Below are positions 1 to 32,000 of a stretch of DNA of 32,000 bases, one piece after another. Source of the stretch: Acaryochloris thomasi RCC1774. GTDB taxonomy: Bacteria; Cyanobacteriota; Cyanobacteriia; Thermosynechococcales; Thermosynechococcaceae. The translations under genes and the position numbers were made by a program. The stretch lies in contig NZ_PQWO01000004.1 of the NCBI RefSeq assembly GCF_003231495.1, positions 150,001 to 182,000 of the forward strand. The letters run 5' to 3'. Below the pieces are notes generated by a model that had not been told where the DNA came from, did not search any database, and saw nothing but the letters and a program-made list of their open reading frames with translations. Every line of letters starts with the position of its first letter. Position 1 is the first letter of the stretch.

Positions 1-180
1 GTTCAGTCGTTAGGGGCCGATACTGCGATGCGGCTCGATGGTGGGGGGTCAACTACTGTTGCGATCGCAACCGACACCGGCCCTCAAACCCTAAATGCAG
101 TGATTCATGGCAAAGTGCCGGGGCAAGAACGTCCTGTCGCTAATCACCTTGGTTTTTTTGCTGCACCGCTACAACCTTGA
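1..180 (+). CDS. Phosphodiester glycosidase family protein (DUF2233/NAGPA-like), C-terminal fragment; 5' end lies outside the window
   Basis: Frame 1 is open from base 1 to TGA at 178-180. Translation is ...GADTAMRLDGGGSTTVAIATD...VIHGKVPGQERPVANHLGFFAAPLQP. The LDGGGS motif and tail are typical of this family as I remember it. Confidence 0.55.
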   Translation, partial: VQSLGADTAMRLDGGGSTTVAIATDTGPQTLNAVIHGKVPGQERPVANHLGFFAAPLQP

Positions 181-279
181 ACACTTGTCTAAATATGCAG
201 CACATTGGCGGAACAGCTGTGCTGAGGGAAAAGTTCCTAGCAGCATCCACTGCTGATGAGTCAATCTTTGCGCTTGACT

Positions 280-339
280 GTTCATGGGAAAGTTCCAGGA
301 CAAGACCGACCTATCGCTAATCATCTTTGTTTTGGCTAG
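280..339 (+). pseudogene. Degenerate duplicate of the last ~20 codons of the upstream phosphodiester-glycosidase gene
   Basis: 280-339 translates VHGKVPGQDRPIANHLCFG*, against VIHGKVPGQERPVANHLGFFA at 98-160. Nucleotide alignment by eye is roughly three-quarters identical over ~60 nt. There is no start codon or upstream ORF. Confidence 0.45.
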
Positions 340-362
340 CTGACCTTGTCATACCTAAAGGA

Positions 363-390
363 CAAATTTTATACATATGTATAAAATTTG
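363..390. repeat. Perfect 28-bp AT-rich palindrome (caaattttatacat|atgtataaaatttg) between convergent genes
   Basis: Read directly; the reverse complement of 363-376 equals 377-390. An 8-bp inverted repeat follows it (tcgcttcc 395-402 / ggaagcga 421-428). Confidence 0.9.
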
Positions 391-466
391 CCTGTCGCTT
401 CCGCCTCTGACACCTCAGAAGGAAGCGATCTCTAGGGTTCTTTCGTCTGCTCTGTGGCGTCTAGGT

Positions 467-979
467 TTACCCTAGTTTCTGAACAGAACTTCCATGTAAC
501 AAAGGCATAATGTAAGCGCCTAACCCTAGCCCAGAGACTGCTCCAAATACAGTCACAATGGGATTGCTGTAGTCCCACCAACCCAAAGCCTGGGCGCGCA
601 GTTCAAAGGGATAAACCAAGCAGAGTAAGAGGGTTAACAGCAAGCCCAGCAAGCCATACTGATGCAGCCAGTATCGACCTTTTCCCTGATCTTTCTCAAC
701 CCAATATCTCGTTGCCATAAGCCCCATGAGTGTGCCAAAGCAGCGCATACAGACCGCCATCAAATTGGGGGGCCACAGCGCCAAGCCCATCTCAGGCTGC
801 GGACAAACATGATTGCCCATGAAGTAGATAATGTCGGCAATCTGCGGCAGGATTGGTAATGGAGCAGCGGCTAAAAACGGGGCTGCTAGAGGGCCGCTGA
901 CTAAGGCTGCAAGAATAACATCAGCCGTAACGCTGCGCCAGGGGCGTTGTTTGGCAATGGGTAGGCTCGTGTTCTGCAT
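467..979 (-). CDS. DUF2085-like integral membrane protein
   Basis: 170-aa ORF with several hydrophobic segments. The motif HVCPQ...(16 aa)...VCMRCFGTLMG resembles the H-x-C-H/P-Q ... C-x-R-C-x-G signature of DUF2085. Confidence 0.6.
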   Translation of the reverse strand: MQNTSLPIAKQRPWRSVTADVILAALVSGPLAAPFLAAAPLPILPQIADIIYFMGNHVCPQPEMGLALWPPNLMAVCMRCFGTLMGLMATRYWVEKDQGKGRYWLHQYGLLGLLLTLLLCLVYPFELRAQALGWWDYSNPIVTVFGAVSGLGLGAYIMPLLHGSSVQKLG

Positions 980-988
980 TTTATCTCC

Positions 989-1627
989 TCAAAATTCAAT
1001 CCCAGCTTGGGCTTTGACGCCCTGTTCGCGAAAGGGATGTTTCACCATTGTCATTTCAGTCACGAGATCGGCTTGCTCAATTAAAGCCTCTGGCGCGCCC
1101 CTGCCGGTCAAAATGACGTGGGACATTTCAGGCTTGCTGGTCAGTCCTTGTATAACAGCATCAGTTTCTAGGTATCCATGTTTGAGCGCTATATTCACTT
1201 CATCGAGCAAAACAAGCTGATAGTCAGGATCCTGGATATAGCTGAGGGCGGTTTGCCATGCTTTCTGGGCCTTTTGAGTGTCGCGATCGCGATCCTGAGT
1301 TTCCCAAGTAAACCCTTCGCCCATCGCATGAAACATCAACTGGTCCGGCCACTGCTCCAGAACAGCCTTCTCCGCAGGTTCCCAGGCCCCCTTAATAAAT
1401 TGAACGATCGCAACCTTGTAGCCGTGACCGAGAGATCGCAATACTATCCCCAACGCCGCTGTGGTTTTCCCCTTACCGTTGCCCGTATGGACAATCACCA
1501 GCCCCTTTTCTTTAGAGCGTTCAGCCACCCGCTGATCCTGCACTTCCTTACGCCGCCGCATCTTTTGCTGATGCTGTTCTGCCGTCAATCCCTCGGTCCG
1601 GGATTCGGTGGCGGTGGAGTCAGTCAT
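989..1627 (-). CDS. cobO: Cob(I)yrinic acid a,c-diamide adenosyltransferase (CobO/BtuR)
   Basis: P-loop VHTGNGKGKTTAALG, then FIKG...LLDE...PEALIEQADLVTEM, typical of CobO. The ORF track starts at a TTG (1684); the first ATG is at 1627 (MTDSTATE...), which I prefer. Confidence 0.9.
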   Translation of the reverse strand: MTDSTATESRTEGLTAEQHQQKMRRRKEVQDQRVAERSKEKGLVIVHTGNGKGKTTAALGIVLRSLGHGYKVAIVQFIKGAWEPAEKAVLEQWPDQLMFHAMGEGFTWETQDRDRDTQKAQKAWQTALSYIQDPDYQLVLLDEVNIALKHGYLETDAVIQGLTSKPEMSHVILTGRGAPEALIEQADLVTEMTMVKHPFREQGVKAQAGIEF

Positions 1628-1806
1628 ATCACTAACGTTTGATAGGTCTGTCTTAATCTTACGTGTTTGGCAAGGCAAGGCCAATATCTCATGTCATACC
1701 CATCCTTCCCAACGCAGATTGTGACTGCTGGCGAAGACTACATATACAACAAAGCCCCTCCCAATAATCTGAGAAAGGACTTCATTATATAAAGAAGGGA
1801 CGAGGC

Positions 1807-4368
1807 TTAAATCACCGTTGCGGTGAAGCTAGAGTCCGTCACCTCAGAATTCTCTAATGTAATTGTGACCGGCTCAACCTTCCAGATTTCTCGACAGTAA
1901 TCTTGAATAGAGCGATCGGAAGAGAATTTACCCATCCGGGCTGCATTCAGAATCGACATATGCGTCCAGCGGTCCTGGTCACGATAGGCTAAGCCCACCT
2001 GCTCCTGACAGTCAATATAGGACTGGTAGTCGGCCAGCAGAAAATACTGATCATGGTGCAGCAAGCTATCAACTAACGGCTTGAATAACTCTGTATCACC
2101 GTGGGAGAAGAACCCAGAAGCAATCCGATCGAGGGCCAGCCTCAGTTCTGCATTGCTGTTGTAGTACTCCATCGGGTTGTAGCCGCTAGCCCGCTTGGCA
2201 TAAACCTGCTCCGCTGTGAGGCCAAACAAGAAAAAGTTCTCGGCCCCCACTTCCTCACGAATTTCGACGTTAGCTCCGTCCAACGTACCGATGGTCAGCG
2301 CGCCGTTGAGAGCAAACTTCATGTTGCCGGTTCCAGAGGCTTCTTTGCCTGCTGTAGAGATTTGCTCCGATAGATCAGCTGCAGGATAAATCCGCTGCGC
2401 TAGCTTGACGTTATAGTTCTTCAAGAACACTACTTTCAGCCGACCGCGCACATCAGGATCTCGATTGATCACATCTGCAACTGAGTTGATCAGCTTAATG
2501 ATCAGCTTCGCCATAAAGTAACCCGGAGCAGCCTTACCACCAAAGATAAAGGTGCGAGGGGTAATCTCAATATCTGGGTTGGCTTTGATGCGGTTGTAGA
2601 GCGTCACAATATGGAGCAAATCAAGGTACTGACGCTTATATTCGTGGAAGCGCTTCGCCAAAATATCGAAGATTGAATTGGGGTCTACGATAATTCCATT
2701 GTGCTTCTGAATGTAAGCTGCCAATTCCTGCTTGTTGGCCTGCTTAATTTGCCGCCACTGTTGCTGAAATTCTGGATTATCGGCCCAGGCTTCTAGCTTC
2801 TGTAGCTCCCCTAGATTTTTGATCCAGGTGTCGCCAATCTTGCTGGTCACCAGCTCCGTTAAGGCGGGGTTGCTCAGCACCATAAACCGTCGCGGCGTGA
2901 CGCCATTGGTTTTGTTCTGAAACTTGCCCGGATACATCTGATAAAAGTCGTATAGAACATCCTGCTTCAGCAGTTCTGTGTGGAGGGCCGCCACGCCGTT
3001 AATGGCATGACTTCCGACGCAGGCGAGGTGCGCCATCCGTACATATCGTTCGCCAGATTCGTCAATCAACGACATGCGTGAGAGGCGACTGTCATCTTCT
3101 GGGAACTTGATCCGCACTTCGTCTAAAAAGCGGTCGTTGAGTTCATAGATAATTTCTAGATGGCGAGGTAAGAGACTGCCGAATAACTCCACCGGCCAGC
3201 GCTCTAAGGCTTCGGGTAGAAGCGTATGATTGGTGTAAGCAAAGGTCCGCTGCGTGATCGACCAAGCACTATCCCAGCTCATGTGGTGCATATCAATCAG
3301 AAGCCGCATCAGTTCGGCAACTGCGATTGCCGGGTGCGTATCATTGAGCTGCACCGCAAACTTCTCGTGGAATTTCTCAAGGGGCAGTTCTTGGCCGACC
3401 AGAATGCGGATCATATCCTGCAGTGAACAGGAGACAAAGAAGTATTGCTGGGTTAGCCGCAGCTTCTTACCCTGGGACGAGTCATCGTTGGGATATAACA
3501 CCTTAGAGATGTTCTCAGAGACCACCTTCTCGTAGACGGCCCCGAGATAGTCTCCAGAGTTGAACGCATTGAAGTTAAACGATTCGGGTGCTTCTGCAGT
3601 CCACAGACGCAGGGTATTAGCAGTATTGGTCTGGCAGCCGAGAATCGGCGTGTCGTAGGGAATTCCGGTGACCTGCTGATCGGGAACCCAGCGAATCCGA
3701 TACCGGCCATGATCGTCAACGTAGTGATCGGTATGGCCGCCTAGCTTCACTTCCACGGCCCACTCAGGACGCGCAATTTCCCACGGATTACCGAAGCGCA
3801 GCCATTTATCGGTGATCTCAACTTGCCAGCCATCTTCAATCTCTTGGTCAAAGATGCCAAACTCATAGCGGATGCCGTATCCCAGCGACGGGATTTCTAG
3901 GGTGGCGAGGGAATCTAGATAACAGGCCGCCAGTCGTCCTAAACCGCCGTTGCCGAGACCAGGCTCTTCTTCCTGTTCTAGTAGTTCGCCGAGATTGAGA
4001 CCCATCTCCGCAATCCCTTTTTCGACATCTTTATAGATATCAAGATTGATCAGGTTGTTGCCGAGGTGTGGGCCCATCAGGAATTCGGCAGAGAAATAGG
4101 CGACGGTGCGAGATCCTTGAGCAGTATAGATGGCAGCGGTATTAATCCAGCGCTGCAGGAGGCGATCACGAATGGCGTAGGCAAGGGCCATGTAGTAGTC
4201 ATTGGGGGTTGCCAGTGCCTTGAACTTGCCCTGAACATAGAAAAGGTTGTTGAGAAAGGCCCGCTTTAGAGTTGAGGGACTCATGCCCGTGCGGCCATCT
4301 TCTAGGTAGCCTTCGCACCGCGGATCTTCAAAGCTGTTGTACTGCAGAGTAGTGTCTTGTTCAGTCAT
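1807..4368 (-). CDS. glgP: Glycogen/maltodextrin phosphorylase
   Basis: 853 aa. Motifs are EEPGLGNGGLGRLAAC, the NDTHP motif, and the PLP-lysine motif EASGTGNMKFALNGALTIGTLDGANVEI. Confidence 0.95.
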   Translation of the reverse strand: MTEQDTTLQYNSFEDPRCEGYLEDGRTGMSPSTLKRAFLNNLFYVQGKFKALATPNDYYMALAYAIRDRLLQRWINTAAIYTAQGSRTVAYFSAEFLMGPHLGNNLINLDIYKDVEKGIAEMGLNLGELLEQEEEPGLGNGGLGRLAACYLDSLATLEIPSLGYGIRYEFGIFDQEIEDGWQVEITDKWLRFGNPWEIARPEWAVEVKLGGHTDHYVDDHGRYRIRWVPDQQVTGIPYDTPILGCQTNTANTLRLWTAEAPESFNFNAFNSGDYLGAVYEKVVSENISKVLYPNDDSSQGKKLRLTQQYFFVSCSLQDMIRILVGQELPLEKFHEKFAVQLNDTHPAIAVAELMRLLIDMHHMSWDSAWSITQRTFAYTNHTLLPEALERWPVELFGSLLPRHLEIIYELNDRFLDEVRIKFPEDDSRLSRMSLIDESGERYVRMAHLACVGSHAINGVAALHTELLKQDVLYDFYQMYPGKFQNKTNGVTPRRFMVLSNPALTELVTSKIGDTWIKNLGELQKLEAWADNPEFQQQWRQIKQANKQELAAYIQKHNGIIVDPNSIFDILAKRFHEYKRQYLDLLHIVTLYNRIKANPDIEITPRTFIFGGKAAPGYFMAKLIIKLINSVADVINRDPDVRGRLKVVFLKNYNVKLAQRIYPAADLSEQISTAGKEASGTGNMKFALNGALTIGTLDGANVEIREEVGAENFFLFGLTAEQVYAKRASGYNPMEYYNSNAELRLALDRIASGFFSHGDTELFKPLVDSLLHHDQYFLLADYQSYIDCQEQVGLAYRDQDRWTHMSILNAARMGKFSSDRSIQDYCREIWKVEPVTITLENSEVTDSSFTATVI

Positions 4369-4577
4369 CTTGAGTTGTGTGAGACTCCTGTGTTGGGCAA
4401 TGAATAATACAGAGGGCTTAACTCTATTTTTTGCTCGATTTTAAATAGCTGCAGCTTGCAAGCGGAGAATCTTGAAGCGCGTCCAAAGCTTGCTGTGCTG
4501 CAGACTTTTTCTATAGGATTTAAATAATCCTATCCTACTGGCCTCGCTCGGCAATGGACCGGAACTTAGGATTGCTT

Positions 4578-5048
4578 TTAGCTTTGCAGGGGCTTGATCA
4601 AGGTGCGGGCATGGGTGGTGTAGCCAAGATGCGTATAGAGCGCCTGAGCCGGTTGACTGGTTTCAAAAACCTGCAGACCTAGTTTGCGATCGCGTCTCTC
4701 CTTAGCCCAAGCTTCTGCCTGTCGCATTAATGCAGTTCCAATCCCCTGACGACGATAGGCTGGCATCACATACAGCAACAGAACATGGGTGTAATGCTCC
4801 CCTGTAACCTGATCGATGGCCCGTCCCAGCCAGAGGCAGGCAATGGCTGGGGCCTCGACTGACGCCACAAACCAGACAGGGGAATCTTTAGACCAGTACT
4901 GACTAACAGTTTCAGCCAGATGTTCAATCTGGCATTGAGGATAAGCCTCTCGATAGGTTTTTTGCATAAACGTCAGCAGCAGTGCCTGATCAGCTAATCG
5001 CCCCAAGCGCAACTGAAACCCCGGCTGGTCGAAGGCGGGTGCTCTCAC
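4578..5048 (-). CDS. GNAT family N-acetyltransferase
   Basis: 156 aa. The acetyl-CoA motif YRRQGIGTALMRQAEAWA (Q/R-x-x-G-x-G/A) is in a typical GNAT position. GTG start. Confidence 0.8.
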   Translation of the reverse strand: MRAPAFDQPGFQLRLGRLADQALLLTFMQKTYREAYPQCQIEHLAETVSQYWSKDSPVWFVASVEAPAIACLWLGRAIDQVTGEHYTHVLLLYVMPAYRRQGIGTALMRQAEAWAKERRDRKLGLQVFETSQPAQALYTHLGYTTHARTLIKPLQS

Positions 5049-5050
5049 AC

Positions 5051-5278
5051 CTAAAGCTGTGGTGCTGAGATCACAAGACTCGCCAAAGCTGGAATTGTCG
5101 GCAGCTGCGCCGTATCTTCTATCTCAACGGGAGCGGGCTGGGCCATATCTGTGGGCAAAAAGATGCGAGCACTGACGGCAAGCAGCGCCACTAGAAAAAT
5201 AACGACGATGAATAGGGGGGCAATGTATTGTCGGAAAAAGGCCATGGTCGATTCTTCAAGATTAGGGAGTACTTCCAT
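5051..5278 (-). CDS. Small single-pass membrane protein, hypothetical (start may be the ATG at 5245)
   Basis: 75-aa ORF with one clear TM segment (YIAPLFIVVIFLVALLAVSARIF). It ends 2 nt upstream of the GNAT gene start, suggesting co-transcription. Confidence 0.4.
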   Translation of the reverse strand: MEVLPNLEESTMAFFRQYIAPLFIVVIFLVALLAVSARIFLPTDMAQPAPVEIEDTAQLPTIPALASLVISAPQL

Positions 5279-5432
5279 CCTAAAGGGTACAGTCGGTGGC
5301 CTCTAATCAGCGACTTGGATTTATTTTTATTTGATTAGAGATAAATATGGGGTCATCAGTTTATGATCAGAGCCTGTTATAAGTAGAGTTCAAAATAAAC
5401 CTGACGCTTTGATGTAATTTTTAAGTAACAGC

Positions 5433-5912
5433 ATGGTCTTAGACGTAGGCGATTCAGCGCCAGATTTTACACTTCCGAATCAAGACGAGGCACCCATCTC
5501 GTTAGCTAGTTTTCAAGGTCAGTGGGTCGTTCTCTATTTCTATCCTCGGGATAATACGCCGGGATGTACGAAAGAGGCTTGCGGATTTCGAGATTGCAAC
5601 TCTGACTATCAAGCCCGCAACGTCCAGATTCTGGGCATTAGTCCCGACACCGCTAAATCCCACCAAAAGTTTATCGAGAAGCAAACCCTACCCTTTACCC
5701 TTTTGAGCGATCCTGACTCAGAGGTCGCCCGTGCCTATGAAAGCTACGGTCTGAAGAAGTTTATGGGCAAAGAATATGACGGTGTCTATCGCCAGACCTT
5801 TATCATTGATCCCCAAGGACAGTTGGCAAAAATTTACCGCAAAGTGAAGCCAGCGGAACATGCTGAACAGGTTCTTCAGGATTTAGAAACCCTTCAAAGT
5901 AACTTCCAATAG
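5433..5912 (+). CDS. bcp: Thioredoxin-dependent peroxiredoxin, BCP/PrxQ type
   Basis: 159 aa. YFYPRDNTPGCTKEACGFRD carries peroxidatic and resolving Cys spaced C-x4-C, which is diagnostic for BCP/PrxQ. Confidence 0.9.
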   Translation: MVLDVGDSAPDFTLPNQDEAPISLASFQGQWVVLYFYPRDNTPGCTKEACGFRDCNSDYQARNVQILGISPDTAKSHQKFIEKQTLPFTLLSDPDSEVARAYESYGLKKFMGKEYDGVYRQTFIIDPQGQLAKIYRKVKPAEHAEQVLQDLETLQSNFQ

Positions 5913-5925
5913 GTACCGATCAGGA

Positions 5926-6381
5926 ATGGTGCAACAACTCTTGCATTTTTGGCAGACCGTACTCGGGGTGATTTTCCGGCATCCGGTTATTGGCGTTAGT
6001 ATCATTCCCATTCTTGATGATGGCCGCATTATTCTCGTCAAGCGCCGCGATAATCAGCAATGGAGCTTCCCCGGTGGCTTTGTCGATTGGGGCGAAACCC
6101 TCGCTGAGACAGTGCATCGAGAGCTAGAAGAAGAGACGGGGCTGCGCGTAAAGCAAATGGGCCGCCTTGTGGGTGTCTATTCAGCTCCTGACCGTGATTC
6201 TCGCCTCCACTCTATCTGTGTCGCCATTGAGGCCCAAGTCGAAGGTGACTATCGCGTTCAGGAAGCTGAAATTCTAGAAATTCAAGCCTTTCTTCCTGAT
6301 GATGTCGCCCAGGAGAAGCTGAGTCACGATCACGATCGCCAGTTTCAGGATTACCGGCAAGGTAAAACGGCGCTGGCTTGA
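5926..6381 (+). CDS. NUDIX hydrolase
   Basis: The Nudix box GGFVDWGETLAETVHRELEEETGL matches G-x5-E-x7-REUxEExGU. Confidence 0.85.
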   Translation: MVQQLLHFWQTVLGVIFRHPVIGVSIIPILDDGRIILVKRRDNQQWSFPGGFVDWGETLAETVHRELEEETGLRVKQMGRLVGVYSAPDRDSRLHSICVAIEAQVEGDYRVQEAEILEIQAFLPDDVAQEKLSHDHDRQFQDYRQGKTALA

Positions 6382-6498
6382 TCTGCGACTCTACGCAAAG
6401 GCATTAAACGCGAGTATGATATTCCTTTGCCAACCGCTAGAGATCTCGTGCAGACCATGATCAATGTAGGGCGCTTACTTTTAAGGCCGTGGACCGGG

Positions 6499-8121
6499 AT
6501 GCAGCGGTTCGTTGTACTGCTCTGTGTGTCGCTTTTACTGGTGGTAAGCTGTGGTCCTAAACCCTCTGCCGATGGGCCATCAGCGGTTAATAACGGTGAC
6601 TTTATTACCATCGGCACGACCTCGAAATTACGAACGCTAGATCCGGCTGATGCCTACGATATCTTCTCCGGTATTTTGCTTAACAACATGGGGGAACGGC
6701 TGTATACCTACGAGCTAGGGTCAACAAAGCTGGTACCTCAGTTAGCGACCGCTTTACCCGAAGTGAGTGAAGACGGCTTGACCTACATAATTCCCCTGCG
6801 AGAAGGCGTACAGTTCCATGACGGGACGCCCTTCAACGCGAAGGCAATGGCTTTTTCTCTGCGACGCTTCATTGAGAATGGCGGCCAGCCGTCGTTCTTA
6901 TTGGCAGATGCCATTGAGTCGGTGAAGCCCACGGCAGAATATGAACTGACCATTGAGCTAAAGCAGCCCTTCTCAGCCCTGCCGGCCCTCCTAAGCTTCT
7001 TCGGAGCCTGCGCCGTTTCGCCGAAGGCCTACGATGTCGGCCCTGGTAAATTTGCCCCCGATACCTTTGTGGGGACGGGACCATACAAGCTTGCCCGGTA
7101 CGGCCCCGATCTGCTGCAGCTCCAAGCCTTTGATCAGTACTGGGGCGAAAAACCGGCCAACCCCGGCGTCAGTATTCAACTGCTCACCGATGCGCCCAAT
7201 CTATTCAATGCTTTTCAGACCGGGGCGGTGGATGTCGCCTATCAAAACCTAGAGCCAGAACAGGTGCAGAATCTGCGGCAAGATGCAGATAAGTCGGGCT
7301 GGAAGGTGATTGAAGCCCAGGGCACAGGCGTCACGTATTTGGTCCTGAATCTCAAGCAGGAACCACTCGATAATGTGGCGGTACGGCGCGCCATTGCAGC
7401 CATTGTGGACCGACCGCTGATTAACAAGCGGGTCTATCAGGGGCAGGCAGAACCGATTTATAGCCTCTTGCCTACGGCTTTTGAGAGCTACTCACCCGTC
7501 TTCAAAGAATCCTATGGTGATGGCAATGCCGAAGTGGCGCAGAAGTATCTCGATGAAGCCGGATACTCCACTGAAAATCCGCTGAGGCTGGAGCTGTGGT
7601 ATCCGTCGAACTCTGTGCCCCGAAGTCTGATTGCCAGTCTGCTGAAGGCGTTTGCAAAAGATAAGCTTGATGGCGCTGTGGAGTTAGAAATTAATAGCGT
7701 CGATTCTGCTACCGCGTTCCAAAACGTGAGTAAAGGAATTTATCCGTCGCTGCTGGTGACCTGGTTCCCTGACTTTTTTGATCCTGACACCTATATTCAG
7801 CCCTTTTTATCCTGCTTGAAGGGATCGCAGGAAGAGGGGTGTGAAGAAGGCGCAAGTCAGTCTCAGGGGTCGTTTTACTACAGTGATGATGCTAATGCCT
7901 TGGTGAAACAGCAGCGGCGCACCCTCGATCCTGAGAAGCGACAGGCGATTTTCGGTGAGCTGCAGGAAATCTTAGCGGATGATGTTCCCTATATTCCGCT
8001 GGTGCAGAGTAAAGAATATGCCTTTGCCCAGCAAAATATTGAGGGTGTGCAAATCAGCCCCACACAGCAGTTCCCGTTCTGGACCCTTCAGCGAGATACC
8101 GCTCAGGCTCAGGAAAATTAG
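6499..8121 (+). CDS. ABC transporter substrate-binding lipoprotein, family 5 (peptide/nickel/opine type)
   Basis: Length and motifs (TLDPA..., FHDGTPFNA, GTGPYKL...) fit SBP family 5. The ORF opens at 6427, but the ATG at 6499 gives a lipoprotein signal MQRFVVLLCVSLLLVVSCG (lipobox LVVSC). Confidence 0.85.
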   Translation: MQRFVVLLCVSLLLVVSCGPKPSADGPSAVNNGDFITIGTTSKLRTLDPADAYDIFSGILLNNMGERLYTYELGSTKLVPQLATALPEVSEDGLTYIIPLREGVQFHDGTPFNAKAMAFSLRRFIENGGQPSFLLADAIESVKPTAEYELTIELKQPFSALPALLSFFGACAVSPKAYDVGPGKFAPDTFVGTGPYKLARYGPDLLQLQAFDQYWGEKPANPGVSIQLLTDAPNLFNAFQTGAVDVAYQNLEPEQVQNLRQDADKSGWKVIEAQGTGVTYLVLNLKQEPLDNVAVRRAIAAIVDRPLINKRVYQGQAEPIYSLLPTAFESYSPVFKESYGDGNAEVAQKYLDEAGYSTENPLRLELWYPSNSVPRSLIASLLKAFAKDKLDGAVELEINSVDSATAFQNVSKGIYPSLLVTWFPDFFDPDTYIQPFLSCLKGSQEEGCEEGASQSQGSFYYSDDANALVKQQRRTLDPEKRQAIFGELQEILADDVPYIPLVQSKEYAFAQQNIEGVQISPTQQFPFWTLQRDTAQAQEN

Positions 8122-8266
8122 CTATCCTTTTCCAAAGGTTGTAGGAAAAGTCTGATGGTTAATGGCTGAGCGTTGAGATCACGATCAATCATCCTTAAGG
8201 CGTCACGCTGTACAGATTAGAGATGAGAGCTAACGCTACAATCGTCGAACAGCCAGAACAAATACT

Positions 8267-9319
8267 ATGGTTTTAAGTCGATATCGCACTCTTTTCTTGG
8301 CCTTGCTGGGCTTGGTACTGGTGATCACGCTCGGTATCTGGACTTCCTCCGCGGAGGAACCCTGTAGCTATGATCCTGCAGCCTATCGAGGACTGGAACT
8401 GTCTCGATTGACAACGGAGCTAGAAGGCACTGGAATGGTGGGCCGTATGCATGGGGCAGCAGCAGACGCTAATTTATTTGTGCTGTCGGTGCGTGACCCT
8501 GACAGCTTTTTTAAGCACCGTGAGTTCTCGCTGTTGGCTCGTGATGACCAGACTCGAAAAAAACTCGGCCAGTTGAATCGGCACGATCAGATTTGTGTGC
8601 AGGGTCGTTTGCTTGATAATCCAAGCCCGCAAAAGCATGTCGAGCTGAAGTCGGTTCAGGTCTTAGACCACTGGGCAGGTTTGGACGCGTTTCCTGAATA
8701 TGAACATACCGTCGATCTGCCAGAGGAGCTGAAGTCTCAGTCGAGTTTTGTGGGTAAAGTCCACGCAATCGGGGCTGAGGGCACAATTTTGGTGATGGAA
8801 TACAAGGATGGGGTGCTGCCGATTTTTGTCCAGGCACCGGACCTCACGAAGAATCTCTATCGAGGTGATATTGTACGTTTGGCTTATAAGATTCAACAGT
8901 GGCCGCAGCAGCCTACCCATCTGCAGCTTAATGCTGAGGCGGAGCAGCCGATGGAAGTGTTAGATGCGATCGCATCTCTCCACAACCAACCTAAAACCTA
9001 CTCCGGCAAGCTGGTGAAGTTTCCGCAAAGCCCGCAGCTTAATTTCGATGTCTACGCCATTGAAGTTGAAACCCAAGGGATCAACCGAACCTTCACGCTC
9101 GTCAATTTTGAGAACCCAGAGGAATTCAAGAACATTCGAGATAAGCTAGCAGAGATCTGGGATAGCCATACCGAAACCATCACTACCGGGCGCAATATGT
9201 TGATTAACCCAGAAGTCATTGTGGAAGCCACGGGCAATATCAACGTTGTCTCTACGGAGCAGGCCAATCCTCAAATCTTACTGAAAACGACTGCAGACTT
9301 TGAGATGCAGGCATCCTAG
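8267..9319 (+). CDS. Hypothetical protein with N-terminal signal/anchor
   Basis: 350-aa ORF with an N-terminal hydrophobic segment (LFLALLGLVLVITLGIW). No competing ORF and no family recognised. Confidence 0.6.
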   Translation: MVLSRYRTLFLALLGLVLVITLGIWTSSAEEPCSYDPAAYRGLELSRLTTELEGTGMVGRMHGAAADANLFVLSVRDPDSFFKHREFSLLARDDQTRKKLGQLNRHDQICVQGRLLDNPSPQKHVELKSVQVLDHWAGLDAFPEYEHTVDLPEELKSQSSFVGKVHAIGAEGTILVMEYKDGVLPIFVQAPDLTKNLYRGDIVRLAYKIQQWPQQPTHLQLNAEAEQPMEVLDAIASLHNQPKTYSGKLVKFPQSPQLNFDVYAIEVETQGINRTFTLVNFENPEEFKNIRDKLAEIWDSHTETITTGRNMLINPEVIVEATGNINVVSTEQANPQILLKTTADFEMQAS

Positions 9320-9500
9320 ACATCATTAGTCAGGAGAAACAGTCTTGTGAACTGCGATGGCCGAAGGTCGGTCGGAGACCATCGCAGCCTGTGGAAAAGC
9401 CTGTGGATAAACTGTGCCGTTGGTCAGTGTCGAGTTAGTGGCATAGTCACCCACTTGTGGGTCACAAAACACAACAAGCTGCCGAAGCTTGAGTAAAGAT

Positions 9501-10073
9501 TCACACCGTCAGCATTTCCGACGCTGTCAGCTTCCAACTGTTAAAACTTGGAGACTGTACTTTCTGATCTCCAGCAAAGATTGTTTCTTGATAGCCCTCT
9601 GCTGTTAGAAAAAGCACTGTCACCTGGCTTTCTATCGGATCAATGATCCAAGACTCAGGAATCTCTCGCCATTCGTACTGATTGCGCTTATCGAGGTAGT
9701 CGCGCCGATGATTCTCAGACCCAGGACTCACGACTTCAACAACTAAAAGAGGCGGAGCCATCTCCAGCGTGATAGCTGCTTGTCCGAGATCTTTCATCTG
9801 TTCGGGATGCTCGGGCCGTAATACTGTCAGGTCAGGGTAGCGATTCTTCGGCTGTCCTGGCATTGCCAAGACTAGTCCCTGCAGTCGGATTTGACGCATT
9901 CCAACTAAGGCTTTCAATGCTTCGTATAGCTGCATCGCCCGATAAAGATCTTCGTCAGATTCAGGCGGCACTGTAATTAATGCTCCATTGCTTAACTCGT
10001 GGCGGTCATCCAGACCGTCGGTGTAGGCAAGGTAGTCTGCAAAGGTTTGGAGCTTAGGTTGAGCCTGTATCAT
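9501..10073 (-). CDS. Uma2 family (DUF820) putative restriction-endonuclease-like protein
   Basis: 190 aa. N-terminal TFADYLAYTD...ELSNGALI, then PDLTVL, VVEVVSPGS...D...K...Y...IPE.WIIDP, the PD-(D/E)xK-like layout common in cyanobacterial Uma2 proteins. Confidence 0.8.
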   Translation of the reverse strand: MIQAQPKLQTFADYLAYTDGLDDRHELSNGALITVPPESDEDLYRAMQLYEALKALVGMRQIRLQGLVLAMPGQPKNRYPDLTVLRPEHPEQMKDLGQAAITLEMAPPLLVVEVVSPGSENHRRDYLDKRNQYEWREIPESWIIDPIESQVTVLFLTAEGYQETIFAGDQKVQSPSFNSWKLTASEMLTV

Positions 10074-10151
10074 GACGTTTAGCTTCCTGGCTGCTGCGTC
10101 GCTTTTCTCATTCTACGCCAACCGCCTGGACTGGATGGGGTGACCTAGAGT

Positions 10152-11318
10152 CTACAAGACGAGGTTCCGGCGTAAGTCTAAGCCCACCTGGACCGCGCAG
10201 GCGATCGCAACTAAAACAATCAAGGTCAGAGAGTTGAGCGGGGTTGATGCGATCGCAAGTACCCCGACAAACGCCGCCGATCCCAATCGATAGGTGCCAA
10301 CAATCCGGCGCACATGCGGGCTACCTAGCGTCCAAGTGACGCGGTGGATCGCACCCAGCAGGCATAAGCACAAAGCCACAGAACCACAGAACAACCAGCG
10401 ATCGGCAGTGGAGGGTACAACCTGGACGCCGTTGGAGACCATCCGCTCAACCCCTATGCCCATCGTCGTTAGGCAAATTGCCAAGGGTAGATGGGCATAG
10501 ACCCAGCCCATTGCGATCACAACATTCCCGTCTTTGATGCGTTGCAAAGGTGAGCCATCCACCGAGTCGAAGTAGAGCCACCAGAGACTAAAGGCAATGC
10601 TGAGGCTTAAAAATGCTGCCACAATCGATAGCACCCCCCAATCATGTTCCGACAAGCCCTGAACGACCCCGATGATTGATTCCCCCAGCACAATGATCGT
10701 AAACAGTCCGAATCGCTCCGGTAGATGGGTGACGCTGGGCGGGAACTGCGTCACCCACTGGCTCGCCATAAATGGGGTCGTTAGATCGATCAAGATGCCG
10801 ATGGCCCAGAATCCCACGCGCCACGGTAGCGGTACCAGGAGCGAAATCAGCCAAAATACAGCACCCGTCCCAAAGCCAAGCGCATAAATTGTGGTGAGTC
10901 CCCGGACCTCTGGGACATGATAGCCCGCATGTAAATTCTGTAAAATCAGCAAAATACGAAACAGGATATAGCAGATTGCAAATTCTACCGAGGCATCGGT
11001 TAAGCCCGCATTGACCTGCACCGCCATTGCGGCCACGATTGCCATTTCAAATAGGGAGGCTAACCGGTCGGACAAATCATCGGTATCGAAACGAGTCGCA
11101 TAAAAAGTTGCCCCCAGCCAGCACACCCAAATGGGAACGAAGAAGGCAATGTAGGTGGCAAATCCACTCCAGTCAAGATTCGCGCTGAAATAGCTTGCTA
11201 ATTGAGCGATGGCCGCCACGAACACCAGATCATAGAATAGCTCTAGCCAAGTTGCACCACGTCCTTCATGGTCTTCATCACGTCTTAAATGGGGCGGCTG
11301 CCAAAAGGTTCGGGTCAT
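10152..11318 (-). CDS. Low-temperature-requirement A (LtrA)-like polytopic membrane protein
   Basis: 388 aa with about 10 hydrophobic segments. The N-terminal ATWLELFYDLVFVAAIAQL is the family's signature start. Confidence 0.75.
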   Translation of the reverse strand: MTRTFWQPPHLRRDEDHEGRGATWLELFYDLVFVAAIAQLASYFSANLDWSGFATYIAFFVPIWVCWLGATFYATRFDTDDLSDRLASLFEMAIVAAMAVQVNAGLTDASVEFAICYILFRILLILQNLHAGYHVPEVRGLTTIYALGFGTGAVFWLISLLVPLPWRVGFWAIGILIDLTTPFMASQWVTQFPPSVTHLPERFGLFTIIVLGESIIGVVQGLSEHDWGVLSIVAAFLSLSIAFSLWWLYFDSVDGSPLQRIKDGNVVIAMGWVYAHLPLAICLTTMGIGVERMVSNGVQVVPSTADRWLFCGSVALCLCLLGAIHRVTWTLGSPHVRRIVGTYRLGSAAFVGVLAIASTPLNSLTLIVLVAIACAVQVGLDLRRNLVL

Positions 11319-11448
11319 AAAGTGAGGCTAACGTGAGATCGCACCCTCGCATTCTAAGGCGATCTGCAGAAATCTTTATAGTAGTGCGGTCAGACAGTAA
11401 AGACCTGTGATACTCCTGTCAGAGAATACCCTTCTTCTCGTTTTAGGG

Positions 11449-11568
11449 TTAGTGTCCTGGAATGAAATAGGCAAATAAAATGGGCTTAAGCGCTGATAGC
11501 ACAGCCGTGATTGCAATACCGATGGCTAATGTTTTCGCCGCGGAGGCGTAACCCGCTTGTGGACTCAT
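11449..11568 (-). CDS. Possible 39-aa single-TM micro-protein (not in ORF track)
   Basis: Hand translation gives MSPQAGYASAAKTLAIGIAITAVLSALKPILFAYFIPGH*. Its ATG overlaps the TGA of the upstream 61-aa ORF (ATGA at 11565-11568). Confidence 0.3.
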   Translation of the reverse strand: MSPQAGYASAAKTLAIGIAITAVLSALKPILFAYFIPGH

Positions 11569-11750
11569 GATCTGATCTGATCGAGTCGAGTTAAGGTGCT
11601 GGTCTGCTGCGTTGCCATATCTGACTGACGAGTTGCCACGCCATCAATCTGTGTTGCCATCTCTGATTGGCGCCTCGCCACACCATCAACCTTCTGCTCT
11701 ATACGGTCAAGCTGCTGAGCTAACTGACTCTCTGAATCTGTTGACTGCAT
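11565..11750 (-). CDS. Small Q/R-rich coiled-coil-like protein with an internal 14-aa tandem duplication
   Basis: 61-aa ORF in which VDGVARRQSEMATQ / IDGVATRQSDMATQ (11607-11690) form a 42-nt tandem repeat. No family recognised. Confidence 0.4.
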   Translation of the reverse strand: MQSTDSESQLAQQLDRIEQKVDGVARRQSEMATQIDGVATRQSDMATQQTSTLTRLDQIRS

Positions 11751-11793
11751 TCGATCTACTCCGCCGCTGTCCTGCTTCTATCGTACATACGTT

Positions 11794-12507
11794 TCACTGC
11801 AATGTGACGGAGGGGGAGCTAGGGAAAGTCTGGCGGATCACGAGCATTTGATTGCCACCTTTCTGAAGCTCGTAGGGAACTTGAGTCAGATGTACCGCAT
11901 AGCCGGATGTTTTGAAAGTCTGCATGACTGAATCAAGATAGGACGATTGCTCCAGCATTAGCGTCAGCAGCGGAAAGATTCGAATCTCAGAACTGATGCG
12001 CAACATCTCGTGAATAGCGCTGTGATGAAAGGCTTCATCCACATGATCAGAGTACAGGAATAAGAAGTGAGAGCACAGCGCGAGGTCAAATTGGTTATCG
12101 GCAAACGGCAAATTAGGCAGCTCACCGACAAGATAACGACCTGCCTGCTTCCCTGATTCATAGTCCTGCAGGAATTTCTGAAGCACCTGCTCTCGGTTCT
12201 GGCGCAGATCTTCAGGTGACTGATGGTAAGACCAGATCCAGTCATCTGGAGAGGATTTGACTTGGTCGATAATGTCATCGACTACGGCATCGAAGCGCTG
12301 CTGAATCTCGGCACCGTTGAAAGCATAGACAGGATCGATTGAGGTGACTTGAAATCCTTGCTGGGTTGCTTCGGCGTTGAAGCTAGCGGGTCCATCACCG
12401 ACGCCTAGAATCTGTTTACTCAGATCGCTTGTGCATAGACTAAACATTTGCTGATATTCGTCAAAGGATCGTCCGAAGGGAACGACGTTTGCGAGTTGCA
12501 TGACCAT
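11794..12507 (-). CDS. Putative class I SAM-dependent methyltransferase
   Basis: 237 aa. A motif I-like ILGVGDGPASF is followed by acidic loop and FDLALCSHFLF elements in the usual order. The motif is degenerate, so confidence is moderate. Confidence 0.6.
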   Translation of the reverse strand: MVMQLANVVPFGRSFDEYQQMFSLCTSDLSKQILGVGDGPASFNAEATQQGFQVTSIDPVYAFNGAEIQQRFDAVVDDIIDQVKSSPDDWIWSYHQSPEDLRQNREQVLQKFLQDYESGKQAGRYLVGELPNLPFADNQFDLALCSHFLFLYSDHVDEAFHHSAIHEMLRISSEIRIFPLLTLMLEQSSYLDSVMQTFKTSGYAVHLTQVPYELQKGGNQMLVIRQTFPSSPSVTLQ

Positions 12508-12617
12508 AGGCTAATTCTCAGAATGCAACTCTATAGTAAGTGTTGATACTCAGTGAATGACAATCGTGGGATGTACGCTGACAGCGGCTACATTCATGCA
12601 GACCTTCGGAGCCAGCC

Positions 12618-13022
12618 ATGAACCGTAAGCTTCTCTCTATTTCGTTAAGCGTACTGCTGAGTGTAGGAAGTGTTGGCTGCAATCTTATTCCTGCGAGTGA
12701 CGAGATCGCACCTCCCCAACTCCTCGAACAAATTGAGGCTCAAGCCGCTCCCGTTATTTTAGATGTGCGATCTGCCCGTGAATATCGCGAAGGACACATC
12801 CCAGGCGCTATCAATATTGAGTTTCGGCAGTTGCCCCAAAGACTAAGTGAACTCCCCACCGCGACGGGACAGACCATCGTTGTATATTGTGAAACAGGCG
12901 TTAGAGCCGCTGTTGCCAACGTCACCTTACAAAACGCAGGTTATACAACGATCCTGCAGCTAGATGGACATATGAAAGCTTGGCGATCTAAGGGTTTACC
13001 GATCGAACAATTCGCGAGCTGA
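12618..13022 (+). CDS. Rhodanese-domain sulfurtransferase, probable lipoprotein
   Basis: Signal plus lipobox (LLSVGSVGCN). It has the rhodanese fold motifs ILDVRSAREYREGHIPGAINI and the active-site loop YCETGVRA. Confidence 0.85.
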   Translation: MNRKLLSISLSVLLSVGSVGCNLIPASDEIAPPQLLEQIEAQAAPVILDVRSAREYREGHIPGAINIEFRQLPQRLSELPTATGQTIVVYCETGVRAAVANVTLQNAGYTTILQLDGHMKAWRSKGLPIEQFAS

Positions 13023-13067
13023 ATCGGCGATTCATACGCTCCGACTGTAGCCATCACAGATAGCCCC

Positions 13068-13526
13068 ATGCTGAATCAGATTAAAAACTACGTTCAGTTG
13101 ACGCCGACAATCGGCACCTCCGGCCAGCCCACCGCTGATCAATTTAGCGTCATTGCTGACGCAGGCTATCAAAGCATCATCAACCTCGCAATGCCAGATT
13201 CAGATTACGCCATCGCGACAGAGGGGAGCATCGTTACAACGCTAGGAATGGCCTATATCCATATTCCGGTCCCCTTCGAGCAGCCCACTGCCCAACACCT
13301 GAAAATCTTCATTCAAGTCATGGATGCCTTTGCAGACCGCAACGTTTGGGTTCATTGCGCAGCGAACTATCGCGTCTCAGCCTTTCTCTACCACTATCGG
13401 CAACTCAGGCAGGGATGCTCGGCTCAAGTGGCCCGCTCTCCTATGTTTGAACGGTGGAAACCTGATGACGTTTGGCAAGCGTTCTTAGATCTAGAACATC
13501 ACAAGCTTGGTCTAGATCACGCCTAA
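13068..13526 (+). CDS. DUF442 / PTP-superfamily phosphatase-like protein (Blh N-terminal-domain type)
   Basis: 152 aa. TSGQPT...AGYQSIINL...YIHIPV... and the Cys loop VHCAANYRVS (C-x4-R) match the DUF442 pattern as I recall it. Confidence 0.6.
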   Translation: MLNQIKNYVQLTPTIGTSGQPTADQFSVIADAGYQSIINLAMPDSDYAIATEGSIVTTLGMAYIHIPVPFEQPTAQHLKIFIQVMDAFADRNVWVHCAANYRVSAFLYHYRQLRQGCSAQVARSPMFERWKPDDVWQAFLDLEHHKLGLDHA

Positions 13527-13784
13527 TTGAGAAGCACGTAGCATTTTTGGTAACCAATCGCGATTTTTGAGATGCGATCGCAATAATGGATGAAGAGTCA
13601 AGCAACTAAAATTTAATCTCACATTGTGTTCAACAGTGACTCAAATGTGGGCAGACTAATGGGGCCAAACTGTCGCTAGGAGCTGCAGTCGTTTTCGATC
13701 TTTTAACAGAATGAAAACGCGCTCAGTCCTGCGGTGCGCCAGGGGTTAGTACAGCTTGACCCCACGTAAAAGCAACAAAGGTGA

Positions 13785-15740
13785 ATGAAGTCCATGAAAA
13801 AAACTGTAGTTGGTCTCTTCTTGGCCAGTAGTCTCGGCATGATTGGGGCAATGGAATGGGTCGCTCCTGCTGCTATTGCTCAAACCGAATCGAGTACCAT
13901 CACCTACAAAGTGGGAACTCAAAATATTCCACTAGAGGTCCGCGAGGACTTGGTGGCTGTACAGTTCAAAAGAACCCGTTCCGGTCAAGCACAACCCTTT
14001 GAGCGTTTGCAGCAAGATCTTCAAGGCGGTATCCGATCCGGTGCTGTCACAGTAGAACCCGTTCTCCAAACCTATGCGCTGATTAGCCTCAAGCGCGGGA
14101 GCCGTGGCGCAACCGTACGGGCACTTCAGCAACGGGCAGAAAATCTGGACTATGTAGAAGAGACAATTCCGGTGCTGTCTCGGCAGGACTCTGATCAGGC
14201 GGTTCTGCTGCCCAACGAACTGATGGTCACTATCGAGGGTGATACCGCACAGGTTAAGCAAGTCTTACAGCGCAACGATCTGACCTTGATTCGGCCTGTT
14301 CGCTTCACTCAAAATCGCTACTTGGTCAAAGCAAAATCAGCCCGAGGACTAGAGGTCTTAGACTTCGCCAATCAGTTGAACAATACATCTGAAATTGGAT
14401 CAGCTTCCCCTAACTTTATTCAAGATCTGGTGGTTCCTGAGCAAGAGGCCGACGCCCCGCAGGCTACGCGCCAAGCAGCTCGCTCCGCTAGCGAAATGCC
14501 GTCCCTCCGTGACGGTCAATGGCATATTGATAGTCGCCCTCAACGCGGTCAGAGTGCTTCACGCGTCGATGTTCTAGCTCCAGAAGCTTGGGAAGAAAGC
14601 AAAGACGGAAAGGGGACCGTGGTTGCGGTGCTGGACAGCTTAATCCAGTGGGACCACCCAGACTTAAAGAAAAGCATGTACAAAGTCAGGAAGGTGGCAG
14701 ATCCTTTGCCGAATGAGATACATGGCTGGGATTTTGTCGAGGACGACGCTGACACGCGCATGAGTCCATCAGAGATAGAGTGGCTAACCAGTCGTTTCCG
14801 TGACACCTTTTTACTCTCAGATGACAAGCTTGTGCAGGACTACGGCTTCAAGGGACAGTTCTCATACTGCAGCTATTACTATGCCCGCACACCTGCAGCC
14901 CATGCTAACTGTCTTCGCAGAGGCATTCGAGGAGAATCTGCGGGCACCTTTCACGGCACAATGGTTTCTGGTGTGATCGCGGCCAAATCCAAGAAAGGAG
15001 CCGTTGGGATTGCACCTAAGGCCAAAATCTTGCCCGTACGCGTCCTTGGGATTGAGGGCTATGGCAGCATGATTAACATTGCAGAGGGCATTCTTTATGC
15101 CGCCTCTCGTAATGCTGACGTGATTAACATGAGCCTCGGAGGTTCGTTCCCCAGCTATGTTCATCAAGAAGTCATCAAAGAAGTTCTGGCCGACAATCCT
15201 AACTTGGTGATCGTTGCTTCTTCCGGGAACGAAGCAACGCGTCCGGGCTATAGCGGTGAAGTTAGCTACCCTGCCGGATATCCGGGGGTTGTTGCAGTGG
15301 GCGCAACGGATTTAGAGGGACGCCGCAGCCCCTACAGCAGCTACGGAAGCCAGCTTGACGTGGTCGCTCCTGGCGGTAATACTGCGTCTGGCGTGACCGG
15401 GGGCATCTTGACCACGGGCGGTACCTTCCGTTCTGAATTTTGGGATGGAGTCGGCGATGAAGCCGTAGAGCAGTGGAACGGTGCCTTTGATCCTCGGGGA
15501 CAGTATTACTACACCCAAGGAACCTCATTCTCTAGCCCCGTCGTTGCGGGTGTCGTCGCGCTTATGAAGGGAGAAGATCGCAAGCGCAAGCTCTCTAGCC
15601 AGCAAATGATGGATATTCTAGAGCAGACGTCGAGTCTTAAAAATTTAGAGAGACTGCCTGCGGGTAAGCAAAAGCTCTACTACGGCTCGGGTTTGGTCGA
15701 TGCTCAAAAAGCGGTGCAGGCTGTCAGAGACGCCCTCTGA
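13785..15740 (+). CDS. Secreted S8 family (subtilisin-like) serine peptidase with long N-terminal region
   Basis: It has a signal peptide. The catalytic triad contexts are VVAVLDSLIQWDHPDL (Asp), GTFHGTMVSGVIAA (His) and GTSFSSPVVAGVVALM (Ser). Confidence 0.9.
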   Translation: MKSMKKTVVGLFLASSLGMIGAMEWVAPAAIAQTESSTITYKVGTQNIPLEVREDLVAVQFKRTRSGQAQPFERLQQDLQGGIRSGAVTVEPVLQTYALISLKRGSRGATVRALQQRAENLDYVEETIPVLSRQDSDQAVLLPNELMVTIEGDTAQVKQVLQRNDLTLIRPVRFTQNRYLVKAKSARGLEVLDFANQLNNTSEIGSASPNFIQDLVVPEQEADAPQATRQAARSASEMPSLRDGQWHIDSRPQRGQSASRVDVLAPEAWEESKDGKGTVVAVLDSLIQWDHPDLKKSMYKVRKVADPLPNEIHGWDFVEDDADTRMSPSEIEWLTSRFRDTFLLSDDKLVQDYGFKGQFSYCSYYYARTPAAHANCLRRGIRGESAGTFHGTMVSGVIAAKSKKGAVGIAPKAKILPVRVLGIEGYGSMINIAEGILYAASRNADVINMSLGGSFPSYVHQEVIKEVLADNPNLVIVASSGNEATRPGYSGEVSYPAGYPGVVAVGATDLEGRRSPYSSYGSQLDVVAPGGNTASGVTGGILTTGGTFRSEFWDGVGDEAVEQWNGAFDPRGQYYYTQGTSFSSPVVAGVVALMKGEDRKRKLSSQQMMDILEQTSSLKNLERLPAGKQKLYYGSGLVDAQKAVQAVRDAL

Positions 15741-15767
15741 TTTAGTGTAGAGAACGGGTGATAATTT

Positions 15768-15791
15768 CTCCGCAGCCCACAGACTGCGGAG
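15768..15791 (+). terminator. Candidate hairpin terminator after the S8 peptidase gene
   Basis: Perfect 8-bp stem ctccgcag / ctgcggag with an 8-nt loop, 28 nt after the stop. The downstream T-tract is weak (atgcctttg). Confidence 0.4.
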
Positions 15792-15876
15792 ATGCCTTTG
15801 CCTCTGCTTGCATGGCTGGCGACAGAGCTGTCGCAGCACTATCAATGGAAATTCTTTTGATTTTTGCAAAAGGATT

Positions 15877-16128
15877 ATGAAGTCTTTAATCCTTACAGTC
15901 GGTCGGCTCGCTCTAATGACGGCGGGCGTTCCTAGCGTGATCGTGTCGCTTTGGTCCGTGCCCGATGCACCCACCGTAGAGCTGATGACGGTCTTTGATC
16001 GACAGCTCCAGTAGGGACAGAACAAAGCCCAAGCTTTGCGGCAGGCAATGTTAGCGACGCTCAAGCAACATCCAGAATCCGAAACCTAGGCCGCTTTTTA
16101 TTTCATGGGAACAGTCCAGCCTAGCTGA
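15877..16128 (+). pseudogene. 3'-terminal remnant of a CHAT-domain protein gene, interrupted by two in-frame TAG codons
   Basis: The single-frame translation is ...LALMTAGVPSVIVSLWSVPDAPTVELMTVFDRQLQ*GQNKAQALRQAMLATLKQHPESET*AAFYFMG. This is the conserved CHAT C-terminus (AG.PSVV.SLW.V.D..T..LM..FY..L..G..KA.ALRQA.L......P..WAAF.L.G). Stops are at 16012-16014 and 16087-16089, the second where the conserved Trp (TGG) is expected. No catalytic region lies upstream. Confidence 0.6.
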
Positions 16129-16194
16129 CTCAAGGTTTCTTCGTTAGCCGATTAGACATGCCAAACTTGAGAGGTAGACTAATCTTGCAGCCCA

Positions 16195-18594
16195 ATGACC
16201 GTCTCTCAAACGCCTGCTCTAGAGTGGCAAACTGCTGCCGCGTCTCAACCACCGGATTGGCTGATCGCTGCCGTCCGTAAAGCAGCGCCAGTGTCTGGAG
16301 AGTTTGCAGCCCAACTGCTCTGGCAGCGTGGCCTTCAAGATCCGCAACAGGTGGCTGGATTCCTGGACCCGAACCAATATCAACCGGCCCCCGCCGATTC
16401 CTTCGGGCAAGAAATGCAGCAGGCCGTTGATCGCCTAGTTCAGGCCCGAGAGCAGCAGCAAAAGGTTGCCATTTGGGGAGACTTCGATGCTGATGGCGTC
16501 ACCGCTACCGCCGTTCTATGGGATGGTCTCGGGCAGTTCTTTATCCAGCAAGAAACACTAACCTACACAATTCCCAATCGCCTGATTGAATCCCACGGTC
16601 TATCGCGGCGGGGTTTAGATCAGTTAGCCGCACAGAACTACGATCTGATCGTCACTTGTGACACTGGCAGCACCGATCTCGACGAAATTCACTACGCCCA
16701 ACAGTTAGGGATGGATGTGATCGTCACCGATCACCACACTTTGCCAGACCAGCGCCCGCCGGTCACCGCAATTATTAATCCGCGATCGCTAGCGAGGGAG
16801 CATCCCCTGGCCCACCTGTCGGGCGTGGCTGTTGCCTACAAGCTGGTCGAGGCTATGTACCTGGCACTTCCTGATGTCCCTGAGCAGCCCCTAGAGCATT
16901 TTTTAGATTTAGTGGCAATTGGCTTAATTGCTGATTTGGTCCAGCTCTCAGGAGACTGTCGTTACCTTGCTCAGCGCGGAATTGAACAGCTTCAGCAGCA
17001 GCTTACGCGGCGCACCCGGCCAGGGGTTGCCAAGCTGCTAGAACTCTGTAAGCGATCAGGGGATCGCCCTACTGATATTTCCTTCGGAATTGGTCCTCGC
17101 ATCAATGCCGTCAGTCGGATTCATGGTGATGCTAGCTTCTGCGTGGAGTTACTCACCAGTCAAGATGCAGCACGCTGTCAAGATTTAGCTGCAGAGACCG
17201 AACTCGCCAATACGCGCCGCAAGGCGCTGCAGAAAACGGTAGTGCAGCAGGTGACGGCCAAGCTGGAGCAACTAGATTTGTCTACGATGCAGGTCATTGT
17301 GCTCAGCGATCCGCAGTGGCCGTTGGGTGTGCTGGGACTGGTGGCGGGCCAGGTTGCCCAAACCTATGGTCGGCCTACGATTCTGCTGAGTACCGATGGG
17401 CTAGTTGGGGACGATATTGCTAGGGGTTCGGCTCGCTCGGTCAGCCGCATTGATCTCTATGAGCTAGTCAAAGAGCAGGCGCATCTGTTGCAAAGCTTCG
17501 GAGGACACCCCTTCGCAGCGGGCATGAGCCTTGAGGTTGAGAATATCTTGCTGTTCACTGAAGCGATTAATCAGCAGTTCCGGCAGCGATTTCAAACCCC
17601 ACCCCAGCCGACAGTACAGGCCGATTTAACGATTACAGTCGCAGATCTTGAACGAGAGGGTGGACAGACTTTGTTCAAGGAACTGAAGCTTTTAGAACCC
17701 TGTGGTATGGGAAACCCGGTACCGAAGCTTTTGATTCAGAACTGCTGGTTTGAGAATGTCTGGAATCGCAATATCAAAGATCGTAGAGGAAACAAAGTTC
17801 AGTACATCAAGACAGAGTTTGAACTTTGGGATGACACCGCTGAGCGAGGCTTCCCAGGCTTATGGTGGGGGCATTATCGAGATGAGGTGCCCCAGGGAAA
17901 CTGTGATGTGATCGTGGAGTTAGACTTCAACTCCTATCGCGGTAAGCAGCAGCAGTCACCCTATGAAGTCCGTCTGATTGCGGTGCGTCCTGCAGCTCAA
18001 TCAGAGACTGAGAGTACAGAAACGCCACAGATTTTGGACTGGCGTCAGACTTGCCCCCTCGATTGGTCACCTGAAAGCATTGCTGTTGTCGATCAATGTC
18101 CATTGTCGTGGGACCAGTTGGGCGTTGATCTACAGCAGGCTCAAGCAGAAGGGAAGCAGGCAGCCATGTCCTATGGCCTTCCGGTGGCGATGGTCCATGA
18201 GCAACAGGCGGCTGACAGAGGAGTAGCGGCGATTGCGGGTGAGGATTCTTCTAACGTGACCTCTGCTGCTGTTACATGCTGGGAACAGTGGGTTGGCGTT
18301 GCGAAGTATCTCGTTCGAACGGGACAAGCGGTCACCTATCTACAGCTCCAGCAAAAGCTATCTCTCAGCCGCCGCACCTTAGAATTGGGGATACAAACGC
18401 TGGAGTCTTTGGGTTTTACCTTCCAAGTAGCGGAAGATCGTCTTCACGTTCAGCGGACTGAAGAAGGACCGACGGCGGATGCGAATCAAAGAATTCAAAC
18501 CTTTCTACAGGCTGTCCAGGAAGAACAATTTCAGCAGCAGTATTTTCAAACAGTCCCCCTAGAAACAGTTCAGGCGACCGCCGGGTTGCCCTAG
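16195..18594 (+). CDS. recJ: Single-stranded-DNA-specific exonuclease RecJ (long form)
   Basis: DHH family motifs are IWGDFDADGVTATAVL, CDTGS and VTDHH, with a DHHA1-like GGHPFAAG. At 799 aa it carries a C-terminal extension beyond the roughly 580-aa E. coli-type core. Confidence 0.9.
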   Translation: MTVSQTPALEWQTAAASQPPDWLIAAVRKAAPVSGEFAAQLLWQRGLQDPQQVAGFLDPNQYQPAPADSFGQEMQQAVDRLVQAREQQQKVAIWGDFDADGVTATAVLWDGLGQFFIQQETLTYTIPNRLIESHGLSRRGLDQLAAQNYDLIVTCDTGSTDLDEIHYAQQLGMDVIVTDHHTLPDQRPPVTAIINPRSLAREHPLAHLSGVAVAYKLVEAMYLALPDVPEQPLEHFLDLVAIGLIADLVQLSGDCRYLAQRGIEQLQQQLTRRTRPGVAKLLELCKRSGDRPTDISFGIGPRINAVSRIHGDASFCVELLTSQDAARCQDLAAETELANTRRKALQKTVVQQVTAKLEQLDLSTMQVIVLSDPQWPLGVLGLVAGQVAQTYGRPTILLSTDGLVGDDIARGSARSVSRIDLYELVKEQAHLLQSFGGHPFAAGMSLEVENILLFTEAINQQFRQRFQTPPQPTVQADLTITVADLEREGGQTLFKELKLLEPCGMGNPVPKLLIQNCWFENVWNRNIKDRRGNKVQYIKTEFELWDDTAERGFPGLWWGHYRDEVPQGNCDVIVELDFNSYRGKQQQSPYEVRLIAVRPAAQSETESTETPQILDWRQTCPLDWSPESIAVVDQCPLSWDQLGVDLQQAQAEGKQAAMSYGLPVAMVHEQQAADRGVAAIAGEDSSNVTSAAVTCWEQWVGVAKYLVRTGQAVTYLQLQQKLSLSRRTLELGIQTLESLGFTFQVAEDRLHVQRTEEGPTADANQRIQTFLQAVQEEQFQQQYFQTVPLETVQATAGLP

Positions 18595-18634
18595 CGATCG
18601 CCTATTTTGTTCAGAACTTAAGCTTTAGAGAAAG

Positions 18635-19735
18635 CTATGCGGGGGCAATACCCTGCTGCAGGTGACGACGCACGGCTGCTTTTTCGAGTAAGCCGACGAG
18701 GGCACCGCTTTCTTTAACCACCGCTAGCACCTGCATTTTTTCTTGATCAAACAGCGTCACGATATCGAGCAAGGATTGACTGTCCTGAACCACCTTGGGT
18801 AGTTCTGCGGTGGGGGACAGAATTTCCTGAACCGGGACTTGAGGCCATTGAGAGGTGGGGACAGTTTTCAATTGCTCTAGATCAACCAAGCCGACTAACT
18901 GGCCCTGTTCATCAGTGACTAGAAATTCTTTGACTTTGCCCTGGAAAGGAATGGCTTGATTGGCAAGCTGACGAAGGGAGTCGTTGCGGCCAATCACAAG
19001 GTGGCCTTCTGCGACCACGTCAGCGACGGTGTACTTGCTCAGAGCCTCCTGAACTTTGGACGACTGAAGCGCGCGACCGGCGTTCTGCAACAGGAACCAG
19101 CCAATTAACAAATTCCAGAAGCTGATGGTAACGACACCGGAGATCATGGCGACGTAGGCCACAACTTGTCCGGCGCGAGCTGCAACTCGGATGCCGCGAT
19201 AGCGATTGCCGGTAAACTTCCAGACTGCAGCTTTAAGGACATTACCGCCATCGAGCGGTAGGCCAGGAATCATGTTGAAGAGCGCTAGGTATAGATTGAC
19301 CGTCGCTAATAGTCCGATGACGGCGGCGATTGGGCCAGAGATGGGGAGGGCGAGACCGGCGAAGTTGAGTAAGCCCCACAGTGCGATGCTGACGGCTGGA
19401 CCTGCGATCGCAACTGCAAATGCTTCCAGCGGAGTCTTGGACTCTTCTTCTAAACTGGCGAGTCCCCCAAACAGAAACAGCGTAATCGACTTCACCTCAA
19501 TACCCTGTTGCATGGCAACAAGACTGTGGCCTAACTCGTGGGCCAGCACCGAACCAAACAGCAATACGGCAGCACCCAGACCCAAGGCCCACGGCGCAAC
19601 ACCCGTTAACGCTGGGAATTGAGAAGCGAGGCCGTTGCCGTAGCTCCAGGTCACCAACAGCAGCACGAGAAACCATGATGCATTGAGGTAAAAGGGGATG
19701 CCAAACAGGCTACCCAACCGAAAATTACCGTTCAT
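18635..19735 (-). CDS. Site-2 protease family (M50) zinc metalloprotease with C-terminal CBS pair
   Basis: Motifs HELGHS and NMIPGLPLDGG, several TMs, and two CBS-like repeats at the C-terminus. The track start at 19741 is TTG. The ATG at 19735 sits 8 nt after an AGGAG Shine-Dalgarno. Confidence 0.85.
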   Translation of the reverse strand: MNGNFRLGSLFGIPFYLNASWFLVLLLVTWSYGNGLASQFPALTGVAPWALGLGAAVLLFGSVLAHELGHSLVAMQQGIEVKSITLFLFGGLASLEEESKTPLEAFAVAIAGPAVSIALWGLLNFAGLALPISGPIAAVIGLLATVNLYLALFNMIPGLPLDGGNVLKAAVWKFTGNRYRGIRVAARAGQVVAYVAMISGVVTISFWNLLIGWFLLQNAGRALQSSKVQEALSKYTVADVVAEGHLVIGRNDSLRQLANQAIPFQGKVKEFLVTDEQGQLVGLVDLEQLKTVPTSQWPQVPVQEILSPTAELPKVVQDSQSLLDIVTLFDQEKMQVLAVVKESGALVGLLEKAAVRRHLQQGIAPA

Positions 19736-19909
19736 TATCAAAACTCCTGATCGTTCTAGGAGTCACAGCTGCGGGCTAAAAACCTAACGGCAATCTGAAC
19801 TCCTTGCTCACAATTGTAACGAAACATGAACAACAGCCTGCTCGTACTAACCGAACTTGCGCAGGTCGGTTTCCCAATGAAGGCAGAATACTGAAAAGGG
19901 CGATCCGCC

Positions 19910-20359
19910 TTAATGGTGCATTTTGTGATCTTGAGCTTCGCCTTGAGGGGCAGCCTCTATTGAATGCACATGGGGCTTAACGAGACTCATTGTTTGCTGC
20001 CCCAGACTGATAAGTCCCATTGACACCAGGCCAGAGCTGAGGACGCCCATCGACACCAACCCAATCGAAACGACTCCCATTGAAATTACGCCAATGGAGA
20101 TTACGCCGTGGGTCGATACACCCAGCGCAACAAAGCCGTGGGCTGAGATGCCAATGGCAACGCGCCCATGTGCCTCAATGCCAATTGAAAGCCATGGAAG
20201 CTTCTTCTGAGCCGGTGTGATTTGAGTTGTGGGTTGCACTGACAACGAGTCCTGTAGGGAAGTGGGTGTGGTGTCGCGCCTGACATGCGGTGAACCCCGA
20301 GTCGATAGGGGACTTTTTGGACGAGATTCGCTGCAGGCAAAGTACGACAGAGATGGCAT
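19910..20359 (-). CDS. Hypothetical His/Met-rich protein built from 10-aa (30-nt) Gly-zipper-like repeats; true start uncertain (GTG at 20239 possible)
   Basis: 149-aa ORF. Residues 61-120 are six in-register decamers (IEAHGRVAIG ISAHGFVALG VSTHGVISIG VISMGVVSIG LVSMGVLSSG LVSMGLISLG), followed by a His-rich tail KPHVHS...DHKMHH. The N-terminal 50 aa are S/T/P/R-rich and may not be translated. Confidence 0.45.
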   Translation of the reverse strand: MPSLSYFACSESRPKSPLSTRGSPHVRRDTTPTSLQDSLSVQPTTQITPAQKKLPWLSIGIEAHGRVAIGISAHGFVALGVSTHGVISIGVISMGVVSIGLVSMGVLSSGLVSMGLISLGQQTMSLVKPHVHSIEAAPQGEAQDHKMHH

Positions 20360-20523
20360 GGCCTGCCTTCAGGGAAACAGACTGTACCATTGTTCGTCAA
20401 ACGACAGGCTGTCGAACTGCTGCGGGTTTGACCGTTGCGAAGAGGGGACTATCCATTCAGCTTTTTGGAAGGGTCGGTTGGCAGCTTCGTTATTCTGAGA
20501 CTCCAATGATGCCCCCTGATCGC

Positions 20524-20627
20524 CCGTTTCAATGGCGTCAATATCCTCCTGCATTATTCTGCAAGCGGTACGCTGGTCTCTTCGTTATCAACTCAGCTCT
20601 AGGGCAGTAGCTGAGATGCTTGGAGAG
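20524..20627 (+). mobile_element. Frameshifted N-terminal remnant of an IS6-family-like transposase
   Basis: PFQWRQYPP (20524-20550) and IILQAVRWSLRYQLSSRAVAEMLGE (20553-20627) are separated by 2 nt, so they are out of frame. Joined, they match the IS6/IS26-type N-terminus F-K-G-R-H-F-x-x-x-I-I-L-x-A-V-R-W-Y-x-x-Y-x-x-S-x-R-x-x-x-E-M-L-x-E-R-G. No DDE domain follows. Confidence 0.45.
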
Positions 20628-21144
20628 TTGCTATCTCGCATCAGCCAAATTCTTCATGCCTTTCGCAATCTCATCCCATTGGGTGAGAAAGAGATCATCC
20701 AACTGGAGATGCACATCATTAAAAAGCCCAGGCACTATGTAGATATAGATGTCACCCAATTATCACTGGCTTAAGTCAATGATATCTGCATTTTTGGGTA
20801 ACACATATCATCACTAAAACCCTGGCCGTTGAGCTGGGGTTCTTTATTTAGCAACTTGTTCCTGTCTACACATCAGCCCATCGTTGCCTCTTATTGTGCG
20901 GGTTTTGTTGCGAAGATCGAAACAAGCACGAGCTCCAATGAGCGAGTCCTAATGCCTGAACGCCATCTGTAGCGTTTTCGAGCATCCGTGCAACGGAACC
21001 CTGTTGACGTCACGCTGCTTGGATAGCACTGATGGGGTTACGCTTGACGTATGCCAATCACCCCCCAAGCCTTTGCTCAATGCATTAAAGTGAAGCCACG
21101 GCGAAGCGCTCAACAGACGGTTCGCTATCGGCTAGGCACCACCG

Positions 21145-21816
21145 ATGGAACGACTATCTCGCTCAGGGAGTGAACCCTTGGATCCTCGAACTGAACTGAA
21201 GCAAGAACTACACGCAAGCCTGCACAAACTGCAGCACGTCACGAGGCCAGAGGCTCCGATTACTGACCTAGAGATACCGGAAGAGGAGCATCAGTCCCTC
21301 AATTCACTCTCTCAATCTTTAGAAGAACTAGCGCCCTACCCACATCCGCTCACCAATGAAGAAGCGCTAAAGCACATAGATGGTACATGGCTGCTGCGCT
21401 ATTCCAATGCCCGTGAAATTCGATCTCTATCGTCTCTGCCCGTAGGGTTGACCGTGGGTAAGGTCTACCAAATTATTGATGTAGCCTCCACTTCTTTCGA
21501 GAATAAAGCCTATGTGAAGCATCCGTTGGGCTTTATCACAGGCTACGTTCGCATTACCGCGACTTTTGAACCTAAGCCCGAGGCAGAAGGAACGGTTCGT
21601 GATCGATGTATAAACGTATATTTCAAGAAGCGCTCTCTCAATATCCAAACGTTGCTGGGGTTCAAAACTCCTAACTTAGAACCTCTCAAGGTTTTTGATG
21701 CTGAGACGCCTGAGGATAGAATCCCCAGTTTAGATATCACCTATCTCGATGAAGATCTGAGAATTGGCCGTGGCGGAGACGGCAGCTTGTTTATTTTGGT
21801 CCGGGAAGTCAGTTAA
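21145..21816 (+). CDS. PAP/fibrillin (plastoglobulin-like) family protein
   Basis: 223 aa. IDGTWLLRYSN...GKVYQIID...F.N...., with the C-terminal LDITYLDEDLRIGRGGDGSLFILV typical of fibrillins. Confidence 0.8.
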   Translation: MERLSRSGSEPLDPRTELKQELHASLHKLQHVTRPEAPITDLEIPEEEHQSLNSLSQSLEELAPYPHPLTNEEALKHIDGTWLLRYSNAREIRSLSSLPVGLTVGKVYQIIDVASTSFENKAYVKHPLGFITGYVRITATFEPKPEAEGTVRDRCINVYFKKRSLNIQTLLGFKTPNLEPLKVFDAETPEDRIPSLDITYLDEDLRIGRGGDGSLFILVREVS

Positions 21817-21868
21817 GTCGTTGCGCTCTAGTTACCGTTCTTCGATCTCACAAATTTGTAAATAGCCC

Positions 21869-21899
21869 TTGCACCTCACGTAACGTCAGGTTCTAGGAT
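21869..21899 (+). promoter_or_regulatory. MerR-type promoter: -35 TTGCAC, 19-bp spacer with an imperfect dyad, -10 TAGGAT
   Basis: TTGCAC is at 21869-21874, the spacer at 21875-21893 (19 nt) and TAGGAT at 21894-21899. The dyad cctcacgt-a-acgtcagg (21874-21890) pairs 7 of 8 positions. It lies 54 nt upstream of the ATG of a MerR-family gene. Confidence 0.45.
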
Positions 21900-21952
21900 G
21901 AGCGCATCAACCGTATTTCTTGGGTAAAGCGGAGCTGAGCGTGTCTAAGTCT

Positions 21953-23143
21953 ATGAAGATTGGCGAACTGGCCCAACAGGTCGGACTCTCCATTCGCACA
22001 CTGCACTACTACGACGAAATTGGTCTGCTCTCCCCCTCAGATCGAACGGAGGCAGGGCATCGACTTTATCGCGATCACGATATCATCCGGCTGCAGAAAG
22101 TCATTTCGCTGCAGCAGTTAGGCTTTGCGCTCAAAGAGATCCGTGAGTGTTTGGAGAATCCTGACTTTGCGCTGCCGCAGGTGATTAATCTGCATCGGGC
22201 GCGGCTGCGAGAGCAGATGGCCTTGTCGCGGACTTTGTTGGATCGACTGGATGCGATCGCAACCCAGCTCCAAACGACCCAATCGATTGCGGTTGAGAAC
22301 CTAATTCAAGCAATGGAGACGATTACTATGACGACACAATATTTCACCCCAGAACAGCAAGCCATTCTAGAGGCACGATTCGAGAAACGGGCAGTAGAGT
22401 GGCAAGATCTGCTAACCGAAATCCGAGCTGAGATGAATAGGGGCACAGAGGTCAACGATCCGAATGTGCAGCGCTTGGCTGGAGCTTGGCGCGCAAATAT
22501 GGCCTCCCTGATTCATGGCGATCGCCAAATTTACGAATCGTTTGTCAAGATGTATCAGCACGAGGGATCTGAGACGGCAGGCATAGGAGCATTAGATAAC
22601 GACACGTTTGAGTACATCTCGAAGGCCGTTTCTTTCCTTTCCCTCGCGGAAGACATGGATTTTGTGGTCACGTTTAAGCGCTTCAATGTAGAGGCCAATC
22701 AAGTTATTGCTGTGGGGCAACAGGCTATCCGTGAGCTGAACTTCAATTTCTTTGGCACCGAAGGCATGCTGCTCGGATTGCTGGCCGAAGGTAAGAGCGT
22801 GGCGGCTCAAGTGCTCATGGATGCGGGCGTCAGCTTTGGTACAACTCAGCAGGTGATCCAAGAATGGCTGGCATCTTCAGCGATTCTGCCTGAAGATATG
22901 CCTGAGCAATTGGGGTTTGCCCCCAGAGCCTACCGAGTGATGGAGCTAGCCCTCGAAGCCTTGAACCAAAGTGCGGCTCAACAACCTGCAGGGCCAGTCC
23001 GCGCCAATCCGGGGCACTTGCTGCTGGGCATTTTGCTCGAAGCTCAGGAAGGTGGCGGCGTCGCCAGCAAGATCCTGACAGATGTATTTGGCCTTGATCT
23101 GATTCAGCTTGAGCAGCAGCTTAGAACGGCGATGGTGCGGTAA
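21953..23143 (+). CDS. MerR-family regulator with TipAS-like central domain fused to a C-terminal double Clp_N (ClpA/B/C N-terminal) repeat
   Basis: The MerR HTH is MKIGELAQQVGLSIRTLHYYDEIGLL...GHRLY. The TipAS-like segment is FTPEQQAILEARF...W..L..EI...M. The C-terminal FKRFNVEANQVIAVGQQAIRELNFNFFGTEGMLLGLLAEGKSVAAQVLMDAGV...FAPRAYRVMELALEA...PGHLLLGILLEAQEGGGVASKILTDVFGLD aligns with both Clp_N repeats of ClpC. The frame is continuous with no stop. The track start at 21920 is TTG; the ATG at 21953 is preferred. Confidence 0.8.
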   Translation: MKIGELAQQVGLSIRTLHYYDEIGLLSPSDRTEAGHRLYRDHDIIRLQKVISLQQLGFALKEIRECLENPDFALPQVINLHRARLREQMALSRTLLDRLDAIATQLQTTQSIAVENLIQAMETITMTTQYFTPEQQAILEARFEKRAVEWQDLLTEIRAEMNRGTEVNDPNVQRLAGAWRANMASLIHGDRQIYESFVKMYQHEGSETAGIGALDNDTFEYISKAVSFLSLAEDMDFVVTFKRFNVEANQVIAVGQQAIRELNFNFFGTEGMLLGLLAEGKSVAAQVLMDAGVSFGTTQQVIQEWLASSAILPEDMPEQLGFAPRAYRVMELALEALNQSAAQQPAGPVRANPGHLLLGILLEAQEGGGVASKILTDVFGLDLIQLEQQLRTAMVR

Positions 23144-23318
23144 CGGCATCGAAGAAAATTTTACCAATGGCTGCCGAGGCTATCTTGATTATCCCTAGTG
23201 CAATCACCTTCGACATCATTTTTCCAAGCTAATTCAGCGACAGTACAATGAGAACCGGGAGCCTTAGAGTAGAGGTAAGCCCTGACGACCTGACCCTTGT
23301 CATCAGGAGTCCACTCAT

Positions 23319-23654
23319 ATGTTTGTGATTAGATTCGGTGGGACAGCGATGCTGTTGCTATCTTTCTGGGCTGTTCCACCTTCAGCATTTTCCACACCTG
23401 TTCAGCCTCAGTTGGGCCAGCATCGGAATCGGCACAAGCTTTACATGCAGCGTCATAATCAGCGCAGGCTGCAGCAACAGCTGAATCGGCACCGCCAGAT
23501 TCGCAACAGACAGCAACAGCAAATCCGGCTTAACCTTGAGCAGCAGCGAGAACGATCGCAACAAAGGCTGCGGGTTCTAAAAAAAGAAAATCGACGGCAG
23601 TCCAAGCAAGATTTAGAACGACTGCAGAGAAGGCTGGGAACAAGTTCACCATAG
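23319..23654 (+). CDS. Hypothetical secreted, extremely Q/R-rich basic protein
   Basis: 111-aa ORF with signal-like MFVIRFGGTAMLLLSFWAVPPSAFS, then roughly 85 aa dominated by Q, R, N and L (QQQLNRHRQIRNRQQQQIRLNLEQQRERSQQRLR). The low complexity makes coding status uncertain. Confidence 0.35.
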   Translation: MFVIRFGGTAMLLLSFWAVPPSAFSTPVQPQLGQHRNRHKLYMQRHNQRRLQQQLNRHRQIRNRQQQQIRLNLEQQRERSQQRLRVLKKENRRQSKQDLERLQRRLGTSSP

Positions 23655-23856
23655 ACGCGCCCAGGCATTATCGACGAATAGGATAGTCTTCCTTAAATAG
23701 TGCAAATCCATAGCGTGTATTGAGACCATTCGCTTTCCTCACAACTCCCTCAAGTTTGTGTTGCAAGATTTTGTGATAAAAGCGTCCACCTCAATCGCTC
23801 TTGCAGGAAAGTAGACTTTAGATAAGTGCTGAGATTTCTCAAAGCAGGTCGTGATT

Positions 23857-24531
23857 ATGGATCGGTCAGTTAAATTTTGGGACAAAATTGCAGAACGCTA
23901 CTCAAAACAACCCATTGCTGACGAAGCGGCTTATCAGAAGAAGCTGCAGGTCACGCAGGAATACCTGCAACCGGAGATGGAGGTACTGGAGCTAGGCTGC
24001 GGTACGGGATCGACCGCCATTATCCATGCTCCTTATGTAAAGCATATTCAAGCCATTGATGTTTCATCAAAAATGCTTGCGATCGCTCAAAGCAAGGCTG
24101 ATGCAAAAGATATCGGCAATATAACTTTTAAGCAAGCTGCCGTTGATGAGTTCAGTGCGCCTGATCAAACCTTCGATGCCGTGTTAGGACTTAGTCTTTT
24201 GCATTTGCTAGAAAACAAAGAAGAGGTGATCGCCAAGGTTCATCGAATGCTCAAACCAGACGGGATCTTTGTCACCAACACCGTCTGCCTGGGCGATACG
24301 ATGGCGTGGTTCAAATTGATTGCACCGATTGGCAAGTTCTTCGGATTTTTCCCTTTGGTTAAAGTCTTTACGGTGAAGGATTTAGAGAATAGTTTAACTG
24401 ACGCTAGCTTTTATATTGACTACCAATGGCAGCCGGATACAGCCAAGGTTGGGTTCATCGTAGCAAAGGCTGTGTTTATCGTGGCAAAGAAGGCGGAGTC
24501 TGAAATGGGAGACAGGGAAAATAGCATATAG
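23857..24531 (+). CDS. Class I SAM-dependent methyltransferase
   Basis: Motif I VLELGCGTGS, a post-I acidic residue (AIDVS), and motif LKPDGIFV. The track start is a GTG at 23851, with an ATG at 23857. Confidence 0.8.
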   Translation: MDRSVKFWDKIAERYSKQPIADEAAYQKKLQVTQEYLQPEMEVLELGCGTGSTAIIHAPYVKHIQAIDVSSKMLAIAQSKADAKDIGNITFKQAAVDEFSAPDQTFDAVLGLSLLHLLENKEEVIAKVHRMLKPDGIFVTNTVCLGDTMAWFKLIAPIGKFFGFFPLVKVFTVKDLENSLTDASFYIDYQWQPDTAKVGFIVAKAVFIVAKKAESEMGDRENSI

Positions 24532-24602
24532 GATCAACAGATTACCGCCAACGACCTTGATTTCAGGCCTGCACAGTCGGCAACACCAGTGCATCCTTTT
24601 TC

Positions 24603-25154
24603 TTAAGCATCCTTCTTGATACGGTACTTTAGCTGGGTGAACCCAAACTTGTACTGTTTTGTGTCAACACAGGACAGATGTATATCGGCACCCAACGAGC
24701 CAAATAATGGGATACCCTTGCCCAGTAGGATTGGAATGACCGTTATCGTTAATTCATCAACAAGCCCCGCTGAGAGGAACCGCTGAACCGTATTGCCACC
24801 GTCAACGTAAATATGACGGATGCCGTCACGCGATAGTCGTTCGCATAACGTATGTGGGTCTTCAGAAGAGTGCGTAACCGTGGCCGGGATTGTCTCCGGG
24901 AACAAAATTGCAGTTCTGCTCAATACGATCACTTTTGTTTGGCCGTAGGGCCACGCGCCGAATGAAAGGACTTTTTCATAAGTCTTGCGCCCCATAATCA
25001 GGAGGTCGACAGTCTGCATAAAGGATTGATAGCCGCAATCTTCACCAGCAGGCACCTTGGCTTGGGCAGCATCAAGCCAATCAAGGTCACCGTTGGTGCG
25101 TGCGATATAGCCATCGAGGCTCGTTGCAATAAAAACGGAAACTTTTGGACGCAT
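24603..25154 (-). CDS. Dihydrofolate reductase family protein (RibD C-terminal-domain type)
   Basis: 183 aa. The N-terminus KVSVFIATSLDGYIA...G...W and the later GG..V...FL..GLVDEL....P.LLG are typical of the RibD_C/DHFR-like family. Confidence 0.8.
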   Translation of the reverse strand: MRPKVSVFIATSLDGYIARTNGDLDWLDAAQAKVPAGEDCGYQSFMQTVDLLIMGRKTYEKVLSFGAWPYGQTKVIVLSRTAILFPETIPATVTHSSEDPHTLCERLSRDGIRHIYVDGGNTVQRFLSAGLVDELTITVIPILLGKGIPLFGSLGADIHLSCVDTKQYKFGFTQLKYRIKKDA

Positions 25155-25193
25155 GGGTTACCGTTTGCTGTTATCTAAGTTTGATATTGGTCC

Positions 25194-26021
25194 TTAATCC
25201 TGAGAACGCAGATGTTTGCCGTCATTTTTTAGCAGTAGCTCATCAGTGCAGCAGGGTAATAAAGGTTGATTCGCAATTTCATCAAGTTGGGCTTGCTTTA
25301 GTAAGTCAGCCCACGCTGTCTTCACTTGCGCATTTTTGGGGTACGTCTGACGAAGTTGAGCTAGAGTTGCGATCGCATCATGCCAAAGCCCATATTGAGC
25401 ATAGATCGCGACCTTTTCTAGCTCCGTTGCCTGTCCGATAGGCTCCTTGAGGCTGCTTGCTAGGGGCACGCGATAGATGGTGCCCTGTACAAACATCGTG
25501 GGATGACGAGGCGTAGCGGCAACAGCCAAAGTCCAGGTATAGCGCTTGTCGAACGCCAGCGCAGGCATCGACTCGGGTAAGCCAATTTGGACCAACCCCT
25601 GCGAAAACGAGGAAGGGAGCGTAAAGTTTGCTCTGTGGATGTAGCGATCATGCTCATCCTGAAGAACGAATTCAACAGGAGCAGACTCTAGCTCCGGCAT
25701 CATAAACCAGAGCACCGGGCGCTCCGCAGTTGTCAATCCCCAAACAAACTTTTCTTGATTGGGCCCCGTGGTTGCGGGTACCAGTGCCATTAATGGATAC
25801 ACGGACGGCAGGGCGCTCCCCCCGCGACTGGATCCACCTTTCTGACGCCCCTGGGGCGCTCTAGGATCTTTCGGAGGTGTCGGCAGAACCAACCGGAAGG
25901 CCGAGGAGCGATCGAGCGAAATCACGCTCTGAGCCTGTAAGCGGCTTGGCCAGGCCGCAGAACCGGCGACTAGCAGGCTGCCCGCTGCTAAACAATAAAT
26001 CAAGGACTGAGTGCGTTTCAT
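25194..26021 (-). CDS. Secreted DUF928 domain protein
   Basis: Signal peptide MKRTQSLIYCLAAGSLLVAGSAAWPSRLQAQS. It continues PPKDPRAPQGRQKGGSSRGG, LMALVP, GLTTAERPVLWFMMP, VEFVLQDE, KRYTWTLAV, VAIYAQYGLWHDAIATLAQL, the DUF928 pattern as I recall it. Its ATG overlaps the upstream stop (ATGA at 26018-26021). Confidence 0.75.
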   Translation of the reverse strand: MKRTQSLIYCLAAGSLLVAGSAAWPSRLQAQSVISLDRSSAFRLVLPTPPKDPRAPQGRQKGGSSRGGSALPSVYPLMALVPATTGPNQEKFVWGLTTAERPVLWFMMPELESAPVEFVLQDEHDRYIHRANFTLPSSFSQGLVQIGLPESMPALAFDKRYTWTLAVAATPRHPTMFVQGTIYRVPLASSLKEPIGQATELEKVAIYAQYGLWHDAIATLAQLRQTYPKNAQVKTAWADLLKQAQLDEIANQPLLPCCTDELLLKNDGKHLRSQD

Positions 26022-28387
26022 GGTTCAAGTTCCTTACGAGCAGGATAGTTTAGAGAGCGGACATAGGCAACGCTCAAGATCGTTGCGAGGCAGGCGAGTA
26101 TGCTAGGAATCAAAGGTAGCCATAGGCCCTGAATCAATAAGACAGCACAGCTTCCCGTGAGCCCCCCCCATATCGCAATTCCAGCGATCGCCATTGGCTT
26201 AGAAATAGACCATCGCCAAGCCCAAGCGCCCCCAACGGCGGACCAACAGAAGACCCAAATCGCATCTCCCCAGAGAGGCCATGCCCACAGGGAAGGGCGC
26301 TGATCTAAAGCGGCACTGAGAAGCTGACTCGTCATCTGAGCCTGAATAAAGACCCCCGGAACCTTGCGACCGGTCCCATAAGGGGTTGCCCAATCATCAT
26401 TACTGCTGCTGGCCGCAACGCCAATCAGAACAATCCGGTCTTTGATACGGCTGGGATCAATTTGTTCTTCCAGCACCTGGGTCAAAGTGACCTGGGGAGC
26501 AATATTCTGGGGTGATTTCAGGGCTCGGTAATTCAGCGGAATTTGAATGCCGTGCGTATCCACTGTTTGATAACCGCCCGTATGGGGTCGCAGGGTCGGC
26601 AATGTGACAGCTCCCAGTTTCAACTGATTCTGGGCGGTAAAAGTCGGCTGAATCTTCAAGTGCGAAAGATAGTGAAAGGCAAGCAAAGAGCTAAAGGCAT
26701 GAGGGGTTTTGCAGGGTGACGCAGGCTCAGGGGTCAAATACAAAAGCTGCCGCCGCAGAACGCCATCTGGATCGGCAATAAAATCGCTGAACCCCATCCG
26801 GTCCATTGAAATTTCTGGTGGTGGCGCAATGCCTGTGGGATCACTGCTGGTATCTAGGTTTTTACAAACGCCCACTAAGCCTTGAGTTTCCTGAAGCTGC
26901 TTGCTCAGACGGGGCTGATCGGGGCGTACCGGAAAGTCTCGATAAACATCAAGACCGATAACGCGAGGCTGAGCGGGTGCTAGTTTTGCAAGTAGCTGGC
27001 TCAAGGTGGCATCTGAGAGGGAGCTACGGCGAGAGTCTTCTTTCTGGGCCTGAATCTCGGCCTCTGAGACGGTGATCACCAGTAGACGAGAGTCGGGGGC
27101 CTCTAGGGGACGGAGCTGAAGCAGCCGATCTAAAGCCCACAGCTCGGGAAACTGCAGCCAGCCCACCCAGCGTCCAGCAAGAACCAAGACTGTCATCAGG
27201 AGGCTGACTTGAAGCACTGAGAGGCAGGACTGACGCCGGCGCGATGGGCGCGAGCGAGAAGTGGCGGCCTGCGTTGTGGGCAAGGCAATCGGCGCATCCG
27301 CCTGCACCTGAGATGAAAGCTCTAGCCAAGTGGGGGGAACCACCGCTGGATTTTGACAAATAACAGGTAGCCAAGTGGCGCAGGGATAAGTTTGCTCTAG
27401 GCCCTGTAATCGCTCCCGTGCTTCTCGCATGGCGAGATAAAGGGCGGTGCCCTTGGCGTAGCTCTGCAGGAAATACTTCAAAAATTCTTGGGCAACGGCA
27501 TCAGGCACGGGTTCGCGCATCACAATCAGCTGCGGGATCTGCAGATCAGCTAATGCTCTGCCCAGACCGAGGCCATCGCAGGAGTTCAAGATTGCGAGCT
27601 GGAGGCCTTTACCCACCGCCTTCTTCAGAGCATAGCGGAGATCCTCGATTTCTAAACGCTCTTCTGCATTGAGGCAGAGCGTGCCTGAGGTTGCACCTTG
27701 ACTGCAGCTATGACCTGCGAAAAATAGAATATCCCAGCGCTGCTCCCATAGCTGTTCGTTAAGCTGATGCCGATTGGGTTCGTCTAAGAAATAAATGTGC
27801 GCGTTAGGTAGCTGCTCTAATAGGGCTTGGTCAGCGCTGACATCAATACCGTTGCTGTTGCCCAAAATCGCAAGAATACGAACGTCCCCAGGTGAATGGG
27901 ACCGAAGGGGTGGATTGGCATAGGTGGGGGCCGCTAGGGCAATTTCGGTCAACGGGTAGCGCTCTAAGAGATCCCATGTATGCCAGGGTAATTTCTGGAG
28001 CTGTAGGTCGTCGGTCTGTAGGAGGATGCGGATGCGATCGCAAGGTGACAGTTGCTCTAGCAGCTTCTCTCTAATGGGCCGAAAGACGGCAACGCAAAGC
28101 CAGTCATTCATCGATCGACGAAGCACTGCCGCCGCCTGCAGACAGTCCTTTAGGCGAGAAACATTTGTAACCTGGTCAGTCACAGGCTCAATACGGGATG
28201 GTACCCCTAGCTGCCAGTAAACAGATTGCCAAGCTTGATAGTGCTGGCGCAGGTGTTCTGCAGGGGGTAGAGAGCCTGCTATTTCTGTAGAGGGACGACA
28301 TCCCTCAAGGCCCACCTGCAAGGTGAGCATAAAGCCTTCCTCAAAGCTGCCCTGCTCAAATTTTAGAACAACAAATTGATCGGCCAT
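26018..28387 (-). CDS. Membrane protein: N-terminal conserved module + CHAT (caspase-like Cys protease) domain, TM, periplasmic CHASE2 domain, three C-terminal TMs
   Basis: The CHAT core is RILAILGNS...WDILFFAGHS (His codon 27710-27712) ...LQLAILNSCDG (Cys codon 27578-27580). The basic stretch RSRPSRRRQ and TM1 (SVLQVSLLMTVLVLAG) follow. CHASE2-like elements are RLLVITVSE, VIGLDVYRDFP, FSDFIADPDGVLRR and RIVLIGVAA. Three TMs lead to a C-terminus only ~13 aa after the last one. The track start at 28399 is TTG; the ATG at 28387 is preceded by GGGGG. Confidence 0.85.
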   Translation of the reverse strand: MADQFVVLKFEQGSFEEGFMLTLQVGLEGCRPSTEIAGSLPPAEHLRQHYQAWQSVYWQLGVPSRIEPVTDQVTNVSRLKDCLQAAAVLRRSMNDWLCVAVFRPIREKLLEQLSPCDRIRILLQTDDLQLQKLPWHTWDLLERYPLTEIALAAPTYANPPLRSHSPGDVRILAILGNSNGIDVSADQALLEQLPNAHIYFLDEPNRHQLNEQLWEQRWDILFFAGHSCSQGATSGTLCLNAEERLEIEDLRYALKKAVGKGLQLAILNSCDGLGLGRALADLQIPQLIVMREPVPDAVAQEFLKYFLQSYAKGTALYLAMREARERLQGLEQTYPCATWLPVICQNPAVVPPTWLELSSQVQADAPIALPTTQAATSRSRPSRRRQSCLSVLQVSLLMTVLVLAGRWVGWLQFPELWALDRLLQLRPLEAPDSRLLVITVSEAEIQAQKEDSRRSSLSDATLSQLLAKLAPAQPRVIGLDVYRDFPVRPDQPRLSKQLQETQGLVGVCKNLDTSSDPTGIAPPPEISMDRMGFSDFIADPDGVLRRQLLYLTPEPASPCKTPHAFSSLLAFHYLSHLKIQPTFTAQNQLKLGAVTLPTLRPHTGGYQTVDTHGIQIPLNYRALKSPQNIAPQVTLTQVLEEQIDPSRIKDRIVLIGVAASSSNDDWATPYGTGRKVPGVFIQAQMTSQLLSAALDQRPSLWAWPLWGDAIWVFCWSAVGGAWAWRWSISKPMAIAGIAIWGGLTGSCAVLLIQGLWLPLIPSILACLATILSVAYVRSLNYPARKELEP

Positions 28388-28404
28388 TGCTGCCCCCAAT
28401 GGCG

Positions 28405-29343
28405 CTAGATAACAAACTGCTCCGTCACTGAGAAATCTCCCAGCATCACCTTGAGACTAAACCGCTCGCCTCGATGGCCGCTAAACTGAAGTTGAATATA
28501 GTCATCCGCACTCCTAGACCGGGCTTCCAAAACCGGCTCAGCCCCTTCGTCAAACACCACTAGCTGCAGATCAGCCGGAAGGTGGGCATCACTGGCCAAG
28601 GGATGAACCTGAACACAAAATAGGCGCTGATCTTGTCCAGGCTTGCAGTCCAGCACCAAGACCACCGGCGCTTGATTGGGCTTTAAAGAGAGCAGCTTTG
28701 CCCGCTGCACCTGCCCTTCGACAATCTGGACATCCATCGTTTCCGCCCGCCTAAAGCTCAGCGCCGGTTGAGATTGGCATAAAAGAGCATCAGCGGGTTG
28801 CCAGCCATCGGCAAAAAGGCCGCTAAACCAAAGTTCTAGCTGAGTCCAGGGCGATTTTATAGCAGGTGGGTTTAAGCTAAACTCGCTCAAATGAGCCAGC
28901 AAAGACTCCAGTGGCCTCAGTTGACCGAGCGGCAGATGTTCTGCAGCAACAGTGGGCGTAAACCCCAGCAGCCTCGCCTGACGCAAGTTCTCTGAAATTT
29001 GAACCACCAAATACCCAATTCGGTCAACCCAAACCTCAGGGGGGAGGTAGCAGACGTCTTCGTGACCTTGGACAGGCCGACACTCTAAGCGTCCTGAGGC
29101 CGCGACCTCCAAATCAGCGACGTTGCTACAGGCCCGTACGACGGGATTCCAGCTATCACCGGCATCCAGATCGCAGGGAATACCCATCATTTGCAGGTAG
29201 TCGTGGGTCACCCACACGGCTAAGGTGTTAAGACAAACCTGTTGGGCCTTATCGGGTGTGGCCTGCTGAGCCGAAAACGCTGCAGCCATCTGACGAGCAG
29301 CTGTGGTAATTGGCAGGACAAGAGACTGATCTTCAACTTGCAT
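28405..29343 (-). CDS. DUF1822 family protein
   Basis: 312 aa, soluble. QQVCLNTLAVWVTHDYL, DSWNPVVR, VADLEV...GRLECRPV, LPPEVWVDRIGYLVVQI, LLGF, and a C-terminal LPADLQLVVFDEGAEP...IQLQFSGHRGERFSLKVML...TEQFVI match my recollection of the cyanobacterial DUF1822 consensus. Confidence 0.65.
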   Translation of the reverse strand: MQVEDQSLVLPITTAARQMAAAFSAQQATPDKAQQVCLNTLAVWVTHDYLQMMGIPCDLDAGDSWNPVVRACSNVADLEVAASGRLECRPVQGHEDVCYLPPEVWVDRIGYLVVQISENLRQARLLGFTPTVAAEHLPLGQLRPLESLLAHLSEFSLNPPAIKSPWTQLELWFSGLFADGWQPADALLCQSQPALSFRRAETMDVQIVEGQVQRAKLLSLKPNQAPVVLVLDCKPGQDQRLFCVQVHPLASDAHLPADLQLVVFDEGAEPVLEARSRSADDYIQLQFSGHRGERFSLKVMLGDFSVTEQFVI

Positions 29344-29367
29344 TAATGGGCCTAATAGAGACTCCTA

Positions 29368-30087
29368 TTATAAATATCCTTGGCATTGCCCAAAGTTACG
29401 CAAGCGCGTGACACATTTTCTCTGATAGAAGCTACTCAAGGTAGAAACGGCAACACCAAACTCAGTCGACAGGTCTTCCCAGCTCGTTTCGGGCGGTAAA
29501 CGACGGAGGATCAGAGCCTGACAGTTGACTTCAGGTCGATTCTGGACGTGGGTACTGCGCAGTTCCCCAGTGGCATCTAGCTCAGCCCAAGTGCGAGTGT
29601 CTTCTAGAATGGGCGGTACATCAGGGCTAGACGGGAGATTTTCGGTTATATCTTTCTGGCTGTTCATGCTTCCCGGTGGGGGAGCATAGGCAAACTTTTT
29701 TTGCTGGGTTTGTTTAGCAATGCGAAAATCCTGCAGCCGCCATTTCAGATAGCGATTGAGCCAAGTAATGACGCTACTGCGGTCGGGATCGTACCGCTGT
29801 CCAGTCCCTGCCTCACAGATATTCTGGCAGAAATAGATCCACATCTGCTGCTTGGCATCTTCGTAAAAAGGTGTGTTTTCGTGCCAGAGCTTCTGTGATT
29901 GCTCAATCAGCCGAATAATTTGAGTCAGACATTGCTGACGTTTAAAGTGACCAGGCGAGTATCGACGAGCTTCAGCTACAAGGGAGCGGATTTCCTCCTC
30001 GATAGTCCTGCGTTGTTCTGTCAGTTGCATACCATCACCGTTAGACAATGAACCAGTTAGTTTAGAAGATTGCAGTGGGTGAGGCAT
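29368..30087 (-). CDS. Sigma-70 family (ECF-like, group 4-like) RNA polymerase sigma factor homologue
   Basis: The region-2-like segment is YEDAKQQMWIYFCQNI...YDPDRSSVITWLNRYLKWRLQDFR. The region-4-like HTH is CQALILRRLPPETSWEDLSTEFGVAVSTLSSFYQRKCVTRLRNF. A linker of ~60 aa separates them. An alternative ATG lies at 30030. Confidence 0.7.
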   Translation of the reverse strand: MPHPLQSSKLTGSLSNGDGMQLTEQRRTIEEEIRSLVAEARRYSPGHFKRQQCLTQIIRLIEQSQKLWHENTPFYEDAKQQMWIYFCQNICEAGTGQRYDPDRSSVITWLNRYLKWRLQDFRIAKQTQQKKFAYAPPPGSMNSQKDITENLPSSPDVPPILEDTRTWAELDATGELRSTHVQNRPEVNCQALILRRLPPETSWEDLSTEFGVAVSTLSSFYQRKCVTRLRNFGQCQGYL

Positions 30088-30334
30088 TGAACAAAAACGG
30101 TGTCAGATGGCGAGCGATTCAGTAAGCAGTGACGCGAACGTCAAGTTAGTGAACTGATGCCAGAAACACTGTCGTTCAACCCCGTTAGTGAATACAGTAA
30201 TGAAGTGGCTTGAGTCTGCCAGTGAGATAAATCACACGCCGACTACAATTTTTCCCCTTTCTTAATTTCTCATGAGAGCTGATTTTGGACAATAGCAAGT
30301 CAGATGACAAGATATTCTAGCGATTGCTCCGTTT

Positions 30335-30363
30335 TTGTTCCTGTAAAGGAAAAATCGTAAGAT
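30335..30363 (+). promoter_or_regulatory. Candidate sigma-70-type promoter for txlA (-35 TTGTTC, 17-nt spacer, -10 TAAGAT)
   Basis: TTGTTC is at 30335-30340 and TAAGAT at 30358-30363, 37 nt upstream of the ATG at 30400. This is a pattern match only. Confidence 0.3.
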
Positions 30364-30399
30364 TAGAGCAAATGCTGTCGTGTAGAGACTTAAAGCACA

Positions 30400-30987
30400 A
30401 TGACACAGGATCAAATGACTCCCCCTACGGGGCCAGAAGACGTTGGCGATAGTCGATTAAGAAATCTTCTCATCGCTTTATCGGCTGCTGTGTTGGCGGT
30501 GGTGCTGTTTTTTGGCGTACGTGGTCAAACCCAAAGCCCATCGCTTACGGCTCTAGCGACAGCCTCTGTTCCCCTGGATACTGCGCTCGCCAACGGTCAG
30601 CCGACGCTGCTAGAATTTTACGCCGACTGGTGTACAAGCTGTCAGGCCATGGCTGCTGATATGGCAGCACTAAAGCAGCAGTATCAGGAGGTGAACTTTG
30701 TCATGCTTAACGTTGACAATACTAAGTGGCTTCCTGAGATTTCACGGTTCGGGGTCGATGGCATCCCACACTTTGTCTTTATCAATCGCTCAGGCGAGGC
30801 CTTAGCCAACGCAATTGGACAGCAGCCGCGAACAATCATGGCGGGCGACTTGACGGCCCTAGCGGCAGGTCAGGCACTACCGGAGCAGCAGCTTTCAGGC
30901 CAGGTTTCGATGTTCACTGCTGAGACCCAGCCTCGCGGGTCTGACGATCCTCGCAGCCACGGCGGACGCCCTGCTGGCGCACTGTGA
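30400..30987 (+). CDS. txlA: Thioredoxin-like membrane-anchored protein TxlA (thiol:disulfide interchange)
   Basis: N-terminal TM (LLIALSAAVLAVVLFFGV), then a thioredoxin fold with LLEFYADWCTSCQAM (CxxC) and GIPHFVFI. Confidence 0.8.
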   Translation: MTQDQMTPPTGPEDVGDSRLRNLLIALSAAVLAVVLFFGVRGQTQSPSLTALATASVPLDTALANGQPTLLEFYADWCTSCQAMAADMAALKQQYQEVNFVMLNVDNTKWLPEISRFGVDGIPHFVFINRSGEALANAIGQQPRTIMAGDLTALAAGQALPEQQLSGQVSMFTAETQPRGSDDPRSHGGRPAGAL

Positions 30988-31150
30988 GTTTGTAGACTAA
31001 GCCTGCAGACTTGCTCGGCTCGTCCTTCAGGTTCAGGGAATTTACGGTGGTCGCGCCCTAGGCTATTTACATATCTTAATAATATGCTTAATAGTTCATG
31101 GAGTTCGATCGCCATGAAATTTGTTGAGTTGCTGTTATGGAAGTTCACTG

Positions 31151-31453
31151 ATGTCACCTGCTACCTTAGAGGCTGTAAAGTCCCATCCACCTAAGATTTT
31201 ACGTTCTAGAAAAGCCTACCGTACCTGCCATATCTATGTGCCTGATTCTGCGGATCGTTTGGCTGCGATCTCAACTGGTTCACACCTTTATAGTTTTTTC
31301 CGGGCGTTGACCGATCGCGAAAAGGCAATCGCAGTGGTGACCAAGCTTTTTAAAAAAGGTGAGTCAACGGTGATAACCTGCACGCCTAAGGCCTACGTGA
31401 TTTGGGTGCTAGAACCAGAGGCTAGCTTAAAGATGACTGTACGGTCAGCGTAG
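31151..31453 (+). CDS. Hypothetical protein
   Basis: The ORF runs 31121-31453 and the ATG at 31151 gives MSPATLEAVKSHPP.... No family recognised. Its 3' end overlaps the convergent murG 3' end by 9 nt. Confidence 0.5.
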   Translation: MSPATLEAVKSHPPKILRSRKAYRTCHIYVPDSADRLAAISTGSHLYSFFRALTDREKAIAVVTKLFKKGESTVITCTPKAYVIWVLEPEASLKMTVRSA

Positions 31454-32000
31454 GTTCGCGGACTGGATAACTTCGCGGATCAGTTGGGCAAATTTTTCGG
31501 TACTGTCTGCAGTGGAGAGCTGTTGAGACTGGGCTGCCATCTCTTTGAGCTGGGGTTGCGATCGCAACAAGTCCAAAACCGTTTTTGTAAACAGCTCATC
31601 TGTGAGTTCAGCCTCACGGAACATCCGCGCAGCCCCCGCCTTCACAAAAATCTCGGCGTTGTATGCCTGGTGATCCTCCGCCGCATAGGGATAGGGAATC
31701 AGGATAGACGGCGTATGGGTGGTTGCTAATTCAGTTAGAGTGCCCGCTCCTGCACGGCTGATTGCTAGATTCGTTCGCTGTAGCAGTCCCGCCATATTGT
31801 CGCAGAACGGTATCGCTCGGTAGTGGGGGTGGGTAAAGCTATCCGCCTGATCATCTCGTTCCCCTGTCAGATGGACAATCCAGACCCCAGCCTCCAGCCA
31901 GGCAGGCGCACATTTACGCGCAAGCCGATTCACCGCCACCGCGCCCTGGCTTCCCCCGGCCACCGTCATCAACAGCACATCATCAGGGATATCAAAATCC
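31445..32000 (-). CDS. murG: UDP-N-acetylglucosamine--N-acetylmuramyl-(pentapeptide) pyrophosphoryl-undecaprenol GlcNAc transferase MurG, C-terminal half (5' end outside window)
   Basis: GGSQGA, AISRAGAGTLTELA....PSILIPYPYAAEDHQ..NA are classic MurG C-domain motifs. The frame is open to the window edge. Confidence 0.85.
   Translation of the reverse strand, partial: DFDIPDDVLLMTVAGGSQGAVAVNRLARKCAPAWLEAGVWIVHLTGERDDQADSFTHPHYRAIPFCDNMAGLLQRTNLAISRAGAGTLTELATTHTPSILIPYPYAAEDHQAYNAEIFVKAGAARMFREAELTDELFTKTVLDLLRSQPQLKEMAAQSQQLSTADSTEKFAQLIREVIQSANLR

Follow-up and report, generated by a model that had tools for sequence, protein, structure and literature searches.

A four-gene operon in Acaryochloris thomasi linking an ECF-type sigma factor and DUF1822 to an EACC2-CHAT-CHASE2 protein: a candidate signaling module with proteolytic output

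Acaryochloris thomasi RCC1774 carries four consecutive minus-strand genes that form a conserved, co-oriented unit widespread in cyanobacteria. In the 5′ to 3′ order of that strand their products are a divergent ECF-type sigma factor, a DUF1822 protein, a protein joining EACC2, CHAT, a transmembrane (TM) segment, CHASE2, and three further TM helices, and a secreted DUF928 protein. We tentatively read them as a transmembrane signaling module with proteolytic output, in which CHAT would cleave DUF1822 and free the sigma factor; our confidence in this reading falls somewhat below even. Proteins that combine EACC2, a caspase domain, and variable sensors, CHASE2 included, were linked to an ECF sigma factor and DUF1822 by Kaur, Iyer, Burroughs, and Aravind (eLife 2021; PMC8195603), who label such architectures EACC2+CASPASE+X, propose a protease-triggered sigma output, and list the identical four-gene arrangement in Fischerella in a supplementary table. 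An earlier note on this DNA overstated the novelty of the locus, since the four-gene EACC2-caspase arrangement was already catalogued computationally in 2021 (PMC8195603).

Operon layout and upstream region

We analyzed a 32,000-nt stretch (positions 150,001 to 182,000 of contig NZ_PQWO01000004.1), called the window here, and all positions are counted from its first letter. The four open reading frames (30087-29368, 29343-28405, 28399/28387-26018, and 26021-25194, all minus strand) lie where the earlier note had placed them, and its gaps, ATGA overlap, and upstream region are likewise confirmed. The sigma frame is separated from the DUF1822 gene by 24 nt and the DUF1822 gene from the CHAT gene by 17 nt (5 nt if TTG is the start), while the stop codon of the CHASE2 fusion overlaps the DUF928 start in a 4-nt ATGA (CCA TGA / ATG AAA), through which the DUF928 gene is predicted to be translationally coupled to the CHASE2 gene. 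Terminator-like sites were sought in the short intergenic gaps and none were found; across the region their number (11, versus 7.1 ± 2.5 expected) is within chance. Homologue alignment assigns the CHAT gene start to ATG 28387. The sigma start is most likely ATG 30030 (Met20) rather than 30087, because homologues, about 220 aa long, start at this point and a Shine-Dalgarno-like GGTGAT precedes it by 4 nt, and the intergenic region 5′ of the operon accordingly measures 312 nt from 30087 or 369 nt from ATG 30030. Housekeeping genes flank the operon, and GC content is uniform. A RibD_C/DHFR-like gene begins 39 nt 3′ of the DUF928 gene and had been thought possibly co-transcribed, but it is not a module member, being missing from all 12 related loci screened and from the other gene tables inspected.

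A divergent thioredoxin-like gene shares the upstream intergenic region. This region also holds a CRP-like palindrome, TGTGA-N6-TCAC (30222..30236, minus strand), a candidate activator site centered about −41.5 from a transcription start that is predicted from sequence near 30187. The palindrome is the single match in the 32-kb window (0.17 expected), forms the best-conserved block in an upstream alignment with related loci L001, L002, and L011, and is present upstream of the sigma gene in 5 of 42 regions, where shuffling gives a mean of 0.18. A −10-like hexamer, TACTGT (TAnnnT; 30194..30199, minus strand), lies 22 nt downstream of it; the hexamer is the same in L001 and L002 and reads TACCGT in L011 and TAGTGT in L014, with spacing unchanged. 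A class II promoter of the CRP type (cAMP-dependent) may drive the operon in this lineage; the palindrome could also serve the thioredoxin-like gene. A search upstream of the sigma genes for a common ECF-type promoter motif gave none, which leaves sigma autoregulation unsupported.

The four proteins

Pfam recovers the DUF1822, CHAT/CHASE2, and DUF928 families named in the earlier note, but its sigma-like protein (29368..30030, minus strand, 220 aa; the longest frame would begin at 30087) has no match when searched directly against Pfam and NCBIfam. Its assignment as a divergent ECF-type sigma factor nevertheless holds, with the start moved to ATG 30030, through transitive evidence from remote homology and fold. 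The family exceeds 1000 proteins, and NCBI names some of them as sigma-70 family; among 42 members sampled, 13 match Sigma70_r2 (best, 1.7e-7) and 3 match Sigma70_r4_2, and the family profile searched against the PDB finds the ECF sigma factors SigE (1.7e-4) and SigK (2.2e-3). In the AF2 model (pLDDT 84) a disordered linker joins a sigma2-like helical domain to a sigma4-like HTH domain, and nearly all of the model's 50 best Foldseek matches in the PDB are sigma factors, ECF sigmas first, none with an E value below 0.0098. Cys68, Cys72, and Cys206 (220-aa numbering; codons 29827-29829, 29815-29817, and 29413-29415) are invariant.

The cytoplasmic DUF1822 protein (28405..29343, minus strand, 312 aa; Pfam DUF1822, 4.6e-70) is modeled by AF2 (pLDDT 82.6) with an alpha+beta domain at the N-terminus (aa 8-156) and an Ig-like beta-sandwich at the C-terminus (aa 212-311), joined by a low-confidence linker (aa 157-206, with disordered segments 157-164 and 190-206). 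The earlier note had seen in it neither a TM segment, nor a ZAS motif, nor a recognizable anti-sigma, and we concur: no TM segment is predicted, inspection finds no ZAS motif, and Foldseek with the model yields only generic beta-sandwich matches and no recognizable anti-sigma fold. A PDB search for sequence relatives found none. Of 43 DUF1822 sequences, at least 95% keep R198 and at least 80% keep F197, in a linker that is otherwise variable; these two residues (codons 28750..28755, minus strand), which lie in its disordered part, mark a candidate site of cleavage, with Arg in the P1 position. DUF1822 is proposed to be both sigma-binding adaptor and protease substrate.

The third protein begins with a constant N-terminal domain, the EACC2 of Kaur et al. 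2021 (aa 1-96; 28100..28387, minus strand), which is conserved, with many positions invariant, across 20 homologues and for which a Pfam search found no model. The CHAT domain that follows (27371..28099, minus strand; Pfam CHAT, 2.2e-18) is a cytoplasmic caspase-fold cysteine protease whose predicted catalytic residues, His226 (27710-27712) and Cys270 (27578-27580), are invariant in the 20 homologues, where they lie in the motifs FFAGHS and NSCDG; numbered from ATG 28387, they equal the H230 and C274 that the earlier note counted from the TTG. The membrane sensor (26018..27229, minus strand) consists of TM1 (aa 387-405), extracytoplasmic CHASE2 (aa ~399-720; Pfam CHASE2, 6.9e-61), and about three C-terminal TM helices, the TM segments being placed by hydropathy scan. 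An Arg-rich stretch before TM1, SRSRPSRRRQS, points by the positive-inside rule to a cytoplasmic N-terminus, and the predicted topology puts EACC2 and CHAT in the cytoplasm and CHASE2 in the periplasm. The locus was also said to contain no cyclase, which is true of this locus, but close relatives have a cyclase domain between CHAT and the first TM.

The DUF928 protein (25194..26021, minus strand, 275 aa; Pfam DUF928, 2.8e-50) opens with a signal peptide recognized by inspection (aa 1-30, 25932-26021, minus strand; MKRTQS, a hydrophobic stretch, and LQA/QS), and its C-terminal region is weakly TPR-like (Pfam TPR_14 at 0.008). The hydropathy scan and inspection agree with the earlier placement of CHAT inside, CHASE2 outside, and DUF928 secreted. 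We propose DUF928 as a periplasmic partner of CHASE2; in Nostoc punctiforme a DUF928 gene follows a CHASE2 protein that lacks CHAT.

Conservation and modularity across cyanobacteria

The earlier note placed these families side by side in other cyanobacteria, and a neighborhood census of 78 distinct sigma loci, with denominators that shrink stepwise (64, 29, 22, 16), bears out conserved linkage. DUF1822 lies next to the sigma gene in 37 of 64 sigma-family loci, EACC2-CHAT comes next after the pair in 26 of 29, CHASE2 is fused to EACC2-CHAT in 20 of 22, and DUF928 follows the fusion in all 16 loci with enough sequence. Linkage is kept in differing genomic surroundings, among them those of Kovacikia, Allocoleopsis PCC 7113, Leptolyngbya FACHB-261, Thermosynechococcaceae MAGs, and a Nostoc flagelliforme plasmid. 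The sigma-DUF1822-EACC2-CHAT core also occurs with other C-termini, and the EACC2 HMM detects the N-termini of CHAT proteins ending in nSTAND1+WD40 (L036), PsbP-like (L087), or unknown (L028) domains, as well as a Pseudanabaena plasmid protein; these correspond to the EACC2+CASPASE+X architectures of Kaur et al. A link between sigma and CHAT is also seen where paralogous sigmas of the same family adjoin TPR-CHAT proteases. The parts also separate: one subfamily (DUF2330-sigma-TPR-CHAT) is entirely without DUF1822, and N. punctiforme has DUF1822-CHAT/CHASE2-DUF928 with no adjacent sigma gene.

A proposed route from sensor to sigma factor

In the reading that we tentatively prefer, DUF928 would partner CHASE2 on the periplasmic side, whether by co-sensing, ligand binding, or inhibition, and a signal would alter the membrane protein's conformation or oligomeric state, rendering the cytoplasmic caspase-like protease active. 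DUF1822, which at rest would keep the sigma factor inactive, would then be cleaved or remodeled, with the cut in its disordered inter-domain linker and most likely after Arg198, and the released sigma would bind RNA polymerase and switch on its regulon. DUF1822 appears substrate-like because two folded domains flank a low-pLDDT linker with a conserved R198. Ortho- and metacaspases favor a basic residue at P1. CHAT-gated control of an ECF sigma factor has precedents in Csx29, which cleaves the RpoE binder Csx30 (PMC9825189), and DdvA/DdvS (PMC11506125), and the HTH+TRADD-N(DUF1822) fusion proteins tabulated by Kaur et al. (PMC8195603) argue for a direct sigma/HTH-DUF1822 partnership. The anatomy is consistent with the order drawn in the earlier note, from CHASE2/DUF928 through CHAT and DUF1822 to sigma; the wiring itself we infer. 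Counting against cleavage, DUF1822 has no similarity to known anti-sigma domains, sigma and DUF1822 are separable (N. punctiforme; DUF2330-sigma-TPR-CHAT), the window sigma falls below Pfam thresholds with Foldseek E values all at least 0.0098, and the CHAT protease of Craspase does not cut after Arg.

Autoproteolysis with an adaptor switch, rather than anti-sigma destruction, is the reading favored by Kaur et al. (PMC8195603). On receipt of the signal, CHAT would cleave its own chain, for instance in the CHAT-TM1 linker, freeing or activating EACC2-CHAT, and DUF1822, as a TRADD-N-type adaptor, would swap partners and recruit or license sigma, acting positively rather than as a cleaved anti-sigma. 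This published proposal fits the CHAT-TM1 linker, which is variable, Arg-rich, and roughly 45 residues long, the proposed self-cleavage of DdvA in its own linker (PMC11506125), and the absence of any anti-sigma signature in DUF1822. We nonetheless judge it possible but unlikely, as the TRADD-N fold is unconfirmed in the window DUF1822 (no Pfam TRADD_N match, no evident uS motif), the C-terminal part is a beta-sandwich and not the TPRs of the Kaur et al. label, and the near-invariant Arg in the DUF1822 linker is left unexplained.

Direct processing of sigma by CHAT, at the sigma2-sigma4 linker or the N-terminus, would activate a pro-sigma or destroy the factor, with DUF1822 only presenting the substrate. 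Bacillus sigmaE and sigmaK are established cases of pro-sigma processing, the sigma model contains a low-confidence linker of 25-30 residues, and paralogous sigmas sit beside TPR-CHAT proteases in the absence of DUF1822; we still find this route doubtful, given that no strongly conserved residue appears in the sigma linker alignment and that sigma and DUF1822 are strictly adjacent in the EACC2 type (37 loci), which suggests that DUF1822 is not simply optional.

It is similarly improbable that the operon is a conflict or programmed-cell-death system, directed against invaders or acting by abortive infection, in which the active protease would attack many cell proteins and sigma would only amplify defense genes. 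The EACC2-caspase group does include nSTAND1/WD40 sensors typical of conflict systems, TPR-CHAT genes are frequent neighbors, module copies occur on cyanobacterial plasmids, and one sigma-family member has a weak match to the death-like domain bDLD3 (E = 0.0099). Yet none of the four proteins matches PADLOC, CHASE2, an extracytoplasmic sensor, occurs mostly on ordinary signaling proteins, the flanks are housekeeping genes and GC content is uniform, and gene order and sequence in the module hold up well from one cyanobacterial order to another, in contrast to fast-diversifying defense islands. That the genes are mere neighbors, as a 160- to 370-nt DUF1822-CHAT gap with room for its own promoter in some relatives might suggest, or that CHAT is a non-catalytic scaffold, is very hard to credit against an order kept in dozens of loci with different flanks, gaps of 24, 17, and −4 nt at the window locus, and an invariant His/Cys dyad.

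The window operon is a further case of an EACC2-caspase system known from computation, whose core is sigma, DUF1822, and EACC2-CHAT and in which several sensor heads are interchangeable, CHASE2 with DUF928 being one.

Gene layout and domain content of the operon

The ORF list of the window contains four consecutive minus-strand ORFs at 30087-29368, 29343-28405, 28399/28387-26018 and 26021-25194, just where the earlier note had placed a sigma-like/DUF1822/CHAT-CHASE2/DUF928 operon; its intergenic distances (24 nt, 17 nt or 5 nt with a TTG start, and a 4-nt ATGA overlap) are likewise correct. Pfam recovered three of the four families directly (DUF1822, CHAT plus CHASE2, and DUF928). The GC content of the operon matches that of the rest of the window, and terminator-like hairpins in the region show no excess over shuffled sequences, with none inside the short gaps. 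A RibD_C/DHFR-like gene (PF01872, 9.7e-19) begins 39 nt downstream and had been thought possibly co-transcribed; it is missing from all twelve related loci screened, and equally from the further gene tables examined, and is ruled out as an operon member.

Homologues support ATG 28387 as the start of the CHAT-CHASE2 gene. Its product carries CHAT (2.2e-18) and CHASE2 (PF05226, 6.9e-61; aa 403-724 in TTG numbering) in one polypeptide. The N-terminal 96-aa domain is conserved and lacks a Pfam model, and an HMM built from it finds the N termini of CHAT proteins whose C termini are nSTAND1+WD40, PsbP-like or of no known type. This domain is EACC2, as identified by architecture match to the EACC2+CASPASE+X entries of Kaur et al. 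and not by a direct profile match. The catalytic dyad of the CHAT domain, His226 (in FFAGHS) and Cys270 (in NSCDG), is intact and invariant in the homologue alignment. A variable linker ending in an Arg-rich stretch leads to TM1, followed by CHASE2 and about three more TM helices, for four in all by hydropathy; the positive-inside rule predicts a cytoplasmic protease and an extracytoplasmic CHASE2. Profile searches found no sequence relatives of this protein in the PDB. In close relatives (L011:7199-10252 and L014:9705-12839) an adenylate/guanylate cyclase domain (PF00211) is inserted between CHAT and TM1, as it is in the homologous proteins P0128, P0131, P0167 and P0234; a protease and a cyclase are thus the two cytoplasmic outputs in some forms of the module.

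The last gene encodes a DUF928 protein (PF06051, 2.8e-50, profile positions 2-184 of 184) with a weakly TPR-like C-terminal region. Its N terminus looks by inspection like a typical Sec signal peptide, in line with the secretion that the earlier note had predicted.

DUF1822, the product of the second gene, matches its Pfam family over its full length (4.6e-70), and its closest relative (95% identical) is encoded by the MAG "Cyanobacteria bacterium P01_A01_bin.17." The AF2 model (pLDDT 82.6) starts with an alpha+beta domain (aa 8-156), continues with a low-confidence linker (aa 157-206), and ends in an Ig-like beta-sandwich modeled with good confidence (aa 212-311). Across 43 sequences, only W172, W181, F197 and R198 stand out from an otherwise variable linker, R198 being kept in at least 95%. 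The protein has none of the anti-sigma features that we looked for: no TM segment is predicted and there is no conserved HxxxCxxC motif of zinc-binding (ZAS) anti-sigma factors, as had been noted before, nor is there a helical anti-sigma domain in the model. Profile searches of the PDB returned no sequence relatives, and Foldseek returned only generic Ig-like beta-sandwich matches for the model. Kaur et al. describe DUF1822 as TRADD-N plus TPRs, whereas our model has an alpha+beta domain and a beta-sandwich. TRADD-N is defined as an RRM-like two-layer alpha+beta sandwich and the modeled N-terminal domain is alpha+beta, but Pfam TRADD_N matched none of 30 DUF1822 members, and the alignment contains no clear TRADD-N "uS" motif (beta2-beta3 turn). 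The C-terminal third, called TPR in this sole paper discussing the family, is an Ig-like beta-sandwich in the model.

Two other genes of the window deserve mention. The plus-strand gene at 21920-23143, three genes from the operon, fuses a MerR HTH, a TipAS antibiotic-recognition domain and Clp_N in an unusual architecture that is not kept beside the operon elsewhere. Directly after a subtilase S8 gene (13785-15737) lies a short plus-strand ORF (15751-16011), probably what is left of a CHAT gene; its match to the CHAT profile (E 2.5e-8) is confined to C-terminal positions 217-250 of 289.

A divergent family of ECF-type sigma factors

The sigma-like call for the first gene failed as a direct Pfam or NCBIfam match and stood as transitive profile homology to ECF sigmas. 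The window protein matches no sigma model in either collection, missing the thresholds of Sigma70_r2 and Sigma70_r4/r4_2; weak r2 and r4 matches occur in 1 of 24 close homologues, and a close-homologue profile reached E 0.12 at best against the PDB. The family as a whole is large, with more than 1,000 proteins in 90% clusters and 897 clusters at 50% identity. Among 42 diverse members, 13 match Sigma70_r2 (best 1.7e-7) and three match Sigma70_r4_2 (3.9e-7), and the profile of this 42-member set retrieves the ECF sigma factors SigE (1.7e-4) and SigK (2.2e-3) from the PDB over region 2. These transitive matches are decisive, and they lead us to place the window protein among the ECF-type sigma factors as a strongly divergent member. 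For region 4, hhalign against a provisional Escherichia coli RpoE template sequence gave a weak match (E 0.003, probability 10.5%). The AF2 model (pLDDT 84) has two helical domains with a disordered linker between them; a Foldseek search of the PDB with this model gave sigma factors for almost all of the top 50 matches, ECF sigmas first (SigL, SigH, AlgU, sigmaE, CnrH and SigK leading), with every E value at least 0.0098. Global TM scores are low because the two domains are flexibly linked.

Homologues are about 220 aa long and begin at Met20 of the ORF that starts at 30087, and a GGTGAT Shine-Dalgarno-like element, kept in relatives, lies 4 nt ahead of the Met20 ATG. The gene therefore most likely spans 30030-29368, so that the 312-nt upstream intergenic region of the earlier note holds for an ORF start at 30087 but not for this start.

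Several features of the family are unusual or variable. Cys68, Cys72 and Cys206 in 220-aa numbering (window 29827-29829, 29815-29817 and 29413-29415) are invariant; the sigma2-like domain thus has an invariant FCQNxCE (CxxxC) motif and the sigma4-like domain an invariant Cys. Sigma factors seldom have such cysteines, which may make up a metal or redox site. Several longer members (P0387, P0393, P0406, P0434, P0459, P0475 and P0485) have a duplicated sigma4-like C-terminal domain (sigma2-sigma4-sigma4); this accounts for the longer proteins among 150 family representatives, which include no sigma-DUF1822 fusion. A distantly related member weakly resembles a bacterial death-like domain (bDLD3, E 0.0099).

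Conserved linkage, modularity and upstream region

The order sigma, DUF1822, CHAT-CHASE2, DUF928 recurs in unrelated genomic contexts. A scan of genome contigs with one DUF1822 protein found three loci, in two Thermosynechococcaceae MAGs and an uncultured cyanobacterium, and the same order is present in Kovacikia minuta, Allocoleopsis franciscana PCC 7113, a metagenome contig, Leptolyngbya FACHB-261 and, on a plasmid, Nostoc flagelliforme. A metagenome scan with the sigma alignment yielded 80 further loci; the 78 distinct sigma loci that remained after de-duplication were annotated with HMMs from alignments made in this analysis. DUF1822 lies directly downstream of sigma at 37 of the 64 loci with at least 1.2 kb of downstream sequence, and EACC2+CHAT then follows at 26 of 29 (at least 2.5 kb). 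CHASE2 is fused to EACC2+CHAT at 20 of 22 loci with at least 3.9 kb, and DUF928 comes next at all 16 CHASE2-type loci with at least 4.9 kb. The linkage that the earlier note had mentioned for other cyanobacterial genomes is thus borne out: the observation is real, and the four genes are a conserved functional unit.

The sensor half of this unit varies. Sigma-DUF1822 pairs also precede EACC2-CHAT proteins with other C termini, namely, nSTAND1+WD40 (locus L036), PsbP-like (L087) and unassigned (L028, where the next ORF downstream is not DUF928). Nostoc punctiforme, which like Allocoleopsis PCC 7113 is a module carrier with a sequenced genome, has a DUF1822-CHAT/CHASE2-DUF928 cluster with no adjacent sigma gene; the ORFs upstream are Rpn-like. 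A divergent neighbor cluster there (L009:2617-6418, CP001037.1) encodes a response regulator, CHASE2 without CHAT, DUF928 and a TPS-domain (two-partner-secretion) protein. From the alternative C termini and the CHAT-less CHASE2-DUF928 pairing it follows that sigma, DUF1822 and EACC2-CHAT are the core, and that CHASE2 with DUF928 is one exchangeable sensor head.

A second context involves a paralogous sigma gene downstream of RnfD-like and DUF2330 genes at 18 loci, several of which continue with a TPR-CHAT protease of about 912 aa and have no DUF1822; loci of this DUF2330-sigma branch include L039, L050, L063, L066, L067, L078, L084, L088 and L091. CHAT proteases of two architectures thus accompany this sigma family, which strengthens the sigma-protease connection and shows that DUF1822 is not indispensable for it. 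TPR-CHAT genes also often neighbor the four-gene module, on its upstream side in divergent orientation or after DUF928 (L002, L003, L049, L056, L058, L090 and L094); the window holds no intact copy. On a plasmid of Pseudanabaena sp. ABRG5-3 (L093:5313-12662, NZ_AP017563.1), sigma and DUF1822 are followed by a membrane M48 metallopeptidase, two small genes and an EACC2-CHAT gene with a different C terminus, placing a second protease class inside the module. Replacement of CHAT by the metallopeptidase is ruled out there, as EACC2-CHAT is present 3.8 kb downstream.

The top phylogenetic footprint upstream of the operon is a CRP-type palindrome, TGTGATTTATCTCAC (30236-30222, minus strand; TGTGA-N6-TCAC), which is the sole match in the window against 0.17 expected. 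It is lineage-specific, being kept at 5 of 42 loci (the window, L001, L002, L011 and L014), and its spacer differs in two of the other four. In the window and all four of these loci, a TAnnGT -10-like box (window 30194-30199, minus strand) lies 22 nt downstream of the palindrome, a spacing that would center it at about -41.5, in class II CRP-dependent geometry. This arrangement suggests cAMP/CRP-family control of the operon in this lineage, or of a divergent thioredoxin-like gene, which the palindrome could also serve. That gene is common only to the closest relatives L001, L002 and L011 and reflects local synteny. Upstream of 38 non-redundant sigma genes, searches with gapped dyads and k-mers against shuffles found no shared ECF-type promoter above chance; the sole above-chance motif was the cyanobacterial HIP1 palindrome GCGATCGC.

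Proposed signaling route, precedents and alternatives

Systems of this type have been described computationally. Kaur, Iyer, Burroughs and Aravind (eLife 2021, PMC8195603) reported EACC2-caspase systems with an ECF sigma and DUF1822/TRADD-N and proposed that stimulus-induced autopeptidase activation feeds the sigma factor. Their supplementary entry for Fischerella, [quoted passage not shown] matches the present four genes in arrangement, and a TPR-CHAT gene stands in the entry as well; their table also lists HTH+TRADD-N fusions annotated as DUF1822 by NCBI (PMC8195603). As in the window, their systems combine a constant N-terminal domain and caspase/CHAT with a variable C-terminal sensor, TM-CHASE2-TM included, and have DUF1822 and an ECF-like sigma or HTH gene adjacent. 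The present operon belongs to this EACC2-caspase/DUF1822/ECF-sigma class by its EACC2 domain (assigned by architecture), its CHAT domain with a His-Cys dyad, and its variable sensor and neighbors. DUF928 is not named by Kaur et al., and its strict coupling to CHASE2 is not discussed there. The caspase+CHASE2 architecture was itself catalogued before 2021, as PMC7475262 cites Jiang 2010 and Asplund-Samuelsson 2012 for cyanobacterial orthocaspases with CHASE2. The novelty suggested by the earlier note was therefore overstated, since the system type and even the gene order already stood in a computational catalogue. Its statement on experiments held: our literature search turned up no experimental study of DUF1822, DUF928 or the operon. 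No EACC2-caspase system is, to our knowledge, the subject of laboratory work.

Of the readings considered, a protease-gated pathway from the envelope to transcription has the best support. The earlier note proposed it, Kaur et al. had outlined it before, and its wiring is plausible. DUF928 would partner CHASE2 in the periplasm, and a signal would activate the cytoplasmic CHAT domain. DUF1822 would hold the sigma factor until cut in its disordered linker, where R198 is the candidate P1 residue, and the sigma factor would then be released. Joined into a single scheme, these steps would form a one-step, non-RIP route in which periplasmic CHASE2/DUF928 controls a caspase-like protease on the same polypeptide and DUF1822 acts as a soluble anti-sigma of a new class; this full scheme is tentative.

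Precedents exist for parts of this logic. In the type III-E CRISPR Craspase, the TPR-CHAT protein Csx29 cuts Csx30, a binding partner of the ECF sigma RpoE (PMC9825189, PMC9729208). Among systems studied by experiment it comes closest to the proposed logic, by analogy: there too a signal-activated CHAT protease cuts a two-part adaptor bound to an ECF sigma. The likeness lies in logic only: by PADLOC models, none of the Craspase set (Cas7-11/gRAMP, Csx29, Csx30 and Csx31) is among the four proteins, and no homology of Csx30 or Csx31 to DUF1822 was detected. Moreover, the Craspase input is crRNA-guided RNA recognition by Cas7-11 instead of a membrane sensor, and its CHAT domain is preceded by TPRs instead of EACC2.

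In Myxococcus xanthus DdvS/DdvA, the partner of the ECF sigma is a transmembrane anti-sigma bearing a periplasmic TPR-CHAT (PMC11506125). Both systems have an ECF sigma and a CHAT membrane protein with a His-Cys dyad, with proteolysis as the proposed trigger and, in our case, sigma control as the proposed outcome. The topology of DdvA is inverted, with CHAT in the periplasm, a zinc-binding anti-sigma domain in the cytoplasm and a single TM, whereas here an N-terminal CHAT is predicted in the cytoplasm and CHASE2 in the periplasm, with four TM helices and no ZAS. The putative sigma-binding function here resides on a separate soluble protein, and no step like the S2P protease RseP, needed for release from DdvA, is implied. 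The sigmaE-RseA-DegS-RseP pathway likewise runs from envelope signal through proteolysis to release of an ECF-type sigma, but the present system has no single-pass anti-sigma and no site-1/site-2 cascade, and its protease and sensor form one polypeptide with a cytoplasmic caspase-fold enzyme. In 2003, Zhulin et al. reportedly described CHASE2 in cyclases, kinases and diguanylate cyclases. CHASE2 kinases and cyclases share the TM-CHASE2-3TM sensor, whereas the output domain here is a protease placed N-terminal to it.

Three other readings compete with cleavage of DUF1822. The first, self-cleavage of the protease coupled to an adaptor switch, accords with the autoproteolysis of Kaur et al., where we propose a cut in DUF1822 at its conserved Arg; we regard it as possible but doubtful. 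Direct processing of the sigma factor by the protease is unlikely. A role in cell death or defense is about as unlikely; PADLOC v2 defense and CRISPR-associated models gave no relevant match to the four proteins, the RT_IX hit (0.005) being at chance level.

The operon is a widespread cyanobacterial signaling module, for which the protease-gated model makes sharp, inexpensively testable predictions: that the cut falls after R198, that a C270A mutant is blind, and that deletion of DUF1822 makes the regulon constitutive. If the model is true, it would add a third distinct mechanism by which CHAT proteases gate ECF sigmas, after Craspase-Csx30-RpoE and DdvA-DdvS, and one widespread in cyanobacteria. 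It would give functions to DUF1822, DUF928 and EACC2, three large families without any, and provide a tractable transcriptional readout for CHASE2. Should the joint scheme hold, sigma, DUF1822 and EACC2-CHAT would be a general "caspase-to-sigma" cassette plugged onto CHASE2, STAND NTPases and PsbP-like domains. The model, if it holds, would also inform the debate over whether orthocaspases of cyanobacteria serve signaling or cell death.

Follow-up and report, generated by a model that had tools for sequence, protein, structure and literature searches.

A cyanobacterial operon encoding a membrane protein with an outward CHASE2 sensor and an inward CHAT protease

The gene at positions 26018-28387 of the minus strand encodes a genuine cyanobacterial protein, confirmed here as an EACC2-CHAT-CHASE2 membrane protein of 789 aa that directs a CHASE2 sensor outward and a caspase-like CHAT protease inward. 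It lies in a four-gene operon within the window, the whole 32,000-nucleotide stretch of Acaryochloris thomasi RCC1774 DNA that was analysed. The steady neighbours of the gene suggest a protease-controlled transcription switch: a periplasmic cue received through DUF928 and CHASE2 may activate the CHAT protease, leading to the cutting of DUF1822, the release of a sigma factor and a change in transcription. We give this reading a probability of about 0.45, a little short of even.

The initial annotation had regarded the architecture as unusual, a view that the distribution of relatives, at no fewer than 598 loci in cyanobacterial genomes, does not bear out. The CHAT-CHASE2 architecture is common in cyanobacteria and is not new, having been catalogued in 2010-2012 and recast as one of the EACC2 systems in 2021. 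A metacaspase-CHASE2 topology was published in 2010 (PMC2853523) and 2012 (PMC3501461). Kaur et al. 2021 (Kaur, Iyer, Burroughs and Aravind; eLife; PMC8195603) then described, by computation, EACC2-caspase systems accompanied by an ECF sigma factor and DUF1822. New here are the conserved four-gene order, the tracking of CHASE2 by DUF928 and a hypervariable, disordered linker between CHAT and the first transmembrane (TM) helix. To our knowledge, no ligand or mechanism has become known for CHASE2 in the more than 20 years since its definition, and CHAT proteases other than separase and the CRISPR-linked enzymes are largely uncharacterised. The cassette, abundant in cyanobacteria, offers handles in the form of secreted DUF928, the candidate substrate DUF1822 with its motif and a candidate sigma output; the first of these is common to CHASE2-cyclases as well.

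Domain layout and catalytic dyad

The open frame runs uninterrupted from 26018 to 28399 on the minus strand, and the ATG at 28387 gives the 789-aa product. A TTG four codons 5' of this ATG is a possible alternative start. A frameshift or merged-gene artefact, raised initially as a hazard, is ruled out, since the frame is continuous and full-length two-domain homologues are abundant; the best 120 homologues listed all carry both CHAT and CHASE2, most of them at about 770-830 aa.

Pfam assigns CHAT (PF12770; clan CD, caspase-haemoglobinase fold) to residues 97-339 at 67.2 bits (cutoff 24), and CHASE2 (PF05226) to residues 399-720 at 206.5 bits (cutoff 26.3). The AlphaFold model (mean pLDDT 82.6) resolves an N-terminal alpha+beta module (about residues 1-155), a caspase-like CHAT core (about 169-345), a disordered linker (355-382), TM1 (383-408), the CHASE2 ectodomain (about 409-700) and TM2-4 at 705-780. 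Within the N-terminal module the model has strands at 3-40, helices at 44-112 and strands at 118-152. The Pfam CHAT envelope opens at residue 97, inside this module and ahead of the modelled caspase core. A recurrent module had been suggested at residues 5-165; it is indeed recurrent, being the EACC2 of Kaur et al. 2021, but those boundaries are approximate, as the core starts at about residue 169. In its constant alpha+beta N-terminus, caspase fold and variable remainder, the protein is an EACC2-caspase.

The proposed catalytic residues stand up well. His226, encoded by CAT at 27710-27712 (minus strand), lies in the FFAGHS motif after strand 220-224, with ILFFAGHS beginning at residue 220; Cys270, encoded by TGC at 27578-27580 (minus strand), lies in the NSCDG motif after strand 264-268, with LAILNSCDG beginning at residue 264. 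That each follows a hydrophobic strand, as originally read from the sequence, is thus matched by the model. Both residues are invariant in 41/41 aligned homologues. More broadly, the FFAGHS-type His motif is found in 237 of 239 homologues, and 236 have the His and Cys motifs together. The spacing of 44 residues between His226 and Cys270 falls in the range of 43-45 that prevails among the 239 relatives; it is 43 in Csx29, the TPR-CHAT protease of Craspase with its dyad H615/C658 (PMC10028731), and 47 in SAVED-CHAT (bioRxiv 10.1101/2023.06.23.546230).

A PDB sequence search with the CHAT-CHASE2 profile gave nothing significant. Structural comparison of the AlphaFold model by Foldseek bore out the suspected kinship with caspase, separase and CHAT folds, the leading matches being separase 9hn5 (E 1.6e-8), SAVED-CHAT 8tl0 (E 2e-8) and DdvA 8rot (E 1.6e-6), followed by weaker matches to procaspase-3, legumain and a metacaspase. 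Domain assignment and model together support the original claim that the only catalytic-type domain of the protein is an N-terminal, cytoplasmic CHAT whose His/Cys dyad is both intact and conserved.

Membrane topology and the CHAT-TM1 linker

In the model one TM helix (383-408) precedes the ectodomain and three (705-725, 729-752 and 759-780) follow it, and hydropathy agrees with these positions. Lysine and arginine cluster before TM1, where the basic run RSRPSRRRQ begins at residue 378, and again between TM2 and TM3 and at the C-terminal tail. The N-in arrangement put forward at the outset, with CHASE2 outside and CHAT in the cytoplasm, fits this charge distribution as well as the secreted DUF928 partner. 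The chain does end in a short tail that holds no output domain, as claimed; its length, given initially as about 13 residues, is 9 aa (3-29 aa in 41 homologues).

Canonical CHASE2 receptors, reportedly described by Zhulin and colleagues in 2003 (cited in PMC8195603), are CHASE2-cyclases, CHASE2-kinases and CHASE2-GGDEF proteins. They share with the present protein the ectodomain family, the frame of one TM before and three after, and a set of invariant residues, and cyanobacterial CHASE2-cyclases likewise have DUF928 beside them. Their output, however, lies C-terminal to TM4, whereas here it is N-terminal to TM1. About 25 ectodomain residues are invariant and common to CHAT-type and cyclase-type proteins; D480, R545/R546 and N619-R621 are examples of invariant ectodomain positions. 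Relative to the canonical receptors, the present ectodomain has an additional invariant pair, Cys508/Cys559.

The initial annotation reasoned that a signal must run backwards through TM1 to the protease. The linker between them does not favor this. It is predicted to be disordered (pLDDT below 50), ranges from 11 to 81 aa among homologues with a column identity of 0.19 and no conserved residue or motif, and in two relatives (P0127 and P0233) accommodates an inserted cyclase-homology domain. Rigid conformational coupling is therefore unlikely, and the better fit is control of CHAT through induced proximity or oligomerisation.

The same linker bears on a mechanism that Kaur et al. 2021 put forward for EACC2 systems (PMC8195603). 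There, sensing by the variable C-terminal domain would lead CHAT to cleave the polypeptide of which it is part, probably within the segment that precedes TM1, and the freed EACC2-CHAT would then act either in the cytoplasm or upon the sigma pathway. An exposed and disordered segment would be accessible to a protease, and DdvA has likewise been proposed to cleave itself in trans (PMC11506125). A sequence-specific self-cleavage site is nonetheless unlikely in a segment so variable in length and devoid of a conserved motif, and we consider autoproteolytic release improbable.

A four-gene operon and its partner proteins

The operon reads sigma-like / DUF1822 / CHAT-CHASE2 / DUF928, all on the minus strand, and this gene order is conserved among relatives. 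The first three genes are separated by 24 and 17 nt, and the last two overlap by 4 nt. A search of the window for second copies of these genes found none, and, as a point of difference from the EACC2 description, no TRADD-N partner was recognised in the operon. A divergent thioredoxin gene (30400-30987) was rejected as a member of the system because the closest relative (L082) alone has it as a direct neighbour, and just one further locus (L017) has it downstream, at a distance of some 3.7 kb.

DUF928, to which the initial annotation gave no weight, is the most tightly linked partner gene of CHAT-CHASE2. Located at 25194-26021 (minus strand), it shares 4 nt at its start with the CHAT-CHASE2 stop and encodes a 275-aa protein with an N-terminal Sec-type signal peptide, a feature present throughout the family. 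The protein also has an N-terminal peptide rich in Pro, Gly and Arg. It lies downstream of CHAT-CHASE2 in 64 of 72 related loci (89%) and is missing from all four non-CHASE2 variants checked. Viewed from DUF928 itself, a CHASE2 gene adjoins it in 32 of 33 fully flanked loci, 11 of which have no CHAT, and the ten CHAT-less CHASE2 neighbours examined with Pfam were all canonical CHASE2-cyclases. DUF928 thus tracks CHASE2 whatever the output domain, canonical CHASE2-cyclases included. A search of PDB sequences with the DUF928 profile returned nothing significant; we propose that DUF928 is a periplasmic partner of the CHASE2 ectodomain.

The DUF1822 gene (28405-29343, minus strand) encodes a soluble protein of 312 aa (Pfam DUF1822, 237 bits). 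It is upstream of CHAT-CHASE2 in 54 of 77 related loci and also accompanies two of the four non-CHASE2 variants checked, as an immediate neighbour in L081 and at some 3 kb upstream in L085, giving limited support to the view that DUF1822 tracks EACC2-CHAT. The model (pLDDT 84.5) begins with helices and a beta domain and ends in a beta-sandwich; between them lies a disordered loop of variable sequence register (about 191-211) whose early part bears an invariant F197-R198. This pair is a candidate cleavage site but could instead be a structural or docking motif. Kaur et al. call DUF1822 a TPR protein (PMC8195603), in contrast to this model. Neither a TPR nor an anti-sigma identity is apparent in it; Foldseek yielded only generic Ig-like or beta-sandwich matches (E of 1.5e-3 or higher), no recognisable anti-sigma or sigma-binding domain was found by model or Foldseek, and a PDB sequence search with the DUF1822 profile gave no matches. 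We propose that DUF1822 serves the CHAT module as substrate or adaptor.

The first gene of the operon (29368-30087, minus strand; 239 aa), which ends 24 nt before the DUF1822 start, encodes a candidate divergent ECF-like sigma factor. Kaur et al. label the EACC2-neighbouring gene an ECF sigma (PMC8195603). The window's own protein has no Pfam match below E 0.01, and the matches among its homologues are weak: Sigma70_r2 in 4 of 19 (best 1e-3) and r4_2 in 1 of 19 (8e-5). Alignment to region 4 of Escherichia coli RpoE by hhalign gave E 0.0018 at 15% probability, and the corresponding PDB sequence search gave nothing significant, with ECF sigmas appearing only at E of about 0.7-0.8. Across 17 upstream regions of sigma-like genes, k-mer counts revealed no conserved ECF-type promoter motif, the recurring words being the HIP1 palindrome and scattered AACTT words, and sigma-70 and terminator scans were at chance level. 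The gene is adjacent in 16 of 72 related loci and within 6 kb in 23 of 72 (22-32%), and so the output need not be this particular sigma.

The operon also invites a reading in terms of conflict or cell death, in which a surface cue (phage, toxin or kin signal) would unleash the tethered protease on many proteins, leaving DUF1822 and the sigma factor as accessories. The combination of a constant protease with a highly variable sensor end resembles immune-receptor diversification, and some genomes hold more than one copy: both Calothrix PCC 7103 and Moorena producens 3L have two loci. Kaur et al. group EACC2 with apoptosis-like systems (PMC8195603), and a review of cyanobacterial caspase homologues models CHASE2-linked orthocaspases in this way (PMC7475262). 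However, the surroundings of the cassette in the window are ordinary chromosomal housekeeping genes and not a defence island, the operon has no toxin or nuclease, and the pairing of DUF928-CHASE2 with plain cyclase outputs points to ordinary signalling. PADLOC-DB 2.0 models matched none of CHAT-CHASE2, DUF928 and DUF1822. A marginal RT_IX match on the sigma-like protein (E 0.0057) was the sole result from that database, and a known anti-phage defence system was rejected. On balance, an effector of this kind seems unlikely.

A candidate protease-gated switch and its relation to known systems

Protease-gated sigma/anti-sigma switches include DegS-RseA, Csx29-Csx30 and CalpL-CalpT. In the protease-controlled transcription switch that we favor, the input module would comprise secreted DUF928 and the CHASE2 ectodomain, anchored by four membrane helices, and the output module the EACC2-CHAT cysteine protease on its flexible TM1 linker together with DUF1822 and the ECF-like sigma. 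An extracytoplasmic cue sensed at CHASE2 with DUF928 would alter receptor association, and the tethered CHAT domains, once gathered, could be switched on in the manner of initiator caspases or SAVED-CHAT filaments. Active CHAT would then cut DUF1822, most plausibly at the invariant F197-R198, whereupon the sigma factor would be freed or activated and transcription would shift.

It is tempting to extend this proposal further. DUF928 might be a periplasmic co-receptor or tethered ligand of cyanobacterial CHASE2 whatever its output, and EACC2-CHAT, DUF1822 and the sigma-like protein might form a new protease-gated transcription pathway in which receptor clustering leads to cutting of DUF1822 after Arg198. 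This fuller version is possible, though we regard it as doubtful. If true, it would represent an envelope-sensing counterpart of Craspase-Csx30, running parallel to a cAMP/cGMP branch with the same sensor pair.

Craspase (Cas7-11 with Csx29) provides a functional parallel, in that protease, inhibitor-type protein and sigma are encoded together, the sigma-like protein and DUF1822 being the candidates here; activated Csx29 cleaves Csx30, an inhibitor of the ECF-like CASP-sigma, and so releases that sigma (PMC10028731). Its activator is a crRNA-guided target RNA within the cell, whereas here the cue is presumably periplasmic and received via CHASE2. CRISPR genes are absent nearby, and DUF1822 has no detected similarity to Csx30. 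A related theme is seen in SAVED-CHAT, which activates PCaspase, a protease that in turn cuts a putative sigma factor (bioRxiv 10.1101/2023.06.23.546230).

In Myxococcus xanthus, DdvA-DdvS (PMC11506125; PDB 8rot) also joins a membrane protein and a CHAT domain to ECF sigma control. DdvA, a CHAT-containing anti-sigma factor, forms a dimer whose active sites face the interface, and has a periplasmic TPR-CHAT with an incomplete active site and a cytoplasmic zinc anti-sigma domain (PMC11506125). The present protein, by contrast, has a predicted cytoplasmic CHAT with an intact dyad and a periplasmic CHASE2, and no anti-sigma domain was found in it.

Alike in architecture is the metacaspase-CHASE2 protein of Trichodesmium erythraeum (Jiang et al. 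2010, PMC2853523; Asplund-Samuelsson et al. 2012, PMC3501461), to which we liken ours by topology: an N-terminal caspase-type domain predicted to be cytoplasmic, one TM, CHASE2 and three TMs. It was published as a lone curiosity under a Peptidase_C14 label. The EACC2 description (PMC8195603) shares the variable C-terminus, the option of CHASE2 with TM helices, and the DUF1822 neighbour, together with an ECF sigma neighbour that is a candidate here, but amounts to a few sentences in which DUF928 is unmentioned.

That CHASE2 and its helices merely tether a constitutive or cytoplasmically regulated protease and pass no transmembrane signal would agree with a linker unable to relay a rigid conformational change and with the many relatives that carry the same protease module on soluble C-terminal domains, yet it is very unlikely, as the ectodomain residues held in common with cyclase-coupled CHASE2 and the retention of secreted DUF928 in most loci are hard to explain for a passive anchor. 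The N-terminal module itself is represented by about 1,575 sequences at the 50%-identity level (E <= 1e-30), and CHASE2 is carried by some 37% of the best 150 of these; besides CHASE2, the C-terminal ends found on EACC2-CHAT include PsbP, TPR, pentapeptide, DUF8082 and EAD4.

Architecture of the CHAT-CHASE2 protein and its family

The CHAT-CHASE2 gene (window 26018-28387, minus strand) occupies an open frame on that strand extending over 26018..28399, in which the ATG at 28387 yields a protein of 789 residues. By Pfam, residues 97-339 form a CHAT domain (67.2 bits against a cutoff of 24) and residues 399-720 a CHASE2 domain (206.5 bits against a cutoff of 26.3). His226 (codon 27710-27712, minus strand; within ILFFAGHS) and Cys270 (codon 27578-27580, minus strand; within LAILNSCDG) were found exactly where an initial annotation, made from sequence alone, had located them, as was the basic run RSRPSRRRQ, which starts at residue 378 of the same minus-strand product. 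Both residues are without variation in a 41-sequence alignment, and both motifs are present in 236 of 239 retrieved relatives. Their spacing, usually 43-45 residues, resembles that in Csx29 (H615/C658; PMC10028731) and SAVED-CHAT (H375/C422; bioRxiv 10.1101/2023.06.23.546230).

An AlphaFold2 model built from 41 full-length homologues (mean pLDDT 82.6) begins with three strands (3-40), helices (44-112) and two more strands, followed by a caspase-like alpha/beta core (~169 to 345) in which strands 220-224 and 264-268 immediately precede His226 and Cys270, respectively. The caspase-type fold previously read into this region is borne out by Foldseek, which matches separase at 1.6e-8, the 8tl0 filament of SAVED-CHAT at 2e-8 and DdvA, a membrane anti-sigma factor (8rot), at 1.6e-6; its PDB matches to procaspase-3, legumain and a metacaspase are weaker. 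Disorder at 361-381 leads into TM1, a long helix (383-408), then an ectodomain of mixed alpha/beta make-up and three further TM helices (705-725, 729-752 and 759-780). The tail is indeed short and without an output domain, although it measures nine residues in the model rather than the approximately 13 first proposed. Lys/Arg clusters (four ahead of TM1, two in the TM2-TM3 loop and two in the tail, with no Lys/Arg in the TM3-TM4 loop), together with the TM layout, fit the predicted N-in topology with CHASE2 outside, in agreement with the earlier reading. No PDB match was found for the CHASE2 part (~409-700). The full model also gave weak matches to AnmK/ASKHA sugar kinases, NTPDase and RNase H folds (E 2.5e-3 to 0.2), which may stem from the ectodomain, the aligned region not being visible.

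The best 120 matches of a full-length search all contain both CHASE2 and CHAT, mostly in 770-830 aa, and a scan covering a single genome for each species returned at least 598 encoding loci, the 80 kept being essentially all cyanobacterial. These numbers rule out rarity and the gene-model artefact that the initial annotation had allowed for. At E <= 1e-30, the N-terminal 358 residues match 1,575 representatives of 50%-identity clusters; among the best 150 of these, 56 possess CHASE2, and alternative C-terminal ends include PsbP, TPR, pentapeptide, DUF8082 and EAD4. This reproduces the picture of Kaur et al. [quoted passage not shown] The recurrent N-terminal module suspected earlier is therefore real and corresponds to EACC2. 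Likewise, a Trichodesmium metacaspase-CHASE2 fusion was already listed by Jiang et al. 2010 (PMC2853523), and Asplund-Samuelsson et al. 2012 (PMC3501461) explicitly set out its topology: the caspase-type domain stands at the N-terminus, a single TM separates it from CHASE2, three TMs follow, and the protease lies free in the cytoplasm. Our literature search found no laboratory study of any family member. Thus the initial observation is confirmed and its interpretation in part supported: far from being an unusual sensor, the protein belongs as an ordinary member to a large, computationally described cyanobacterial family whose architecture has been in print since 2010, and represents no new kind of sensor.

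The four-gene cassette and the DUF928-CHASE2 pairing

A head-to-tail run of four minus-strand genes opens with the one for a sigma-like protein of 239 aa (29368-30087). DUF1822 (28405-29343) comes 24 nt later, a gap of 17 nt separates it from the CHAT-CHASE2 gene, and the start of DUF928 (25194-26021) overlaps the CHAT-CHASE2 stop by 4 nt. Across the 80 related loci kept from at least 598, counting those with enough flank, a same-strand DUF928 gene lies downstream in 64 of 72 and DUF1822 upstream in 54 of 77. The gene for the sigma-like protein adjoins in 16 of 72, a figure that rises to 23 of 72 when distances of up to 6 kb are allowed. A Peptidase_M50 gene of site-2 protease type (18635-19741, minus strand) is situated ~6 kb from the operon.

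Seeding a metagenome scan with DUF928 returned at least 528 loci, of which 80 were kept (L086-L165). A CHASE2 gene is next to DUF928 in 32 of the 33 kept loci with at least 2.6 kb of flank on both sides; 21 encode EACC2-CHAT-CHASE2 and 11 lack CHAT, all ten checked by Pfam among the latter being canonical CHASE2-(PAS)-adenylate/guanylate cyclases, whose output lies past the last TM. Conversely, DUF928 was absent beside all four EACC2-CHAT relatives lacking CHASE2 that were examined, two of which have DUF1822 nearby (adjoining in locus L081; ~3 kb upstream in L085, where a sigma-like ORF is also present). DUF928 is thus a near-obligate neighbour of CHASE2 genes across output types, while DUF1822 and, less tightly, the sigma gene appear, from fewer loci, to travel with the protease module. 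This strict pairing is new here; the open-access literature yielded one incidental mention and no description.

Some 25 invariant residues of the CHAT-type CHASE2 domain are common to the DUF928-linked cyclase-type proteins, including E415, D420, D480, D539, R545/R546, Q615, N619-R621, D664 and S687/Q688. The Cys508/Cys559 pair, which may form a periplasmic disulfide, is invariant in CHAT-type ectodomains and absent from the DUF928-linked cyclase type; both cysteines adjoin low-confidence loops. DUF928 proteins carry Sec-type signal peptides followed by a conserved Pro-rich stretch and a GGRxxGGAxRGxC motif. Two cysteines are near-invariant in the family, one in RGxC and one later, and the window copy has lost both (alignment A4, of DUF928), a joint loss that would fit a disulfide pair. 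DUF928 travels with CHASE2 and makes the strongest candidate for a partner that would act in the periplasm as a co-receptor or present a ligand there.

The CHAT-TM1 linker and the proposed mode of activation

Signalling was first envisaged as running backwards through TM1. The stretch that joins the CHAT core to TM1 speaks against a rigid relay, being modelled at pLDDT <50 and, across 41 homologues, Pro/Ser/Thr-rich, variable (mean column identity 0.19) and tolerant of lengths from 11 to 81 aa. In two homologues, P0127 and P0233, it even accommodates a complete cyclase-homology domain (CHAT 97-340, cyclase 377-543, CHASE2 618-942), giving the order EACC2-CHAT-cyclase-TM-CHASE2-3TM and so placing both cytoplasmic domains N-terminal to the sensor. 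P0127 is encoded at 6001-9054 of locus L082, which shares sigma-like, DUF1822, DUF928 and thioredoxin neighbours with the window. A flexible tether fits CHAT activation by induced proximity or oligomerisation, an argument that is new here. For class III cyclases joined to the same sensor, dimerisation is a requirement. Forming filaments turns SAVED-CHAT on. In DdvA, the active sites of the CHAT domains point towards the dimer interface (PMC11506125). All three precedents support proximity activation.

DUF1822, the sigma-like protein and competing readings

The window's sigma-like protein has no Pfam match. Its family is very divergent: among 19 homologues, four match Sigma70_r2 (best 1e-3) and one Sigma70_r4_2 (8e-5), and the C-terminal HTH of the family profile aligns with E. 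coli RpoE region 4 at E 0.0018 with low probability. On this sequence evidence, the 239-aa product is likely an ECF-like sigma.

The DUF1822 model (pLDDT 84.5) starts with helices, continues with a beta domain and ends in a beta-sandwich, with no TM segment and no TPR or anti-sigma fold found; Foldseek returned only generic Ig-like matches (E >= 1.5e-3). Near the start of its interdomain loop (residues 191-211), which is variable, gap-rich and of low pLDDT, Phe197-Arg198 is invariant. Separase and metacaspases cleave after Arg, so an exposed invariant Arg would be expected at a clan CD protease site. We hypothesize that Phe197-Arg198 is a candidate CHAT cleavage site; it might just as well serve docking or structure. 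Attention to this F-R loop is new here.

Kaur et al. 2021 (PMC8195603) proposed that sensing leads to autopeptidase activation and a sigma-mediated response. In the mechanism best supported here, DUF928/CHASE2 would sense an envelope cue, proximity would switch on the tethered CHAT protease, and active CHAT would act on DUF1822 to control the ECF-like sigma; we put the mechanism as a whole at slightly below even odds (about 0.45). Protease control of a sigma factor in this manner has a parallel in Csx29-Csx30-CASP-sigma. Rival readings are autoproteolytic release of the CHAT module and, alternatively, a CHASE2/TM part that serves as a passive anchor. A cell-death or immunity role for the cassette has also to be weighed, but its immunity form is made less probable by housekeeping genes in the neighbourhood and by PADLOC, whose models gave a single marginal match, on the sigma-like protein.

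Elsewhere in the window, a 407-aa protein (21920-23143, plus strand) unusually joins a MerR HTH to a TipAS domain for antibiotic recognition, with a Clp_N repeat at the C-terminus. A 111-aa ORF (23319-23654, plus strand) has a hydrophobic segment at the N-terminus and then a low-complexity tail that is extremely rich in Gln and Arg.
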